Shown here: positions 1 to 64,000 of the stretch, in pieces
Position numbering within the stretch: the stretch's first letter is position 1
Layout: every line of letters begins with the position of its first letter
Assembly: GCA_009697105.1 (NCBI GenBank)
Contig: SIAQ01000011.1
Location: 1,551 to 65,550 of the forward strand
DNA from: Gemmataceae bacterium
Lineage (GTDB): Bacteria; Planctomycetota; Planctomycetia; Gemmatales; Gemmataceae
Length of the DNA: 64,000 nucleotides
Reading direction: 5' to 3'
Program-made: the position numbers and the translations under genes
The notes under the pieces: generated by a model
The model's input: the letters and a program-made list of their open reading frames with translations, nothing else
Database searches by the model: none
What the model was told of the DNA's origin: nothing

Positions 1-1
1 C

Positions 2-397
2 ATGGCCTGCCCCGCGATCCCGACGTGCGGTCTGGCTCTCGCCGAAGCGGAGCGCGCGTTGCCAGGGCTGACCCAACATCTAAGCACGGAGATCGACAAA
101 CTCGGACTGAGCAGCGAGAAGATCGGCATTCGCATGACCGGTTGTCCGAATGGTTGCGTCAGGCCGTACCAGAGCGACATCGGCATCGTCGGACGTTCAG
201 GCGACAAGTACACGTTGTTCGTCGGCGGGGATCTCATCGGCTCGAGGCTCAGCTTCGTGCTCAAGGATCTCGTCCCCTACGCCGAGATCGTGCCAACGTT
301 GACCCACGTGCTGACACAATATCGCGATGGCCGAACCGTGGGCGAATCGTTCAGCGACTACTGTTGCCGAACGCTGACACCGGCGGCGGCGCACTAA
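2..397 (+). CDS. Sulfite/nitrite reductase hemoprotein, C-terminal fragment (5' end outside window)
   Basis: ORF is open at the window edge. It has the Cys-rich siroheme/4Fe-4S region motif TGCPNGC and a C-terminal layout typical of CysI/Sir-type reductases. Recognised by eye. Confidence 0.7.
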   Translation: MACPAIPTCGLALAEAERALPGLTQHLSTEIDKLGLSSEKIGIRMTGCPNGCVRPYQSDIGIVGRSGDKYTLFVGGDLIGSRLSFVLKDLVPYAEIVPTLTHVLTQYRDGRTVGESFSDYCCRTLTPAAAH

Positions 398-398
398 T

Positions 399-459
399 CA
401 TATAGCCCGCCATTTATGGCGGGGAATCCACAGTCCCGCCATAAATGGCGGGCTATATA
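399..459. repeat. Palindromic intergenic repeat, family A (ATATAGCCCGCCATTTATGGCGGG ... CCCGCCATAAATGGCGGGCTATAT)
   Basis: Near-perfect inverted arms of about 24 nt around a roughly 10-nt loop. The same sequence recurs at 18507, 19569 and 56435. Confidence 0.85.
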
Positions 460-470
460 AAGGGCCTTTC

Positions 471-1133
471 ATGCGCAGGATTATTGCAATCCCCGTCTGT
501 ATCTTGCTCGGTGCCGCGGCAACTCTCAGCGCTGGCGACGCGAAGCTGCCGATGCTGTTCCACGACGACTTCGAGAAAGGCGCCGAGCGCTGGCAACCGA
601 GCGATGCCAAGGCGTGGAAGCTCACCAAAACCGACAAGAGAAGCCACTACAGCCAATTCCAACAGAGCAAGATCAAAACTCCGCACCGTAGCCCGTTCAA
701 CTTCTCGCTGGTAAAAGATTTGAAAGTCACGGATTTCGTGCTCGAAACCAAGGTCCTCTCCACCGGCAAGGACGGGGCGCATCGCGATATGTGCCTGTTC
801 TTCGGCTACCAAGATCCCGCCCATCACTACTACGTGCACATGGCCAAGCAGACCGACGATCGCGCGAACCAGATATTCATCGTCAACGGCGCCGATCGCG
901 TCAAAATCTCCACGAAAACCAGTAAAGGCACCGCGTGGGACGACCAATGGCATAACGTGAAGATCGTTCGCACCGTTGCCGACGGCAAGATCGAAATCTA
1001 CTGGGACGACATGAAATCGCCGATCATGACCGCGACCGACAAGACATTCACATGGGGCCAAGTCGGCGTCGGCTCATTCGACGACACCGGCCACTGGGAC
1101 GACGTCAAAGTGTTCGGTACGCTCGCGAAATAG
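471..1133 (+). CDS. Secreted protein, concanavalin-A-like/LamG-type fold suspected (DUF1080-related?)
   Basis: 220-aa ORF with an N-terminal signal peptide (MRRIIAIPVCILLGAAATLSAGDA). The beta-rich sequence with W/D motifs resembles the DUF1080 protein at 59557. The fold call is a guess. Confidence 0.55.
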   Translation: MRRIIAIPVCILLGAAATLSAGDAKLPMLFHDDFEKGAERWQPSDAKAWKLTKTDKRSHYSQFQQSKIKTPHRSPFNFSLVKDLKVTDFVLETKVLSTGKDGAHRDMCLFFGYQDPAHHYYVHMAKQTDDRANQIFIVNGADRVKISTKTSKGTAWDDQWHNVKIVRTVADGKIEIYWDDMKSPIMTATDKTFTWGQVGVGSFDDTGHWDDVKVFGTLAK

Positions 1134-1151
1134 TGGACGGGAGCAAATACG

Positions 1152-1386
1152 GAATCACGAAAGCACGAAAGGGTGAAAACACGAAATAGAAACCTTACCC
1201 ACGTGATTTGCCCAACCGTACATCGCACTACCGGAAAATGTAGGGACGATAGGAAAGGCAGGAACGCAAGAATTGAATCAGCCTTTTTTTCCTGCCTTCC
1301 TGCTTTCCTTATCGAGAATCGCTTTGGCTTGTGACTTGTCGTGAATGGCTATGCCTTCCTTTCGTGTTTTCGTTCTTTCGTGATTC
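1152..1386. repeat. Nested palindrome with tandem-heptamer arms, family G-like
   Basis: Outer arm GAATCACGAAAGCACGAAAGGGTGAAAACACGAAA pairs with TTTCGTGTTTTCGTTCTTTCGTGATTC. Inner arm pair is GGAAAGGCAGGAA / TTCCTGCCTTCC. The core AGAATTGAATCAGCC resembles the cores of the copies at 9243 and 61213. Confidence 0.7.
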
Positions 1387-1454
1387 TGTATTTGGGGAGC
1401 CTAGTCCGCGCCGTGTTCTCCGTGGTGAGTATTTTCAGCCCGCTGGAACCAGCG

Positions 1455-2423
1455 ATGCAAACATATCTGCAAACCGTCGAAGACGTCTACGAGCAGGCGG
1501 CGATTAGTCCCGATGCCACGCTGTGCTGTACCGACGCGCCAGTTTGGCGGCTGCCCGATCTCGTCATTCCGCCGATCATGTTGCAGATGAACTACGGCTG
1601 CGGCTCGACGGTCACGCCGCGCGATCTCAAGGGCGACGACACAATCCTCTACGTCGGCGTCGGCGGCGGACTCGAAGCGTTGCAGTTTGCCTATTTCACA
1701 CGCAGGCCGGGCGGCGTCATCGCGGTTGATCCGGTCGCCGCGATGCGTGTCAAGGCCGCTGCCAATTTCACCGAGGCGGCCCGGCTGAATCCGTGGTTTC
1801 GGCCTGACTTCGTACAAATCCTCGCCGGCAACGCCCTGAAACTGCCCGTGTCTGCCAACTCCGTCAGTGTCGCCGCTCAGAACTGCCTGTTCAATGTCTT
1901 CCAAGCCGACGATCTCACGCAAGCGTTGTCCGAGATATTTCGCGTGCTCAAGCCGGGCGGATTCTTCGCGACATCCGACCCGATTACGCCCGCGGCGTTG
2001 CCGGAAGCCTTTCGCCGCGATGAGATCGCACGGGCCCGCTGTCTATCGGGATGCCTGACGTTTAACGAATACATTGAGACGCTTACGTCGATCGGATTTG
2101 GCAGAGTCGAGGTGAGATCGCGCACGCCCTATCGCTACGTGACGCCGACGGAGTATCCGAGCCTGGATCGTGCGGTCTTGTTGGAAAGCGTCGAGGTATT
2201 AGCGTACAAAGTGCCCGATAGCGCGGATGGCCCAGCCGTGTTCACGGGCCGATCGGCGATCTATGCCGGCCCGGACGAAACGCTGACCGATGAGATGGGC
2301 AACGTGCTGCGGCGAGGCATACCCCTGCCGATTTCCGATGCTGCCGCGCTGCGTTTGCGCACTCGCCGCGACGTGATCGTTACGCCTTCAACGTATCACG
2401 CAAAGGGCGGCGGATGTTGCTGA
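1455..2423 (+). CDS. Class I SAM-dependent methyltransferase (ArsM-like layout, Cys-rich C-terminus GGGCC)
   Basis: SAM-binding motif ILYVGVGGGLEA and VLKPGGFF. Start moved to ATG 1455 because the longer ORF (from 1341) would read through the repeat at 1152-1386. Confidence 0.65.
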   Translation: MQTYLQTVEDVYEQAAISPDATLCCTDAPVWRLPDLVIPPIMLQMNYGCGSTVTPRDLKGDDTILYVGVGGGLEALQFAYFTRRPGGVIAVDPVAAMRVKAAANFTEAARLNPWFRPDFVQILAGNALKLPVSANSVSVAAQNCLFNVFQADDLTQALSEIFRVLKPGGFFATSDPITPAALPEAFRRDEIARARCLSGCLTFNEYIETLTSIGFGRVEVRSRTPYRYVTPTEYPSLDRAVLLESVEVLAYKVPDSADGPAVFTGRSAIYAGPDETLTDEMGNVLRRGIPLPISDAAALRLRTRRDVIVTPSTYHAKGGGCC

Positions 2424-2426
2424 GGT

Positions 2427-2506
2427 AAGCCCAGAGGTGAGGTACTCCGAACCTCTGGGATATCCGGAATCATCCCAAGGGTTCGGAGTCCCTCACCCTT
2501 GGCCTT
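2427..2506. repeat. Palindromic intergenic repeat, family F (AAGCCCAGAGGTGAGGTACTCCGAACC ... GGTTCGGAGTCCCTCACCCTTGGCCTT)
   Basis: Long imperfect inverted repeat. Recurs at 14019 and 61383, with half copies at 9531 and 61141. Confidence 0.85.
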
Positions 2507-2520
2507 GCGTTTCGGATTTC

Positions 2521-3723
2521 CTACGCTACATCGCGGTCTTCAAACAAAATCAATCCGCCCAGCAGCGCGATCGTCGTATAGATCAAGGCATAGATAGCCA
2601 CGTTCAGCGTGTACAACGCATACCGCGTCGGATCGGGCGGCGTCTCGCGCACGATGGCGGTGCTCACGTCAAAGAACGGCAGGCCGGGCAGCAGCAACTC
2701 GAACAGTTGAGCCACGAATTGCACCAGAGCCAGGCCCTGGCTGACTTCTGTCATCACCGGCGCCAGATGCCCGAGCAGATACACCACCAGGCACATCGAA
2801 ATATTGACGACCATCGGCAAGCGAGTCGCCAGCGCCACGCTTACCGCGAGCAGCGTCGCCACCTGGCCGAACCCGATCACCAGGCCCGGAAACGCCTCGT
2901 CAAAGTCACGAAGCCAAAGCCCGAAGCCGCGAAGCAGGTCGCCCGGCGTCGTTCGTTCATAAGTGCTTGCAAGCAGTGACGACAGCCATTCCGGGTCCGG
3001 CGGCGTTTGCGTCACGCCCTGCATGAAGTCATAGTTGAATTTCGCCAAATGCACCCAGACGAGTACGTAGCCCATCGACATCGTCATCCCCATCGCCGCC
3101 AACAGGATCCCCAGATACTTGCCCAACAAAAAGTCACGCCGCGTGATCGGTTTGCTCAGGAGCGTGACGGCGGTGCGCCCTTCGATCTCTTCGCTTACCG
3201 AAACGCTCGAGGAAATGACGCCAAAGATCGCGGGAATCATCATGGTCAAAGCATACGTGATCTCCTTGACCATCTTCACGTCTTCGCCGAACGTGAAGTA
3301 CGGGATGACGATCGACACGACCATTCCCAGTGTGCCAAGGAACGTCAATAGCCAAAACATCGGCTGGCGAACGCCTTCTTGAAACGCTGCCAACGCAACG
3401 GCGCCACCCTTGGACCAAAACGTCAGCATGGAGAAAAACGCGAGCACGAACAAATCGATGCCAAGCTGAAAGAGCAGCACGGAGCCGTAAAATCGGCCCC
3501 ACAAGGCGACGACATCTGGATCGCTGTTGCCCTGAAGGATGAACGCGAATGGAATTCCGCACAGCGCCGTGATGCCGACAACCTTGCCATAGAACGGCAA
3601 GCGAGCGCGGAACGTCTCGTAGGAGAGCGCCCGCAACCACGGCAGGGCGGCCAGGCCTTGCACGAGAAACAGCACCATGCACAACGGAATCAGTTGGATC
3701 ATTGCGTCATTCCCGTATTTCAA
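2521..3723 (-). CDS. ABC-2-type transporter permease-like polytopic membrane protein (no ATPase partner nearby)
   Basis: Multi-TM 400-aa ORF with SEEIEGRTAVTLLSKPITRRDFLLGKYLG, typical of ABC-2/NosY-like permeases. An alternative start at 3702 would remove the 17-nt overlap with acyP. Confidence 0.65.
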   Translation of the reverse strand: MKYGNDAMIQLIPLCMVLFLVQGLAALPWLRALSYETFRARLPFYGKVVGITALCGIPFAFILQGNSDPDVVALWGRFYGSVLLFQLGIDLFVLAFFSMLTFWSKGGAVALAAFQEGVRQPMFWLLTFLGTLGMVVSIVIPYFTFGEDVKMVKEITYALTMMIPAIFGVISSSVSVSEEIEGRTAVTLLSKPITRRDFLLGKYLGILLAAMGMTMSMGYVLVWVHLAKFNYDFMQGVTQTPPDPEWLSSLLASTYERTTPGDLLRGFGLWLRDFDEAFPGLVIGFGQVATLLAVSVALATRLPMVVNISMCLVVYLLGHLAPVMTEVSQGLALVQFVAQLFELLLPGLPFFDVSTAIVRETPPDPTRYALYTLNVAIYALIYTTIALLGGLILFEDRDVA

Positions 3724-3976
3724 AAGCCGCGAAATCGCCCGCCGGCTGCTCGGAGATATCTACGTCGTGAATATTGTTCGCCATTCGTGCGGAGACGCCA
3801 GCGATGAAGCGGTCGACTTCATCCGCCTCGCCCTGCGCCACCAACTCGACCGCGCCGTCCGGAAGGTTCCGCACGAACCCAACGACGACATGCCGGCGAG
3901 CGATGCGCTGCGTCGTCATGCGAAAGCCAACGCCCTGCACGCGGCCACGGAACAAGACTCGTTTGCAAACCGGCAT
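3707..3976 (-). CDS. acyP: Acylphosphatase
   Basis: 89 aa with VLFRGRVQGVGFR and the GFVRNLPDGAVE signature. Confidence 0.85.
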   Translation of the reverse strand: MPVCKRVLFRGRVQGVGFRMTTQRIARRHVVVGFVRNLPDGAVELVAQGEADEVDRFIAGVSARMANNIHDVDISEQPAGDFAAFEIRE

Positions 3977-4000
3977 TGTGTTAATACGTTTGGTCTCGCC

Positions 4001-4846
4001 TCACGGTTCGCCACGATAACTTGGCGGCGTGCCCCAGCGAAGTTTTTCCCGTAGAGTTTGATAATAGCTATGCCCCGGAACCTTGACCAACTGAAAGCAG
4101 GCCGATGCCTTGCGGATCACCATTCTGTTCCGCGACGAGACCTGGGCGGCACTTTGCCCATCGACTACGACCTCGGCCAGGCTCGCCTCGCGGGCCAGGC
4201 GAATCGTGTACGTCTTCTCCGCCGACTCGACGATGGGTCGATACGTCAGCGTATGCGGGCAGATCGGCGTGATGACGAAGGCCGCCAGTTCCTGTCCCAA
4301 AATCGGTCCGCCTGCCGACAGATTGTGCGCCGTCGAGCCGATTGGTGAACTGACGATCAGTCCATCGCCATTGAACCGCGACATGACCTCGCCATTCACT
4401 TCCAACTCCAACTCTAACATCCGCAACGGCGGCGAAGCGTGTACGACGACCTCGTTCAATCCCAGCACGGTCTGCGGATCATGACCTGGCGTTTCAATGA
4501 CGCACTCGAACATCAAATGCTGCGCTACCTTGTAGTTGCCTTGCAGCACTTGTTCGATCGCCGCATTGAAATCCGTGGGATGAATGTCGGCCAAAAAACC
4601 CAGCCGACCGAGATTTATGCCGAGCACCGGAACCTGCCGATAGCCCATCTGCCGGGCGGCACGCAGAATCGCGCCATCGCCGCCGAACACGAGTGCCAAG
4701 TCGGCATTGGGCAACGTCGAAAGCTCCGCCTCCTGCCGCAGGTCAACGGCGAGAACGTCGAACTTTTTGCGCAACATTGGCAGCCAGCGCTCGACCTCGA
4801 CGGCGACGCCTTCCCGAGCAGCGTTTCCGAGTACGAAGACTTTCAC
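4001..4846 (-). CDS. nadK: NAD+ kinase
   Basis: GGDGAILRAAR and NLGRLGFL motifs. GTG start. Confidence 0.9.
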   Translation of the reverse strand: MKVFVLGNAAREGVAVEVERWLPMLRKKFDVLAVDLRQEAELSTLPNADLALVFGGDGAILRAARQMGYRQVPVLGINLGRLGFLADIHPTDFNAAIEQVLQGNYKVAQHLMFECVIETPGHDPQTVLGLNEVVVHASPPLRMLELELEVNGEVMSRFNGDGLIVSSPIGSTAHNLSAGGPILGQELAAFVITPICPHTLTYRPIVESAEKTYTIRLAREASLAEVVVDGQSAAQVSSRNRMVIRKASACFQLVKVPGHSYYQTLREKLRWGTPPSYRGEP

Positions 4847-4934
4847 GGTAGGTTCCTCATTGCATTTATCGTAGCCATCACGCTAAAGTGATGGATTTTG
4901 TTATGTCAAGAAGCCATCACACGGAGCGTGATGG

Positions 4935-6404
4935 CTACGGTGCCCCGACCTGTTCCCGCGCCGCAGCCACCTCACGCTCGCGCATCGTGTTGAAGCGTCG
5001 CCGATACTCCGCGACCTTTGGCGACAATTCGACACGCCGATACCGCCCCCACGTTCGATCGGCTCGCGCCGATTGATCCTGAAAGTTCTCGCGGTACACG
5101 ATGCGGCCTTGCTCGACGAGTTTAACGAACAACGGCTCCGCATCGATCGATTCCGACGCATCGGCGACGATCAAGGCATCGTCCTTGCCGAACACTCGCA
5201 GGTAGCCGCCGAGCGATTCCTTGCCCGGCGTGTTCGAGAACTTCACGTTGGGATGTTCGCCCGTCGCGCTGCGTTTGAACGCGGCAGCAACTGTGTCACG
5301 ATGGATCAGCCGCCACCAGTAGCCACCGGCGCCGGGGAACAGCATCGTCGGCTCGAGGCCCGTGGATGTACGGAAAAAGTCGTACACATTGCGGACCGTC
5401 TCCGGCGATACTTCGTCCTCGAACACAATCGTTCTCGGCGACATGCCCGCCTCGCGCATTTTGCGGAAATAGAGCACGCACTGAGCCGCGATATCGCCCG
5501 AATCGACGCGGATGCCGACCTCGCTCGTCTCGGGATGATTGCGGATGACACGCAGAGCATTCTCCAGGCCGACCGATTCCGCATCGACGAGATCGCACAG
5601 CAGCGATGCCTTGCCCATCGCCGACACGAAGCGATCCATCATTTCATATTCCGCCTCGCCGAGCGTGCGGTCGAACGATTGGCCGGCACACATCATCTCA
5701 TGGCCGATCGTGCCGACGGATTGAAAGAGATCGGGAAAGAGAAACTCGGCCGTGTCGTTGGAGGTCAGCCGACCGCCGCCGCCGACGTAGCGTGCTAATA
5801 GCAGCGTGATATTGAGCGCCTCGCACGGAGCCGAGCGCAGCCCGAACTCGGCGTCTCGCGGCGTCGCCAACTTCATCAGCCGGCCTTTCGTCGCCCACAG
5901 GATCGGCGCGAAATAGCGGCACATCGCAGGTTCGAGGTACGAAATCGCCCCGCCCATGCCTTCAAAAAACAAGCACGGCAACCCCGGCAGAAACGTCTGC
6001 CCGCCGGGGAAGCCCCATATGTCGATCGGCAAATAAACGTCATCGCCGGCCTGCGATGCCATCACTGCTTGCCAAAGGGCACTCGGAAACGCCTTCGCCG
6101 TCGCGTGTTCGCGAAACCAGCGCTCCGCCAGCACGATGTCATCCCGCTGCAATGGCCGATGAAACCACTGCGCGAGCATGGTCTCATGCCCCGCCATGAT
6201 GAGTTGATTGTCCGCCCCCGGTTCCGGCAAGCCCTTCCGCATCGTCAAGCCATAGCCCGCATGGGCGACAGCGACATCCGGCACGGCGGCCCACATCGTA
6301 CGTTTGTAGGTATCGGTCGCCCCGAGCCAACCGCCGAGCATGAAGAACTTGGCGTAGTATTCCTCGATCATCGCAGCGCGTTTGGGAGCAAATGGATCGG
6401 ACAT
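4935..6404 (-). CDS. Nicotinate/nicotinamide phosphoribosyltransferase family protein
   Basis: 489 aa with an N-terminal TDTYK motif. The length and context next to nadK fit the NAPRT/NadV family. Subfamily not resolved. Confidence 0.65.
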   Translation of the reverse strand: MSDPFAPKRAAMIEEYYAKFFMLGGWLGATDTYKRTMWAAVPDVAVAHAGYGLTMRKGLPEPGADNQLIMAGHETMLAQWFHRPLQRDDIVLAERWFREHATAKAFPSALWQAVMASQAGDDVYLPIDIWGFPGGQTFLPGLPCLFFEGMGGAISYLEPAMCRYFAPILWATKGRLMKLATPRDAEFGLRSAPCEALNITLLLARYVGGGGRLTSNDTAEFLFPDLFQSVGTIGHEMMCAGQSFDRTLGEAEYEMMDRFVSAMGKASLLCDLVDAESVGLENALRVIRNHPETSEVGIRVDSGDIAAQCVLYFRKMREAGMSPRTIVFEDEVSPETVRNVYDFFRTSTGLEPTMLFPGAGGYWWRLIHRDTVAAAFKRSATGEHPNVKFSNTPGKESLGGYLRVFGKDDALIVADASESIDAEPLFVKLVEQGRIVYRENFQDQSARADRTWGRYRRVELSPKVAEYRRRFNTMREREVAAAREQVGAP

Positions 6405-6505
6405 GCGGTTCGCTCGTGAGGATGGAGTGATTATCGCTGCTGCTCATCTTACGCACGACCGAGCATTCGTCGTAGAGCGAGCGTTGCCGCAGCCTGATCT
6501 CTCTT

Positions 6506-6529
6506 GGCAATGATGGCTAGAATTATCCG
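6506..6529 (+). promoter_or_regulatory. Promoter-like motif GGCAATGATGGCTAGAATTATCCG (TAGAAT box at 6518-6523)
   Basis: Almost identical to the motif immediately upstream of tRNA-Thr at 46914-46937. No good -35 box seen. Confidence 0.25.
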
Positions 6530-6743
6530 TCAGCTTCTCTCTATATTTCGCCGCTCTGAGGTTGTGATTTTTTTGACGTTCGGGAAGAACTGAATAGGGC
6601 AACGTTGCTTCCTCAGTTCGACAAAATCAATCCGGAGCGATTTTGTGCGGTTGTTTTTCACGCCGTCGCTCAGATTTTCCAAACGGTCAATAAAAATCAC
6701 AAGCTCGCCGCACTGCATTCTTCGAATGCAACAACTCTTTTGA

Positions 6744-6864
6744 TTTACTTCAACCGGATGAAATTGTCTGGTCCGAGCCTGAGCGCCAGCGAAGGGCACA
6801 TCGCGACCCTTTGCTGGCGCTCAGGCTCTGAAAATGCAACAATCTCAACCCCCCCGTAGTATAC
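6744..6864. repeat. Palindromic repeat, family B (core GAGCCTGAGCGCCAGCGAAGGG ... CCCTTTGCTGGCGCTCAGGCTC), extended about 120-nt element
   Basis: Core hairpin at 6775-6828. The flanks (GATGAAATTGTCTGGTC / TGAAAATGCAACAATCTCAAC) are conserved in the copies at 9397 (inverted) and 12711. Confidence 0.8.
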
Positions 6865-7120
6865 AGGGACGGCTGAAGGCAGCACGCTCTCCGACGAAGA
6901 AGCAGATCGTCTCCACGTCGCCCTTGAGTAGAATCGTGGCCTATCCTTCCGGACGCCCAAACTGGACTGGCCTTTTGGTAGCCGTATCGGCACGATATGA
7001 CGCTCGCAATCGATACCATGTATCCGGTGTGCCCGTTTTTCGGTTGGCGGTGTTCCCCATACATTTTCTGAAACGCTAAGATGCATCGAACTTCACCGCT
7101 CCGGAAAGGACTGCACACCC

Positions 7121-8110
7121 ATGCTCAAAATCCTCCTCGTATTTCTCGTCGTTTTTGCGTTCGCGCAAGCCGCGTCGGCACAGGACAAGACGGTCCTCGT
7201 CATCCACGGCGGCGCCGGCGCTCCGCCGCGAAAATCGCTGACGCCGCTGCTGGAGGCGCAGTATCACGCGGCACTGGAACAGGCGCTCAAGGCGGGGTAT
7301 AAGTCGTTGGCGAAAGGAAACAGCCTCGATGCCGTCGAGTCAGCGATTCGCGTGCTCGAAGATTCGCCGCTCTTCAACGCCGGCAAAGGCGCCGTCTTCA
7401 ACCGCGATGGCCGACAGGAACTCAATGCCTCGATCATGGACGGCAAGACCAAGAAGGCCGGCGCCGTCGCGGGCATCTGCCGACTCAAGAACCCCATCTC
7501 CGCGGCTCGGCTCATCATGGAAAAGTCCGAGCACGTCTTCATGATCGGCGAAGGCTGCGAGCGATTTTGCCGCGATCAGGGCATGGAACTCGTTAGCCCG
7601 CTGTACTTCCACGCCGACAAAGCCTGGCTGGACTTGCTCAATGCCGAGAAGAAAGCCAAAGGCAAATCGTCGGCGAAAGTGAGCCTCGACCCGGCGCATT
7701 TCGGCACCGTCGGCGCGGTCGCGCTGGATAAGGACGGCGATCTGGCGGCGGGCACGTCCACCGGCGGCATCACCTACGTGCGGCCAGGGCGTGTCGGCGA
7801 TTCGCCTATCATCGGCGCGGGCACATATGCCGAGAACGAATCATGTGCCGTCTCGTGTACAGGCAAAGGCGAATTTTTCATCCGCTTCACCGTCGCGTCC
7901 GACATCGCCGCGCGGATGAAGTATCGAGGCGACACGCTCAAGAAAGCGACGACGGACGTTCTGGCCGGCCTACCGAAGCTCACCGGTGGGACCGGCGGCC
8001 TCATCGCGCTCGATCGCCAGGGCAACGCCGCCATGGTCAACAATACCAGCGGCATGTTTCGCGGCACAATTACGCAATCGGGCAAGATACACGTGGCAAT
8101 TTATGAATAG
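7121..8110 (+). CDS. Isoaspartyl peptidase / plant-type L-asparaginase (Ntn hydrolase)
   Basis: Signal peptide, VIHGGAG, and the autoprocessing site HFGTVGAVALD...GTSTGG. Confidence 0.85.
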   Translation: MLKILLVFLVVFAFAQAASAQDKTVLVIHGGAGAPPRKSLTPLLEAQYHAALEQALKAGYKSLAKGNSLDAVESAIRVLEDSPLFNAGKGAVFNRDGRQELNASIMDGKTKKAGAVAGICRLKNPISAARLIMEKSEHVFMIGEGCERFCRDQGMELVSPLYFHADKAWLDLLNAEKKAKGKSSAKVSLDPAHFGTVGAVALDKDGDLAAGTSTGGITYVRPGRVGDSPIIGAGTYAENESCAVSCTGKGEFFIRFTVASDIAARMKYRGDTLKKATTDVLAGLPKLTGGTGGLIALDRQGNAAMVNNTSGMFRGTITQSGKIHVAIYE

Positions 8111-8118
8111 TGATGAGG

Positions 8119-8172
8119 CCGCTTGCGGCTTAGCGCTCGCGTGGTGCCTTGCGTGTGCTGAGCCGCAAGCGG
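8119..8172. repeat. Palindromic repeat, family D (CCGCTTGCGGCTTAGCGCTCG ... GCTGAGCCGCAAGCGG)
   Basis: Inverted arms. Related copies at 24542, 42349, 50181, 53785, 58101 and 44475. Confidence 0.8.
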
Positions 8173-8285
8173 CAATCATTTCGGATTTTCAAACCACTCT
8201 TCGGCCTCTAACCACTCCCGTCCGTGTGCGTACAATGAGGTGTCACGATTATACCAATGAATATTTCCGCAGAAAGGAAACGGAC

Positions 8286-8627
8286 ATGGCTGGTGCGAAT
8301 GTATTGGAGTTTACCAAAGACAATTGGCAGAAGGAAGTCGTTGAGAGCGCGGTCCCTGTGGTCGTCGATTTTTGGGCGCCGTGGTGTGGCCCTTGCCGGG
8401 CGCTGACGCCGGCGATCGATAGCATCGCGACGAAATACCTCGGCAAAGCCAAGGTAGGCAAAGTCAACGTCGATGACGAGCAAGACTTGGCCGTCAACTA
8501 TGCCATCACAAATATTCCGCGTGTTCTGGTTTTCAAAGGCGGAGACAAACCGCGCCGATCAATCGTTGGCCTAGTCAGCGAAGCGGAACTGAGCAAAACG
8601 CTCGACAGCGTCATCGCGGAAGTATAA
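8286..8627 (+). CDS. trxA: Thioredoxin
   Basis: WCGPC active site in a 113-aa protein. Start set at ATG 8286, since the longer ORF would read through repeat D. Confidence 0.9.
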   Translation: MAGANVLEFTKDNWQKEVVESAVPVVVDFWAPWCGPCRALTPAIDSIATKYLGKAKVGKVNVDDEQDLAVNYAITNIPRVLVFKGGDKPRRSIVGLVSEAELSKTLDSVIAEV

Positions 8628-8636
8628 ATCGCCATC

Positions 8637-8665
8637 GTTTAGCCGTTCGCCTTTGGCGAACGCGG
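8637..8665. repeat. Family C half-copy (GTTTAGCCGTTCGCCTTTGGCGAACGCGG)
   Basis: Matches the left arm of the family C elements at 22636, 36519 and 43495. Only the small internal hairpin GTTCGCC/GGCGAAC is present here. Confidence 0.6.
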
Positions 8666-8707
8666 TCGTGCGGAACTCGCAGGTTCATCACACAAGGCAG
8701 TGCATTC

Positions 8708-9184
8708 ATGTCCCAGCCATCGCAACCCTCCGGTTTGGCCGCCCCGTTGATTTTGCTCCTCGGCATTCTCGTCGGCGGCGGGTTCCTCACGATGATGCTG
8801 TGGGAGTCGATCCCTCGCCGCGAACCCAGGCCACGGCAGGAACTGAATGCTGGACCGGTCGTCGAATTGACCGAAAACAACTGGCAGACCGAGGTCGTTG
8901 AAAGCAATGTTCCCGTCCTCGTCGATGTTTGGGCTGAATGGTGCGGGCCGTGCAGGCAGCTTTCGCCAACCATTGATCGCCTGGCCGCACAATTTGAAGG
9001 CAAAGTGAAAGTCGGCAAAGTCGATCTGGATACGAACAAACAGCTCGGTCAACGATATAAGATATCGTCCATTCCATGCGTGATGATTTTCAACGGCGGT
9101 GAGAAACCGAAGAAAACGCTCGTCGGTCTGCGGTCCGAGGCCGAGTATGTCAGGGAAATCGAACTCGTCCTGAAGGGGCGTTGA
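8708..9184 (+). CDS. Membrane-anchored thioredoxin-domain protein
   Basis: N-terminal TM helix (LAAPLILLLGILVGGGFLTMMLW) followed by a thioredoxin domain with WCGPC. Confidence 0.8.
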   Translation: MSQPSQPSGLAAPLILLLGILVGGGFLTMMLWESIPRREPRPRQELNAGPVVELTENNWQTEVVESNVPVLVDVWAEWCGPCRQLSPTIDRLAAQFEGKVKVGKVDLDTNKQLGQRYKISSIPCVMIFNGGEKPKKTLVGLRSEAEYVREIELVLKGR

Positions 9185-9242
9185 GTTCGACCGCAGCCCA
9201 TAGGCACCATCTTTACGGAAACGATTCCAGCAATACGAAACC

Positions 9243-9371
9243 TAACCACAGAGTCACAGAGGAAACGCGAGGAATTGGGAACGAGCAATTTCACGATCCG
9301 GCGTGTCTTCCGTGTATCCCATCCTTCGTATTTCCTCTGTGGCTCTGTGTGACTCTGTGGCTCTGTGGTTA
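9243..9371. repeat. Family G element with CACAGAG heptamer arms
   Basis: TAACCACAGAGTCACAGAGGAAA ... TTTCCTCTGTGGCTCTGTGTGACTCTGTGGCTCTGTGGTTA. The core is homologous to the copy at 61213-61341. Confidence 0.8.
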
Positions 9372-9396
9372 AAATCTTAACCGTGTCGCGGCTGAG

Positions 9397-9519
9397 CTTA
9401 TACCGCGAGCGGTTGAGTTTGTCGCATTTTCAGAGCCTGAGCGCCAGCGAAGGGCACAACGCGGCCCTTCGCTGGCGCTCAGGCTCTGACCAGACAATTT
9501 CATTCGCTCGAAGTATAAG
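9397..9519. repeat. Family B element (inverted orientation relative to 6744)
   Basis: Core at 9433-9486, with terminal inverted repeat CTTATACCGCGAGCG / CGCTCGAAGTATAAG. Confidence 0.8.
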
Positions 9520-9530
9520 TTGGTGCCTAC

Positions 9531-9560
9531 GGGGTTCGGAGTAGCTCACCGTTGGGTTTG
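9531..9560. repeat. Family F right-arm half copy
   Basis: GGGGTTCGGAGTAGCTCACCGTTGGGTTTG matches the right arm of family F. It lies at the outer edge of the composite at 9185-9560. Confidence 0.6.
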
Positions 9561-9663
9561 CATTTCTTTAAATCTTTCTCCAGCATTTCGATTTTTCCTG
9601 AATCCAATCATCTTTCACAACCGATATTATCGTTACGCCGCGATTTCTCGGAGGGGGTGACCG

Positions 9664-11340
9664 ATGCGCTTTTTGTTGGGCATGATGCTGGTAACCGCAC
9701 TCACGGGTTGCCACGTGTACGGATTGAATGTCGAACAGAACATCGTCGAACACGCTGCCGTGCCGGTGGATGTCATGCCCGTGGACCGGGAGATTCCGTC
9801 GATTCAGCCGGTCGAGCAGGAAGTGAAGGTTCACACGCCCGCCGCTGGCAGTGGCATCGTTCAGGTGACATTACCGAGCACGCACGTCGTCGGTGCGCAG
9901 GAGAAGAAGATCACGACGATCATGGACCGATTGAAAGTGAAGGATCTGCCTGGCGCCGACGCTCCGGAGATCAAACTGCCCGGTGCCAATGCCCCTCGCA
10001 AAGAGGTCGAGGCGGCGATCGCGAAGCAGTTCTCACCGCTGCCCAAGGCTCTCAGTTTGCCTGAACCTTCGCCAGGCCCCGGTTGTGCCCCGTTGACGCT
10101 AGCCGATTTGCAGCAGCTGGCGATCGAAAACAGCCCCCAGATTCGCCAGGCGCATCACGATATCGATGCCGCCCGTGGCGTGTTCGCGCAAGCGGGGCTT
10201 TATCCCAATCCCACCATCGGGTACGAAGGCGACACGATTGGCCAATCCAATGGCGACGGCAAACGCTCGGCAGGCCAGCAGGGCGGGTATATCGATCAAC
10301 TCATCAAGACCGCCGGCAAGCTTAACCTGGCGAAGCAGGCCGCCCAGTACGAAATCGAGATTGCCGAACAGAAATTGCGCCAGACCGAAGCCGACCTTCG
10401 TACGCAGATTCGTGCCAAGTATTTCGTGCTCTTGGCCGCGAAGAAGAACTTTGACGTGACGCGCTCACTTGTCAATCTGACGGACGAAGTCTACGGCATG
10501 GGCCTCTTGCAGTTGCAAGCCGGGGAAGTGGCGGTGTATGAGCCGATGCAAACGCGCGTGCTGGCACTCCAAGCTCGCGGCACGCTGGTCCAGGCGCACA
10601 ATCGCTACGTGTCGGCATGGAAGCGACTCGCCGCCGCGATGGGCACGCCGACGATGACGTTGACACAGGTCGCGGGCCGAATCGACATGCCCGTGCCGCG
10701 CTATGAGCATGATGCCGTGTTGAGTTGGGTTGTGGAGAATCATACCGACATCGGCATGGCGCGATTCGGCGTGGAAAAATCGCGTGCCTTGGTGCGGATG
10801 GCGGAAACGCAGGCGATTCCAGATATCTTCGTGCACATTGCGTTGCAAAAGGATATGACGGCGGCGCCCTATCGCCGCACGAATTCCGTGCAGGTTGGCA
10901 TTCCGTTGCCGATCTTCGACCGCAACCAAGGCGCGATCCATCAGGCCCGGGCGCTGTTGCGTCGCGCGATGCTCGAAGATGCCCGCGTTCGCAACGACCT
11001 CACCGGCCGCGTCGCCGAGGTTATTGAGCGCTACGAAAATAATCGTATGATCCTCGAAATGTACAAAAAGCAGATGCTTCCAAATCAGGTGCAGGCATAT
11101 CGCGCGGCAGTCGCACGCCATGCGGTGGTGGGCGAAAAGAACGTCAGCTATACCGATCTCGTGACCGCGCAGCAGTCCCTCGCGGGACTGATCAACAGCT
11201 ATCTTGGCGCACTCAACGAACAATGGGTCGCTGTCGTCGATATCGGCGGTTTAATGCAGACAAACGATATCTTCCGCACCGGCCAGGTCGAGGAGATCAC
11301 GCCGGTTCCCGATGTGAACGAGTTGCGCCAACTGCGCTAG
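9664..11340 (+). CDS. TolC/CzcC-family outer membrane efflux lipoprotein
   Basis: Lipobox LTGC. LADLQQLAIENSPQIRQAHHDIDAARG and a repeated coiled-coil architecture typical of OMF proteins. No adjacent MFP/RND genes. Confidence 0.8.
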   Translation: MRFLLGMMLVTALTGCHVYGLNVEQNIVEHAAVPVDVMPVDREIPSIQPVEQEVKVHTPAAGSGIVQVTLPSTHVVGAQEKKITTIMDRLKVKDLPGADAPEIKLPGANAPRKEVEAAIAKQFSPLPKALSLPEPSPGPGCAPLTLADLQQLAIENSPQIRQAHHDIDAARGVFAQAGLYPNPTIGYEGDTIGQSNGDGKRSAGQQGGYIDQLIKTAGKLNLAKQAAQYEIEIAEQKLRQTEADLRTQIRAKYFVLLAAKKNFDVTRSLVNLTDEVYGMGLLQLQAGEVAVYEPMQTRVLALQARGTLVQAHNRYVSAWKRLAAAMGTPTMTLTQVAGRIDMPVPRYEHDAVLSWVVENHTDIGMARFGVEKSRALVRMAETQAIPDIFVHIALQKDMTAAPYRRTNSVQVGIPLPIFDRNQGAIHQARALLRRAMLEDARVRNDLTGRVAEVIERYENNRMILEMYKKQMLPNQVQAYRAAVARHAVVGEKNVSYTDLVTAQQSLAGLINSYLGALNEQWVAVVDIGGLMQTNDIFRTGQVEEITPVPDVNELRQLR

Positions 11341-11346
11341 AATTTC

Positions 11347-11418
11347 GTTTAGCCGTGACGCGCCAGCGGAGCGCGGGTGCGAAAGTGCCCGCGCTCCGCT
11401 GGCGCGTCGCGGCTAAAC
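11347..11418. repeat. Palindromic repeat, family E (GTTTAGCCGTGACGCGCCAGCGGAGCGCGGG ... CCCGCGCTCCGCTGGCGCGTCGCGGCTAAAC)
   Basis: Long near-perfect inverted repeat. Related copy at 60292. Shares the GTTTA(G/A)CCG / CGGCTAAAC termini with family C. Confidence 0.85.
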
Positions 11419-11457
11419 ATTCACGCGGTCGTATAATACCGGAAAGGAGCTTTTGCC

Positions 11458-11676
11458 ATGCCGATGTACCAATATGTGTGTGAGAACTGTCAAAGCGATT
11501 TCCGGTTGTTGGTGAATCGCGGCGACGATATTGAATGTCCAAAATGCCAGAGCAAGAAGCTCGATAAGCAGCCATCGATGCCCGCACTGGCGGCTGCAAA
11601 GGACGCCTTCCCGTCATCGTGCGGCGACCTGAGTTTGCCGCGGTGTGGTGCCACAGGATGCCGGCGCACGGGGTGA
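11458..11676 (+). CDS. FmdB-family zinc-ribbon protein
   Basis: MPMYQYVCENC...CPKC pattern (CxxC x2). Good SD (AAAGGAG). Confidence 0.8.
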   Translation: MPMYQYVCENCQSDFRLLVNRGDDIECPKCQSKKLDKQPSMPALAAAKDAFPSSCGDLSLPRCGATGCRRTG

Positions 11677-11699
11677 TGTGCTCTGTGGAAACGGATGTT

Positions 11700-11784
11700 T
11701 TCCCGAGCCGTGACCGTCAGGGAGCGACCGACAAAGTGCGCACGACATCCAGTCGGCCGCTCCCTGACGGTCACGGCTCGGGAA
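11700..11784. repeat. Single-copy long palindrome (TTCCCGAGCCGTGACCGTCAGGGAGCG ... CGCTCCCTGACGGTCACGGCTCGGGAA)
   Basis: Inverted arms of about 27 nt between convergent genes. It could also act as a bidirectional terminator. Confidence 0.7.
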
Positions 11785-11812
11785 AGCGCGGAGCAAATGT
11801 TGAAGGATTCAG

Positions 11813-12700
11813 TCACGCCGCGAACGGATGAGCCGTCCACTCGAATGCGGCTGAAGCATCGATAGCTCCCTCGCGAAGGGCGGCGAAGAGCGTAGCGGCG
11901 ATCAGGTCCGCCGTCGTGCCGGGGTTTCGTCGATGCCCGTCGCCACGTAGCCAGGCGTCGAACTCGCGATAAGCGGGCGTCGCGGTCCCGCCATTTTCGA
12001 CAACCACACACGCACGTCGCCGAACCTCTTCTGCGATTTCCAAGCCAAGCTTTCGCGCGATCAAGCTATCCGGCCAGTGTGCCAGCGTTGCAAGTTGCAG
12101 ATCAACGATTGCCTGTTCGACGACGCCACACCTGCGAAACCGATCGCGAAACGTCGGCAGCATCTCGCCGAGCACCAGTGCAAATCCGTTCGCGTATTGT
12201 GCCGCGATGAAATCGCGCTCGCTTGCCAGTGCCATCACCTCACGCAGTATCTGCGTCGGTTCGCCATGCACGTCTTCCGAAGACACCTTACCCAACCCTC
12301 CGGGATTCGCGATGCGGATAGCGGCGAAGACTTCGGCCGCGTCGTTGCGCGTTGTCGCTGCGAGGATGCGCGACACTCCGACAACAAGCGATTCGTCCGC
12401 CGGAACGGCTGCCAGTGGAGCGAGCAATAACACAATGCCAAGGTTCGTGTTCGTCGTTACGACAGCACGTGTGGCCTCGATAGCGCGGCAAATCGTCAGT
12501 CCCAAGGGTTGCTCTGTCGATTGTGCGAGAATCGGCGCGATGGCGTCCGCACTGCGAAGGAAATCGTTCACAGTAAGATCGGCAAATTCGCGACCGGGAC
12601 AGACGTTACCCGCCTTGCGTGCGCGGACTTCCCAGATGCAGGCGAGTTTTACAAAATGTTCGAGGGGGTTGATGGGCATTAGCACTCTGTAGATAGCCAT
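11813..12700 (-). CDS. Triphosphoribosyl-dephospho-CoA synthase (CitG/MdcB)-like protein
   Basis: 295 aa. The N-terminal WEVRARKAGNV and TNLGIVLLLAPLA regions resemble the CitG family. Assigned from memory. Confidence 0.6.
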   Translation of the reverse strand: MAIYRVLMPINPLEHFVKLACIWEVRARKAGNVCPGREFADLTVNDFLRSADAIAPILAQSTEQPLGLTICRAIEATRAVVTTNTNLGIVLLLAPLAAVPADESLVVGVSRILAATTRNDAAEVFAAIRIANPGGLGKVSSEDVHGEPTQILREVMALASERDFIAAQYANGFALVLGEMLPTFRDRFRRCGVVEQAIVDLQLATLAHWPDSLIARKLGLEIAEEVRRRACVVVENGGTATPAYREFDAWLRGDGHRRNPGTTADLIAATLFAALREGAIDASAAFEWTAHPFAA

Positions 12701-12710
12701 CAGTTACCAG

Positions 12711-12830
12711 CTATACCGTCCACATCTGGATTCGTCTGGTCCGAGCCTGAGCGCCAGCGAAGGGCCGCTTGTGCCCTTCGCTGGCGCTCAGGCTCGCAAA
12801 ATACGCCAATCTCACCCGCGTTTGGTATAT
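12711..12830. repeat. Family B element
   Basis: Core at 12743-12795, with flanks homologous to 6744-6864. Confidence 0.8.
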
Positions 12831-12853
12831 CAGCCAGAACGGCATTTCGTGCG

Positions 12854-12884
12854 GCTGATAGCTGATAGCTGATAGCTGAAAGCT
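12854..12884 (+). repeat. Tandem heptamer array (GCTGATA x3, GCTGAAA, GCT)
   Basis: Read directly. It resembles a solo arm of the heptamer-armed family G architecture. Confidence 0.8.
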
Positions 12885-12892
12885 CGTATTGC

Positions 12893-13942
12893 TTATTTCT
12901 TCTCCTCGCTCACCTTCGTCAGATACTCGCGCGGGATGCCGTCCGTGCTTGCGCCGTCTAGTTCAAGGGCACGCTCGAAGTCCACGCGGGCCTGCGCCTT
13001 CTCGTTCAGCGCGTGATGGGCATGGCCACGGTTGCGATAGGCGGCGGCGAAGTCGGGCGAAAGCTCAATGGCACGCGAGAAGTCGGCGGCTGCTTTGCGA
13101 TGCTCGGCTTTGCCCCCGTAGGCGCTGCCGCGGTTGTTGTAGAACTGCGAGTCGCGGGCATCCAGCCGAATCGCTTCGCTGAAGTCGGCCAAAGCCTTGT
13201 CGTAGTCTTCAAGCTGCGAATAAGCGTTGCCTCGATTGCTGTACGCCAAGGGGTTGAGCGGCGCCAGGTCGATGGCGGCGTCGAAATCGCGAATCGCCGC
13301 CCGGAAGCTGCGCTTGCGATATTGGCAGTAGCCGCGATTGATGTAGGCTTCGCCATACTTGGGATTGAGTTCCAACGCCTGGTTGAAGTCGGCAATCGCG
13401 CGATCGTACATCACTATGGCCAGGTGTAGCAAGCCGCGATTGAGCAGGATCGATGCATCCTTGGCGTCGATCTTGGCGGCCTCGGTCATGTCGTTGATGC
13501 CCTGGGCGGTCTTGCCCATGCGTTGCAGCAACAAGCCGCGATTGACCAGCGGCGAGGCGTCTTTCGGATCGAGTTGGACGGCCATGTCGTAGTCGGCGAG
13601 CGCGGCGGGGAGATCGTTTTTCGCCATCTGCGCCGTGCCGCGGTTGAAATAGGTCTTCGCCTCGGCCTTGGCTTCAATCGACGCGGAGTACCAGGCAATC
13701 GCCTGATCGAAGTCCTGCCCGGCAAAGGCGCTATTGCCTCGCTGGCGCAGTTCGTTGTGATCTCTTAAATTCGGCTCATCGCTGCCCGGCTGGTCGTTCG
13801 GACCGGGGCCGTCCTTGTTTAGGGCAACGTCAACGAGATCGTTGATTGGGCCGTCAGTCCTGGCCGAGCGGTCCTTGCAACCAGTGAAAGCGGCGAGACA
13901 AGCAACGAGTATGAGTTTGCGCACGGCATCATCCTTGACCAA
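12893..13942 (-). CDS. TPR-repeat lipoprotein
   Basis: Lipobox FTGC, then about eight 34-aa repeats of the type A..Y..A+.LDP..A.AY.NRG. Confidence 0.8.
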   Translation of the reverse strand: MVKDDAVRKLILVACLAAFTGCKDRSARTDGPINDLVDVALNKDGPGPNDQPGSDEPNLRDHNELRQRGNSAFAGQDFDQAIAWYSASIEAKAEAKTYFNRGTAQMAKNDLPAALADYDMAVQLDPKDASPLVNRGLLLQRMGKTAQGINDMTEAAKIDAKDASILLNRGLLHLAIVMYDRAIADFNQALELNPKYGEAYINRGYCQYRKRSFRAAIRDFDAAIDLAPLNPLAYSNRGNAYSQLEDYDKALADFSEAIRLDARDSQFYNNRGSAYGGKAEHRKAAADFSRAIELSPDFAAAYRNRGHAHHALNEKAQARVDFERALELDGASTDGIPREYLTKVSEEKK

Positions 13943-14018
13943 ATACGAGAAATGGGTCTGTCGTCATAATCGGCAAAGTCGATGGCCGAACTTTGGTGTA
14001 TTCTTTGGAATTTGAAAT

Positions 14019-14099
14019 AAGCCCAGAGGTGAGGTACTCCGAACCTCTGGGATCACCTTGAATGATCCTAAGGGTTCGGAGTGCCTCACCCTTGGGCTT
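14019..14099. repeat. Family F element
   Basis: AAGCCCAGAGGTGAGGTACTCCGAACCTCTGGGAT ... AAGGGTTCGGAGTGCCTCACCCTTGGGCTT. Confidence 0.85.
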
Positions 14100-14278
14100 G
14101 CACGCCTATTTCCACCTGTTTGGGAAACCTTGGCAATTCGTGCTTGCATCCGGCGGATACATCTCTAAAATCGCGGGAATTGGATTGACGCTCCACCGCC
14201 CTCACTGCCGCAACGGTTTGGCCGATTTCCGCTAACCATACCCGCATCAGCGAACCTCTCACGCAGAACGCGAGAACT

Positions 14279-16165
14279 ATGGATCCCAACATTTACGTTC
14301 AGTCGCTCAATCCGCTCGAAGGCAAAATATTCTGGTCGGTAGCACTTTCGACTCTGTTCGCTGCGCTGCCTGTCGTCGCCCTCTTTTGGCTGCTCGTGCC
14401 GATGCGTTGGCTGGCGTCGAAGGCTGGCGCTGCGGGAGCAGTCGTAGCGATCGTCATCGCGGTCATCGTGTACCAAATGCCCGTGCAGAAAGCGCTCTGG
14501 GCGTTTGCCTATGGCGCAGGGTTCGGCTTGCTGCCCGTCGGCTGGACCATTTTCGGCGCGATGCTGCTCTACAACATCACGGTGGAAACAGGGCAATTTA
14601 CTATCGTGCGCCGATCGGTTGCCAGTCTCTCCGGCGATGCCCGTATCCAGGCGATTCTCATCGGCTTCTCGTTCGGCGCGTTCCTGGAAGGCGCCGCCGG
14701 CGGTGGCACACCCGTCGCGATTTGCGGGGCGATCATGGTTGGCCTCGGCTTCAATCCGTTTCTCGCCGCCGTGCTGTGTTTGATCGCCAATACGTCGCCC
14801 GTGGCTTATGGCGGACTCGGCACGCCGATCATCGTTCTCTCGGACATGACCAGTATCGATGGCCGCGTGATTAGCACCATGGCGGCGCATCAGCTGCCAT
14901 TCCTGTCGCTGCTTGTGCCTGCGTACATGGTGCGATGCATGGTTGGGTGGAAACAGACGTTCGAGGTTTGGCCCGCGCTGCTCGTCTCCGGCGGATCGTT
15001 CGCCGTCTTTCAGTACTTCTTCGCCACGCTGCACGATTGGGTCGGTATCGTTGCCTGGCCGATGACCGACATCGGTGGCGGCATCTTCTCCCTCGTCGTC
15101 ACCGCCATCTTCCTCAAAATGTGGAAGCCGAAAAACGAATGGCATTTCGATAAGTCAATGACGCCCACGGCAACCGGCACTCCAGCCTCCGCGCCCGCCG
15201 CCAACGACCCGCACGCCGCCGGGGCTGCGGCATTACTGGGAGAGGTTACCAAGCACGCCACCGCCAACGAGAAAGTTCCGCTGACGGCCGGCAACATTAC
15301 CCTCGCCTGGATGCCATTCATCCTGATGTCGATCTTCCTCATGCTCACCGGTATCGTGCGCCAGATGGAAGGCGACACGACGCGCAAAGGCCCGGTGTAT
15401 GTTCCCGGAACAAAGATTCAGACGAACTACCAGATCCCTGTGCCGACGCTTCACAAAATGACGATGCGCGATGAGGAACTGCGCAAGATCGATATCAATA
15501 CCGCGAATGGGAAAGACAATAACCCGGATGGTGCTCGTTTTAACTTCGCCTGGCTGACAGCACCGGGCACTGCGGTGATGTTCGCCGCGATTCTGTCGAT
15601 ATTCATGCTGCGTATGTCGGCTTCCCAAACACGGCGAGTGTTCACGCGCACCGTCGTGCAGATGAAGATCCCGATCCCGACGATCGCGTTCATGCTCGGA
15701 CTCAGCTACGTCACGAAATACGCCGGTATGGATGCGACCCTTGGCTATGCGTTCGCCAACACCGGAGTGCTGTATCCGTTCTTCGCCGCTATCCTCGGTT
15801 GGCTAGGCGTGTTCCTCACGGGAACCGATGCCGGCAGCAACGCCCTCTTTGGCAGCTTGCAGCAAATCACGGCGAGAACGATCCACGGCGCCGGCGCTTT
15901 CGGCCCGCTCGGCGCCGAGACTTTGACCACTGGCCAAGCCGAGGTGCTCATCTGCACGGCGAACAGCACCGGCGGCGTCATGGGCAAGATGATCGACGCC
16001 CAGAGCATTTGCGTCGCCACCGCCGCCACGCATCAGATGGGCAAGGAGGCCGACATCTTCAAAGCGGTGATTTGGCACAGCATCATTCTGGCCTCGATCG
16101 TCGGCTTGATGACGCTGCTTCAGGCGTACGTGTATCCGTTCACGTTGATGGTCCCGTCGCCATGA
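14279..16165 (+). CDS. L-lactate permease (LctP family)
   Basis: Conserved N-terminal region (GFGLLPVGWTIFGAMLLYNITVETGQF, FLEGAAGGGTPVAI). At 628 aa it is longer than I expect for this family. Confidence 0.85.
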   Translation: MDPNIYVQSLNPLEGKIFWSVALSTLFAALPVVALFWLLVPMRWLASKAGAAGAVVAIVIAVIVYQMPVQKALWAFAYGAGFGLLPVGWTIFGAMLLYNITVETGQFTIVRRSVASLSGDARIQAILIGFSFGAFLEGAAGGGTPVAICGAIMVGLGFNPFLAAVLCLIANTSPVAYGGLGTPIIVLSDMTSIDGRVISTMAAHQLPFLSLLVPAYMVRCMVGWKQTFEVWPALLVSGGSFAVFQYFFATLHDWVGIVAWPMTDIGGGIFSLVVTAIFLKMWKPKNEWHFDKSMTPTATGTPASAPAANDPHAAGAAALLGEVTKHATANEKVPLTAGNITLAWMPFILMSIFLMLTGIVRQMEGDTTRKGPVYVPGTKIQTNYQIPVPTLHKMTMRDEELRKIDINTANGKDNNPDGARFNFAWLTAPGTAVMFAAILSIFMLRMSASQTRRVFTRTVVQMKIPIPTIAFMLGLSYVTKYAGMDATLGYAFANTGVLYPFFAAILGWLGVFLTGTDAGSNALFGSLQQITARTIHGAGAFGPLGAETLTTGQAEVLICTANSTGGVMGKMIDAQSICVATAATHQMGKEADIFKAVIWHSIILASIVGLMTLLQAYVYPFTLMVPSP

Positions 16166-16180
16166 CCGATGTGCATTCCT

Positions 16181-16224
16181 GTTTACGTTTAGCGCTCGCG
16201 CGGCACCGTGCGAGCGCTAAACGA
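16181..16224. repeat. Family D variant (GTTTACGTTTAGCGCTCGCG ... CGAGCGCTAAACGA)
   Basis: Inverted arms. Sister copy at 27586. Confidence 0.75.
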
Positions 16225-16246
16225 ATAATCGCCGAAGGGTACTGCC

Positions 16247-18496
16247 ATGCGATTCCACTTTGCCATCCCATTTATCGGATTCCTCTTCACGTCAGCCCTC
16301 CACGCCGGCGAGCCGAACGTCTGGACCAAGCTGCCCAAGGCTGAGATCATTGGCCAGCGCTCGGATATTCCGCTCGGCTATGACAGCATCGCCAAGCGGT
16401 TCGTCATTCTCGGCGGGCGCACGAATTACGGCAACTATCGCAAGCCGCGCTCGTATGATACGCTGACACTCGATACGAAATCGTTCGTATGGGAGAATAC
16501 GTATCCTTCGGGCAAGGACTGGGGTCCCGCCGTCGGCCCCTGCCAGGCGCCGGCGTGGAAAGGCGAGGTCTGGGGCTTCCGCGACGCCGAGGGCAACACC
16601 AGGCCGAACTGGACCATCTACGGCACGTTCTCGCTCGGCCAAAAATACGACTTGGACCCCGATACCAAAGCGTTCTACTTCTACGCCGGCGGCAGCACCT
16701 TCAAGTACGATCCCGCCGAACGCAAATGGACCGACCTGCAACCTGCGATGCATCCCGAAAAAGCACTCAACGGGCGGTTACTCTGGAGTTCGATGGTCTA
16801 TGACGCTCACAACAAACAGTTCCTCCTCTTCGGCGGCGGGAACGTCGAATCCGAGCGCGGCGACCCCGGCACCTGGACCTACTCGCCCGCACGCAATGCC
16901 TGGACGCAACTGAAGCTAGACGTGCAGCCGCCACAACGCGCCAACTCGCGTCTGGCGTATGACCCGCTCGCCAAGAAGATCGTCCTCTTCGGCGGCGATC
17001 AGCTCGATCAACTCCTGTCCGATACCTGGACCTTCGACGTCGTCACGCAGCGCTGGGAAGAGGCGGCAATCGCCAACGATGTCGCGCCATCTCCGCGCGG
17101 CGGGCATGCGCTGCTTTGGCTGCCGAGCGCTAAGAGGATTGCCCTAATAGGTGGATACACCTACACATCCACAATCGGCTACACGTCGTCGCTCTATCAG
17201 CGATTGCCCAATGAGATATGGACGTATGACATCGCCACGCGGCGCTGGCAGTTGATCCGGCGAAGTGGCGTGAAGGAAGGCCCGGATACGCCGACGAATT
17301 TCTTCACCAGCGCGGCTGTCGATGAAACCGATCGCGTGGTCTTACTCGGCCAAACCGGAACGTGGACGACGACGCTCGACATGACGAAAGCCGACGACGC
17401 CGGGAACAAGAAATTCGGCGTCAAACCCGGCACGACCGAGCGGCGCGAAGGGCCACACGATCCAAGCTGGTACATCAAGGGCGTTCCCGATGCCGATCCC
17501 GCCAAGGTCGCCGCCGAGTTGAAGGACTTGCCCGCGAACGCCTGGAAGATCCGCCCCACGCCCAAACTGCCCGGCCCGAACATGGACTGGGGTTCCGCGG
17601 TGTTCTCGCCGGAACTCGACCGGATCATGCGCTTCTCCGGCGGTCATTCCGCCTACAGCGGCACGGCGCCGCAGGTGTACGACGTGAAGACCGACCGCTA
17701 CGCGATCCCGTTCGTGCCGGAGTATCCGCTCGAATATGTCTACAGCAACGATCAAGTCAACGGCGAATGGAGCTTCAAGAAAAACCCGTGGATGACAGGC
17801 CACACTTACAAATCGACCGGCTACGATCCGCGTCTCAAGGCGTTGGTGTTCGGTCCGCACGAGTACACCTACTTCTTCGATCCGCTGGAGAAACGCTGGT
17901 CGCGCTCACCGACGAAGAATCCGTATCGGCCCAACTTCTACGTCGTCACCCTATGCACGACGCCCGACGGCGTGATCGCCTGGGCCAACGAACGCCAGAG
18001 CGGCTCACCGGGCCTTTGGCGATTGGATGCCACATCGCGCACCTGGAAGGCGTTGCCACTCAAAGGTGAGATGCCGGCGACGAGTGCTGACCACCACGGT
18101 ATGGCGTACGATGCGAAGCGCGATCGCCTGCTGCTTTTCAGCGACATCGGCAAGAACAAAGGCGACGTGTTGGCGTACGATTTCAAAGCGGGCAAAACGC
18201 AATGGCTCAACGCCGCCGGCCGCGACAAGGCACTGGAACATTGCCGGGAGACGGTCTATTTGCCGGAGCAAGACGCGGTGCTGATCGGTGCCCGCATGCC
18301 CGGCGAAAAAGGCTGGATGCTCTACGACTGTGCCGCCAACGCCTGGCGAGCAATACCGTTTGCAGGCGACGATCCGCTCGGCAAAAGAGAGTTCAACAAC
18401 TCGATGGGCCTGATGTACGACCCGACCCGCCGATTAGTTTGGGCCGTCGGGCAGAATAGCCACGTGCACGTATTGCGAGTGACGAGTGACAAGTGA
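16247..18496 (+). CDS. Secreted Kelch/galactose-oxidase-like beta-propeller repeat protein
   Basis: Signal peptide. Recurring blades ending in LLFGG/VLFGG/LIGG followed by W(T/E)(Y/F)D motifs. Confidence 0.7.
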   Translation: MRFHFAIPFIGFLFTSALHAGEPNVWTKLPKAEIIGQRSDIPLGYDSIAKRFVILGGRTNYGNYRKPRSYDTLTLDTKSFVWENTYPSGKDWGPAVGPCQAPAWKGEVWGFRDAEGNTRPNWTIYGTFSLGQKYDLDPDTKAFYFYAGGSTFKYDPAERKWTDLQPAMHPEKALNGRLLWSSMVYDAHNKQFLLFGGGNVESERGDPGTWTYSPARNAWTQLKLDVQPPQRANSRLAYDPLAKKIVLFGGDQLDQLLSDTWTFDVVTQRWEEAAIANDVAPSPRGGHALLWLPSAKRIALIGGYTYTSTIGYTSSLYQRLPNEIWTYDIATRRWQLIRRSGVKEGPDTPTNFFTSAAVDETDRVVLLGQTGTWTTTLDMTKADDAGNKKFGVKPGTTERREGPHDPSWYIKGVPDADPAKVAAELKDLPANAWKIRPTPKLPGPNMDWGSAVFSPELDRIMRFSGGHSAYSGTAPQVYDVKTDRYAIPFVPEYPLEYVYSNDQVNGEWSFKKNPWMTGHTYKSTGYDPRLKALVFGPHEYTYFFDPLEKRWSRSPTKNPYRPNFYVVTLCTTPDGVIAWANERQSGSPGLWRLDATSRTWKALPLKGEMPATSADHHGMAYDAKRDRLLLFSDIGKNKGDVLAYDFKAGKTQWLNAAGRDKALEHCRETVYLPEQDAVLIGARMPGEKGWMLYDCAANAWRAIPFAGDDPLGKREFNNSMGLMYDPTRRLVWAVGQNSHVHVLRVTSDK

Positions 18497-18506
18497 AAGC
18501 GATTCG

Positions 18507-18567
18507 TATATAGCCCGCCATTTATGGCGGGTTCGACTGCAAACCCGCCATAAATGGCGGGCTATAT
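18507..18567. repeat. Family A palindrome
   Basis: TATATAGCCCGCCATTTATGGCGGG ... CCCGCCATAAATGGCGGGCTATAT. Confidence 0.85.
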
Positions 18568-18615
18568 GGGAACGAAAACGAGTTCCGCCAATCGCAGATT
18601 TTTTCGCAACCGACT

Positions 18616-18645
18616 TTGACAGCCGATCATGCCGCGCGTTACGAT
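18616..18645 (+). promoter_or_regulatory. Sigma-70-like promoter candidate TTGACA-N18-TACGAT inside the direct repeat
   Basis: Hexamers read directly. It points toward the toxin-antitoxin cassette. Confidence 0.3.
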
Positions 18646-18869
18646 CAAAAAAATCGCCGGCAAGCCCCAGGATGATCGCAGCGATTCCTGGGGGTGGAGC
18701 GTCATAAGAAACCTGCGAAATCGAGCCAACAATCCTTGACACGCCACCGCGAGTCTGGTCAAATGCCCTTGGTATAGCGCGCAGTAAGTTGCTCGATCGA
18801 GGCGGTGTGACGGGGCTGATCTGGTTGTCAGCGTGCGTCCACGATATGATGAACAGAAAGGAAGCAGCC

Positions 18870-19121
18870 ATGATCGAAATGACCGAACAGCAAATGCAGG
18901 CGTTCGAGACCCTGGACGTTACCCCGCCGCGCATCGTCAACCCCAGGACCAAAGAGGCTTTTGTGATGCTGCGCGTTGACGAATACGAGCGGCTGAAGGA
19001 GGACGAATACGACGACAGCCCCTGGACGAGCGAGGAGCGCCATGCGCTCGCATGGGAAGCGGGCAAGCATGCGGGCTGGGAGGAGATGGACGAATACGAC
19101 GACCTCCCGGAGAAGCCATGA
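18870..19121 (+). CDS. Putative antitoxin of the MazF/PemK-type module
   Basis: 83-aa acidic protein. SD-like AAGGAAG lies 7 nt upstream. Its stop overlaps the toxin start (ATGA). Confidence 0.6.
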   Translation: MIEMTEQQMQAFETLDVTPPRIVNPRTKEAFVMLRVDEYERLKEDEYDDSPWTSEERHALAWEAGKHAGWEEMDEYDDLPEKP

Positions 19122-19468
19122 ACCGGGGCGATGTGATCTTGGTCCGATTCCCACATCCGTCTGGGGTCCGTGGGAAGAAACGGCCTGCCGTGGTCGTGCA
19201 GTCCGACGCCTACGCGGGAGCTGTCAGCACGGTCGTTGTCGCCGAAGTAACGACGAACCTCGCGCTGGTGGCCGACCCCGCCTGCATGTTCATCGACATT
19301 AATACGCCCGACGGAAAGGCCACTGGCTTAATACACGATTCGGTTCTGTCCTGCCTTCTGCTTGCGACGGTGGACGCCGACAAGATTGCACAGAAGCTCG
19401 GATCGCTGTCACCAGCCATGAAGCAAAAGCTCAACGACTGCCTCAAAGCGGGGCTGGGTATACCTTAA
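19118..19468 (+). CDS. MazF/PemK-family type II toxin (mRNA interferase)
   Basis: MNRGDVILVRFPHPSG..KKRPAVVVQSD...V.VAEVTTN fits the PemK/MazF N-terminal signature. Confidence 0.8.
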   Translation: MNRGDVILVRFPHPSGVRGKKRPAVVVQSDAYAGAVSTVVVAEVTTNLALVADPACMFIDINTPDGKATGLIHDSVLSCLLLATVDADKIAQKLGSLSPAMKQKLNDCLKAGLGIP

Positions 19469-19480
19469 CCGGCGCGAATC

Positions 19481-19496
19481 GGCACCTATCGGTGCC
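19481..19496 (+). terminator. Short hairpin GGCACC-TATC-GGTGCC after the toxin gene
   Basis: 6-bp stem with no U-tract, so this is weak. Confidence 0.25.
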
Positions 19497-19568
19497 TCGT
19501 CTGGGCCGTGGGGCAGAATAGCCACGTGCACGTATTGCGAGTGACGAGTGACAAGTGAGAGCGATTCG

Positions 19569-19629
19569 TATATAGCCCGCCATTTATGGCGGGTTCGACT
19601 GCAAACCCGCCATAAATGGCGGGCTATAT
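19569..19629. repeat. Family A palindrome
   Basis: Identical to the copy at 18507-18567. Confidence 0.85.
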
Positions 19630-19677
19630 GGGAACGAATACAATCCCCGCCAAGCGCAGTTTTTTTCGCAACCGACT

Positions 19678-19707
19678 TTGACAGCCGATCATGCCGCGCG
19701 TTACGAT
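19678..19707 (+). promoter_or_regulatory. Second copy of the TTGACA-N18-TACGAT promoter candidate
   Basis: Duplicate of 18616-18645. It points toward the repeat array and the ORF at 20010. Confidence 0.3.
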
Positions 19708-19848
19708 CAAAAAAATCGCCGCCAAGCCCCAGGATGAACGCAGCGATTCCTGGGGGTGGAGCGTCATAAGAAACCTGCGAAATCGAAAAACCATTCTTGA
19801 CAACGGCCAGCGGATCGCTTCTACTACAATAAACTGGCCGGCACTTGC

Positions 19849-19940
19849 ATACGCTGACTGGGAGGCCTGAATACGCTGACCGGCGCGGCAAAATACGCTG
19901 ACCGGCGCGTACATACGTTTACCGGCTCCGGTCAGCATAC
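19849..19940 (+). repeat. Iteron-like tandem array of ATACGCTGACCGGCGCG (four direct units at 19849, 19871, 19893, 19913, plus an inverted partial unit CCGGTCAGCATAC)
   Basis: Read directly. Spacing is 22, 22 and 20 nt. Confidence 0.75.
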
Positions 19941-20009
19941 TCAGTAGTTCGGCTTGGTTCTCGCGCGGCTTCGGGTGGCATTGTTCTCGCGCGACAAAGA
20001 GGTCTGGCG

Positions 20010-20513
20010 ATGCGTTTCTGGTCGTGGATTAGATCTATGTTCGTGACCAAACCTCCGATGTTGCCGCGCGACGTGCCGGCGTTGCAGGCGGACCCTGATG
20101 ACCGCCTCTTCCACTTCGCTGATTGCGAAGGTGTGATCTTCCGCAAAGGGGAAGGCTGGGAGTCAAATCATTGGTACTTTTCAGCCTGGACACCATCGCG
20201 AGAGGAAATCCGGTCTGCCGAAGAGCGGTTGCCCACCTTCTTGGGAGAGTTAGCGAAAACGTGCGTGGAAAAGTACGACGCGGAGTCAGCCCAGCTCATT
20301 GCAGCGACGTTGAATACCTACCTTCGTCAGTATTTTGGGATCGTAATTGGGGAGCAACAGGTAGTGTTCATCAACTTTTTTACACGCGACTTCGTCGAAA
20401 ACTGGATGACTGAGCCTGTCATCGTCTGTGATGGTGGATGTAATTTTTTTCAGGTGATTTATAGACCGACGCAGGGGGATTTTCAAAGCTTCACGGTCAA
20501 CGGTGAAGCGTAA
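20010..20513 (+). CDS. Hypothetical protein (orphan, no family recognised)
   Basis: 167-aa ORF with SD-like AAAGAGG upstream. The region looks locally AT-richer than its surroundings (by eye). Confidence 0.5.
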   Translation: MRFWSWIRSMFVTKPPMLPRDVPALQADPDDRLFHFADCEGVIFRKGEGWESNHWYFSAWTPSREEIRSAEERLPTFLGELAKTCVEKYDAESAQLIAATLNTYLRQYFGIVIGEQQVVFINFFTRDFVENWMTEPVIVCDGGCNFFQVIYRPTQGDFQSFTVNGEA

Positions 20514-20723
20514 AGGGTAGCGGGGGACGTACCGCCGAACAGTTCTATGCCCCCTAAAGGTTGAACTACGTTCCTTCCTCGGCGACGATTCCGAATGATT
20601 TTCCGCGTCAATGTCATTGCAATCGGGCTTCAGGCGAAGAATGTGGCGATCGCCGATAATGTGCGGCGAGACTGTTTTAATTCGGTTTACTTCGCCACGC
20701 ATGAGTAAGGAGAGGTGACTGCC

Positions 20724-20939
20724 ATGAGCCAAGTCATTCCATTTGGCGAAGTCTTGGAAGCTGCCGATCATCTGTCGATAGATGAGCAGCCGGAATTAAT
20801 CGCGGTTTTGGCCCGAAGGTTGGCACAAGCCGGCCGGCAGCGCGTGGCAGCCGACGTTCAGGAGGCCCGCCAGGAATTTGCAGAAGGACGCTGTACACCT
20901 ACCACCCCCGAGCAAATGATGCTTGAGATTCTGCAATGA
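20724..20939 (+). CDS. Putative RelB/ParD-class antitoxin (small helical protein)
   Basis: 71 aa with a strong SD (AAGGAGAGG) 8 nt upstream of ATG 20724. Its stop overlaps the next ATG (ATGA). Confidence 0.6.
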   Translation: MSQVIPFGEVLEAADHLSIDEQPELIAVLARRLAQAGRQRVAADVQEARQEFAEGRCTPTTPEQMMLEILQ

Positions 20940-21096
20940 AGCGCGTGCTTATCAAGTCGGCGGCCTTGGAGAGTTGGCTGGATCATGGGCTAGCAGGGGC
21001 GGGTATGACCTGCGAATTGTGTTCGAGTTCGTCCAACACGAAGGCGTCGAGGCGATCCAGTTGCAATCGGTCGGGACGCACGATGAGGTCTATTAG
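20936..21096 (+). pseudogene. RelE/ParE-family toxin remnant (internal deletion plus frameshift)
   Basis: The start frame gives MKRVLIKSAALE. A different frame gives GGLGELAGSWASRGGYDLRIVFEFVQHEGVEAIQLQSVGTHDEVY-stop, a typical RelE/ParE C-terminus. About 40 central residues are missing. Confidence 0.6.
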
Positions 21097-21144
21097 CAGC
21101 CGCCGAACCCCTATCCCGACGTGTCTTTTGCTACGGACCACGAA

Positions 21145-22551
21145 CTAAGGCCGATTCGGCAACCGCAGCAACCCGTACCCCGTTTCGATATCGTGGCCTG
21201 GCGGGCCGAGGTCGAGGGCGGAGAGCTTGAGGGCGTCGCGGATCAGGGATGCGGAGGCGTTGGGCTGGTTGGACCAGAGCAGCGCCGCCAGGCCGGCGCC
21301 TTGTGGGGCGGCGGCGGAAGTGCCAGAGAATGGGCGGGCGCGGCCGAACGTCGGGAACGGCACAATCGCTGTGAAATCGGGCTTCGGCTCGCGCGAATTT
21401 GGGCCGCACGAACTGTAGGGAGCCCGACGACCGTTCGCATCCACCGCGCCGATGGCGATCACTTTCACGCCGTCGCCTGGAAACGGAATACTGCCGCGAG
21501 CGGTTGTTTGATTCAATGATCCGCCAAGCGTTACGAGATGGAATGCTTCCTGTCGATCCGCCGCCTTGGCGTCCAGGCAGCGCACTTTCACGTGATACTG
21601 TTTTCCTCCGGTCGGTTCAAACCGCACGATCGCCCGGCCAGCGGATCGTGAGGCGTCCGCTTCGAGGTGGGCACTGCCAATAAGACGACCGGTTCGATCG
21701 TCAGCGACTTCAACGACGAACGGCGCGGCGGTCGGGCCGTAGAGTTCGACGGCGACACGTTCATCGCCCCAGGGCGTCAGCAGATTCTCGATCTCACCGG
21801 CGGCGTTCCAGCGCTGCCATCCCTGCGCGCTCGGCGAATAGATGCCGCACCAGTGACGCTGAGCGGTATTTCCGGCACTGGCGAAGAAGAGCATGTCGTT
21901 AGCGTCGTCGCCGCTGCCAAGGATGCGCTGCAATTCGCGATGCACTTCCCCGCCGCCTTCGCCGTCGCTCCAGCTTGGCATGATCAGCGAACAAGTTACG
22001 ATCTTCGCCCCTTGCGATTTGGCCCAGCGGACGGCATCGAGAAACGACTTCGGATCGTCCGTGTCCCAGTTCGCAAGCAGCAGGTTGGCTTGCGGCGCGA
22101 GGGCGTGGACGATCTCCGCGCAGAGCAGTCCGTGTTGGCTGTCGCGTGCTTCAAGCTCACGATCACGGCGAAACGAACGCGTTGTAACCCGAGGCGGCAG
22201 ATTCTTGCCGAGTTGACTTTGAAGATTGCGAAAGCCGCTGTCGAGAATGCAAACGGTGACGCCCCTGCCCTGTATGTCCGCGCGATGCCAGCGCTCGACG
22301 CCGAGGTGGGTGAGATGCGATTGGCGTTCGAGAGCCGGCGCTTCGCAGCGATTCTGCCCCGCGATGTCTTGCGCGTTCTGCTCGCCAACCGGCTTCGTTG
22401 GCGCAGTCGGCTGGGAGCATGCGGGGACGAAAATCAGCAGCGCGATCAGGTAGCGACGAAGGAGGTCAAACCACGCAAGTTGGGCTGGTTTTGCGTGGAC
22501 GACAGGTCTCGATTGGCAACTCATGTTCCCAATATCGGCCAAGTCTGCCAA
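21145..22551 (-). CDS. Subtilisin-like serine peptidase (S8), lipoprotein
   Basis: Catalytic motifs ILDSGF (Asp), HGLLCAEIV (His) and GTSAAAPQGAG (Ser). Lipobox-like VPAC. Confidence 0.85.
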   Translation of the reverse strand: MADLADIGNMSCQSRPVVHAKPAQLAWFDLLRRYLIALLIFVPACSQPTAPTKPVGEQNAQDIAGQNRCEAPALERQSHLTHLGVERWHRADIQGRGVTVCILDSGFRNLQSQLGKNLPPRVTTRSFRRDRELEARDSQHGLLCAEIVHALAPQANLLLANWDTDDPKSFLDAVRWAKSQGAKIVTCSLIMPSWSDGEGGGEVHRELQRILGSGDDANDMLFFASAGNTAQRHWCGIYSPSAQGWQRWNAAGEIENLLTPWGDERVAVELYGPTAAPFVVEVADDRTGRLIGSAHLEADASRSAGRAIVRFEPTGGKQYHVKVRCLDAKAADRQEAFHLVTLGGSLNQTTARGSIPFPGDGVKVIAIGAVDANGRRAPYSSCGPNSREPKPDFTAIVPFPTFGRARPFSGTSAAAPQGAGLAALLWSNQPNASASLIRDALKLSALDLGPPGHDIETGYGLLRLPNRP

Positions 22552-22635
22552 ATCTCCGCATCGAATCGATTCTGCCAGGTTTTACAAAACGTGAAGATGG
22601 GCAGGTGGTGCGGATCGGCGAAAGGATGGGATTGT

Positions 22636-22716
22636 CTAGCCGCTCGCCTTTGGCGAGCGCGGGCTGATGCGATGTAATGCAACAAGCCCGCGCTCGCCAG
22701 AGGCGAGCGGCTAAAC
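22636..22716. repeat. Palindromic repeat, family C (CTAGCCGCTCGCCTTTGGCGAGCGCGGGC ... GCCCGCGCTCGCCAGAGGCGAGCGGCTAAAC)
   Basis: Long inverted arms between convergent genes. Confidence 0.85.
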
Positions 22717-22724
22717 GCAATGAG

Positions 22725-23963
22725 TTATTTCGCCATCTCCACGCACACCAGCTCTTTGGCGTCGCGGATGTACAGGCGGCCATTGGCGAGGGCGGGATGC
22801 GCCCACGTGCTGCCGCAGATTTTGCTACGACTCAATTCGGTGTAACCCGTTCGGCTCGGCTCGAAGAGGACGAGGTTGCCGGGTTCCTCGACCATGAGGA
22901 ACTTGCCGTCGCCGGTACGTAATAGCGACGCATGATACGTGCCGACGTTGTCGCGTTTCCAGAGTTCATCGCCGGTCGTCGCGTCGATGCAGCGCAAGAC
23001 CGCCGCAGATTTTTTGAACGAAAGTGGGTTGTTGCCCGTGACGACGTACATCGTATCTTTGCCATGGGCGACAGGCGTGGCGAAGTAGCACGTCAGTGCC
23101 GGTTTGGCCCACAACTCCTTGATGCTCGGCGGATTCGATTTACTGTCGAGCTTCACGCCGATGCTGCCGGTGGTGATCGAGCTGGCGAAGACGACGTCAT
23201 CGATGAGCACCGGCGTCGTCGAGCTTTCGCTGATGAGGTCAACGAGCTTACGCTGCCAAAAGATCGTGCCGTCCTCGGGCGAGATCGACAACAGTCCCTT
23301 CGCGGTTAGGAAGAGCACTTGCCGAGCGTCGCCCGAACCGATGGCGGTGGGCGAGGAGTAGCTGGCGCCGTCGTCGAGTTTTTTCCAGACTTCTTTGCCT
23401 GATTTTTTGTTGAAGGCGACGATCCCAGCCCCCTTCGCGCCGACGTTGACAAGCACATGATCGCCTTCGACAATCGGTGAGCACGACACGCCGAAGTAAA
23501 GCGATGGGCCTTTGTACTCCTTGGCGGTGTCAATCTGCCAATGAATTTTGTCCGATTTGGCGTCGCTGCACGTCAGGATGCCGGTGATGCCAAAAGTGTA
23601 GACCTTACCGCCGACGACCGTCGGACAACCGCGTGGCCCGTTGCCGAAGGGGATCGCTGTCGCTTTGCGCGGATAGGTCGTGGTCCACTGCGATTGGCCC
23701 GTAATGGCGTCGAAGACAGCGATGGCTTCCTCGTTTTTCCCGTTGGGCCTCATGTGCAGGAAAACTTTGCCATTGGCGATTACTGGCGCGCCATGGCCTT
23801 CGCCAACGGGTTGCCTCCAGAGAATCTTGAGCGGCTCCTTCCACGGCTTGACCGTTTCCGGCGAGTTGCTGTCGCGCTTCGGCCCCAGCCATTGCGGCCA
23901 ATCCGCGGCGGAGGAGATCGGGGTCATTATCAAACCGGCGATCAGGACAAATAACATTCGCAT
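22725..23963 (-). CDS. PQQ-like beta-propeller repeat protein (BamB-like fold), secreted
   Basis: Signal peptide, DWPQWLGP start motif, and repeated G.V(Y/F) blades. Confidence 0.8.
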   Translation of the reverse strand: MRMLFVLIAGLIMTPISSAADWPQWLGPKRDSNSPETVKPWKEPLKILWRQPVGEGHGAPVIANGKVFLHMRPNGKNEEAIAVFDAITGQSQWTTTYPRKATAIPFGNGPRGCPTVVGGKVYTFGITGILTCSDAKSDKIHWQIDTAKEYKGPSLYFGVSCSPIVEGDHVLVNVGAKGAGIVAFNKKSGKEVWKKLDDGASYSSPTAIGSGDARQVLFLTAKGLLSISPEDGTIFWQRKLVDLISESSTTPVLIDDVVFASSITTGSIGVKLDSKSNPPSIKELWAKPALTCYFATPVAHGKDTMYVVTGNNPLSFKKSAAVLRCIDATTGDELWKRDNVGTYHASLLRTGDGKFLMVEEPGNLVLFEPSRTGYTELSRSKICGSTWAHPALANGRLYIRDAKELVCVEMAK

Positions 23964-24033
23964 TGAGAATCCTCGATTAGATACTGTTTAGTCGTTCGAC
24001 TTTGGCGGGCGGCAAAACAAGGTAATGGACGTT

Positions 24034-24495
24034 TCACATCCGAATGGCATTCATTCGGTTGGTAATTTCCTCGACGGAGATCAAATCGCCTTGGCCAGCC
24101 CCGGGGCAGATATCACGGGTTTCCTGCCAATGATTGGGCGTGCTGACGTTGCTTTCCCAGAACGGCCAAGTTCGGCATTGCGTTGGTCGAACGGGATAGA
24201 TCGTGCACCCATCTGAGCGGTCGAAGAAAACGCAATCGCCGCCGGCTTTCTCACGCAACGTTCGGCCATTGCGAGCGACGTAGGTATGCATCGCGCGGAC
24301 TTCTTCGAGCGGTTCGCCCAGAAATTTGGCGATGGCGTGAAGCTCAGCTTCGCTGACCCAGACGAAGCCCGGTGCACCGGTGCAACAGTTGCCACACTGC
24401 GTGCAGCGAAATTGCAAGCCGGCACGATACCACCGATCAGCGTCGGGAGGAGCATTCATGCGGGTGATTTTAGGATTGGCGGTCGTGAACGTCAC
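24034..24495 (-). CDS. YkgJ-family Cys-cluster (CxxCxxCC) protein
   Basis: FRCTQCGNCCTGAPGFVWV and a second Cys cluster. Confidence 0.8.
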   Translation of the reverse strand: MTFTTANPKITRMNAPPDADRWYRAGLQFRCTQCGNCCTGAPGFVWVSEAELHAIAKFLGEPLEEVRAMHTYVARNGRTLREKAGGDCVFFDRSDGCTIYPVRPTQCRTWPFWESNVSTPNHWQETRDICPGAGQGDLISVEEITNRMNAIRM

Positions 24496-24541
24496 GCACT
24501 CTCGCTGCGAGTGAGGAAATGCCGCCTGGTAACTTCCCTGA

Positions 24542-24601
24542 TTTTCGCTTGTGGCTTAGCGCTCGCGTGGCGTGAAGTGTGCGCTAAGCCACAAGCGAAA
24601 A
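24542..24601. repeat. Family D element (TTTTCGCTTGTGGCTTAGCGCTCGCG ... GCGCTAAGCCACAAGCGAAAA)
   Basis: Inverted arms read directly. Confidence 0.8.
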
Positions 24602-24630
24602 TCAGCAAATCAGCATATGCTATCACCAAT

Positions 24631-25305
24631 ATGTCCGTCTCCATCATCATCCCTACCTGGAACGAAGCTGCCCATATAACGGCGACCGTGGCAGGATTGC
24701 GCGCTCAGGGCGACTGCGAGATCATCGTCGTTGACGGCGGCAGTAGCGATGCCACCATCGCGCTGGTCAGGGACGCCGACCGTGTGCTTGTCTCGTCACC
24801 GGGCCGAGCTTCGCAGATGAATGCGGGGGCACGCTTGGCCACGCGCGAGAATTTGCTGTTCCTGCACGCGGACTGCCAAATCGAATCAGGCGGACTACAT
24901 GCCATCGATCGCGCCCTCGCTCGGCCTGGCGTGTCGGCTGGCTGCTTCGCAATGCGAGTGGCTGCGGAGGGCTGGGGATTCCGCAGCATCGACGCCTGTG
25001 CGACGGCGCGGGTGCGATTCACAGGCGTGGTCTACGGCGATCAAGGGTTGTTCTTACGCAAACGCGACTTTGAGTTGCTTGGCGGCTTTCCGCGTTTGAG
25101 TTTCATGGAGGATGTGTTCTTCAGCCGAATGCTGGCATCGCGGGGCAGGGCGGTTGTGATCGGTAAGAAGATATTCGTGTCACCACGCCGTTGGGAGCGA
25201 GTCGGACTCGTTCGGCAGACTCTACGTAATTGGACGCTGACGGCACTCGCGCTCGGTGGCGTGTCGCCGGATCGATTGGCCGAATATTATCCGCGCGTGC
25301 GATAA
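24631..25305 (+). CDS. Family 2 glycosyltransferase
   Basis: SIIIPTWNE, VVDGGSSD and LFLHAD motifs. Start at ATG 24631, since the longer ORF crosses repeat D. Confidence 0.8.
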   Translation: MSVSIIIPTWNEAAHITATVAGLRAQGDCEIIVVDGGSSDATIALVRDADRVLVSSPGRASQMNAGARLATRENLLFLHADCQIESGGLHAIDRALARPGVSAGCFAMRVAAEGWGFRSIDACATARVRFTGVVYGDQGLFLRKRDFELLGGFPRLSFMEDVFFSRMLASRGRAVVIGKKIFVSPRRWERVGLVRQTLRNWTLTALALGGVSPDRLAEYYPRVR

Positions 25306-25306
25306 A

Positions 25307-26962
25307 TTATTTTGGCATCGAGAGCATGCGGTTGAGTTCCTCCACCGCGCGGTCGAGGTAGTAGTTACGCATCATGTTCAATTCGGAATGGACCATGCGT
25401 TCGTCGAGAAAAATGTGCGGCACCACGCCGCGGCCCGAGTAGGGTTGGCCCTTCGGGGAAAAGAATTGTGCGACGCTCAGTTTCATGCCACCGGCGGGGA
25501 TGTTGCCTATCGCATTCGGCAGCTTCAAGACAGCTTGCGTGCAGCCTTTGCCGAAGGTCGTTTGGCCGATAAGTACGGCGCGATTGTTGTCTTTCAACGC
25601 TCCGGCCAATAACTCTGCGGCGCTGGCGGTTTCATTATCGATCAAGACGACTAAGGGTGCCGCGAGGGCGTTCGGGTTCTTGGCATGAAAGACTTCGGAT
25701 TTGCGAGCATTGAGGGTTGAGCCGATGATGCCCGTGGACAGGAATCGTCGCGCGGTTTCGATGGAGCTTTCAAATATCCCACCGTTGTTTTCGCGCAGAT
25801 CGACGATCAACCCTTTGAGGCTCGACTGCGTGAATGCGCTGATCGCGGCATCAACCTCCTGCGGCGTCACGTCCGTAAAACTGCCGATTTTCAGATAGCC
25901 ATACTGAGTGTTCATCAGCTGGAGAAATGTGACGCCCGATGCGATCGTTCGGCGTTGGATGTGCACCGTGCGGGCCATCAGGCCGTCGGCGGAGACCAAT
26001 TCGATTTCGACCGATGTGCCCACGGGACCGTACAGGAGCGATTGAATCTGATTGAGCGGTAAGTCAACAATTGATTTTTTGTTAATGCTCACGATCTGAT
26101 CGTTAGGGCGGATTGGCGGGTCCATTTGCAGGACGGGACTGTTGTCCGCAATACGGTGGATGACGATTTTGTTGTCGCGAATATCCAGCGTCAGGCCGAT
26201 GCCGATTGCTTCGTTTCGCGTCAGATTGTCGGCCAGTTCGCGCAGCTGATTTGGCGTGAGGTAGACCGTGTACTCGTCAATGGCGTAGCACGAGCCACAC
26301 GCGAACTCCATGACGCTGACTGTCGCGTCAAGTCCGAGGTGTGCCTCGGCGGCCAGGGCGATTTCGCCGATCTGGCGCATCGCTTCCTCGCGCGAGGCCG
26401 GGTTCATGTCGGCCCAGTTGCGTTTCAACGCGGCTCGGAAGTCTTCTACCAGGCCATGCTTGTCGATCGGTACGTGGTGTTGAAGAAAAGTTGGGTCTGC
26501 CAAGGCGTTGTCAAGTTCGCGGACACCCTGGCCGAACAATTTCCCAGGCGCGATCTTCTTCTTGTCAAAGGCACCATCGAGAAGCGTCTTGTTCACAATG
26601 CCACAAATACGCATCGCCTGGCCATAATCAACGGACAACACTTCCTTGCGATAACTAGCATCGAGATGCCGGCGTGTCTGTCGGCACTGGCGAAGCGAAA
26701 CCCAGTAACGATCACGAATCCGAAGTCCGGGATCGGTTTGGCCTAGTAGGGCTTCGTAGATTTCGCTAGCTTTTTCCCAGTTGGCTTGTTTCTCAAATTC
26801 TTGTGCTTGCTGAACGAGCAGGCGTATTTGATTCTCAGGAAGTGCCAGCGATTGTGGCGTGCCGATAAGAATGGCACAGCCGATGAGGAAAATGCCGCAA
26901 ATGGTTTTGGCGAGGCCAGTCGTCACGGAAACCTCCTCATGGCGAGGATGCAGAACTACCAC
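25307..26962 (-). CDS. Carboxy-terminal processing peptidase (S41) with PDZ domain
   Basis: DLRENNGG, NETASAAELLAGALKD and TFGKG motifs. N-terminal TM/signal. Confidence 0.85.
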   Translation of the reverse strand: MVVLHPRHEEVSVTTGLAKTICGIFLIGCAILIGTPQSLALPENQIRLLVQQAQEFEKQANWEKASEIYEALLGQTDPGLRIRDRYWVSLRQCRQTRRHLDASYRKEVLSVDYGQAMRICGIVNKTLLDGAFDKKKIAPGKLFGQGVRELDNALADPTFLQHHVPIDKHGLVEDFRAALKRNWADMNPASREEAMRQIGEIALAAEAHLGLDATVSVMEFACGSCYAIDEYTVYLTPNQLRELADNLTRNEAIGIGLTLDIRDNKIVIHRIADNSPVLQMDPPIRPNDQIVSINKKSIVDLPLNQIQSLLYGPVGTSVEIELVSADGLMARTVHIQRRTIASGVTFLQLMNTQYGYLKIGSFTDVTPQEVDAAISAFTQSSLKGLIVDLRENNGGIFESSIETARRFLSTGIIGSTLNARKSEVFHAKNPNALAAPLVVLIDNETASAAELLAGALKDNNRAVLIGQTTFGKGCTQAVLKLPNAIGNIPAGGMKLSVAQFFSPKGQPYSGRGVVPHIFLDERMVHSELNMMRNYYLDRAVEELNRMLSMPK

Positions 26963-27283
26963 TTATCAGTATAAAGGGAGATTGAGTTTACGTCAAATAG
27001 ACGTTTGCGAAAAACAAATAGTTTTTTCGAGCGGGCGATTTTTTCACGCTGCTCGCAAAAGGCATTCGATTTAATGTAGACACCACCGACAAAAGTCGAT
27101 TTCCTGTCGGAGGCTGAAGAGGCATTCAGGCTGCCTCGCTTACGCTTCAGCCTCGGAAGCGGAATATTGTCGGGGGCGTCAATGTAGTGCCGAAATTGCA
27201 ACAAGCAGCGAGCATTTCAGAGCCGGATGCGTGAGCGACCGGGTGATTGTCCGTCGCTCGCGCGTCCGGCTCTAAAGCTATCG

Positions 27284-27562
27284 CTAGCGTGTGCTGGTTC
27301 CCGTTTGCAGCGAGTGCGACTGCATCTCCAAAAAGTGCGGTTTCGGCAGTTCGAGTTCGGATTCTGGCGTTGTGCCGGTCGCGGTCTGGAACGCCATGCG
27401 CGTGCCTTCCAATGTCGCTACGATGTAGATCGCAGCGATCAGGATGAGCACGAATGGCATCAGAAAAAGAATGAAGATCGGCGTGCCGACGTTCAGAACG
27501 AAGCGGGGGATCGGCAAGGGCAAGGGCGAGGGCGGCGTGTCGATGAGTGGCGTGCTGTCCAT
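27284..27562 (-). CDS. Hypothetical small membrane protein
   Basis: 92-aa ORF with one clear TM helix (IFILFLMPFVLILIAAIYIVATL). No family recognised. Confidence 0.35.
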   Translation of the reverse strand: MDSTPLIDTPPSPLPLPIPRFVLNVGTPIFILFLMPFVLILIAAIYIVATLEGTRMAFQTATGTTPESELELPKPHFLEMQSHSLQTGTSTR

Positions 27563-27585
27563 GCGCTGTCCTCACGTGGTGATGT

Positions 27586-27633
27586 GTTTACGTTTAGCGC
27601 TCGCATGACGTCAATCGAGAGCTAAACGTAAAC
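27586..27633. repeat. Family D variant (GTTTACGTTTAGCGCTCGC ... GAGAGCTAAACGTAAAC)
   Basis: Inverted arms. Sister of the copy at 16181. Confidence 0.75.
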
Positions 27634-27659
27634 AACAATTTCTTATACCCCAAATCGCC

Positions 27660-28892
27660 TCAAAAACGCAATTTCAATCGGCCCAGGCGGTTTACGGTCT
27701 CGATCATCAGAGCATCCTCTTCGCGTTCGTCCTTCGCCAAATACGTTACCGAGAAACGTAGGTACGGCCCGGCGTTATCCCATGGCACGCAGATGACCGA
27801 TTGCTCGTGGATGAAGAACTGCGACGCTTCCTCGCCGTTCGCGAAGTTGCGCTCGCCGCACCCGGTCGGAGCTTTGACATAGAGGAAGTAGGTTCCGCCA
27901 GGCATCTTCGCCTCAAAGCCGACTTGATTGAGGGCATCGACGAGTTTGGTCAGTCGGCGATGGTATTTGGCGCGAATCTGATCGCCGATCTCGGGGTGGT
28001 CGAGCGCCGCCTTGGCCGCTTGTTGAATCGCCATGAATTGGCCTGAGTCGCTGTTGTCTTTGACGTCGGCGAAGGCCTGCACAATCTTCGGATGCCCGGC
28101 GACGAACGCCATGCGCCAGCCGATCATGTTGAAACCTTTCGACATCGAATGAATTTCGACGCCGACTTCTCTGGCGCCGTCGACCTGTAAAAAGCTCAAC
28201 GGCGGCTCGCCATAACTCAAGAGGATATGGGCGGCGTCTTGCACGACGACGATCTTGTTCTTGTGGGCGAACTCGATGACTCGCTTGTAGAAATCGCGCG
28301 TGGCGACTTTGCCGGTCGGGCTGTTCGGGTAGTTGATGACGAGCAGCTTGGCTTTCTTGCGAATGTCGTCGGGGATGCTGTCGATGTCGGGGAAGAAGCC
28401 GTTCGCTTCGCGCAGGGGTAGGTCGTGGACTTTGCCGCCGTAATACTTGGTGTGCGTGCCCGCGACCGGGTAGCCGGGCACGGTCATCAGCGTGTAATCG
28501 CCTGGGTTGATAAAGGCGGCGGGGATCATGGCGAGGGCCGGCTTTGAGCCGATCGCGTGGTTGATTTCCGTTTCGGGATCGAGAGTGACGCCGAAAACCT
28601 TTTTCATGAAATTGGCGGCGGATTCTTTGAACGCGGCGATGCCGTTGTCGGCGTAACCGCGGTTTTCGAGCTTGTCGATCTCACGCTTGGCGACATCGCG
28701 CACCATCGGGTCGGCCATCTCGTCGTTTTCGCCGATACCGAAATCGAGCAAGGTGCGTTCCGGATGTGCTGCATGGACGGCCCGTTTGGCGCGTTTGATC
28801 TTCTCGAACTTGTAAATCTCGGTTCCTTTGCCATAGTTTGCCCCGCCGATACGGTCGGCAAAGAGTTCTTGGAACCACGGGTCGGTCGTCAT
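27660..28892 (-). CDS. dapL: LL-diaminopimelate aminotransferase
   Basis: 410 aa with N-terminal FADRIGGANYGKGTEIYKFEKIKRAK and the PLP-lysine region SMSKGFNMIGWR. Confidence 0.85.
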   Translation of the reverse strand: MTTDPWFQELFADRIGGANYGKGTEIYKFEKIKRAKRAVHAAHPERTLLDFGIGENDEMADPMVRDVAKREIDKLENRGYADNGIAAFKESAANFMKKVFGVTLDPETEINHAIGSKPALAMIPAAFINPGDYTLMTVPGYPVAGTHTKYYGGKVHDLPLREANGFFPDIDSIPDDIRKKAKLLVINYPNSPTGKVATRDFYKRVIEFAHKNKIVVVQDAAHILLSYGEPPLSFLQVDGAREVGVEIHSMSKGFNMIGWRMAFVAGHPKIVQAFADVKDNSDSGQFMAIQQAAKAALDHPEIGDQIRAKYHRRLTKLVDALNQVGFEAKMPGGTYFLYVKAPTGCGERNFANGEEASQFFIHEQSVICVPWDNAGPYLRFSVTYLAKDEREEDALMIETVNRLGRLKLRF

Positions 28893-29175
28893 CGTCTTGG
28901 ATCCTTATCGCGTTGGATGAACAGAGGTTTGCAAACGCCGGTTCGGCAAGTGCATCCGGTGTATCCTATGCGTGCGCCTGGCCATCGTCCGCGCCGAAGA
29001 CGCAGCCCGTAGCGAGACGGTTACGTGAAAGCCCAATGAAAAACCCAAGGCCGGGCTTTCAGTGCTTGCGGTTTCTGATTATGATGATTGGAATAGTCCG
29101 TGGCCCGTGGTCCGTTGCAAATACACGGAAGCGATGGCTCTCGGGTTAGAGCCGCAATCAGCAGTATTCACGAAG

Positions 29176-29199
29176 GACCACTGACCACTAGCCACTAAT
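29176..29199 (+). repeat. Tandem heptamers GACCACT GACCACT AGCCACT
   Basis: Read directly. This is another solo heptamer array, like 12854. Confidence 0.6.
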
Positions 29200-29213
29200 A
29201 TTGAGGATTGCTC

Positions 29214-29774
29214 GTGGGATTGATAGCCCGTGATCGAGAACTGATTCGACGCTGCTTGCACCATGAATCCGGAGCGTGGAACGATTTTGTCGATCGTTTC
29301 CTCGGGTTGGTGTACCACGTCGTTCAACATACCACCGACATGCGAAGCCAACCGCTCAAGCCGGAGGACAAGGAAGACGTTGCGGCCCAGGTCATGCTCA
29401 AGATCGTCGAGAACGATTATGCGGCGTTGAGGCAGTTCCGTGGGAAGAGCAGTCTGGCCTCTTATCTAACTGTCATTGCAAGGCGAACATGCGTCAACGA
29501 ATTGGCTGGGAAATCGCAGAACAAAGGCGCCGCCGCTGTGAATGAATACACGGCGGAGGCGAAGAACCAGACCAAGCCGAGGCCAGGATTGGAAACGCTG
29601 GAAGAGGTAGCAAAGCTGCTTCGCAAGCTACCAAGCCGAGAGCGGGCTGTAGTGCGATTGTTCTATCTGGAAAGCCGAAGCTACGAGGAGATCAGCTCGG
29701 AGCTGAACATTCCCGTCAACAGCATCGGCGCCATCCTGGCGCGAGCACGCAAGAAGCTGCGTGGCGAGGATTGA
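29214..29774 (+). CDS. ECF-type RNA polymerase sigma factor
   Basis: Region 2 (YLTVIARRTCVNE) and region 4 HTH (RERAVVRLFYLESRSYEEISSELNIPVNSIGAILARARKKLR). GTG start at 29214 with GAGGA upstream. TTG 29208 is also possible. Confidence 0.8.
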   Translation: MGLIARDRELIRRCLHHESGAWNDFVDRFLGLVYHVVQHTTDMRSQPLKPEDKEDVAAQVMLKIVENDYAALRQFRGKSSLASYLTVIARRTCVNELAGKSQNKGAAAVNEYTAEAKNQTKPRPGLETLEEVAKLLRKLPSRERAVVRLFYLESRSYEEISSELNIPVNSIGAILARARKKLRGED

Positions 29775-29787
29775 GACATGTCATCGC

Positions 29788-30795
29788 TTAAGGCATTTCA
29801 AATGGATTCCCGTCGGCGCGGGCACACATGAATTGAAGCGTGTTCAAGGTGATCGATGTCGTGATAAATCGAACGGAACCATCGCCAAGGCAGACATGCG
29901 CTCCGCCGCTGTGGAATGAATAGATTTCGCCTTGATTGTTGCAATTGATACGGCACGCGGTCGGTACTTCAGCGCCAGCGGCCAGGGTTGTGCCCAGTGA
30001 GTTCGAGCCGTCCACGGCAATGTCGTTGCCCGAATGCGCCCAAGCGCCGTTCATGAATGTTGGCTGAGTCGGGTTCTTGGCGTTGAATAACCAACCTTCT
30101 GGACGAGCGGCGGCTTCGGCGAGCATGATCGTGTTGCTCAGCCCATCGGTTACGTGCGATTGCGGGGTGAATTGGTTGCTCGCCAAGATGGCTTTCACTG
30201 CCGGATCGCCCGGATAGGCGAGGCCCATCGCTGTCCAGACGGCCGCTCGATTGTTCGCGCGATTGACGGCCATGTAATCGGTGGTTGCGGGAATCCATCC
30301 AGCGCCGTAGATCGCCGGCTCCAAGATCGGATTGATCTCGTGCGGCGGGTGGGAACTTGGGCATTCAAACATCTTAATGCGAGTCGACGCTGCCGCGCGG
30401 TTGCCGGGATCGAACCAGTCTTTGCGATAATCGTAGGGCGTGCCGCTCGCGGTGAGGACGTTTCCTTGTTCGATATAGGGCAGGATAATCGAGAGGAAGC
30501 TGTGCTTGGCAAAATCGGTGGCGGTTGTGCCGGTTTTTCCAGCCTTGAGAAAGGGTTCAAGTCCCGGGAAATCCGCCGTCGCGGGCGTTTGTACGCTTGA
30601 AGGCGGGAATCTTTTCTGGGCACCAAGAAGGTTGTGCAACGCAAGGCCAAGCTGCTTGAAATGGTTGCTGCATTGCGTCCGGGCGGCGGCTTCGCGCACC
30701 TTTTGCACCGCAGGCACAAGTAGTGCGATGAGTATGGCGATGATGGCGATAACCACCAATAATTCGATCAATGTAAAACCTCGACGTTTCTGCAT
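29788..30795 (-). CDS. DUF1559 protein with prepilin-type N-terminal cleavage/methylation domain (H-X9-DG)
   Basis: RGFTLIELLVVIAIIAILIALLVPAVQKVREAA plus C-terminal FHSGGAHVCLGDGSVRF. This is a hallmark of Planctomycetota. Confidence 0.9.
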   Translation of the reverse strand: MQKRRGFTLIELLVVIAIIAILIALLVPAVQKVREAAARTQCSNHFKQLGLALHNLLGAQKRFPPSSVQTPATADFPGLEPFLKAGKTGTTATDFAKHSFLSIILPYIEQGNVLTASGTPYDYRKDWFDPGNRAAASTRIKMFECPSSHPPHEINPILEPAIYGAGWIPATTDYMAVNRANNRAAVWTAMGLAYPGDPAVKAILASNQFTPQSHVTDGLSNTIMLAEAAARPEGWLFNAKNPTQPTFMNGAWAHSGNDIAVDGSNSLGTTLAAGAEVPTACRINCNNQGEIYSFHSGGAHVCLGDGSVRFITTSITLNTLQFMCARADGNPFEMP

Positions 30796-30931
30796 GGCTG
30801 CATCTCACGGTAAAAAAGATGACGAATTCGATATGTCTGTTTTCTACTCAACCAAGCCACGGATGCAAATGAAAATGTGCCGAAGATTTGCGGACGATTG
30901 CCACCGGTTCGATTACGCCAAAATTAGGCGG

Positions 30932-31558
30932 CTATCGCTCCTCCTGCTCGCCCGCCGCCGCGAAAATCGCCTGGCACGCCAGTGTGAATCCGGGCAGCAG
31001 TTTGGACTGACAGATGTCCTGCAGGCCTAGTGTCTTCTGGATACAGGCGTTTTTGTTGCGGCGTAGACCAAGAATCTGTTGAAGATTCGTATCAACGATC
31101 CAGTATTCCTTCACGCCAAGGGACCAATATTCTTCGCGTTTTTGCGAGTAATCGCGTTCGACGGATCCCGGCGAGATCATCTCGACCACAAGGTCCGGGA
31201 ACCACGTTCGCCACATCGTATGGCCTTTTCGGTTCGGCGGCGGCGTGAGATAAACGGCGATGTCTGGATGGCGTTCGCTATCCCATTCTGGAATAAGAAG
31301 TTTGCATTCCATCGTACCGCAGATTTCGTAGATGCGCTTTGGATTCTCTATCCGAAAGTGCTCCATGTGGGATCGGACGTATCCGACCGTTCGCATATGC
31401 GGGAACTTAGCAACTTCGGACACGACGACATACCCCCGTGCGAGTTCGCAGATGTATCCGTCCTCGACCTGCGCGAATTCAAACGCCGTCAACGACATGC
31501 GCCGACCGTGGTCGCGCAGTCCGAGTTTCGTTGAGAGCGTATTTATTTTCAGAATCAT
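30932..31558 (-). CDS. Uma2-family (DUF820) endonuclease
   Basis: PDLVVEMISPGSVERDYSQKREEYWSLGVKEYWIVD motif. Start at ATG 31558. Confidence 0.85.
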   Translation of the reverse strand: MILKINTLSTKLGLRDHGRRMSLTAFEFAQVEDGYICELARGYVVVSEVAKFPHMRTVGYVRSHMEHFRIENPKRIYEICGTMECKLLIPEWDSERHPDIAVYLTPPPNRKGHTMWRTWFPDLVVEMISPGSVERDYSQKREEYWSLGVKEYWIVDTNLQQILGLRRNKNACIQKTLGLQDICQSKLLPGFTLACQAIFAAAGEQEER

Positions 31559-31636
31559 ACACGCTTCCGGTATTACAGAGGAATCCCCGACCAAATCCCA
31601 TCAAACTCAGTTGCGAGGGTGTTCTCAAGTCCTTTC

Positions 31637-32116
31637 TTATTTCTTCCCTGCGCACTCCGCCGACTCGAGCACGGCGCGGATGATCTTGTCGTAACCCGTG
31701 CATCGGCACAGGTTGCCCGCGAGGAAATGGCGTGCCTCGTGCTCGGTCGGATGCGGGTTCTTTTCGAGCAGCGCCTTCGTTGCCATGATGAAGCCCGGCG
31801 TGCAGATGCCGCATTGAAGGGCCGCCCCTTCGAGGAAACATTTCTGAATCGGGTGCAGGCTTTCCTTGTTGGCGACGCCTTCGATGGTCGTGAGGCTTCG
31901 ACCCTCGACCTCGGCGGCCATCACGAGACAGCTATTGACGAGCCGACCGTCGAGAATGACGTTGCACGATCCGCAGTTGCCGTTGTTGCACCCTTCCTTC
32001 GCGCCGGTCATCTTCAACTCGTCGCGCAAGGCTTCAAGCAGGCTGTTGCGTGGTTCGCAAAGGAACTCCGTCGCATTGCCATTGATGGTGCAGGTGATGT
32101 GGAGTTTCTTGGACAT
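31637..32116 (-). CDS. (2Fe-2S)-binding small subunit of the xanthine dehydrogenase/CO dehydrogenase family (CoxS-like)
   Basis: CNNGNCGSCNV and CGICTPG/CRCTGY Cys clusters. Start at ATG 32116 with AAGGAAAC upstream. Confidence 0.85.
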   Translation of the reverse strand: MSKKLHITCTINGNATEFLCEPRNSLLEALRDELKMTGAKEGCNNGNCGSCNVILDGRLVNSCLVMAAEVEGRSLTTIEGVANKESLHPIQKCFLEGAALQCGICTPGFIMATKALLEKNPHPTEHEARHFLAGNLCRCTGYDKIIRAVLESAECAGKK

Positions 32117-32140
32117 GGTGATGGTTTCCTTATTTCTATT

Positions 32141-32228
32141 CAAGCCCCAGGATGAGCGAAGCGATTCCTGGGGGTTTCGTTACCGATGCTTTCACCCCCA
32201 CCAATCGCTTCGCTCATGATGGGGCTTG
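32141..32228. repeat. Palindromic repeat, family H (CAAGCCCCAGGATGAGCGAAGCGATTCCTGGGGG ... CCCCCACCAATCGCTTCGCTCATGATGGGGCTTG)
   Basis: Sits in the coxM-coxS intercistronic gap. Sister copy at 35569, with half copies at 18661 and 19723. Confidence 0.85.
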
Positions 32229-32237
32229 GCAAGGTGA

Positions 32238-33110
32238 TTATTGTTTCGCCCGTTCAATCGCGATCGCCAGCGCCCGTCTTACGAGCACGCCGACGAGGTG
32301 TTTGCGATACTCGGCATCGCCTCGCATGTCGCTGATCGGTTTGGCTGCGGCCTGAGCGAGGTTGGCTGCTTTCGTGATCGCTGTTTCATCGAGCGTGGTG
32401 CCGACTAACGCAGCACCGGCATCGGCAACGAGCAACGGCGTCGGCGCGACGGCGGCCAACGCTATACGGGCGGCGAGGCATTTCGCCTTCGCCGCATTCA
32501 ATTGGATGGCAACGCCGACACCGACAACGGCAATGTCCATTTCATTGCGCGGAATGAAGCGAAGATAGGCCGCCCCGGACGCCGCCTTCTTCGAAGGAAA
32601 ACGCAACCGCATCAGAATTTCGCCACGCTGCAGTTGGTTCTTGCCTGGGCCTGTGCAGAATTGCTCGACAGGAACACTGCGGATGCCCTTCGGCCCGGCG
32701 ATGTCGCACACGCCTTCGAGCGCGATCAGCACTGGGATGCCGTCCGCTGCGGGTGAGGCGTTGCAAAGGTTCCCGCCCAGGCTGGCTCGGCTCTGAATCT
32801 GAATGCCGCCGATCAGCGACACCGCATCGATGATGCCGGGATACGCTTTGGCGATGGCGGCGTTCTCGTAGATCAAGCAGCACGGCACCGCGGCGCCGAT
32901 GACCAGGCCCTTCGCCGGGTCATAGCTCAGCTCGTTGACCTCTGGCACGCGTTTAATATCGACGAGCGCGTCGATGTCCCGCCGGCCTTCGCGCACTTGC
33001 ACGATGACGTCGGTCCCGCCCGCAAGAATGCGTGCGCGATCGCCCTTATCGTTCAGGATAGCCGTCGTTTCGGCAAGTGTCCGTGGGGCGGCGTAGGTAA
33101 TGTCTTTCAT
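32238..33110 (-). CDS. FAD-binding medium subunit of the xanthine dehydrogenase/CO dehydrogenase family (CoxM-like)
   Basis: LAGGTDVIVQVREG and the GGNLCNASPAADG motif. Confidence 0.85.
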   Translation of the reverse strand: MKDITYAAPRTLAETTAILNDKGDRARILAGGTDVIVQVREGRRDIDALVDIKRVPEVNELSYDPAKGLVIGAAVPCCLIYENAAIAKAYPGIIDAVSLIGGIQIQSRASLGGNLCNASPAADGIPVLIALEGVCDIAGPKGIRSVPVEQFCTGPGKNQLQRGEILMRLRFPSKKAASGAAYLRFIPRNEMDIAVVGVGVAIQLNAAKAKCLAARIALAAVAPTPLLVADAGAALVGTTLDETAITKAANLAQAAAKPISDMRGDAEYRKHLVGVLVRRALAIAIERAKQ

Positions 33111-33201
33111 GAAGAATTCTTCCTTCGCATTATTTATGATTGCGAAACCTGATGCTGGCTTTTTGGTGGGAGTTTTTTTGTTTCAATCTGAAGACTCGTG
33201 A

Positions 33202-33375
33202 TTAGCATCGGCTCCAGGTGAATGATGGTTTCTCGTTCATCTTCAAAATGACATTGAATGGACGTACCATCAGCCATTCGGGGTGCGGCACACAAAATTC
33301 CCGCCCATCATTCATCCGCAGGACAAACGGTCGGAAAGGCTCGTGCCTAACATCGCGTATGGAATTCACGTCCAT
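33202..33375 (-). CDS. Small hypothetical protein (57 aa), paralog of the upstream gene. Not in the supplied ORF track.
   Basis: My translation is MDVNSIRDVRHEPFRPFVLRMNDGREFCVPHPEWLMVRPFNVILKMNEKPSFTWSRC. Its ATG overlaps the upstream TGA (TGATG). It shares IR..R..PFRPF.LRM..G.E with 33375-33602. Confidence 0.5.
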   Translation of the reverse strand: MDVNSIRDVRHEPFRPFVLRMNDGREFCVPHPEWLMVRPFNVILKMNEKPSFTWSRC

Positions 33376-33602
33376 CACGCACCTACCTTGTTCGTTTCGT
33401 CAACGAACGAAATCGACTCGACTTCCTCCGGTGACGACATTACAACCGGTCCGGATGCTGAGCTAAAGAAGACAAGGTTTCGAGGTGTGATCAAAAGCGT
33501 CTCCTCGGCTCGAATTACGTATTCTTGGCCCGTCCGCATTCGCAGCCGAAATGGACGAAACGGTTTCTGCAATCGAGCGGCTCGGATTTCTTCGTACGTC
33601 AT
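33375..33602 (-). CDS. Small hypothetical protein (75 aa)
   Basis: MTYEEIRAARLQKPFRPFRLRMRTGQEYVI... with a GAGGA SD upstream of ATG 33602. Confidence 0.55.
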   Translation of the reverse strand: MTYEEIRAARLQKPFRPFRLRMRTGQEYVIRAEETLLITPRNLVFFSSASGPVVMSSPEEVESISFVDETNKVGA

Positions 33603-33745
33603 GGCTGATCCTCGCATTCAAGTATTCACTTTGCTACCCGGCTTATCCCTTACATCGCATGATCGCTGCACCTGTGTATATGTTGGCACATCCGCGTCGC
33701 CAAGGCAAGCGGATGTTGGCGGGTCAGCTTCGCCATCGAGCACGA

Positions 33746-33971
33746 TCATGTTTTTCGCTTCATTGACTTCGCCTTTTTTACATCTGGATGGAGCGAATCT
33801 CTGTATTGTTTACCAAGCTTTATGATTTCGTCAAAGACCGGGTCATTTGCATGCCGACCGGTCCCCGTCATCCACCAAGGCAGAGGTTGCGGTTCGCCTT
33901 CGAGTTTTTTCTTTACCTCCGCCAACTTTCTCCAGTTCGGCGACACGCTTCGCAAGTTCGTTCAGTGACAT
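33746..33971 (-). pseudogene. Small coiled-coil/WW..DP.F..YR-type protein, apparently frameshifted
   Basis: The frame from ATG 33971 reads MSLNELAKRVAELEK and then runs to an early stop. The adjacent frame continues LAEVKKKLEGEPQPLPWWMTGTGRHANDPVFDEIIKLGKQYRDSL. The junction is at GAGAAAG, near 33925. Confidence 0.4.
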
Positions 33972-34048
33972 GGTAACTCCTTCCGGCATCGTAGGCGTTC
34001 GTGCAATTTCGTCCCAGTCAGCTATCCCGCGAACGCAAGACGCGATTC

Positions 34049-35515
34049 CTAATCCCTCAACTTGAAGCTCACGTATTTCGTCTCAAGATACGCCTCCAAC
34101 CCCTCGTGGCCCAGCTCGCGGCCGTAGCCGGATTCTTTCATGCCGCCGAACGGGCATTGCGGCGCCGCGGGGACAGGGTCGTTGATGCCGATGATGCCGG
34201 CTTCCAAACCATCGGCCATCTTCCAGGCGATCGTCAGGTCGTTCGTGAAGACGTACGCCGCCAGGCCGTAGCGGGTGTTGTTGGCGGCCGTGATGACCTC
34301 ATCAAGGTGCTTGAAGCCGAGCACTGGCATAACGGGAGCGAACGGTTCCTCGGTCATGATGCGTGCGTTCATTGGCAAGTCGCCGAGCACGGTCGGCTCG
34401 AAGAAGTAGCCTTTCTCGAATCGTGTCGAAGCCCCGCCGCCGGTGAGAACTTTGGCACCGCATTTCTTCGCGTCTTCGATCAGGCTGATCGTGCCATCCA
34501 TTGCGCGTTTCTCAAACATCGGGCCGATCTCGACGCCGGCGTCCAGACCGTTGCCCAGCTTGAGCTGCTTGGCGAATTCGACGGCGGCATCGGTGAATTT
34601 CTTCTGCACATCCTGATGCACGTAGAATCGGCTCGGCGCGATGCAGACCTGCCCGTTGTTGCGGAACTTGCCCATGACGGCCAGCTTCGCCCCGACTTCG
34701 GGATCGGCATCGGGGAAGACAATAAACGGTGCATGCCCGCCAAGCTCCAGGCTGATGCGTTTGACCTGATCGGCGGCCCCGCGCATCAGCTGCTTGCCGA
34801 CCTCGGTGGAGCCGGTGAAGCTGATCTTGCGGACAATCCTGTTTTCGAGGAACTCGTTGGCGATGTCTTGGGCCGGCCCTACGACCAGATTCGCCACACC
34901 TGCGGGCAGCCCAGCATCGATCATGCACTCGAACACTTGCACCAGGCACAACGGCGTTTGCGTGGCTGGCTTGCAAACGATTGTGCAACCCGCAGCCAGT
35001 GCCGGCGCGATCTTGCGAGCCTGCAACGTGATCGGGAAGTTCCAAGGGCTGATCGCCCCAACGACGCCGACCGGGTGCTTTAGCGTGACGTGTCGTTTGC
35101 CCGGAACCGAGTTCGGGATCATCTGCCCGTAAGCGCGTTTACCTTCCTCGGCGAACCACTCGAATGTGTCGGCGGAGTGCAGCACTTCGGCCTTGCCCTC
35201 GGCGAGCGGCTTGCCCTGCTCCATCGTCACCGTGCGAGCGATGGCGTCGGCGCGTTCGCGCATCAGGTCGGCGGTTTTCTTCAGAACCTTGGCGCGATCG
35301 TACGGCGTCAGCTTCATCCAGGCGGGCATCGCGCGACCGGCCGCCTCGACTGCTCGCTTGGTGTCCGCTCGGCTTCCGAACGCCATATCAACGATGACAT
35401 CTTCGGTAGCCGGGTTGATGATGCCGACGGTTTTGCCATCCTGAGCGGCACACCATTGGCCATCGATGTACATTTTTTTGGGTGTCGCCGTTGCGGTAGT
35501 GGTAGCGGTTGCCAT
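34049..35515 (-). CDS. NAD(P)-dependent aldehyde dehydrogenase, succinate-semialdehyde dehydrogenase-like
   Basis: ELGGHAP, the catalytic Cys region NNGQVCIAPSR, and the GSTEVG motif. Confidence 0.85.
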   Translation of the reverse strand: MATATTTATATPKKMYIDGQWCAAQDGKTVGIINPATEDVIVDMAFGSRADTKRAVEAAGRAMPAWMKLTPYDRAKVLKKTADLMRERADAIARTVTMEQGKPLAEGKAEVLHSADTFEWFAEEGKRAYGQMIPNSVPGKRHVTLKHPVGVVGAISPWNFPITLQARKIAPALAAGCTIVCKPATQTPLCLVQVFECMIDAGLPAGVANLVVGPAQDIANEFLENRIVRKISFTGSTEVGKQLMRGAADQVKRISLELGGHAPFIVFPDADPEVGAKLAVMGKFRNNGQVCIAPSRFYVHQDVQKKFTDAAVEFAKQLKLGNGLDAGVEIGPMFEKRAMDGTISLIEDAKKCGAKVLTGGGASTRFEKGYFFEPTVLGDLPMNARIMTEEPFAPVMPVLGFKHLDEVITAANNTRYGLAAYVFTNDLTIAWKMADGLEAGIIGINDPVPAAPQCPFGGMKESGYGRELGHEGLEAYLETKYVSFKLRD

Positions 35516-35568
35516 GGAATGCTCCTGCGAGGGTTTTTATGCGTGGATCGGTATTATATAAACGCAGC

Positions 35569-35657
35569 CAAGCCCCACCATGATCGTAGCGATTGGTCGG
35601 GGTGAAATGTGCGGGAGCTTCGACCCTCACCAATCGCTGCGCTCATGGTGGGGCTTG
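35569..35657. repeat. Family H element
   Basis: CAAGCCCCACCATGATCGTAGCGATTGGTCGGGG ... CCCTCACCAATCGCTGCGCTCATGGTGGGGCTTG. Confidence 0.85.
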
Positions 35658-35672
35658 GGGATTGAAGTGATG

Positions 35673-36101
35673 TCAGTTGCCGACCACGGTGCGTTGCAGT
35701 GTCTGCATCGTCTTGGCGCCGGTTCGTAGGGTCGATTCGCCGACGATACTGTTGGGATCGCGGATCGTGCCGCGGAAGTCCATGATTTTGTTGGCGGGGT
35801 TGGTAAGCCAATGTTCGAAGATCAGCGTGTCGCCTTCCAGTCGCCACATGCCGCGGTTTTTGTAATGAATCTTGCCGGTCGTTTTGTAGCTAATAGTCCC
35901 ATCGGGTTCAAAAGTGAAGGTGCGCGGGCTGGCGCTGTACTTCCCCAGCCACGCGGTGCCGCGCAGATCGAGGTTGATGGCCGGTTTCGCTACCTGTGGC
36001 GATTTCGGTGCGGGCGTATAAAGCGGCACAGCCGGTACGCCGCGACCGACGGACGCAGTCAGAGCGAGCAACAGGGCGGAGATCGAGATGATGCGAATCA
36101 T
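35673..36101 (-). CDS. Secreted hypothetical protein
   Basis: Signal peptide MIRIISISALLLALTASVG. 142 aa. No family recognised. Confidence 0.55.
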   Translation of the reverse strand: MIRIISISALLLALTASVGRGVPAVPLYTPAPKSPQVAKPAINLDLRGTAWLGKYSASPRTFTFEPDGTISYKTTGKIHYKNRGMWRLEGDTLIFEHWLTNPANKIMDFRGTIRDPNSIVGESTLRTGAKTMQTLQRTVVGN

Positions 36102-36123
36102 GGAATGCCCTCGGATTGCCAAT

Positions 36124-36498
36124 TTAGTCTTCTCGCGCCTTTAGCCACGTTGGAAGTGAGACCTCCAACTCTTGCGTGAATTTACTGCGAGGCCAAACGA
36201 TGTCGCAGCCGGCATCGCGTGCAGCCTGTAGCGTTGCGGTATCCACATGCGAACCATAACCGACGACGAACGGCGGCGGTTGCATCATGCGAAGTACGGA
36301 CGTCGCCCGGACGATATCCAAATCGCGGTTGTGTAAGTCTATAATAATGCAGCGAGGCATACTTTGGCGAGCGAAATCCAGCAGCGAATCGAGCGTTTTC
36401 GCAACCTTTATCACCGCCCCAGCCGCAGTCGCCGTGTTGGTTATTCGGCTCGCGAAGATGAGGTCGTCGCATAGCAGTAGGCCAGCGGGCTGGGTCAT
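36124..36498 (-). CDS. Stand-alone response-regulator receiver domain protein
   Basis: LLLCDD acidic pocket, IIIDL putative phospho-Asp, GYGSH, and a conserved Lys in WPRSKF. Start at ATG 36498. Confidence 0.65.
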   Translation of the reverse strand: MTQPAGLLLCDDLIFASRITNTATAAGAVIKVAKTLDSLLDFARQSMPRCIIIDLHNRDLDIVRATSVLRMMQPPPFVVGYGSHVDTATLQAARDAGCDIVWPRSKFTQELEVSLPTWLKARED

Positions 36499-36518
36499 GG
36501 TGTCGCCTTGAGTGATTT

Positions 36519-36584
36519 GTTTAGCCGTTCGCCTTTGGCGAGCGCGAATGCGACATCGCGCTCGCCAAAGGCGATCGGCTAAAC
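36519..36584. repeat. Family C element
   Basis: GTTTAGCCGTTCGCCTTTGGCGAGCGCG ... CGCGCTCGCCAAAGGCGATCGGCTAAAC, between the P-II gene and the receiver gene. Confidence 0.85.
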
Positions 36585-36586
36585 GG

Positions 36587-36934
36587 TCAGATCGCCTCGG
36601 GGCCGCGCTCGCCGGTACGGATGCGGATGCAATCCTCGAGCGGGATGACAAATATCTTGCCATCGCCGATGCGGCCTTCCGGTCCGGTGCGGCCTGCTTC
36701 CATGATGGCGTTGACGGTCGGTTCGACAAAGTCGTCGTTCACAGCAACCTGCAACTGCACCTTATGGAGAAGATTGACCGTCAGTTCATGCCCGCGATAA
36801 ACTTCGGAGTGGCCCTTCTGCCGACCGAAGCCACGGCAATCAAGCATCGTCAGGCGGAACACCTCGACTTTGTTGAGGGCTTCCTTGACCGCTTCAACTT
36901 TCGCCGGCTGTATGATTGCAATGATAAGCTTCAC
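36587..36934 (-). CDS. glnB: Nitrogen regulatory protein P-II
   Basis: KLIIAIIQP..V..V..AL, T-loop GFGRQKGHSEVYRG, and C-terminal GDGKIFV. GTG start. Confidence 0.85.
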   Translation of the reverse strand: MKLIIAIIQPAKVEAVKEALNKVEVFRLTMLDCRGFGRQKGHSEVYRGHELTVNLLHKVQLQVAVNDDFVEPTVNAIMEAGRTGPEGRIGDGKIFVIPLEDCIRIRTGERGPEAI

Positions 36935-37016
36935 GAAGGAGCACCTCAACAAGAGCCACGGGAGAGAGGTGGGTATTCTATGCAAGAAGTTGAGAATCAA
37001 GCAAAGGGAACAATTT

Positions 37017-37086
37017 CAAGCCCGCAGGCGACGAAGGAGCCTGCGGGGTTCGACCCGCGCAGGCTCCTCCGTCGCCTACGGGCTTG
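37017..37086. repeat. Single-copy long palindrome (CAAGCCCGCAGGCGACGAAGGAGCCTGCG ... CGCAGGCTCCTCCGTCGCCTACGGGCTTG)
   Basis: Inverted arms of about 29 nt between two same-strand genes. Confidence 0.75.
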
Positions 37087-37094
37087 AAACCATT

Positions 37095-39005
37095 TTACCG
37101 CTCCCACGTAACCGTCACGCCGGCGGCGCGTTCGGCGAGGCGTAGGCGGATGAAGCCGATGCGGTCCTGGCTCAATTCGGCGCGTTCGACCTGAACGCGA
37201 GGCAGCGATGCACGCATGCCGGCCTGGTAGTGCAAGCTGAGCACGACCTCGCCGTTTTCCGGAACGACGTTGCCCAGTACGATGTTGCGTCCGTCGCAGC
37301 CGAGGAAGTCGGCACTACCCTTGAGAGCGAACCCGGACGTGCGGTCGATGGCGAACAGCCAGCCCGTTTCGCCGTCTTTGAGTGCCTGTATCTTTTTCGT
37401 CGCGGGCCAATTCTCAAATCGCTGAATCACGACCGGCGACCAGGCGACGACCCAGCGGACGTTGTAGCGCCAACAATATTCAGCCAAATATTCGTTGGTC
37501 CAGGTTGCGATTGGTTGGCTATCAAGAGCTTGATTCATTAAACTGATCGACGAATGCTCCATGAATCCATCGGGATCAAGTCCGCCGATGTAACAGCGAT
37601 CCGTGAATACGGGCAACAGCGCCGACCAGCGGGACGCTTGGCGATTGCGAGTCCGATCCTCCCACAAAATGCGGGCGTCGTCGGTCGTGTGCTGGATCAG
37701 GGCATCGACGATTGCCTTGCGATCCGGTCCAAGCCCGATCTCAAGGGTGTCACATTGTTGCGTGCGATCCAGAATATTCGCGGGAAGATCGGTCCAAATG
37801 CCAAGTGAAGCTGCAGCGCTGACGAGGCCGGAAAGCAGAATCACTCGCCCGTAGGTACCCATCTGCCACAGCCATTCACCCAGGGATACCCAGGCTCGTG
37901 CCGCGAGAACGCAACCGAACCATAACGCCGGTGCGAAGAGGATCGACGTGCCGAGCACGCCCAGCGGTTCCCATGCCACGCCGAGCAATGCCAGGGCCAG
38001 TGAACCGGAGCAGCCAGCACTAAGCAATCGGGCGGCGACGCGCTCGTTCTTATGATTTAGAATGCCTGCGCCGACCAATGCACTTCCGAACAGGATGACC
38101 GCAAGAATGCGATTTTCGGCCCCGCCCCAAATCGGCGCCTCCCAAATCGTCTCGAACGTGCGGTGCTCAAGCAGATCGACCGCGCTGGGCAAAGGCGTTC
38201 GCAGCCACCACGAATCAACCCATTCGATCAGCCACGGTAGATTGACAACCACGGCGAAGATTTGCACGCACCAGAACGCGATATGCCAGGTCAAGAAGTC
38301 GTGCCTTGTGCCTACCGAGAGGTAGTAGATCAACAAAATAGGCAGCGCAAGTGGAAACAAAAGCGGTTGCAAGAACCACCCGATCGCGCCCGTGAGCAGC
38401 AAGCCGATCCACCCCGACACGCTGGCGTTTTTGTGAAAAGCGACCAACAACCCAGTATGCGCGAGGGCAGCCAACGACGCCAGGTATAGCCCGCAATCGC
38501 CTGTGAGAACCGACGATCGCCCATGTTGGCCCCACCAGACGAGTTCGCCAAGCAGTGTTGCCAGGAGCGTCGTTCCCACGCCAAACCCAAGCGATCGGCA
38601 CGCGACCATCAGAAAGATCGGCACCATCATACAGGTGATGACAAAACCGATTTTGTAGACGGCCGGTTGATAGGTTCCGCCGCCGAGGAGGAGAAACAAC
38701 TCACCGAGACGGGCACCGTCGAAGATGGGGGTTTTGGGATAACCGATTTGATAGCGGTGATCGTAGACCGTGCTCCGCCCATGCGTGACGATTGCTTTCG
38801 CGCCGACGGTTGCCAAGTAAAGATGCTGCCCATGAGTGCCGGACGTGATCGGCTGGGTGTTGGTGAGCCGCTCCAGCGGATCGTCGCCGAACAGCGCGAG
38901 CGTCAGCCAGCCATGCCAGACGATCAGCGCAGCGGCGCCGGTCAGCCAAGCCCATGTCGGCGGCGTCCATGCCGAGCCATCAGCGGGTGTTTCGGGACGT
39001 TCCAT
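37095..39005 (-). CDS. Large polytopic membrane protein with C-terminal soluble domain (function unknown)
   Basis: More than 10 predicted TM helices followed by a soluble region of about 230 aa. Start at ATG 39005 preferred. Confidence 0.65.
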   Translation of the reverse strand: MERPETPADGSAWTPPTWAWLTGAAALIVWHGWLTLALFGDDPLERLTNTQPITSGTHGQHLYLATVGAKAIVTHGRSTVYDHRYQIGYPKTPIFDGARLGELFLLLGGGTYQPAVYKIGFVITCMMVPIFLMVACRSLGFGVGTTLLATLLGELVWWGQHGRSSVLTGDCGLYLASLAALAHTGLLVAFHKNASVSGWIGLLLTGAIGWFLQPLLFPLALPILLIYYLSVGTRHDFLTWHIAFWCVQIFAVVVNLPWLIEWVDSWWLRTPLPSAVDLLEHRTFETIWEAPIWGGAENRILAVILFGSALVGAGILNHKNERVAARLLSAGCSGSLALALLGVAWEPLGVLGTSILFAPALWFGCVLAARAWVSLGEWLWQMGTYGRVILLSGLVSAAASLGIWTDLPANILDRTQQCDTLEIGLGPDRKAIVDALIQHTTDDARILWEDRTRNRQASRWSALLPVFTDRCYIGGLDPDGFMEHSSISLMNQALDSQPIATWTNEYLAEYCWRYNVRWVVAWSPVVIQRFENWPATKKIQALKDGETGWLFAIDRTSGFALKGSADFLGCDGRNIVLGNVVPENGEVVLSLHYQAGMRASLPRVQVERAELSQDRIGFIRLRLAERAAGVTVTWER

Positions 39006-39120
39006 CGTCACGGCATCGTAACGATTTAGCCGGCAGCGAACAAGATCGAACCACATGGCAAATCAGGCGAGCATGGCAGGCGGGGCGACTTAAGTGTAGG
39101 CATCACGCTGTGCGTGATGT

Positions 39121-40176
39121 CTACGGTGAAACGCGCAGCGCCGCCGCATTCGATCGCGCTGCCTCGCCGCGCGACGCCGGCGCTTGCCCCGGTAGTGTCC
39201 TTCGTGCACCGTCAGGCATACGTCCGCGCACGGCCTTCCATTCGGTCTCCGTGATCGGTGCCTCCGGTCGAAAGAATACGCTGTCGGGATCGGATTTCCA
39301 GATGCCCTTGATCGACAAGTTGTTCGCCGCCACAAAAGCAGGATGATCCGGCGCAAGGTCGTGGTAGGGCCAAATCAGCACGCCGGGGCCACCCACGCCT
39401 CGGATGAGAATTGTTTGCACTTCCGCTATGCGGGCCGTTGTTTTCGCAACATCGCGCGGCTGGATGCCGTGCTTCAGCGCCACGTAAGCGATGGTACCTG
39501 ACGCCTGGCCGCAGAGCATCATCTGCCCGTGCAATCGAATCGCGCTACTGACGATGCTGCTGACGCCAATGTTGCGCGACGCTCCGAGCAAACCATCGCG
39601 CTCGATCGGGATCAAGCCGCGTAGCGGAAACGTGCTGCGGTCGGTATGCGTGCTCCAGTTTCGCGTTACGGTATGGATCGTCGCCCACGACTTTGCCGGG
39701 TCGCCATCGAGAAACTGCCGGCGAGTCGGATGAAAATCGATGTTGAATTGAAAGCCAAATACGCCGTCGCTGGGCATTAGCTTCGCCCATTTCGGCTCTT
39801 TGTGTGGCGTACGGAGGTCTTGCTCACGAAGCATTGTCAGCGCCTCCAGGCGAAGCCCCTCGCGAAGGTACGGCTTGGGCGGCAGACGATCGGGCGTGCC
39901 GAACTCGTCCGTCAAACGCAGTCGGCGGAACATCAGCTCGATCGTTTGCAGGTGATGTGGCAGGCCCAGGAAATGTCGCTTGGCATCCGCGAGCACGATC
40001 TGTCGCTGTGCAGCGGAAAGCTCAACCAGGCAGTTCGCTTGCGTAAACACGATCATACGTCGCGATCGCCGTAGCACCGAGGCGCTCGGCAATCGCGCGA
40101 TATGCCACACGCCGATAACCATATCCGCGCCGAGAGCGTGGGACCTGTTCGAGCCAGTCGTATAGGTGAATCGCAC
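39121..40176 (-). CDS. FAD-dependent oxidoreductase family, C-terminal portion only (possible N-terminally truncated remnant)
   Basis: The C-terminal region GVSSIVSSAIRLHGQMMLCGQASGTIAYVALKHGIQPRDV resembles FAD_oxidored-type proteins. No GxGxxG is present. The 5' end overlaps the upstream ORF by 155 nt. Confidence 0.45.
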   Translation of the reverse strand: MRFTYTTGSNRSHALGADMVIGVWHIARLPSASVLRRSRRMIVFTQANCLVELSAAQRQIVLADAKRHFLGLPHHLQTIELMFRRLRLTDEFGTPDRLPPKPYLREGLRLEALTMLREQDLRTPHKEPKWAKLMPSDGVFGFQFNIDFHPTRRQFLDGDPAKSWATIHTVTRNWSTHTDRSTFPLRGLIPIERDGLLGASRNIGVSSIVSSAIRLHGQMMLCGQASGTIAYVALKHGIQPRDVAKTTARIAEVQTILIRGVGGPGVLIWPYHDLAPDHPAFVAANNLSIKGIWKSDPDSVFFRPEAPITETEWKAVRGRMPDGARRTLPGQAPASRGEAARSNAAALRVSP

Positions 40177-40576
40177 AGAGATCCGCGAAGTCAGCTTCGT
40201 CGAGTTTGACCTCGTCGCCGGTGAATCGATCGCGCATTGGATAGGGCGTGTGGCCTAACACCAGCGATGCGTCAAATGATGCCCGATCCATTGCACAATT
40301 CAAATAGGCAAGCCGCTCCGCGCGTTCGCCGATTAGCGTGCGAATCTCGTCGCGGCGTTCGAGCGGAAGTTGGAACCGTTGGAATTCCTCGGTGCCGTAG
40401 ATCGAATGGAACATGCCCGCTCGGCAAGCGTCAAATTCACAACTCGCATCGAGCATCAAGCGATGCACGGCGATGAGGTGGCCGAGATAGGATTTGCCCG
40501 TATGCGCCATGTCGGTGATGCCGAAGCCAATGAGGAAATCGGTCATCGATTTGTACGACAGATCAGTCATACGCAT
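40022..40576 (-). CDS. Hypothetical protein, HD-fold-like (DUF6817-like from memory)
   Basis: H..SYLGHL and AGMFHSIYGTEEF motifs. The family call is unverified. Confidence 0.5.
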   Translation of the reverse strand: MRMTDLSYKSMTDFLIGFGITDMAHTGKSYLGHLIAVHRLMLDASCEFDACRAGMFHSIYGTEEFQRFQLPLERRDEIRTLIGERAERLAYLNCAMDRASFDASLVLGHTPYPMRDRFTGDEVKLDEADFADLCAIHLYDWLEQVPRSRRGYGYRRVAYRAIAERLGATAIATYDRVYASELPG

Positions 40577-40725
40577 TCTCCCTGCCTGTCTACCTGGTCG
40601 CTTCGGGCGAGCGTAGCGGGCGTGTTGCGAAGCATTTCCACAATTCTACCGAAGAACGGGTTGTATGGGATTCCGACGCGATAGAATTTGTAAAGGCAAT
40701 CAATATCCACCCAGTATTCTGCTCA

Positions 40726-40757
40726 CGCCTTAGCGCTCGCGTTAGGTCACGAGCGGA
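40726..40757. repeat. Degenerate family D fragment (CGCCTTAGCGCTCGCGTTAGGTCACGAGCGGA)
   Basis: Contains the TTAGCGCTCG core and a short hairpin GCGCTCG/CGAGCG. Confidence 0.4.
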
Positions 40758-40776
40758 CACGAAAAATGGAACGACG

Positions 40777-41211
40777 ATGAAACCACAGCACAAAGCGATG
40801 ACCTGGGCCAGTTGGATCATTACCGTTTGGATCGTTGGCAGTCTGTGCGTCAGCGCCTTGCTGAAGCTGGCTAGTACGCCCGATTTTACGAAGCATTGGA
40901 TTGAAACGTTGGGCTATCATGAGCGTCTAACGGTTGCAATCGGCATCGTTGAGATTGCCTGCGCGATCATTTACGCGATTCCGCAATCGTCGATTCTCGG
41001 CGCCGTGCTGTTGACAGGCTACCTCGGCGGCGCGGTTGCGACGCATGTGCGCGTCGAGGACAATTTTACCGGTCCAGTCATCGGCGGCGTGCTCGTGTGG
41101 CTCGCGGTATTCCTGCGTGATCCGCGTGTGCGCGCATTGCTGCCGATTTGTCGATCGGCGGATTCGGGTCTGGATACGCTGGCCGCCAAGGGCAAGCTCA
41201 CACTGAAGTAA
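40777..41211 (+). CDS. DoxX-like membrane protein
   Basis: Four TM helices and the GYLGGAVATH motif typical of DoxX-like proteins. A TAGAAT box lies at 40682. Confidence 0.65.
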   Translation: MKPQHKAMTWASWIITVWIVGSLCVSALLKLASTPDFTKHWIETLGYHERLTVAIGIVEIACAIIYAIPQSSILGAVLLTGYLGGAVATHVRVEDNFTGPVIGGVLVWLAVFLRDPRVRALLPICRSADSGLDTLAAKGKLTLK

Positions 41212-41363
41212 AAACGCCGACCGCACGTACGATTCTTTGCGTGCGAGGAGGATGTTTCCTCCGCGTCGCCGGATGGGCCACTGTCCGACGCGATAGCATC
41301 AGGCGCGGAACCATTCTTCATCGTCGGCGCGATCGCATGCGGGTAGCACATCTCTGACAACCA

Positions 41364-42155
41364 CTATCGGGTCGTCACACGCAATTGTCGCTGCCAAAGC
41401 ATCAGTAGGATGAATCCCGCGCTGAGGCTGGCCACGAGGTGCTTGAGCGTGTGGCCACTGACAAATCCCACGCCGGCATAGACTTGGCGGTCGAGGATCT
41501 CCAGTCCTTTCGCCAAGCCGTAGCAGAGTAGCGACGCAAGTAGCCCGCCGGCGTGCGTGTAGCGCGGCGGATAGAAGCAGAGAAGCACCGGCAGGATGGC
41601 GAGCGGGTAAAACTGAGCGATGAAGTAGAGCCGCAAGTCGCCCGATCCGAGGCCCTCGGTGTAGTCCCAATAAAACACGCTGACGACGCCGAACAGCACC
41701 AGAGGCCAAAGCAACCAGCGAGCACAGCCGACATGCACGCGCTCGGCCAGGATTGTCGTGAACAGGGCCATGAATGTAATCGCCAACCCGGCTCGGTCCC
41801 AGCTGAGCGTGTCGTTGGTGGGATTAGCGTGATAGTACGACGAGCCGATCCCCGTCAGCACCAGGCCGACGAAAAACACCCAATACGCCATTCGCTCGGA
41901 CGAGTTGATGATGGCCTGCCCGTTACCAGCGCACGTCTTGAGCAAGAACGCGATGCCCATCACGCCGAACACAACGAATGGTAGATTCGACAGCACATTC
42001 AACGCGTGCGGCAAGCCGAGCATCAGGCGTTGGTCCGCGAAGTTGTGATAGGCAGTCGGCTGCGGCAGTGGACCCGTATTCACCCAGAACGTGCCAAGCA
42101 GCGCCGCACTGACGACGACCAGCATCACGATACGTAGGCGCAATGAATGCAACAT
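41364..42155 (-). CDS. Polytopic membrane protein, alkaline ceramidase-like
   Basis: Seven TM helices with SSYYHANPTNDTLSWDR and GHTLKH motifs. Family assigned from memory. Confidence 0.5.
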   Translation of the reverse strand: MLHSLRLRIVMLVVVSAALLGTFWVNTGPLPQPTAYHNFADQRLMLGLPHALNVLSNLPFVVFGVMGIAFLLKTCAGNGQAIINSSERMAYWVFFVGLVLTGIGSSYYHANPTNDTLSWDRAGLAITFMALFTTILAERVHVGCARWLLWPLVLFGVVSVFYWDYTEGLGSGDLRLYFIAQFYPLAILPVLLCFYPPRYTHAGGLLASLLCYGLAKGLEILDRQVYAGVGFVSGHTLKHLVASLSAGFILLMLWQRQLRVTTR

Positions 42156-42348
42156 GGAATCCTCCGCCGTGTGAATTCGTTTCGCGTTCGCGAAGATGTC
42201 ACAGACGTTGAGCTATGGAATTGAACCCGATAGGCGCGAATGCGAAGGTAGACGATTACGCAGCGGCGGCAATCTGCTTGGACGTGAACTGGCAAACGAT
42301 GAGGGAGTGAGGAAAACGAGAGAAGTGCGGAACTTCCAAAACTCGTTT

Positions 42349-42402
42349 CCGCTTGCGGCTTAGCGTTCGAATAGCACCAAGCGAGCGCTAAACCGCAAGC
42401 GG
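42349..42402. repeat. Family D element
   Basis: CCGCTTGCGGCTTAGCGTTCG ... CGAGCGCTAAACCGCAAGCGG. Confidence 0.8.
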
Positions 42403-42422
42403 AAAACATCTGTTGAAGAACG

Positions 42423-42875
42423 TTAGCGTTTCGAGAACTGGAAGCTGCGGCGAGCACCTTTGCGGCCGTACTTCTTGCGTTCTTTCATGCGGCCATCGCG
42501 AGTGAGGTAGCCCGAATCGCGGAGCTTTTTGACCATGCCGCCGGCGGGACCTTCTTCGCCCAGGCCTTCTTTTTCGGCGGTTTCGCTAAACATAGTTTTG
42601 AGCGCGCGAGCAACGCCTTGACAGATCGCGCCGGCTTGACCGGTGAAACCGCCGCCGTTGACGAGAATCCGGGCGTCGATTTTGTTCTGCATCTCGGTCA
42701 GCTGGAGTGCGGCCAATACGGCGTTGTGATCCTTGACTTCGGTGAAGTAGGACTCCAGCGTGCGCTTGTTGATGACGATCTTGCCTGTGCCATCGTACAG
42801 GCGAACGCGGGCGACCGCGGTTTTGCGCCGTCCCGTGCCGATGTATGCTTTTTTCTTGACTGCAGTTTCCGCCAC
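42423..42875 (-). CDS. rpsI: 30S ribosomal protein S9
   Basis: GTGRRKTAVARV, GGG.TGQAGA, and C-terminal RRSFQFSKR. Confidence 0.95.
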   Translation of the reverse strand: MAETAVKKKAYIGTGRRKTAVARVRLYDGTGKIVINKRTLESYFTEVKDHNAVLAALQLTEMQNKIDARILVNGGGFTGQAGAICQGVARALKTMFSETAEKEGLGEEGPAGGMVKKLRDSGYLTRDGRMKERKKYGRKGARRSFQFSKR

Positions 42876-42938
42876 GTTGAGGTCTCCGTATCGTCAGATG
42901 CCGGTGTTGATCGTTATCCAGCTATCCTGAGAGGAAAA

Positions 42939-43385
42939 TTACGCCTTGAACGCTTTGGGCTGCTGCGCCTGGTGCGGGTGCTGCGGGCCTTTGTAAATCT
43001 TCAGCTTATCCATCTGCTTGCGGCCCTGCGGATTACGCGGCACCATGCGTTTCACTGCGAGTTCCAGAACGCGTTCGGGATGCTTTTCCATCATCTCGCT
43101 GGCCGGGACGATCTTCTGACCGCCGGGATAGTGGGAATAGCTCTGGTACGATTTCTGTTCCAGCTTGCGGCCGGTGAATCTGATCTTTTCGACATTGGTG
43201 ACGACGACGAAATCACCGGTATCTTGGTGCGGCGTGTACTGCGGCTTATGTTTGCCACGCAGAATCGTTGCAATCGTTACAGCCAGGCGACCGACAACCA
43301 TATCGGTTGCGTCGATAACCCACCACTGCTGCTCAAAATTGCTCGGGATGCCGTCGGCATCCGTCTTTGCCATATATGTTGCCAT
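42939..43385 (-). CDS. rplM: 50S ribosomal protein L13
   Basis: WWVIDATDMVVGRLA..IA..LRGKHKP.YTPH.D.GD.VVV.N. The start could be 43385 or 43373. Confidence 0.95.
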   Translation of the reverse strand: MATYMAKTDADGIPSNFEQQWWVIDATDMVVGRLAVTIATILRGKHKPQYTPHQDTGDFVVVTNVEKIRFTGRKLEQKSYQSYSHYPGGQKIVPASEMMEKHPERVLELAVKRMVPRNPQGRKQMDKLKIYKGPQHPHQAQQPKAFKA

Positions 43386-43494
43386 GATTGGATTCCGAAT
43401 CTCAATATCCTGGGCCTGTTTGGAAATATATACCATAAGAGAGTGCAAACGATTCGTCAAGGCAACCTGGCAACATTTTGGTCCACCTGGTTTT

Positions 43495-43582
43495 GTTTAG
43501 CCGCTCGCCTTTGGCGAGCGCGGACTTGAGGCCAACTCGAAATTCAGCCGCGCCCGTGCTCGCTAAAGGCGAGTGGCTAAAC
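43495..43582. repeat. Family C element
   Basis: GTTTAGCCGCTCGCCTTTGGCGAGCGCGGAC ... GCCCGTGCTCGCTAAAGGCGAGTGGCTAAAC. Confidence 0.85.
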
Positions 43583-43596
43583 AAAGAGGATCCCCA

Positions 43597-44469
43597 ATGG
43601 CACACGGCACTTTTCGCATTGGCGATTTGACGGCGATCATCGGCGACAATGCGGCCCACGAGCAGCACCGCGCCGGGTACAACGGCGTCTGGAGTCTCAC
43701 GCATCGGCAGGAACCGACGAACCTCTTCGTACCCGCCGTCGCTGGGCTGAACTTCGAGCATATCTTTGACGGCGAACGCTTCGACCGCGATCGCACCAAT
43801 ACGATCTTCTTCGAGCCGCGCAACGCGCCCATGACCTATCGCCAAGTATCCGACAACGAGGCTGAGCTGCACCAGGCCCCTACGCCGACGTTCCGTCTCG
43901 AAAGCTGGACGCGATTCCGCCTTGTTGCGCCCCATTTCATCGACATGACGTTTCGCTTCATGCCGCACCAGCATTTGTTTGCGCATGGCTACATCGGCCT
44001 ATTCTGGGCGAGTTATATGAATGCTCCCGAAGACAAAAGCATTTACTTTCGCAGCGGCCGCGCTTGGCAGCAACTCTGCACGCAGCGACATAACGATGAG
44101 AGCACTGTTCGTCATGTGGACGACAAACTCGAATTACGATTTCACAAAGAGTTCCCGCAGTGTCTGTTTCGCAATTTCTCGCCGATGCGATTTGATGAAG
44201 CGTTCTACTACGGCCAATTTCGCAATATGACGGCGATTCTTATGTTCGAGCGTCCCGAAGGCGTCCGCTTCACGCATTCGCCGTCTGGCGGAGGGATGAA
44301 CACCCAGCTGCAAACGACGAACCCGGCCTGGGATTTCCAATATATCATCCCGCGATACGAATTACGTAGGGAATACAGCTTCCGCGCTCGGCTTGCATAT
44401 CGGCCACGCTGTACGCGTGAGCAAATATTGCAGGAATTCGCCGCCTGGCGGAAGTCGCTTGCGGGCTAA
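43597..44469 (+). CDS. Hypothetical protein (290 aa, no family recognised)
   Basis: SD AGAGGA upstream of ATG 43597. Coding-like composition. No TM segment or signal peptide. Confidence 0.55.
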   Translation: MAHGTFRIGDLTAIIGDNAAHEQHRAGYNGVWSLTHRQEPTNLFVPAVAGLNFEHIFDGERFDRDRTNTIFFEPRNAPMTYRQVSDNEAELHQAPTPTFRLESWTRFRLVAPHFIDMTFRFMPHQHLFAHGYIGLFWASYMNAPEDKSIYFRSGRAWQQLCTQRHNDESTVRHVDDKLELRFHKEFPQCLFRNFSPMRFDEAFYYGQFRNMTAILMFERPEGVRFTHSPSGGGMNTQLQTTNPAWDFQYIIPRYELRREYSFRARLAYRPRCTREQILQEFAAWRKSLAG

Positions 44470-44474
44470 GTTCG

Positions 44475-44527
44475 CCCTTGCGGCTTTGCGATCAAGAAAT
44501 TTCATGTGAGCGCGAAGCCGCAAGCGG
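44475..44527. repeat. Degenerate family D element
   Basis: CCCTTGCGGCTTTGCG ... GAGCGCGAAGCCGCAAGCGG. Confidence 0.45.
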
Positions 44528-44558
44528 AATACGGGAACCATAACCAAAGGAATATCGA

Positions 44559-45185
44559 ATGAGCACCGTATCCATGCCTGTGAAACGCCATGCCTTGGGG
44601 CTGCCCGCGGGTAGCATTCGCGCCGCCCACGTCATCGGGGTCGTCGCGCTGAGTTGTGCGATCATCGTTGTGCCCTCGCGCGGCGTCGTTGCGATTCCAC
44701 CATACCTGATCTATCTATTGTTCCTGTTGATGGGCCACTATTTCGCCGCCCACGGCGTGACGATCGCGATGCGCGACGATCCATCGCCATCACCGTTGTA
44801 CCTGCCCGGCGGCGTCGTGCGAGCGCTCATCATCATCGCGCTCGGGGGCAGCATCGGCTGGAAACTCTACGACAACATGCCTGGACTTCGTGATCAGTTC
44901 ACCGAGTCACTCAAGGGGTTGCAGGACCAACCCTACTTGCCTTTGGTGATCCTCGGCGGTTTCTTCCTCGGCGCGATCATTCGCGCACTCGTCGGTCGCG
45001 ACAACCCGCCGCGGCTTTGGCAGGACCTTGAAGCGTGGATATCGCTCGTCGGCCTCGCTGGGTTGTCGATCGCGGCAGTTATCCATCTCGTCGTGCTGAC
45101 GAGCTTGGCCGAGTCGATCATGATGCCAACCTGGGAAGGCATGGTCGGTGGTGTGGTCGCCTTTTACTTCGGCGCACGGTCGTAA
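44559..45185 (+). CDS. Hypothetical polytopic membrane protein
   Basis: 208 aa with about 5 TM helices. Confidence 0.55.
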   Translation: MSTVSMPVKRHALGLPAGSIRAAHVIGVVALSCAIIVVPSRGVVAIPPYLIYLLFLLMGHYFAAHGVTIAMRDDPSPSPLYLPGGVVRALIIIALGGSIGWKLYDNMPGLRDQFTESLKGLQDQPYLPLVILGGFFLGAIIRALVGRDNPPRLWQDLEAWISLVGLAGLSIAAVIHLVVLTSLAESIMMPTWEGMVGGVVAFYFGARS

Positions 45186-45191
45186 TTTAAC

Positions 45192-45322
45192 GTGGGTTCC
45201 CAAACTCCAGTTTGGGAACCCACGTCCCCGAAACTCCGTTTCGCGATCGTGTAAATCGTACGGAATCCATGAGGCGAAACGGAGTTTCCCGAACGCCCGT
45301 TCCCAAACAGGAGTTTGGGAAC
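45192..45322. repeat. Family I triple-hairpin element
   Basis: Hairpins GTGGGTTCCCAAACTCCAGTTTGGGAACCCAC, GAAACTCCGTTTCGCG...CGAAACGGAGTTTC and GTTCCCAAACAGGAGTTTGGGAAC. Sister copy at 59343. Confidence 0.85.
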
Positions 45323-45335
45323 GAGAAAAGCACAG

Positions 45336-46850
45336 ATGAGCGAAACAATGATCCCGGAAAACTCTCCCGCGTTGCAACTTGCCTTTGAACGTGCCTCCCG
45401 CCGCGCGCTCGACGAAGGCGTCGGCGAAGTCGCGGGCCGCCATCTCCTCGTCGGCCTATTGGCGGAGGACGAAGGCAAGCCGGCGTCGCTAATCATGCAG
45501 TTTGGCGGCGATTGGCCGGCGATCCAGGCGGAACTCGGGCTGCCTTTCGCTTTCGATTCAAATCCCGCTGTCGCGCCACAGCATGCCTCCCTGCGCATTA
45601 TCATGCTCAAGGCCCGCGAAATCGCCAGCCGGCAGGGCGACGAGGGCAACATCTCCACCGATCAAGTCCTCTTCGCGCTGCTCACGCTTAATGCCGAGCT
45701 TCGTGAATTGCTCGAAAAGCACGGCCTCGATTTGGCTGGGATGAAAGGCGACATGATCCCCGAACTGACGCCAATCACTTTGGATGAGCCGCTCAACTTC
45801 GATGAACCACCCGAACAGGTTAATGTGGCCCGAATCCTCGACGCCGGCGCCAACCGCGCCCGCGAGGCGCTGCGCACGCTTGAGGATTATTGCCGCTTCG
45901 CCCTCAACGACGCGATGATGACTCGGCTCTACAAAGACCTGCGTCACTCCTTCGCCGATGCCGTCCAGCTACTGCCCGCGAGCCTTCTGTTGCAATCGCG
46001 CGACACGCCGGGCGATGTCGGCACGTCGATTAGCACGTTCAACGAATGGGAGCGCCCGACGCTGCTGTCGGTCGCCCAGGCCAACGCCAAACGCTTGCAG
46101 GAATCGCTGCGCAGTCTCGAAGAATTTGGCAAAACGATCTCGATCGAGTTCGCCCAGCGTGTCGAAAAAATCCGCTATGAAAGCTACACGCTCGAACGAA
46201 CGCTTGTTCAAGGCGAAAGTTCGCGTGAACGGCTCGCCAACGCCAGGCTTTATCTGCTGGCTACCGATGCGTCATGCCGAATGTCGCTCGTGGGAACCGT
46301 GAAGGAAGCGGTTCTGGGCGGCGTGCAGATCGTGCAGCTTCGGGAAAAGGGGCTGAATGACCGTACGCTGTTGGCGTACGCTTACGATCTTCGTCAAATC
46401 ACGCGCGACGCGGGCGTGCTCTTCATCATCAACGATCGGCCCGATGTCGCACGACTTGCCGAAGCCGATGGCGTGCACCTTGGCCAAGACGATATGCCGA
46501 TCCGCGAAGCACGCCGAATCGTCGGCACACAGATGATGGTTGGCGTAAGTACCCACAATCTCGACCAGCTTCAGCAAGCGATTCTCGAAGGCGCGGACTA
46601 TGTGGGCATCGGCCCGACGTTCGGCTCACACACGAAAGAATTCGATAATTTGGCGGGATTGGACTACGTTCGAGCTGCCTGCGAAGCGACATCTCTGCCG
46701 GCATTTGCGATCGGCGGCATCAACGTGGAAAATGTGAAAGAGGTCATCGCCGCCGGCTGTCGCCGAATTGCTGTCAGCCATGCGATTTGCGCCGCCGAGG
46801 ATCCACGCCGCCTGTCGCGCTCGCTTCGATATCTGCTCGACGGCGTGTGA
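45336..46850 (+). CDS. thiE: Thiamine-phosphate synthase with N-terminal Clp_N-like repeats and a ThiD2-like middle domain
   Basis: C-terminal ThiE motifs VQLREKGL, INDRPDVA, GVHLGQDD, GVSTH, YVGIGPTF and AIGGI. The N-terminus has two repeats of the Clp R-domain type (GRHLLVGLL; TDQVLFALL). Confidence 0.8.
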   Translation: MSETMIPENSPALQLAFERASRRALDEGVGEVAGRHLLVGLLAEDEGKPASLIMQFGGDWPAIQAELGLPFAFDSNPAVAPQHASLRIIMLKAREIASRQGDEGNISTDQVLFALLTLNAELRELLEKHGLDLAGMKGDMIPELTPITLDEPLNFDEPPEQVNVARILDAGANRAREALRTLEDYCRFALNDAMMTRLYKDLRHSFADAVQLLPASLLLQSRDTPGDVGTSISTFNEWERPTLLSVAQANAKRLQESLRSLEEFGKTISIEFAQRVEKIRYESYTLERTLVQGESSRERLANARLYLLATDASCRMSLVGTVKEAVLGGVQIVQLREKGLNDRTLLAYAYDLRQITRDAGVLFIINDRPDVARLAEADGVHLGQDDMPIREARRIVGTQMMVGVSTHNLDQLQQAILEGADYVGIGPTFGSHTKEFDNLAGLDYVRAACEATSLPAFAIGGINVENVKEVIAAGCRRIAVSHAICAAEDPRRLSRSLRYLLDGV

Positions 46851-46913
46851 ACCCTTCGACGCTGAAAATCGTCAATATTTGCAGCGGTTTTGCAAACACC
46901 CATAGTCGCGCTC

Positions 46914-46937
46914 GGCCAACGATGCTAGAATTATCCG
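46914..46937 (+). promoter_or_regulatory. Promoter-like motif GGCCAACGATGCTAGAATTATCCG (TAGAAT at 46926-46931) upstream of tRNA-Thr
   Basis: The TAGAAT box ends 17 nt before the mature tRNA 5' end. A near-identical motif lies at 6506-6529. Confidence 0.35.
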
Positions 46938-46948
46938 AGCCACAAACC

Positions 46949-47020
46949 GCCGCCTTAGCTCAGTGGTAGAGCAATGCTTTCGTAAAGCATAGGTCCTGGG
47001 TTCGAATCCCAGAGGCGGCT
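46949..47020 (+). tRNA. tRNA-Thr (anticodon CGU)
   Basis: Hand-folded cloverleaf: acceptor GCCGCCT/AGGCGGC, D stem GCTC/GAGC, anticodon stem ATGCT/AGCAT with loop TTCGTAA, T stem CTGGG/CCCAG with TTCGAAT. No encoded CCA. Confidence 0.95.
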
Positions 47021-47022
47021 TT

Positions 47023-47079
47023 GAAATACAACGCGGAGCGTTGTGCTACATTGTGGCGCAACGCTCCGCGTTGTATTTC
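47023..47079. terminator. Long hairpin between tRNA-Thr and convergent miaB (GAAATACAACGCGGAGCGTTG ... CAACGCTCCGCGTTGTATTTC)
   Basis: 21-bp perfect stem flanked by T/A runs. It overlaps the miaB stop codon. A bidirectional terminator is plausible. Confidence 0.5.
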
Positions 47080-48541
47080 ATCCCACTAACGGCAATGAAA
47101 TACGATCATTCTTCGTGATCGTAGCACTGGGCACCTCGCAGCAATCCTCGCGAATCTCGTCAACGCCGATCCGTTCGCCGGTGACCGCGTTGCCGAACAG
47201 CGTGAACGAAGTCGCATCGACGATATCGATTTCGATGCTCGCGCCGATGAGCCGAGGGTTGCCATCGAATACGACGATATGATCCGACGGCGTTCGGCCT
47301 GTCAACTGCAACGGCCCGGCGGCGTGCTTGAGCGCGTTCTTGCTCGGGCCTTCCACCAACACCTCGACACGCTTGCCGATGAATGCGCGATGGTCCGTCA
47401 GGCTCGCTGCGTTTTGAATCATGAGTAGGTCGTTGTTGCGGCGTTTCTTCACTTCCTCGGCGATGTCATCCGCGTATAACTCATGCCCCTTGGTTCCGGG
47501 CCGCGTGCTATATTTGAAGATGAAGCTGTTCTTGAATTTTCCATCGCGCACGAGATCGCAGGTCTTCTGGAACGACTCCTCCGTCTCCCCCGAAAAGCCG
47601 ACGATGAAATCGCTGCTAACCGCGACGTCGGGCACGATCTCTCGACAGCGAGCGAGCATGTCGCGGTAGAACTCCACGGTGTACATTCGCTTCATGCGTT
47701 TCAGCACTTCATTGCAGCCCGATTGCGCGGGCACATGCAGATACGGCGAGACCTTCGGCAAATCGCGCACCGCATGTAGCAGGTCGTCGGTCATGTCCTT
47801 CGGATAGTTCGTGATGAACTTGATGCGCTCAATGCCCGGCGTGTCGTGAATCCGCGCGAGCAGGTCCGAAAGTGCCGACGAGCCGTGATGATAGCTGTTG
47901 ACTGTCTGCCCGAGCAGCGTGATCTCTTTGCAGCCTTCACCGGCGAGCTGTCGCACCTCGGCGGCGATGTGCTCCGGCGGCCGGCTTTGCTCGGGGCCTC
48001 GCACGGCGGGGACGATGCAGTAGGTGCAGAACTTGTCGCACCCGATCATGATGCGGACAAATGCCTGAAACGGATTGGGCCGCATGGAGGGATCGCGCGA
48101 TGGATCATAGCTCTCGAAGCTGCGTTCGACTTCGTGGCGGGCTTCGGTGCGATCGAGGCTGAGTGCGAGTTGCAACGTGCCGGTCTCGCGTGCTGCGGTG
48201 ATGAGCGTCGGCAGCTGTGCGAGCTGCCCGGTGCCGCAGATGATATCCACATGCGGCGCTCGCTTCTTGATGATCTCCTGATCCTTCTGCGCCATGCAGC
48301 CGAGCACACCGATGATGGCATCGGGCCTGGTGTTTTTGAAGAAGCGCAATCGGCCGAGGGCGCTATAGATCTTGTCCTCCGCGTGCTGCCTGACGCTGCA
48401 GGTGTTGAAGAGGATGACGTCAGCATCGTCGGTCGTCTCGGTGAGCTGGTAGCCCTGCCGGCGCAAACTGCCCACGACCAGCTCGCTATCGAGCACGTTC
48501 ATTTGGCAGCCGACCGTTTCGAGGTAGAGTTTTTTTGGCAT
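47078..48541 (-). CDS. miaB: tRNA-2-methylthio-N6-dimethylallyladenosine synthase
   Basis: N-terminal ETVGCQMN, radical-SAM CDKFCTYCIVP, and a TRAM C-terminus. Confidence 0.95.
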   Translation of the reverse strand: MPKKLYLETVGCQMNVLDSELVVGSLRRQGYQLTETTDDADVILFNTCSVRQHAEDKIYSALGRLRFFKNTRPDAIIGVLGCMAQKDQEIIKKRAPHVDIICGTGQLAQLPTLITAARETGTLQLALSLDRTEARHEVERSFESYDPSRDPSMRPNPFQAFVRIMIGCDKFCTYCIVPAVRGPEQSRPPEHIAAEVRQLAGEGCKEITLLGQTVNSYHHGSSALSDLLARIHDTPGIERIKFITNYPKDMTDDLLHAVRDLPKVSPYLHVPAQSGCNEVLKRMKRMYTVEFYRDMLARCREIVPDVAVSSDFIVGFSGETEESFQKTCDLVRDGKFKNSFIFKYSTRPGTKGHELYADDIAEEVKKRRNNDLLMIQNAASLTDHRAFIGKRVEVLVEGPSKNALKHAAGPLQLTGRTPSDHIVVFDGNPRLIGASIEIDIVDATSFTLFGNAVTGERIGVDEIREDCCEVPSATITKNDRISLPLVG

Positions 48542-48634
48542 AGTTATGATTCATGCAATGCGGGGTGTCGCAACGGCCCACAGCGCGAGTATTGAAGTCA
48601 CGCATTTTTATGCACCGAAGGTGCCACAACAAAT

Positions 48635-48778
48635 CAGCCCAGGGCAACGCCCTGGGAAAACGGATCACCAACAGGCCGAGCCCTGTAAGGGCGAAATTGA
48701 CTGAGCCGACGACTGTTGTGCCCTTTCAGGGCGAGATACCTTGGTTTTGGCCCAACCCCAGGGCGTTGCCCTGGGCTG
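48635..48778. repeat. Complex nested palindrome (outer CAGCCCAGGGCAACGCCCTGGG / CCCAGGGCGTTGCCCTGGGCTG; inner GCCCTGTAAGGGC and GCCCTTTCAGGGC hairpins)
   Basis: Read directly. Single copy in this window. Confidence 0.75.
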
Positions 48779-48828
48779 GTATGTGCAAGCCTTTCAGGCT
48801 TTAGAAAGCACATATCACACTTCGCTCG

Positions 48829-49110
48829 CTATTCGGATTCATCGTCTAGCTCCTCGCTGAACGCATCGAAACCAGTGAAGTCTTTGTCGTTGCGATAGAT
48901 TTTCTCTGCCAGCGCCGCCGACGCCGCCAGTATCGCTCGTCGCTCCTCGCGTGGAAGTTTGCGAAGCTCGGTGGGGCTCATTCGCCTCGGCGTGGGATTC
49001 GCTCCGTGCATATCATCCTTGACATATATTTCCACGTGCGAACCTTCCTTCAACGGCGAGGCAGGCACAATGAATCCGTTGGTAACGATGCCTGTGATGA
49101 TTGCGGACAT
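48829..49110 (-). CDS. Antitoxin-like small protein (DUF104-like N-terminus), no adjacent toxin
   Basis: MSAIITGIVTNGFIVPASPLKEGSHVEIYV, then LPREERRAILAASAALAEKIYRNDKDFTGFDAF and an acidic tail. The family call is from memory. Confidence 0.5.
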   Translation of the reverse strand: MSAIITGIVTNGFIVPASPLKEGSHVEIYVKDDMHGANPTPRRMSPTELRKLPREERRAILAASAALAEKIYRNDKDFTGFDAFSEELDDESE

Positions 49111-49200
49111 AGCTAGAATCCCCTTTCATAGGCTTATTGTAACGAAGTGTACTCGTCGTCGGAATTTGAATCCAAAGATTCGGCAACCAACGACAACAAC

Positions 49201-50160
49201 TCACCTCGCCTCACCCGCCATCCGTGCACCCGGCGGGATCGAGTTGCCACGCAGGAAATCGCGTGCGGACATGCGGCGTTTGCCGGCGGGTTGGAGTTCG
49301 GCGATCTCGACCTGAGTGTCGTTGCCGCATTGCACGATCAGGCGATCACCGAGAGCATGGACGGCTCCGATCTCGCTCTCGCCCGCTGAGGAATCTAGCT
49401 TGGCGATATTGACAATCAACCGCAACGGTTCCAATTCGGGGCGAACCAGATACGTGTACGCCGTCGGCCAGGGGTGCATGGCGCGGATTTGGTTGCACAC
49501 GTCTGCCGCCGGGCGCGACCAGTCAATTAGGCCATGCTCCTTGGTGAGCTTTGGAGCTTTCGTTGCGAGGCTCTTGTCTTGTGGCGTGCCGGCGACCGGG
49601 CCGAGCGCGAGCCTGTCGACAATGTCGATTGCGAGCTTCGCGCCGAGCGGGCCGAGGCGAGCTTCGAGCTCGCCGGCGGTTTCGGTCGGCAGGATGTCGA
49701 TCGCTTCTTGGGCGAGTATATCACCGGCGTCGAGGGCGATGGACATGCGGATGATCGTCACGCCGGATTGCGTTTCGCCGTGGTAGATCGCCCAGTTGAT
49801 CGGAGCGGCGCCGCGGTATTTGGGCAGCAGCGAGGCGTGTACGTTGATCCCGCCTTTTGGTGCCACACTAAGAACTTCTTTGGACAGAATTTGTCCGTAG
49901 GCAGCCACGACGAGCAGTTCAGGCGACAATGCGGTCAACGCCGCTACGCCGTCGGGCGTGTTGATGCTTTGTGGCTGCAAGATCGGGATGCCGCGGGCGA
50001 GTTCCTTCATCGTGTTGCGTGCTTGCCGCGAGGACGCTCTTTCTTTTCCGATGACGCGATCGGGCTGCGTGACGAGGCCGACGACGGTGTGCGTGCTGGC
50101 GAGCAGCCGCGCAAACGTCGGTTCCGCGAACGATCCGGTTCCCATCATGACGATACGCAT
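49201..50160 (-). CDS. fmt: Methionyl-tRNA formyltransferase
   Basis: MRIVMMGTGSFA, HASLLPKYRGAAPI. Confidence 0.95.
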   Translation of the reverse strand: MRIVMMGTGSFAEPTFARLLASTHTVVGLVTQPDRVIGKERASSRQARNTMKELARGIPILQPQSINTPDGVAALTALSPELLVVAAYGQILSKEVLSVAPKGGINVHASLLPKYRGAAPINWAIYHGETQSGVTIIRMSIALDAGDILAQEAIDILPTETAGELEARLGPLGAKLAIDIVDRLALGPVAGTPQDKSLATKAPKLTKEHGLIDWSRPAADVCNQIRAMHPWPTAYTYLVRPELEPLRLIVNIAKLDSSAGESEIGAVHALGDRLIVQCGNDTQVEIAELQPAGKRRMSARDFLRGNSIPPGARMAGEAR

Positions 50161-50180
50161 GGCGTTGGTACTTCATTCTT

Positions 50181-50234
50181 CCGCTTGCGGCTTAGCGCTC
50201 GCATCGACCATTCAGAGCGCTAAGCCGCAAGCGG
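50181..50234. repeat. Family D element in the def-fmt intercistronic gap
   Basis: CCGCTTGCGGCTTAGCGCTCGC ... GAGCGCTAAGCCGCAAGCGG. Confidence 0.85.
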
Positions 50235-50252
50235 CAAAGGCAGATTCACGTT

Positions 50253-50837
50253 CTAATGCAGCGACTCCAAGGCCGCCAGGAGTTTTTCGATATCGACGTC
50301 CGGTGGGATTTCGCCCTTCTGCTGAGCGGTGCGAAACGTTTTCTCAAATGTCTTCACCGACGGCTTGGCGGCGAACTTCGCCAACGGGCCCATCATGTCG
50401 ATGAATAAGATGCCGTTGAGATGGTCGATCTCGTGTTGCCAGGCTCGCGATTCGAGATCGCTGGCGACTTTTTCGACGAGTTCGCCCTTTAGATTGTACG
50501 CTTGCACCTTGATCGTCTTCGCCCGGCGAACATCCTGGTACAGGCCCGGAAAGCTCAGGCAGCCTTCCTCGTCTTCCATCCAGCCTTTGCGTTCGACGAT
50601 GCGAGGGTTGAGGAAGACTTCCTCGCATTCGGGCTTGTTCGGGTCGCCCGTGACGTTCATCACCAACAGCTGAAACGGCAACGCAACCTGCGGGGCGGCC
50701 AGGCCCAGCCCCTTTGCTAAGTACATCAGTTCCTTCATCTCGCCGATCTGCAGGTGAAGATCCTTGTCGATCGCCATCACCGGCTTCGCTTTGTGACGCA
50801 AGGCGGGATGAGGATAGTGCACGATTTTGCGCGGCAT
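50253..50837 (-). CDS. def: Peptide deformylase
   Basis: GLAAPQV, EGCLSFPG and QHEIDHLNG motifs. Confidence 0.95.
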   Translation of the reverse strand: MPRKIVHYPHPALRHKAKPVMAIDKDLHLQIGEMKELMYLAKGLGLAAPQVALPFQLLVMNVTGDPNKPECEEVFLNPRIVERKGWMEDEEGCLSFPGLYQDVRRAKTIKVQAYNLKGELVEKVASDLESRAWQHEIDHLNGILFIDMMGPLAKFAAKPSVKTFEKTFRTAQQKGEIPPDVDIEKLLAALESLH

Positions 50838-51011
50838 GTCGGAACCTAATTAAAACGTACTTATTCTGGGCAGTATTATTATAGCTCGAATAACGCGACA
50901 TGAACCAGTGCAGAATATGCCATAATCATGCGAGACTTTCCGCTCGCGGTTCGGCGATCACGCGGGACGATCCGAGCACTCTGCCGCAAGCGGAAATACA
51001 AGAACGGGAAT

Positions 51012-53741
51012 TCAATTTCCCGCGATCCGTTCTTTGGCAAAATGAGCGGCGCCGCGCAGGATCGGAATGATCGTGCCTTCGGGGATGAAGAACACCGTTT
51101 CCGGCCAGTACGAGGTATTGGCGAAGTAGCCGTGCGGCGAGAACTGTCCGCCGACGAGCAGCGTGATCGAGCGGCCTTCGTCCAGCGTCATTTCGAGGCG
51201 AACGGTGGCGTCTTTCACGCTAAGCTTGTGCTCGCCACGCGGTCCGCCGGTGGTGGCGGCGAAACGCGGCGTATGGAGCTTTGCCATCTCCTTGATGAAG
51301 CTTGCGACCTTCTCGCTATCGAGTTGGAACTCTTGCAGGTTCGATTTATCATTCCAGGTCTTGTCCTTGGCGTTCTTTTCAAAATGGAACCCACGAAGTT
51401 CAAACTGCGTGCGAACCGCGAGTTTGATCTCCTTGACCTTGTCGGCGTCGAAGGAATGAATCGTGCCTGACAGGTACGGCGACGTCAGCATCCACGCACT
51501 CATCGGGTCGCCTGCCACCGCGGCCATTAGCGACGCGATCTTCTCGGCGTGTGCGGCCAGCATGTACGTGCGGTCGCGCAGGTCGAGTTCTTTCGCGGCT
51601 TTTACTTCGCCCGTGCCGACGAGGAGCAGGTTCTTCGATTTGGAATGCCGGGCGAAAATGCCGGGCTTATCTTTTTCGTCGGTCGTTTCCTTGCCGAACT
51701 CGATCGTGACGGCTTCGCCCGTGTCGGCATACCAGTTGCCGATCAGACCCGCGGCGGCAGCGAACGCGGAGTGTTGCTGAAGGAGACCGACCAGGCTGAC
51801 GGCGCCCTTGTCCGTCGCGGGTTTCTTGAGCACGGCAGTGACCACGACTGCGGGCGTTTTCAGGCCATACTTGTCGAGGTCGTCCTTCTCTTCAAGTTTG
51901 CGAAGCCATTTCTTGACGCGCAGATCGGCAACGATGGCGGTCAGCATGCCGGCGTTCTTGGCATCCGCAAGTTTGACGCCCGATGGTTCCAGGGCATCTT
52001 TGATGAACCAGTTGTACTTCCCCTCAATCGTTTGCTCTTCCAATTCGAGAACTTCCGGGCCTTTCTCGCCCGACCGCTGTAATCGGATGGAGACGAGATC
52101 CTGCGTTTCAATCTTCGGCAACGTCAGAGCCGCATACGCCAATTCGACGCCTTCTGTGGGCAGCGTCTTTTCGACGAATTCCTTCTTCACAGTCAGCCGG
52201 CTTTCGGCACCCGTGTCAAGCTTGCGGCGAATATGGACGATTTCCTTCTCGATCTTGCCAACGGCGAGCGTGACGGCGGCTTTGGCGTCGGCCTTGAGCT
52301 TTGCCGGCGCATCGTCCTTGCCTGGTTCTTTTTTCTTTTCGTCCGTCTTCTCCACTCCGCCGAGGTAGACCGAAATCTCGGCGATCGGCGTATCCAGGCC
52401 CCACTCGGCGTCTTTTTTCTTGGCATCCGCCTCGCCGACGTCGTTGTAATCGACGATGGCCTGCCGACCGACGACTTGCTCCAACAGCTTAGTGACTGAA
52501 GGTTCGTGAGCGGTGAGCTTGGTTGTCTCGGTCGTGGTTTTCTTGTCCTTGTCAGTGCCCGTGGTAGTCACTTTGAGGATGTGCATCTGCCATTCGGCTG
52601 CGCCTTCGGGACGTAGGAAGCGAATCTCGTCCTTGCCTTGCTGCTTGACGACAACGGCATCGACGGACTTCGCATCAATGGCGGTGATGTCCTTGCTGCG
52701 AATCTTGCCCGGGTCTTTCAAGGCGGCTTCAATCGGTTCGATCCAGCGGGCGTTGATTTTCATTACGCCGTCATCGCTGGCGACCCGTGCGTAGTAATAG
52801 TCGCGCGATTTGTCTTTGACGCGCTCACCGATGAGCAGAGACTCCGTGGCGGCCTCTTTCTTTTCGACGGTGTGAATATCGACTTGCATCAGGGCCTTGC
52901 CGGTTTCGAGGCCGTAGTTCGCGTGATCGGAGCCGAGCGGGATGAAGTCGTCGTCGTCATCGACGCGCACGGTGACAATGGCGTCAAGCAGCGATTTCAC
53001 GCTGACCACGGCGGGGCCTTTGGCGTCGAATTTTTTGGGTTCGTCAGAGTCCTTGCTGAAGCCGGCGATACCGAGGTTGGGCTTGATGAACATCCAGGTA
53101 TTGCCGTCGGCACGTTTAATCGCGAGTTCTTGCTTCTCTTTCCCCTTCTTGATCGAGATGGACGAGACGCTCGAATCGACGAAGTCATACAGGCGTTTCT
53201 GGCGTAGGTAGTTGGCATTCTTGAACATCAGCTTTTCAACGCTGCTGGTTAGGACGGCGAAATTCTTGTTGTCTTTATCGGACGACGTGACGTAGGTGAA
53301 TCCCTTATCCGGGCTGGTCTTGCCGACGAAGAACTTCACTTCCTTGTCGCCGTCCTTGGATGTGCCCGATAGCGTCACGATGGTCGATGGATTGTCGAGG
53401 CCATAGAATTTTGCATCCTTGCTGACGTCGGCGGTGTCGTCAGGTTTGGCGTCGCGGACGGCGGCTACGAGCTTGTCGATTTGGTTGCCTTCGACTTTTA
53501 CCTGCTGCTTGTCCTGACGCAGGTACCAGAGATCGTTGATCTTGACGAAGACAATGTCGGCCTTGTTGTCCTTGTCGGTTCGCTTGACGACGACCTTGTC
53601 GATTTTCAGGCTGGCTTCGTGCAGACTGGGGGCGATAAAGCTCTGATCGCCGCCGGTTCGGCGTTGCGCGATCATGACGCCGAATAGCCAAAGCATGCTC
53701 AGGAGCAAACCGAAGAACAAGATCGTGATGCGAGAATTCAT
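51012..53741 (-). CDS. DUF4340-domain protein (large, 909 aa), last gene of the ABC/GldG-like operon
   Basis: N-terminal TM anchor, repetitive beta-rich Lys/Asp-rich body, and a position after a GldG-like gene. These fit the known DUF4340 association (from memory). Confidence 0.7.
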   Translation of the reverse strand: MNSRITILFFGLLLSMLWLFGVMIAQRRTGGDQSFIAPSLHEASLKIDKVVVKRTDKDNKADIVFVKINDLWYLRQDKQQVKVEGNQIDKLVAAVRDAKPDDTADVSKDAKFYGLDNPSTIVTLSGTSKDGDKEVKFFVGKTSPDKGFTYVTSSDKDNKNFAVLTSSVEKLMFKNANYLRQKRLYDFVDSSVSSISIKKGKEKQELAIKRADGNTWMFIKPNLGIAGFSKDSDEPKKFDAKGPAVVSVKSLLDAIVTVRVDDDDDFIPLGSDHANYGLETGKALMQVDIHTVEKKEAATESLLIGERVKDKSRDYYYARVASDDGVMKINARWIEPIEAALKDPGKIRSKDITAIDAKSVDAVVVKQQGKDEIRFLRPEGAAEWQMHILKVTTTGTDKDKKTTTETTKLTAHEPSVTKLLEQVVGRQAIVDYNDVGEADAKKKDAEWGLDTPIAEISVYLGGVEKTDEKKKEPGKDDAPAKLKADAKAAVTLAVGKIEKEIVHIRRKLDTGAESRLTVKKEFVEKTLPTEGVELAYAALTLPKIETQDLVSIRLQRSGEKGPEVLELEEQTIEGKYNWFIKDALEPSGVKLADAKNAGMLTAIVADLRVKKWLRKLEEKDDLDKYGLKTPAVVVTAVLKKPATDKGAVSLVGLLQQHSAFAAAAGLIGNWYADTGEAVTIEFGKETTDEKDKPGIFARHSKSKNLLLVGTGEVKAAKELDLRDRTYMLAAHAEKIASLMAAVAGDPMSAWMLTSPYLSGTIHSFDADKVKEIKLAVRTQFELRGFHFEKNAKDKTWNDKSNLQEFQLDSEKVASFIKEMAKLHTPRFAATTGGPRGEHKLSVKDATVRLEMTLDEGRSITLLVGGQFSPHGYFANTSYWPETVFFIPEGTIIPILRGAAHFAKERIAGN

Positions 53742-53784
53742 GGTCGTGTGCCTATGTTAGCGTGGGCGTCGAAATTATTCTCTT

Positions 53785-53838
53785 CCGCTTGCGGCTTAGC
53801 GCTCGAAATAGCTCACGCGAGCGCTAAGCCGCAAGCGG
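53785..53838. repeat. Family D element in an intercistronic gap
   Basis: CCGCTTGCGGCTTAGCGCTCG ... CGAGCGCTAAGCCGCAAGCGG. Confidence 0.85.
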
Positions 53839-53850
53839 AATGCCTGTTTC

Positions 53851-56412
53851 CTATCGTCTCCGAATGATCCACACGGTGATGCCGAGAAGGATGAACGCGA
53901 GGAACATGATCCAGCCGGGCAGGAAGACCATGCGGCCAAAATTGACGCCTGGCTCGAACGCGAAGCTGGTCGTCACTTTTGGCTGTGGGCCCACGAAATC
54001 TTCGCGTCCCGCCATCCACTCGATGGAACCAAGGACGAGGGCGAAGGCATTCACGCTGGAGCGGGAGACCTGGAGATCGCGGCTGGTGATCCATTCGGTG
54101 TCGCCGAACACGACGAGGGCCGGCTTTTCGCCATCGGTTACCGCGAGGCCGACGGACATCGGTTCATGCGGTGCTTTGGAGCGTAAGAGTAGGGGGTCGC
54201 GGGTCATCGGGATCACGTGCGAAACAGGATCCTTGAAGTAGACAGGATTCGTTTCGGCGATGAATGGCGACCCCTCGAGATGGAACACCTGCAAGATCGG
54301 CTCGGCCTTGTAGCGCTGGTGCGTTGATACCTTGAGCCCGCGGGCCGACTTTCGCAGCAGGAACTGCTTTTGCGTAAATTGCCGAGCCAAGATATTGGCC
54401 GATTTGGCAGGCGTTAGCGCGATGAGCATGGTTGGATCGCCGCCGAACGGTGGGGCCGCGACGCGCAGGGCGTATTCATCGGTGACTTCGACGCCGAAGC
54501 GTTTGAGCATCGGTTCCAGGCCGGTGTTGCGCAGCTTGGAGTAATCGTCTTCGGCGATTACGTCGAGGAAGGCCAGGACTTTGCCGCCGTTGCTTAGGTA
54601 GTCATCGATAGCATTGATGGTCTCCGCGGAGAGCGAGCGCGAGACGCCGGCGACGATCAGCGTTTTGCAATCGGTGGGGATACTGCGCTTCTGTTCGCCC
54701 TTTTTGGTTGTGGCTTGAATTACAGGGGTAATCTGTTTTTCTTCCTTCGCTAGCGGATCAAACGTGAGACCGACGACATCGAAGTTTTCGTTTTTCAGTT
54801 TTTCGACAAGGATGCCAAGCCCGGTGCCCTGGAAGCCGTGGCGGATTTCCATGCGTGACGCGTTTTCATCGTTGTTGATGTCGGGTTCCTCGTTGCCTTG
54901 AAGGACGTAAATCTTGTGCTTGACGCGATCCTGCGAGAGGAATTTGACTTCCTTGAGGATTTCCACTTCGCCGAGATACTGACTTGACGCCTTGCCTCCC
55001 GGCCCCTGCGGACGTTCTTGCTTGATCAGGCGGCGATCACGGATGAAGGTGTAGGGGACTTTGTGCCCTTCGTCAGTGGGCATGGGGCCATAAACCACGA
55101 GCACGCCGCGGCCGATGTCGCCCGCGCCGGGTTCGGGCTGTATCTGCGGAAAAATACGGATGAGTTTGTCGAAATCGACATGTTCCGTGTCGGGCGATAT
55201 GTAGTTCACTTTGAATTTGTTGTTGAGGGCTTTGCAATTGTCCAACAAAATCTTGGTGTCTTTGTGGGCCGGATGGGTCTGGGCCATCAAGACAAGGAGG
55301 TTGATTTCTTTTTTCAAGCCTTTGACGAGGTTTTGGCCGCTCTCGCTCAGTGCATAGGCGCCGCGTGTTTTCGTCCAATCGTAGGTGAACGGATATTTCT
55401 TGGCGACGATGAAATTGAGGACAATGAGAATTCCGAGCAGCAGCAGGCCCTGAAGGATTGCGTTGTAGCCATACATCGCTCGGCGAAGTCCGGCGTTATG
55501 GCGTACGTCGGTTTTGGCGAGGTTTAGGCTGACCATCATCGTGACCAGGCCGGCGATCATTGTGTAGGCGCACAGCCAAAGGCGCCAGTTGTTTTCGCCA
55601 TGCCAGGCGGTTTCTCCGCCAGCGACGTCATCACGCCAGAGATACGCCAAGCCTGCTGATAGGACGAACAGATTCAATCCCGTCAGTCCGCCGAAGATCA
55701 GCACGAAGAACCGCACGCTCGATTCATCGTGGGTGTCGGCATTCAATCGAAAGAATCCCGTGCCCGCCGTGATGCTGAGAAACAGGAGCGCCAGGAGTTG
55801 CGGCGTGTAGTTGAGGAAGCGATTCGCGTCGCGATTGCTGATGATGACGTAGACGAAGACGCCCATCGACACGACCATCAGCACGATCATCGCCATTTTG
55901 AGCAGTGGGGCTTTGTCGATCAAGAAAGCGATGGGCGAGGCCGATTCGTCGGCAGGCTGCTGCAGCGTCCAGCCGTAAAACAGGCCGGTGATGCCGAAGA
56001 GCAAGAGGCCCGCGCTTTCGCCGAAGTTGTCGAGCATGAAGCCATAGGAACCGCCGACCTTTTTGCCGACGCCGAGAACAAAGGCGAGCACAATCAGTGC
56101 GAAACCGCCGCCGAGCAGGACGAGGCTCAGCAGTCGGCGTTGTGAGGCGAGCGTTTCGGCTTTCTGATCGGGCGTGTCTTGGCGCAGCCACAGGACAAAC
56201 GCCTGCCAACCCGCAAGGCCCAGCACGGCGAGGCCGGCGATCAGGAAGAGATTCGCCAAGATCGGCGATCGGCCGAGGTGCTTGATCTGAATCCAGTAGC
56301 GAAACACGATCAGCATCACGCCCGCCCAGGCCAGGCCTGCGACGAGGGTCTGCGCGGAATCGCGAAGTCGAGCGAGAACACTGCTGGATGGGGTCGGGGC
56401 TACGGTTGCCAT
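53851..56412 (-). CDS. GldG-like ABC-transporter auxiliary protein with a long N-terminal polytopic extension
   Basis: About 330 aa of TM helices, then a GldG-type domain (LVKGLKKEINLLVLMAQ..., VAGVSRSL), then a C-terminal TM anchor ending IIRRR. Confidence 0.7.
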   Translation of the reverse strand: MATVAPTPSSSVLARLRDSAQTLVAGLAWAGVMLIVFRYWIQIKHLGRSPILANLFLIAGLAVLGLAGWQAFVLWLRQDTPDQKAETLASQRRLLSLVLLGGGFALIVLAFVLGVGKKVGGSYGFMLDNFGESAGLLLFGITGLFYGWTLQQPADESASPIAFLIDKAPLLKMAMIVLMVVSMGVFVYVIISNRDANRFLNYTPQLLALLFLSITAGTGFFRLNADTHDESSVRFFVLIFGGLTGLNLFVLSAGLAYLWRDDVAGGETAWHGENNWRLWLCAYTMIAGLVTMMVSLNLAKTDVRHNAGLRRAMYGYNAILQGLLLLGILIVLNFIVAKKYPFTYDWTKTRGAYALSESGQNLVKGLKKEINLLVLMAQTHPAHKDTKILLDNCKALNNKFKVNYISPDTEHVDFDKLIRIFPQIQPEPGAGDIGRGVLVVYGPMPTDEGHKVPYTFIRDRRLIKQERPQGPGGKASSQYLGEVEILKEVKFLSQDRVKHKIYVLQGNEEPDINNDENASRMEIRHGFQGTGLGILVEKLKNENFDVVGLTFDPLAKEEKQITPVIQATTKKGEQKRSIPTDCKTLIVAGVSRSLSAETINAIDDYLSNGGKVLAFLDVIAEDDYSKLRNTGLEPMLKRFGVEVTDEYALRVAAPPFGGDPTMLIALTPAKSANILARQFTQKQFLLRKSARGLKVSTHQRYKAEPILQVFHLEGSPFIAETNPVYFKDPVSHVIPMTRDPLLLRSKAPHEPMSVGLAVTDGEKPALVVFGDTEWITSRDLQVSRSSVNAFALVLGSIEWMAGREDFVGPQPKVTTSFAFEPGVNFGRMVFLPGWIMFLAFILLGITVWIIRRR

Positions 56413-56434
56413 GAATTCACCTGCGTCTGTATCA

Positions 56435-56495
56435 TTTTAGCCCACCATTTATGGCGGGTTGGTAGTCAAGCCCGCCATAAATGGCGGGCTATTTT
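56435..56495. repeat. Family A palindrome in an intercistronic gap
   Basis: TTTTAGCCCACCATTTATGGCGGG ... CCCGCCATAAATGGCGGGCTATTTT. Confidence 0.85.
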
Positions 56496-56501
56496 GGGTA
56501 A

Positions 56502-58088
56502 TTACTTCCACTTCCGTGATTCGAGCACCTTCACGGTGGCGAACAAAAAGAAGATCGCCACCGAAACGTGAAAGATGAGATGCCGGGGCGAGACAAGGCC
56601 GCCCAGCGAGGTGTTCCAGAGGTCGTAGAAGTTGACGAAGGAGATCACCTCGTGGATGACGCCGCCTTGCCGAATCAGCGCGTCTTCATGTTTCAGGAAG
56701 TACAGCACGAGATGCACGAGCACGCCGACAAACGCCAGCACCGCAGCCACGATCTGGTTGCTGGTTAGGGCAGAGAAGAACAACCCCGTGGCGATCAGGC
56801 CGGCGCTGATGACCGCCAGGGCGACATTGAAGCTCAGCGCGGGATAGTAATCAAACTCCTGGCCGCCGAAGTAACGCAAGCTGACGAGGAACAGCCACCA
56901 CGGAACCCAGGTGAGCATGTAGAAAATCCAGCAAGCGAAGAATTTCGCCACGACGACGGAAACCTCGTTCACTGGCGCGGTGAGCAGCACCTCGATCGTC
57001 GCCGTGCGTTTTTCTTCGCTGAAGAGCCGCATCGTGAGGACCGGCACGACAAAGAGTTGGACAATGACCGGGAAGAGGCCAAAGATGTAGATGCCGACGA
57101 TCGGTTCGGGAATTCCGCCGCGCTGCCCAAAGGATTCGATCTGGCCGACGAAGTTCAAGAAGATGAACCAGCCGATCAGCAATGTGCCGATGAAGACCAG
57201 ATACGCGATTGGCGAGTAGAAGTAGGCGGCGAGATCACGGCGAGTGAGGATGACGATCGGCCAATCGCACCAGGTGCCGAGCGAGAAGAAGATATAGACA
57301 AGCGAGAAGCCTATGAGGACCAATCCGCCGGGGATCAGGAAGGTATCGTTGAGCAGGGACTGAACGATCCCGATGCCGAGTCCGAGCAAGCCGACCAGTC
57401 CGAGGGCGATGCCGGCGTAATGCCCGCGATCGCTGGAGGTTTCTTGCATGCTGATGTAGATACAGGCGAAGAGCAAGCCGAGAATCAGGAGAATGGCGCC
57501 TTCGCCGGTGAGAAAGTTGGTGTCGCGCCGGAGGGCGAAATAGAAGCAGAAGCCGATGATCGCCACGCCGATGCCGCCGGCCAAATTGAGCAACAGATCG
57601 CGGACATTACGTTCGGTCTCGCTTCGTATCACCGCAGTGAGGACGATAGCGCCGATGAACAAGCTCGGCAACCCGCCGATCATGAACCAGGTCAGGTCGG
57701 CGGCGGCGCGAAATGCCAGCACGCGCAGGATGACTCCCGTCAGGATCAAGGCCAAGCCGGCGAAGGCGTACAACCGCCGAAATTGCACATCCTGCTCGCA
57801 ATAAACGTGGTACAGGATTAGACACAATCCTATCGTCGCAAAAAAGAAACCCCAGGCCGGCGAGATGAGCGATGTACGCGGCGGACCGCCTTCGACCTGC
57901 TTCATCCAGGTGGGCGCGAGCAAGGCGAGCGACCCGAGCACCAGCAGGAAGAGGCCCATCATCGCCAGGATACGGGCGACGGTGGGGCGTTCGTCGCGCT
58001 CAAATGACGGCGCACGTTCGGGGACCGACTCCCATGCCGGTGGCGGGAAGTCGCCCGATTTCGGGTCGATCGATTCTGAGTTGGCCAT
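56502..58088 (-). CDS. ABC-2 (GldF-like) permease with an N-terminal polytopic extension
   Basis: The C-terminal half has FSEEKRTATIEVLLTAPV, typical of the GldF/ABC-2 family. The N-terminal ~270 aa adds extra TM helices. Confidence 0.7.
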   Translation of the reverse strand: MANSESIDPKSGDFPPPAWESVPERAPSFERDERPTVARILAMMGLFLLVLGSLALLAPTWMKQVEGGPPRTSLISPAWGFFFATIGLCLILYHVYCEQDVQFRRLYAFAGLALILTGVILRVLAFRAAADLTWFMIGGLPSLFIGAIVLTAVIRSETERNVRDLLLNLAGGIGVAIIGFCFYFALRRDTNFLTGEGAILLILGLLFACIYISMQETSSDRGHYAGIALGLVGLLGLGIGIVQSLLNDTFLIPGGLVLIGFSLVYIFFSLGTWCDWPIVILTRRDLAAYFYSPIAYLVFIGTLLIGWFIFLNFVGQIESFGQRGGIPEPIVGIYIFGLFPVIVQLFVVPVLTMRLFSEEKRTATIEVLLTAPVNEVSVVVAKFFACWIFYMLTWVPWWLFLVSLRYFGGQEFDYYPALSFNVALAVISAGLIATGLFFSALTSNQIVAAVLAFVGVLVHLVLYFLKHEDALIRQGGVIHEVISFVNFYDLWNTSLGGLVSPRHLIFHVSVAIFFLFATVKVLESRKWK

Positions 58089-58100
58089 GCGTTCCTCTTG

Positions 58101-58162
58101 CTTCGGTTTCTGCTAGGCGTGTAGCGCTCGCGGTTTTTTTTCGAGCGATAAGCCGCAAGCGG
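58101..58162. repeat. Degenerate family D element in an intercistronic gap
   Basis: Right arm CGAGCGATAAGCCGCAAGCGG is intact and the left arm is decayed. Core hairpin GCGCTCG-T-run-CGAGCG. Confidence 0.5.
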
Positions 58163-58171
58163 AAATACGAA

Positions 58172-59188
58172 TTATTTTTTCGTGATCGCTTCGCTGGTCG
58201 CTGATTCGCTCGGAGCGTGGGCCGGCGGATTGGCCGGTTTGATCGCCGCTTTGCTCGCATTCACCGGGACCAGCGGCTCAGTCATGTTGATGACTTCAAA
58301 GAAGGCTTCTTCCAGCCGACGGCTCTGTTCCAATCGCCGCAGCGACCAATGGTGAGTCGTCAGCGCCTTGCTGATTTCTTCACGCAAGTCGCTGTTGTTC
58401 TGCGTGCGAACGTCGAAGATGCCCAGGCCGTCGGGCAGGGCGTTTGCTTGCACATTCGTTACGCCGTTGATGCCCATCAGCACCTTGGCGATGGCGTCGC
58501 GCGGGCCACGGGCTTCGATCTTGATTGTGCTTGGGATATTCTCCATTCGCTGGTTCAAACTGACACGTCCATTCTTGATGATGATGATGCGCTCGCAAAT
58601 CTGTTCGACTTCGCCCAAAATGTGTGTCGACAGCAGAATCGTATGGTTTTCGCCTAGCTCTTTGAGCAACAATAGGGTCTCGCGAATCTGGGCCGGATCA
58701 AGGCCCGAGGTTGGCTCATCGAGTATGAGGATCGGCGGATTGTGCACCATCGCGTCCGCCAAGCCAACGCGCTGGCGATAGCCCTTGGACAGCGTGTGGA
58801 GCAAACGCCTTCGCACCGTCAGCAGCCGGCAGCGTTCCAGGCAGTATTCCACGCGGCGAATGCGTTCCTTGCGCGGCATCCCCTTTAGTTTGGCGCGGAA
58901 TGCGATGTATTCCTCGACGCGCATTTCGGGGTAAAGCGGCACGCTTTCGGGCAGGTAGCCGATGCTTCGCCTTACATCGTCCGCTTCGAGCATGACATCA
59001 TAGCCAGCGACTTTGGCGATGCCGCTGGTCGCGGGCATGTAGCTGGTGAGGATGCGCATGGTCGTGGTTTTGCCCGCGCCGTTTTGGCCGAGGAAACCGA
59101 CGACTTCGCCCTTTTCGACCTCAAATGTCACGCGATCAATCGCCATGACCGGGCCGAAAAATTTGGTCAGGTTTTCTACCGCAATCAT
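58172..59188 (-). CDS. ABC transporter ATP-binding protein (GldA-like) with a C-terminal extension
   Basis: Walker A GQNGAGKTT, signature LSKGYRQR, Walker B ILILDEPTSGLD. Confidence 0.9.
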   Translation of the reverse strand: MIAVENLTKFFGPVMAIDRVTFEVEKGEVVGFLGQNGAGKTTTMRILTSYMPATSGIAKVAGYDVMLEADDVRRSIGYLPESVPLYPEMRVEEYIAFRAKLKGMPRKERIRRVEYCLERCRLLTVRRRLLHTLSKGYRQRVGLADAMVHNPPILILDEPTSGLDPAQIRETLLLLKELGENHTILLSTHILGEVEQICERIIIIKNGRVSLNQRMENIPSTIKIEARGPRDAIAKVLMGINGVTNVQANALPDGLGIFDVRTQNNSDLREEISKALTTHHWSLRRLEQSRRLEEAFFEVINMTEPLVPVNASKAAIKPANPPAHAPSESATSEAITKK

Positions 59189-59342
59189 GTTCGGTCCTGG
59201 TTTGCGTAAAGCGTACCGTGCCTATCTGGTTCAATAGGGAAAATACTAAGTTAAGGGAAGCAGGGGCGGATTTCAAGAGGGCGTTTTTTGCGAAAAAAGC
59301 AAGACCATCGCCGGCTTTTGCTTGTACAATCGCCTCATGCTT

Positions 59343-59530
59343 GACGCCACCGACAAAAGTCTGATCTCCGGGTTCCCAAACTCCTGTTTGGGAACCCCGT
59401 CCTGGAAACTCCGTTTCGCGAAGGTTGGACTTACCTGGATTCAGTGAAGCGAAACAGAGTTTCCTTCAATGCACGTTCCCAAACAGGAGTTTGGGAACGA
59501 GAATCCCTGCGGACTTTTGTCGGTGGCGTC
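59343..59530. repeat. Family I element enclosed by an extra outer inverted repeat (GACGCCACCGACAAAAGTC / GACTTTTGTCGGTGGCGTC)
   Basis: Same three hairpins as 45192-45322, plus an outer 19-nt arm pair. A related half arm lies at about 27085. Confidence 0.85.
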
Positions 59531-59556
59531 AAATATTAGCACTACGAATCCCTCTC

Positions 59557-60282
59557 ATGAGAAGGACGAAGACAATGTACCGATGGTTTGCACTGGCCGG
59601 CTTCGCACTGACTGCCGCCGCCTTCACCTGTGCCACGCACGCCGGCGAAAAGACCGCCAAAGACAACACGCCACCAGCAGGTTTCGCCGCGCTGTTCAAC
59701 GGCAAAGACCTCACCAACTGGCAGGGCCTGGTCGAGATCAATAAACGCAAGAAAATGTCGAAAGAGCAGTACGCCGACGCCCTCAAGAAGGCCAACGAAA
59801 AATACCTCCCGCACTGGAAGGTCGTCGATGGCGTCCTCGCCTACGACGGCAAGGGCCAAAGCCTGCAAACCGTCAAAGACTATGCCAACTTCGAACTGTA
59901 TGTCGACTGGAAGATCGAATCGTCCGGCGATAGCGGCATCTACCTCCGCGGTAATCCCCAGGTCCAAATCTGGGACATCAAGGGCAAAAACAACAAAGCC
60001 GGCATCGGCTCCGGTGGCCTCTACAACAATCAGAAAAAAGGCGCCAACAACCCCATCGCCGTCGGCGACAATCCGGCGGGACAATGGAATACCTTCCATA
60101 TCCACATGGTCGGCGACATCGTCACCATCAAACTCAACGGCAAACTCGTCGTCAACAAGATCGCCCTGGAAAACTACTGGGAACGTGGCCAACCGCTACC
60201 CACCCGTGGCCCAATCGAACTGCAACACCACGGCGATCACCTGTGGTTCAAGAACATCTATGTCAAAGAACTGCCGGACTAA
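59557..60282 (+). CDS. DUF1080-domain (3-keto-disaccharide hydrolase-like) secreted protein
   Basis: Signal peptide, FNGKDLTNWQG, W.V.DGVL, SGIYLRG, WNTF.I, and the HGD.LWFKNIYVKEL ending. The start may be 59557 or 59575. Confidence 0.85.
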   Translation: MRRTKTMYRWFALAGFALTAAAFTCATHAGEKTAKDNTPPAGFAALFNGKDLTNWQGLVEINKRKKMSKEQYADALKKANEKYLPHWKVVDGVLAYDGKGQSLQTVKDYANFELYVDWKIESSGDSGIYLRGNPQVQIWDIKGKNNKAGIGSGGLYNNQKKGANNPIAVGDNPAGQWNTFHIHMVGDIVTIKLNGKLVVNKIALENYWERGQPLPTRGPIELQHHGDHLWFKNIYVKELPD

Positions 60283-60291
60283 CCACCTCTC

Positions 60292-60355
60292 GTTTAACCG
60301 CGACGCGCAGCGGAGCGAGGAAGCGTTCTCGCTCCGTTACGTGTCGTGGCTAAAC
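60292..60355. repeat. Family E element
   Basis: GTTTAACCGCGACGCGCAGCGGAGCGAG ... CTCGCTCCGTTACGTGTCGTGGCTAAAC. Confidence 0.8.
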
Positions 60356-60438
60356 CGGCTTGGGGTTGAGCGATCTGGACCCTCAGTGTAGAATCCACAC
60401 CAATTCGAAATCATTGATTCACGGAAGGAGCCGGTTTC

Positions 60439-61134
60439 ATGGGGTGTCTACTCGATATCATCAATCCCCTGCACAAGAAAACCGAACGCGATTACATCGG
60501 CCGTATGACCGACGATAAAGTCGAATGCATGCGCATCGGCAAAGAATACGGTGCCGATTACTGGGACGGCTCGCGTCGCCACGGCTACGGCGGCTACAAA
60601 TACGACGGCCGATGGTCGGTCGTTGCCGCCAAGCTCGTCGAAACATTTCATCTGCCGGCAAATGCCCGCATCCTCGATGTGGGTTGTGGCAAAGGCTTCT
60701 TGCTCTACGAACTCACGCGCTTGTTGCCCCAATGCGAAGTGACCGGCTTCGATATTTCCGAGCACGCCATCGTCAACGCCAAGGAGGAGGTTCGCTCGCG
60801 GCTATTCCAGCACCGAGCCGAGCAGCCATACCCGTTTGCGGACCAATCGTTCGATCTGGTAATTTCGCTGAACACGCTGCACAATCTGCCGATCTTCCAC
60901 CTTCAGACGGCCCTGCGCGAGATGGAACGTGTCGCTAAACAAAAATATCTCACCGTCGAGGCTTATCGCGATGAACAGGAATTGTTCAACCTGCAATGCT
61001 GGGCGCTGACGTGCGAATCATTCCATACGCCTGCGGAATGGATTTGGCTCTTTGATCATTTTGGCTTCACCGGCGATTACGAGTTCATCTACTTTGAAGG
61101 CCAAGGCTTGACGAGTACGAAAAAGGCGGCGTAG
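60439..61134 (+). CDS. Class I SAM-dependent methyltransferase
   Basis: ILDVGCGKGFLL (motif I) and DLVISLNTLHN. A TAGAAT box lies at about 60388. Confidence 0.8.
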   Translation: MGCLLDIINPLHKKTERDYIGRMTDDKVECMRIGKEYGADYWDGSRRHGYGGYKYDGRWSVVAAKLVETFHLPANARILDVGCGKGFLLYELTRLLPQCEVTGFDISEHAIVNAKEEVRSRLFQHRAEQPYPFADQSFDLVISLNTLHNLPIFHLQTALREMERVAKQKYLTVEAYRDEQELFNLQCWALTCESFHTPAEWIWLFDHFGFTGDYEFIYFEGQGLTSTKKAA

Positions 61135-61140
61135 AAATCC

Positions 61141-61170
61141 AAGCCCAAGGGTGAGGTACTCCGAACCCCA
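61141..61170. repeat. Family F left-arm half copy
   Basis: AAGCCCAAGGGTGAGGTACTCCGAACCCCA. Outer edge of the composite at 61141-61456. Confidence 0.65.
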
Positions 61171-61212
61171 TTGACACCAACTTTAAGGAAACAGTGACGA
61201 ACGAATGCGAAC

Positions 61213-61341
61213 TAACCACAGAGACACAGAGTACACAGAGGAAATGCGCAGAATTGTGAACTGAAAGCTTCACGATTCGGATTGCTGATTCAATCCCCCA
61301 TTCCTCGTATTTTCTCTGTGTCCTCTGTGCTTCTGTGGTTA
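61213..61341. repeat. Family G element with CACAGAG heptamer arms
   Basis: TAACCACAGAGACACAGAGTACACAGAGGAAA ... TTTTCTCTGTGTCCTCTGTGCTTCTGTGGTTA. Confidence 0.8.
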
Positions 61342-61382
61342 GATTGCATTTTCCGGACAACATTTGCTTAAGTTGATACCTA

Positions 61383-61456
61383 TGGGGTGAGGTACTCCAA
61401 ACCCTTGGGATAATCCGGCTGATCCCAGCGGTTCGGAGTACCTCACCATTGGGCTT
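61383..61456. repeat. Family F element
   Basis: ATGGGGTGAGGTACTCCAAACCCTTGGGAT ... CAGCGGTTCGGAGTACCTCACCATTGGGCTT. Confidence 0.8.
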
Positions 61457-61474
61457 CCGTCAAGCAGAGAACAC

Positions 61475-62869
61475 TCAACGCAATTCTCCAACCTTGAACG
61501 CAAATTCGACCGCGACGATGCGGCGTTCCTTCGTTATCACCAGGGTATAATCATCTTTCGTCGTTTCCGGTGCGGCGAAGGTTAACGATACGTCGTAACC
61601 TTTCCCGCCATCGAGTTGGCGATGCGTCGCTCGCTCAGGACGAAAAACGCGCCCGTTGGGTGCATGCAATTCCAGGCAATCCATCGCCACGTCGATGGCC
61701 CCGCGTACAGCGATGAACCCGGGGCGGACCCGCACGATTTCCTGTTGTGTCGTGCTCGGCTTCAGGCTGTCGATGTCGCTAAGTCGCAGCCGTACGGCGA
61801 GGTCGCCGTCGTCGTTGCGCTCGGCGTCGATCACCTTCGCTTCGATTCCCTCAAAGCCCCGCGCGGCCTTTCCGACGGCTTTCATCACGTTGGGCACGTC
61901 AAACAATTTGGGCCGGACTACAAACTCGGCCTGAACGAATCCGTGCAGTTCGCGAATACCGAGGTCGCGGTTCGGCCAGGCAATTCGTTTGATATGAAAC
62001 AAGTTGCCGCGATGAATATCACCCGAGTGGGACGCCAGGTATGCAGGCTGATCGGGCGACGGCGTTTGCGGTTTGGCATCGACATCTAGCGTCGTGCCGT
62101 CGGAGCACACGACCTTCTTGATCTGCACGCGCGGAACGCCGGCAAGCTCCAGACCCGGTTCTGGGCGGACCTCGACCAGGAACGCAGCCTGCCGATCACC
62201 CTTCGCCTCCGCTGGCAATCGATGTACGCGAACTCGCACGCTGTGGCGATTGTCCTCGGCATACGGCATTCCCAGCGGCGTAGTCGCCCTATGAACGCGT
62301 GGCGCAACATAGCGAACCGAGCCGGATGGCTGCGGCCGATCCAATCCGTCAAGCAGTTCGGCGAAATCGGCTGGCCGGAGCTTCTTCATTCGGCTCGCGG
62401 GCCGAAGGTAATCGGCTTCTTCGACGCCAGCGGCCTCGCAAAATTGGCTCCAGGCACGCCAAAAGGGAACGTCACCGGTGTTAAGCGTGATGCGAGGGCT
62501 CTTGGCTTCGGGCACTTCGATTCGCATGGCGAGATGTGCTTGCATGGATTGGACAACGTCCTCAAGTGGGACATCGACGAATTTCAGGTTCACCGTTTTT
62601 GGGTCGGTCACTTCTTGAATGAAAATGCGATTTTCGATCCGCTCCATGATTTGAAAGCAGCGCCGGCGTGACTCGAGATCGACCTCGCTTGAGGCGGCGC
62701 GCAATAAGGGCAGGGCGGAGCGGCCCAAGGCTTCAAGCTGGCGGGCGGCCTGCTCACGCTGTGCGAAATTCGGGCTGCCAAGGCGTTTGACCAGGACTTC
62801 CGCCGGCGTCTGTGCCAATGCGAAACCTGAGCAGATTGCGAGAATTGAAAAAGCGGCGAGCGGTCGCAT
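61475..62869 (-). CDS. Secreted hypothetical protein
   Basis: Start at ATG 62869 gives the signal peptide MRPLAAFSILAICSGFALA. The N-terminal helical region is LGSPNFAQREQAARQLEALGRSALPLL. No family recognised. Confidence 0.6.
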   Translation of the reverse strand: MRPLAAFSILAICSGFALAQTPAEVLVKRLGSPNFAQREQAARQLEALGRSALPLLRAASSEVDLESRRRCFQIMERIENRIFIQEVTDPKTVNLKFVDVPLEDVVQSMQAHLAMRIEVPEAKSPRITLNTGDVPFWRAWSQFCEAAGVEEADYLRPASRMKKLRPADFAELLDGLDRPQPSGSVRYVAPRVHRATTPLGMPYAEDNRHSVRVRVHRLPAEAKGDRQAAFLVEVRPEPGLELAGVPRVQIKKVVCSDGTTLDVDAKPQTPSPDQPAYLASHSGDIHRGNLFHIKRIAWPNRDLGIRELHGFVQAEFVVRPKLFDVPNVMKAVGKAARGFEGIEAKVIDAERNDDGDLAVRLRLSDIDSLKPSTTQQEIVRVRPGFIAVRGAIDVAMDCLELHAPNGRVFRPERATHRQLDGGKGYDVSLTFAAPETTKDDYTLVITKERRIVAVEFAFKVGELR

Positions 62870-63021
62870 GGTATCTCGATCTTTCTGATGGTACGAGAAC
62901 ATCTCGACAGCCATTATACGCCACAAAGGCCTGGCTCTTGTTCCGATTCCTTCCGTGTGTATATATTGTCGTTGGCGAATAGGCTTCGTTTGGCAATCCC
63001 AATCAGGTGCGGAATACGTCC

Positions 63022-63519
63022 ATGTCCAGCTACGATCCGACCATGGCGCCGCCACGAACCATTCGCCAAATGCTGGTGTATGGTGCATTTTGGAGCTTCT
63101 TCCTGGTGATCGGATTATTCATCGCATGGTTCGGGCTTTGGTTCCTCTGGTGGCCGCAATGGCGCATGAATAACGTCTATGTCGAAACCGATGGCGTGAT
63201 CCTTGACAAACGCATCGTGCCAACGGAAATGGAGCTTCTGCGTCAGGTTCGGGTTCGCTATCATGTTGGCGACCGAGAGCTTGTCAACTGGAGTGGCAGA
63301 TGTGCGTTTCCTGAGTTGCCTGACTTTGAAACTATCAAGATCGGCTCGCAACGGTCCGTGTGGTATGATCCCGCCAACCCGAATGATGTCATCGTCGAAA
63401 GAGGATACGCCGTTCTTACCGTGCTCCTCTATCCGATGCTGGCCGTCGGGCTGTTCTTCGCCGTCTATGCAGGTGTCTACCTCGCTAGCGGCGTCACTGC
63501 TTGGTTGTCCGCCAAATAG
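63022..63519 (+). CDS. DUF3592-like membrane protein
   Basis: A TM helix, then a beta domain (V.Y.VGDRE...S.WYDPANPNDV), then a C-terminal TM helix. Confidence 0.65.
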   Translation: MSSYDPTMAPPRTIRQMLVYGAFWSFFLVIGLFIAWFGLWFLWWPQWRMNNVYVETDGVILDKRIVPTEMELLRQVRVRYHVGDRELVNWSGRCAFPELPDFETIKIGSQRSVWYDPANPNDVIVERGYAVLTVLLYPMLAVGLFFAVYAGVYLASGVTAWLSAK

Positions 63520-63561
63520 GCTGGTTGAACAGCATCAGTGCGTTATCCCAGGAGTTCAGCC

Positions 63562-64000
63562 ATGTCGCCTTTCGGTCGAGCCTGGATTTGGGCCACAGCT
63601 AGTGCCGTCGCTTGCGTTGGCGTTTGGATTCTCCTGCGACTGTTGTTGATTACGGAACTTTTTGGCCGGGCCACGCCGAACGTGGAAGAGGTGACCGCCG
63701 CCGTTTATGCAGGTTTAATCCTGGGGAGCATCGTCTTCGCCGCCTACGAATCATGGCTGAACCGGCGCGATCACGTCGCGGCTCTCGCTGGACTCTGCAA
63801 GAAGATTGGGTTCCGCTTTTCTGTGCCAGCGAGCCAGGCCGAGCTTGGAGCCTTGGCGGATTGGCCGTTGCTGAAACGCTACACGAAATTGCTGTCACGC
63901 ATGAGCGGAGTGATCCAGGCCCACCCCGTCGAAGTGCTCGACGTGATCCGTTGGGTTGAGCCGCGCAACGATGCGGACGGATTTGAATGGCGTCACACTT
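63562..64000 (+). CDS. Hypothetical membrane protein, 3'-partial (not in the supplied ORF track)
   Basis: ATG 63562 is preceded by AGGAG. My translation (MSPFGRAWIWATASAVACVGVWILLRLLLITELFG...) stays open to the window end and has two TM helices. Confidence 0.5.
   Translation, partial: MSPFGRAWIWATASAVACVGVWILLRLLLITELFGRATPNVEEVTAAVYAGLILGSIVFAAYESWLNRRDHVAALAGLCKKIGFRFSVPASQAELGALADWPLLKRYTKLLSRMSGVIQAHPVEVLDVIRWVEPRNDADGFEWRHT

Follow-up and report, generated by a model that had tools for sequence, protein, structure and literature searches.

The closest described systems are the insertions with long target duplication that Kobayashi's group described for restriction-modification genes (Furuta, Abe & Kobayashi 2010, NAR 38:2428, PMC2853133), with an earlier description cited in that paper (Nobusato et al. 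2000, Gene 259:99). There, an insertion of this kind has direct repeats of more than 30 bp, a repeat that occurs once at the aligned empty site of a relative and is not multi-copy in the genome, and an insert of less than 20 kb that carries restriction and modification genes and no mobility gene in or beside it (PMC2853133). In the examples given, the left and right repeats are identical at 417/423, 384/412 and 368/393 positions, and insertion between pre-existing repeats is treated as a separate class (PMC2853133). DNA double-strand breakage by the restriction enzymes was proposed as a common cause, and the mechanism of these insertions is still not known (PMC2853133).

We analysed a stretch of 64,000 nucleotides, here called the window, in which direct repeats that duplicate the 3' end of a Kelch-repeat gene bracket a small toxin-antitoxin (TA) cassette. 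We favour the view, held at about even confidence, that this is a strain-variable insertion of roughly 0.77 kb, made up of promoter, antitoxin and MazF, with a long target duplication, and that it entered by recombination rather than through a transposase or integrase. The features of the locus are as follows.

16247 to 18496, forward strand: Kelch-repeat gene, 749 aa (Pfam Kelch families, 1e-34), the target whose 3' end is duplicated
18437 to 18724, forward strand: left repeat copy, holding the true last 19 Kelch codons and the stop; weaker similarity runs on to 18741
18503 to 18572, no strand: REP-like double-hairpin palindrome A in the left copy; dispersed, also at 399-459, at 56438-56492 and in the right copy
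18616 to 18645, forward strand: promoter-like site TTGACA-18-TACGAT, a consensus match only; second copy at 19678-19707
18652 to 18698, no strand: a single arm of palindrome B, which is dispersed and present whole at 32141-32229 and 35560-35658
18725 to 18869, forward strand: upstream region of the cassette, a putative promoter/operator; in homologous cassettes at other sites, conservation is limited to 18820-18869
18870 to 19121, forward strand: ORF of 83 aa, acidic at its C-terminus and always paired with the toxin; candidate antitoxin
19118 to 19468, forward strand: MazF/PemK-family toxin, 116 aa (PF02452, 2e-17), overlapping the antitoxin gene at ATGA
19469 to 19498, forward strand: 30-nt spacer from the toxin stop to the right copy; its last 8 nt are GCCTCGTC
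19499 to 19786, forward strand: right repeat copy, with the orphan Kelch 3' end at 19499-19558; similarity runs on to 19802
19846 to 19944, forward strand: three direct ATACGCTGACCGG motifs and one inverted, 94% conserved in the sister species
20037 to 20513, forward strand: 158-aa gene, function not assigned; an unrelated gene of 228 aa stands here in the sister species
20715 to 21096, forward strand: second small TA-like pair, apparently decayed; weak similarity only

The second TA-like pair occupies the place of a repeat-bracketed VapBC in the sister species, and the interval between the Kelch and S8 genes resembles a small cassette array.

A repeat search of the 64-kb window and our own comparison gave a gap-free direct repeat of 288 nt at an offset of 1062, with 12 mismatches between the copies (276/288 identical, 95.8%; BLAST E = 6e-134) and a stretch of 79 nt without differences. 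A preceding sequence-only reading had described an ungapped repeat with about a dozen mismatches at this offset, and our count agrees with it. The same reading gave an extent of 285 nt; the right ends stand as described, and both copies begin 3 nt sooner. As a result of this earlier start, the left copy, correctly recognised as holding the Kelch gene end, covers the last 19 codons and the stop instead of 18. The right copy, as had been claimed, still encodes VWAVGQNSHVHVLRVTSDK followed by a stop, with no gene body 5' of it.

The borders of the repeat are fuzzy. Gapped BLAST extends the similarity to TTGACA at 18741/19802 (305 nt, 94.4%), and the divergence between the copies is concentrated at both borders. 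The 8 nt 5' of the right copy, GCCTCGTC, are the Kelch sequence of the sister species, where the resident Kelch gene has GATTAGTT; the true start of the right copy therefore lies before 19499, and the resident patch is derived under every model considered below. At most mismatch positions it is the right copy, more than the left, that resembles the outgroup and the empty allele; the alleles of the empty form are known at 2 of the 12 variable positions, the two inside a 59-aa ORF.

Within these borders the unit is composite, containing a double-hairpin palindrome A of about 60 nt, strong in each copy with arms of 31 nt, and half of palindrome B. A search of Rfam returned only sub-threshold matches to plant miRNA precursors, located on the palindrome, which we dismissed as hairpin artefacts. 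The full-length unit is present in 2 copies only within the 64-kb window, although two dispersed palindromes lie inside it. Within the window the whole unit is not a dispersed repeat, the outcome that would have spoken against the earlier reading, though dispersed REP-like palindromes form part of it. Because the promoter-like site falls inside the duplicated repeat, the cassette and the downstream gene each have one.

The insert between the copies is 774 nt long and contains two ORFs and, probably, an upstream promoter region. The ORF and Pfam results bore out the claim that only a small acidic ORF, the candidate antitoxin, and a MazF/PemK toxin with an ATGA overlap lie there. The toxin matched PF02452 at 63.6 bits (cut-off 23.1) over residues 3-111, and in the PDB it matched MazF6 at 8e-9. 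It has 1892 homologues, and nearly all are 116 aa among the 120 matches listed. The antitoxin candidate could be placed in no known antitoxin family (Phd/YefM reached 17.8 bits, below the Pfam cut-off of 29.8), and searches gave no NCBIfam match and no solved structure in the PDB at E < 0.1. The 83-aa gene precedes and overlaps the toxin gene in every context with gene calls that we read, and in most of the roughly 80 loci the DNA common to homologous cassettes takes in both genes. We regard the pair as a candidate type II toxin-antitoxin system of the MazEF/PemK kind. The GC content of the cassette, 0.59-0.64, is like that of neighbouring core genes and gives no foreign-DNA signal. A tblastn search of the toxin against PLSDB and the GenBank phage collection found no match that would point to a plasmid or phage carrier.

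All sequences that we compared are short-read metagenome assemblies. The occupied structure is found with identical spacings in two independent assemblies, namely the window (part of an NCBI MAG contig of 68,532 nt, with the Kelch protein deposited as MSU77174.1 from a Gemmataceae MAG) and an ENA contig of 60,033 nt that keeps a constant offset of 9117 from the window and whose Kelch protein differs by one residue. An empty allele is present on an 11,114-nt contig from ENA sample ERZ1305449, the same sample as the occupied ENA contig. Its 749-aa Kelch protein is identical to the window's, and its 59-aa ORF equals the right-copy version. Relative to the window, this contig is offset by 16196 ahead of the site and by 17258 past it, so that exactly 1062 nt are missing, as judged by gene coordinates and exact protein identity. 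At the DNA level, sister-species contigs L006, L012 and L013 lack mazEF and have one copy of the Kelch end and of the repeat's 3' 200 nt; the target is present there and palindrome A is absent. A further contig, L094 (P0125), breaks off just 3' of the Kelch gene. The empty site, which the sequence-only reading had named as the check on its proposal, is therefore found on the 11,114-nt contig and on the three sister-species contigs. We conclude that the insertion is polymorphic, being present in some strains and absent from others.

Short-read metagenome data, with an empty contig in the same sample, raise the concern of an assembly artefact, in which a small circle or strain chimera was threaded through the 79-nt identical stretch and the chromosome is really empty. 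The left end of the empty contig lies inside a REP element (16176-16233), and the window joins the empty contig's Kelch allele to the cassette, both of which fit such a concern. We consider an artefact highly improbable, however, because two different assemblies agree on structure and spacings and 12 mismatches separate the copies. In addition, a 1062-bp circle would have no replication gene, and analogous structures are present in unrelated contigs, with the VapBC version recovered twice independently (L012 and L013, from two samples).

The footprint recurs at several TA cassettes of related bacteria. Planctomycete cassettes bracketed by duplications of 84-343 nt include MazEF, DUF433/DUF5615 and TacA-like ones, as well as the VapBC of the sister species. 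The VapBC arrangement, seen in L012 and L013, has a 148-nt duplication (88.5%) whose downstream copy lies 7 nt past the stop codon. The duplication in L050 (192 + 74 nt) begins 17 nt past the stop. In L090, a gene 3' end is present in three nested copies around DUF433/DUF5615 and DUF6932 + MazEF cassettes, and the downstream copies begin 29 and 3 nt past the respective stops. Further bracketed cassettes are found in L022/L024 and in L055 (343 nt, 96.5%); for an empty-site comparison at L055, the adjoining DUF1501 protein had no relatives above 80% identity. Overall, the downstream copy usually starts 3-30 nt past the toxin stop codon, and does so in six cases. The repeats of L012, L050, L055 and L090 are unrelated in sequence, and the two loci scanned for inverted repeats, L012 and L090, had none. 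A shared GCCGCCGAAC core at the repeat starts (L012 and the window's second TA-like pair, with a similar one in L022) was considered and dropped. This motif has 5 occurrences in the window against 0.5 expected, and its other copies resemble ordinary coding sequence.

About 80 unrelated contexts contain homologous cassettes, at 70-85% nucleotide identity. What these have in common at the DNA level is limited to 18820-19479, indicating that the TA pair moves as a minimal unit. Flanking repeats are not universal in this TA family, being absent from L001, L002, L004 and most metagenome loci, and thus other ways of moving or persisting exist.

We then considered whether the cassette landed by chance between pre-existing repeats, the segment being already tandem or the copies being merely REP clusters. 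The two dispersed REP-like palindromes in the unit are in keeping with this reading, as is the recognition of such insertions as a class of their own (PMC2853133). We judge it quite unlikely, since the unit includes unique Kelch coding sequence and the empty alleles and sister species have one copy, not two. It would also require two independent events at the same nucleotide, a coincidence that would have to be repeated in L012, L050 and L090, and no cassette-free Kelch-repeat-repeat tandem was seen in related genomes.

No recombinase, transposase or integrase family was recorded within 10 kb on either side of the insert, in agreement with the earlier statement that no recombinase is present, and the repeat search detected no terminal inverted repeats at the insert ends. 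We rejected a transposon or insertion sequence, given the lack of terminal inverted repeats and transposase and a duplication that, at 288 nt, is not short. An integron/attC cassette was likewise rejected, on the position of the repeats and the nearby gene content: the repeat borders are far from the palindrome and in coding DNA, no integrase lies within 10 kb, and the other loci with this footprint have repeats of unrelated sequence. Chromosomal integrons commonly carry TA cassettes. This background, the strong palindrome with 31-nt arms in each copy and the array-like Kelch-S8 interval would suit site-specific recombination by an integron-like, Xer-like or other recombinase encoded elsewhere, with the palindrome as an attC- or dif-like site. 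Against this, the palindrome is separated by 66 nt and 152 nt from the repeat borders, which extend into coding sequence, and the sister species has the target without the palindrome. The unrelated repeats of the other loci, the lack of inverted repeats in the two scanned and the lack of an integrase within 10 kb also speak against it, and we regard a recombinase acting from elsewhere as very doubtful.

[quoted passage not shown] In the account that we favour, the insert would arrive together with a second copy of a target of about 290-320 bp, comprising the Kelch end and a promoter-like site along with one REP-like palindrome and half of a second REP. The donor would be DNA of a related strain that already had the cassette linked to a copy of the target segment. 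A circularised fragment could enter by a single crossover (Campbell-type), or a fragment could enter by homology-facilitated illegitimate recombination, with one end anchored by homology and the opposite end joined illegitimately; either would yield copy-cassette-copy automatically. The arrangement would survive because the left copy preserves the Kelch gene and the right copy leaves the downstream gene with its promoter region. RecA recombination between the copies could later excise exactly 1062 bp as a circle and restore the empty allele, or could instead amplify the unit; loss would be selected against through the addiction property of the TA pair. The structure, the polymorphism, the lack of a recombinase gene nearby and the recurrence at other TA cassettes are observed; we infer the route of entry, as well as excision, amplification, promoter use and toxin activity.

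Import of the repeat is favoured by the finding that the copies are 4% apart although the Kelch protein is the same in the occupied and empty alleles. It is also favoured by the ancestral GCCTCGTC beside the right copy, as against the resident GATTAGTT, and by the clustering of divergence at both borders. The donor arrangement, a cassette beside a single copy of the target, was not found among the sequences compared. In addition, the fuzzy borders would be explained about as well by a duplication that arose in place long ago and had its core homogenised by gene conversion.

A duplication made in place is the reading given for restriction-modification genes (PMC2853133), and here it would mean that the copies were first identical and diverged later, with empty alleles either ancestral or later deletions. 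A linear TA fragment could have been captured at a break with staggered ends of about 300 nt that were then filled in, or a replication fork could have switched to a TA-bearing template and re-entered about 300 nt upstream (microhomology-mediated break-induced replication). The TTGACA common to the right border is a possible microhomology, clusters of border mutations are expected from error-prone break-induced synthesis, and the position of the downstream copy, 3-30 nt past the toxin stop in six cases, is compatible with this reading. On the other hand, 4% divergence and 4-5 substitutions within 11 nt of a functional Kelch gene would have to follow the event, while the Kelch protein of a coexisting empty allele is identical. 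As RNases, MazF and VapC could not supply the DNA break proposed for restriction enzymes. We also know of no bacterial enzyme that makes staggered cuts 300 nt apart. Taken together, we consider duplication in place unlikely, though a serious alternative to imported DNA.

The locus resembles the restriction-modification insertions in that a small addiction-type unit without a mobility gene lies between repeats of tens to hundreds of bp that are single at the empty site of a sibling; there, too, the repeat in some cases includes part of an adjacent gene at its 3' end. Measured against the description in PMC2853133, the direct repeats here are 288 nt, the repeat occurs once at the aligned empty site of a relative, the full unit has 2 copies in 64 kb with two dispersed palindromes inside it, and the 774-nt insert has no mobility gene in or beside it, but the cargo is an antitoxin and a MazF toxin and not restriction and modification genes. 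The locus differs further in its host, a planctomycete (Gemmataceae), in its type II TA cargo and, among the examples gathered, in a downstream copy that begins no more than about 30 nt past the toxin stop. Full-text searches of the open-access literature found no report of TA cassettes with long target duplication. The suggestion that the mechanism may be uncharacterised is thus right for the mechanism and not for the footprint, which was already known from restriction-modification genes.

Other known systems share parts of the pattern. Campbell-type (insertion-duplication) integration gives the same copy-insert-copy product, leaves the gene intact if the fragment holds its 3' end and is likewise reversible by homologous recombination, but the insert here has no plasmid backbone or replicon. 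Integron TA cassettes, as in the Vibrio superintegron, are also promoter-bearing minimal units with palindrome-containing repeats between them, arrayed at one locus; unlike attC sites, the repeats here are made of target DNA specific to the locus, coding sequence included, and there is no integrase close by. Genomic islands at the 3' ends of tRNA or protein genes similarly duplicate the target 3' end and leave the gene intact, but use their own integrase and a defined core site, neither of which is present at this 0.77-kb insert.

The movement of chromosomal TA pairs between sites and genomes without mobility genes of their own is poorly explained. The locus provides a clean pair of occupied and empty alleles out of one metagenome sample, and a footprint documented before only for restriction-modification genes is now seen around several unrelated TA families. 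We tentatively propose, as a possibility well short of a conclusion, that minimal TA cassettes of Planctomycetota, and perhaps addiction modules generally, restriction-modification included, spread by a dedicated recombinase-free route. In this route, 80-340 bp of target would be duplicated, the toxin-side junction would lie within about 30 nt of the stop, gene 3' ends would be preferred, and the repeats would then be used for circle excision, re-integration and amplification. If so, the RNase toxins would mean that the process is independent of DNA cleavage by the cargo, contrary to the restriction-enzyme idea. If general, the signature of cassette, long target duplication and empty site could be surveyed and is also testable in the laboratory, and addiction modules would share a recombination-based means of movement that works without DNA breaks made by their cargo.

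The cassette lies between the two copies of a gap-free 288-nt direct repeat, offset by 1062 nt and differing at 12 positions (E = 6e-134 by BLAST). The sequence-only reading had proposed that these repeats duplicate the 3' end of the neighboring Kelch-repeat gene, and this was borne out. The left copy holds the true final 19 codons and stop of the gene. As that reading had described, VWAVGQNSHVHVLRVTSDK-stop can still be read in the right copy, although the rest of the gene is missing there. The antitoxin and toxin reading frames, joined by an ATGA overlap, were likewise found between the copies. The features of the region are as follows.

16247-18496: Kelch-repeat gene, 749 aa (NCBI protein MSU77174.1)
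18437-18724: left repeat copy
18870-19121: antitoxin candidate, 83 aa, acidic
19118-19468: PemK/MazF toxin, 116 aa (Pfam, 2e-17; solved MazF6 structure, 8e-9)
19499-19786: right repeat copy

The full repeat unit occurs only twice within the 64-kb window. It is composite, and its parts from left to right are the Kelch gene end, palindrome A, a promoter-like site and one arm of palindrome B.

Palindrome A: ~60-nt double hairpin in the repeat; dispersed, with further copies at 399-459 and 56438-56492
Promoter-like site (putative): TTGACA-18-TACGAT, after palindrome A
Palindrome B: single arm in the repeat; dispersed, with whole copies at 32141-32229 and 35560-35658

The borders of the repeat are fuzzy, as similarity runs on with a 1-nt indel to TTGACA at 18741/19802. 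The 8 nt preceding the right copy, GCCTCGTC, are identical to the Kelch gene of the sister species; the resident Kelch gene reads GATTAGTT here. Across 19466-19558, the orphan Kelch 3' end of the right copy is in the reading frame of the toxin with only a TAA stop between them, such that read-through would add 29 residues. The shared frame is probably a coincidence, with a chance of one in three.

The intergenic REP-like palindromes of the window fall into five or more families, with the following examples.

Set 1: 8117-8174, 16176-16233, 24543-24600, 42347-42404, 50179-50236, 53783-53840
Set 2: 2436-2510, 14029-14103, 61386-61460
Set 3: 6772-6831, 9430-9489

The Kelch C-terminus also varies between species, ending in LRVTSDK in the window and in LRIAD in the sister species (18479-18584 compared with 8230-8292 of the sister-species contig L006). 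The difference sits exactly where palindrome A is present in the window and absent in the sister species, and this REP element may, on inserting, have reshaped the gene's terminus.

We detected 1892 homologues of the toxin; among the 120 that were listed, almost every one is 116 aa long. Family and structure searches returned no above-threshold family match for the antitoxin. Cassettes with 70-85% DNA identity occur in about 80 unrelated contexts, and the DNA they have in common is limited to 18820-19479, a segment that begins about 50 nt upstream of the antitoxin gene and ends about 10 nt beyond the stop codon of the toxin. Thus, the toxin-antitoxin (TA) pair behaves as a minimal mobile unit. 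The flanking repeat is absent at most of these loci. [quoted passage not shown] At one locus (L066), a 370-nt direct repeat with 91% identity (3684-4053 and 6279-6648) extends from upstream of the antitoxin gene into the first part of the toxin gene. Rather than a target duplication, this seems to be a paralogous second cassette copy 2.6 kb downstream.

The sequence-only reading had proposed searching related genomes for an empty site, and we found one. The window comes from a 68,532-nt contig of an NCBI Gemmataceae MAG, and the occupied structure is also present on a 60,033-nt contig of the ENA metagenome sample ERZ1305449, with a constant gene-coordinate offset of 9117 and a Kelch protein that differs by one residue. 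An 11,114-nt contig of the same sample carries the empty allele. When the alleles were compared by gene coordinates and protein sequences, its Kelch protein was identical to that of the window and the offset was 16196 before the site and 17258 beyond it, a deficit of exactly 1062 nt. Its 59-aa reading frame is identical to the right-copy version (19691-19870). The empty contig starts inside the REP-like palindrome at 16176-16233, which probably explains where its assembly broke. Empty sites were also found in three sister-species contigs (L006, L012 and L013), in which the Kelch gene is about 86-88% identical to that of the window. In these contigs the Kelch end and the 3'-terminal 200 nt of the repeat each occur once, and mazEF and palindrome A are both absent. 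At most positions where the two copies differ, the right copy agrees with this outgroup.

The gene families recorded within 10 kb to each side of the insert include no transposase or integrase, in agreement with the earlier observation that a recombinase is absent, and the insert has no terminal inverted repeats. We favor entry of the cassette assisted by homologous recombination. A circularized fragment carrying the cassette and a copy of the target could have integrated in a Campbell-type event, or the fragment could have used a homologous anchor on one side and an illegitimate join on the other. The main rival is duplication in place, by staggered-break fill-in or a replication template switch, with later divergence and gene conversion. 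Three observations argue for entry by homologous recombination: the copies are 4% apart, yet the occupied and empty alleles encode identical Kelch proteins; ancestral bases persist at the right copy immediately beyond the repeat; and the divergence is clustered at both borders. Under either route, selection can account for the occurrence of these insertions at gene 3' ends: the gene stays intact through the upstream copy, and the promoter of the neighbor is preserved in the downstream copy. Repeated movement together with selection for function would trim cassettes to a unit running from promoter to stop codon. Recombination between the copies would be predicted to remove exactly 1062 bp, to release a circle and to amplify the unit in tandem.

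Gene content varies between the Kelch gene and the S8 peptidase gene. The window has mazEF there, followed by a 158-aa gene and a TA-like pair that looks decayed; L012 and L013 carry a VapBC pair and a 228-aa gene with no relation to the 158-aa one. The segments that hold the 158-aa and 228-aa genes (19954-20531 and 8600-9318 of L012) lie between conserved flanks, a promoter region on one side and a linker on the other. Neither gene has an above-threshold family match, and the swap is a cassette-like replacement. Three direct ATACGCTGACCGG motifs and one inverted motif (19846-19944) lie downstream of a promoter-like TTGACA-17-TACAAT site and are conserved in L006 and L012 at about 8490-8600. 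Identity to the sister species reaches 94% in the non-coding DNA of 19645-19953, compared with 86% in the adjoining Kelch coding region, pointing to a regulatory element or an array of binding sites under constraint. The second TA-like pair (20715-21096) includes a 74-aa reading frame weakly similar to the addiction-module component TIGR02574 (E = 0.05), followed by a RelE-like frame that appears frameshifted, and is flanked on both sides by CCGCCGAAC (20532 and 21100). The pair resembles a cassette that has decayed within this variable interval.

A 148-nt direct repeat, with 88.5% identity and a spacing of 1221 nt, in turn flanks the VapBC pair, and the same arrangement is present in L013, from a second sample.

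L012 9317-9463 and 10538-10684: repeat copies (same in L013)
L012 9893-10530: VapBC pair, 87 aa and 125-aa PIN toxin

The downstream copy begins 7 nt past the PIN toxin stop, and the repeat has one homologue in the window (20532-20590). We also scanned 80 metagenome loci fetched with the toxin, a set biased toward finding bracketing. At L050, the repeat measures 192 + 74 nt, a TacA-like second cassette splits the upstream copy, and the downstream copy begins 17 nt past the stop codon. At L090 (174-2730), the 3' end of the upstream gene is present in three nested copies that separate a DUF433/DUF5615 pair from a DUF6932 plus MazEF block, with downstream copies beginning 29 and 3 nt past the stops, a pattern suggestive of repeated insertion at a single site, each time with target duplication. 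L022 and L024 have a 135-nt repeat, with the downstream copy 5-12 nt past the stop. At L055, where the contig end limits the reading, a 343-nt repeat (96.5%) has its downstream copy in the 3' portion of an intact DUF1501 gene. The tight junction on the toxin side is the most striking regularity among the bracketed cassettes. In about 143 kb not selected for TA genes (the window and loci fetched with the Kelch protein), a small sample, there are only two direct-repeat pairs of at least 100 nt, and each brackets a TA cassette.

The mechanism had been considered possibly uncharacterized. The footprint has been described for restriction-modification genes by Kobayashi's group, who named it insertion with long target duplication (PMC2853133); Nobusato et al. 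2000 is cited for it there and in PMC2654758. In those insertions the repeats exceed 30 bp and are often 370-420 bp with 93-99% identity, the empty site holds a single copy, mobility genes are absent, and the 3' end of the neighboring gene is sometimes overlapped (PMC2853133). The authors noted that such repeats permit amplification, and they proposed that DNA double-strand breaks made by the restriction enzyme are connected with these insertions (PMC2853133). The mazEF locus differs in its TA cargo, its RNase toxins and its planctomycete host, and our searches of an open-access library found no report of TA cassettes with this footprint. Taken together, we conclude that the feature is real and that the overall sequence-only reading is supported. 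The locus is a TA version of a known, mechanistically unexplained form of gene mobility, with hints that it recurs, and its interest would be greater if a systematic survey confirmed these regularities.
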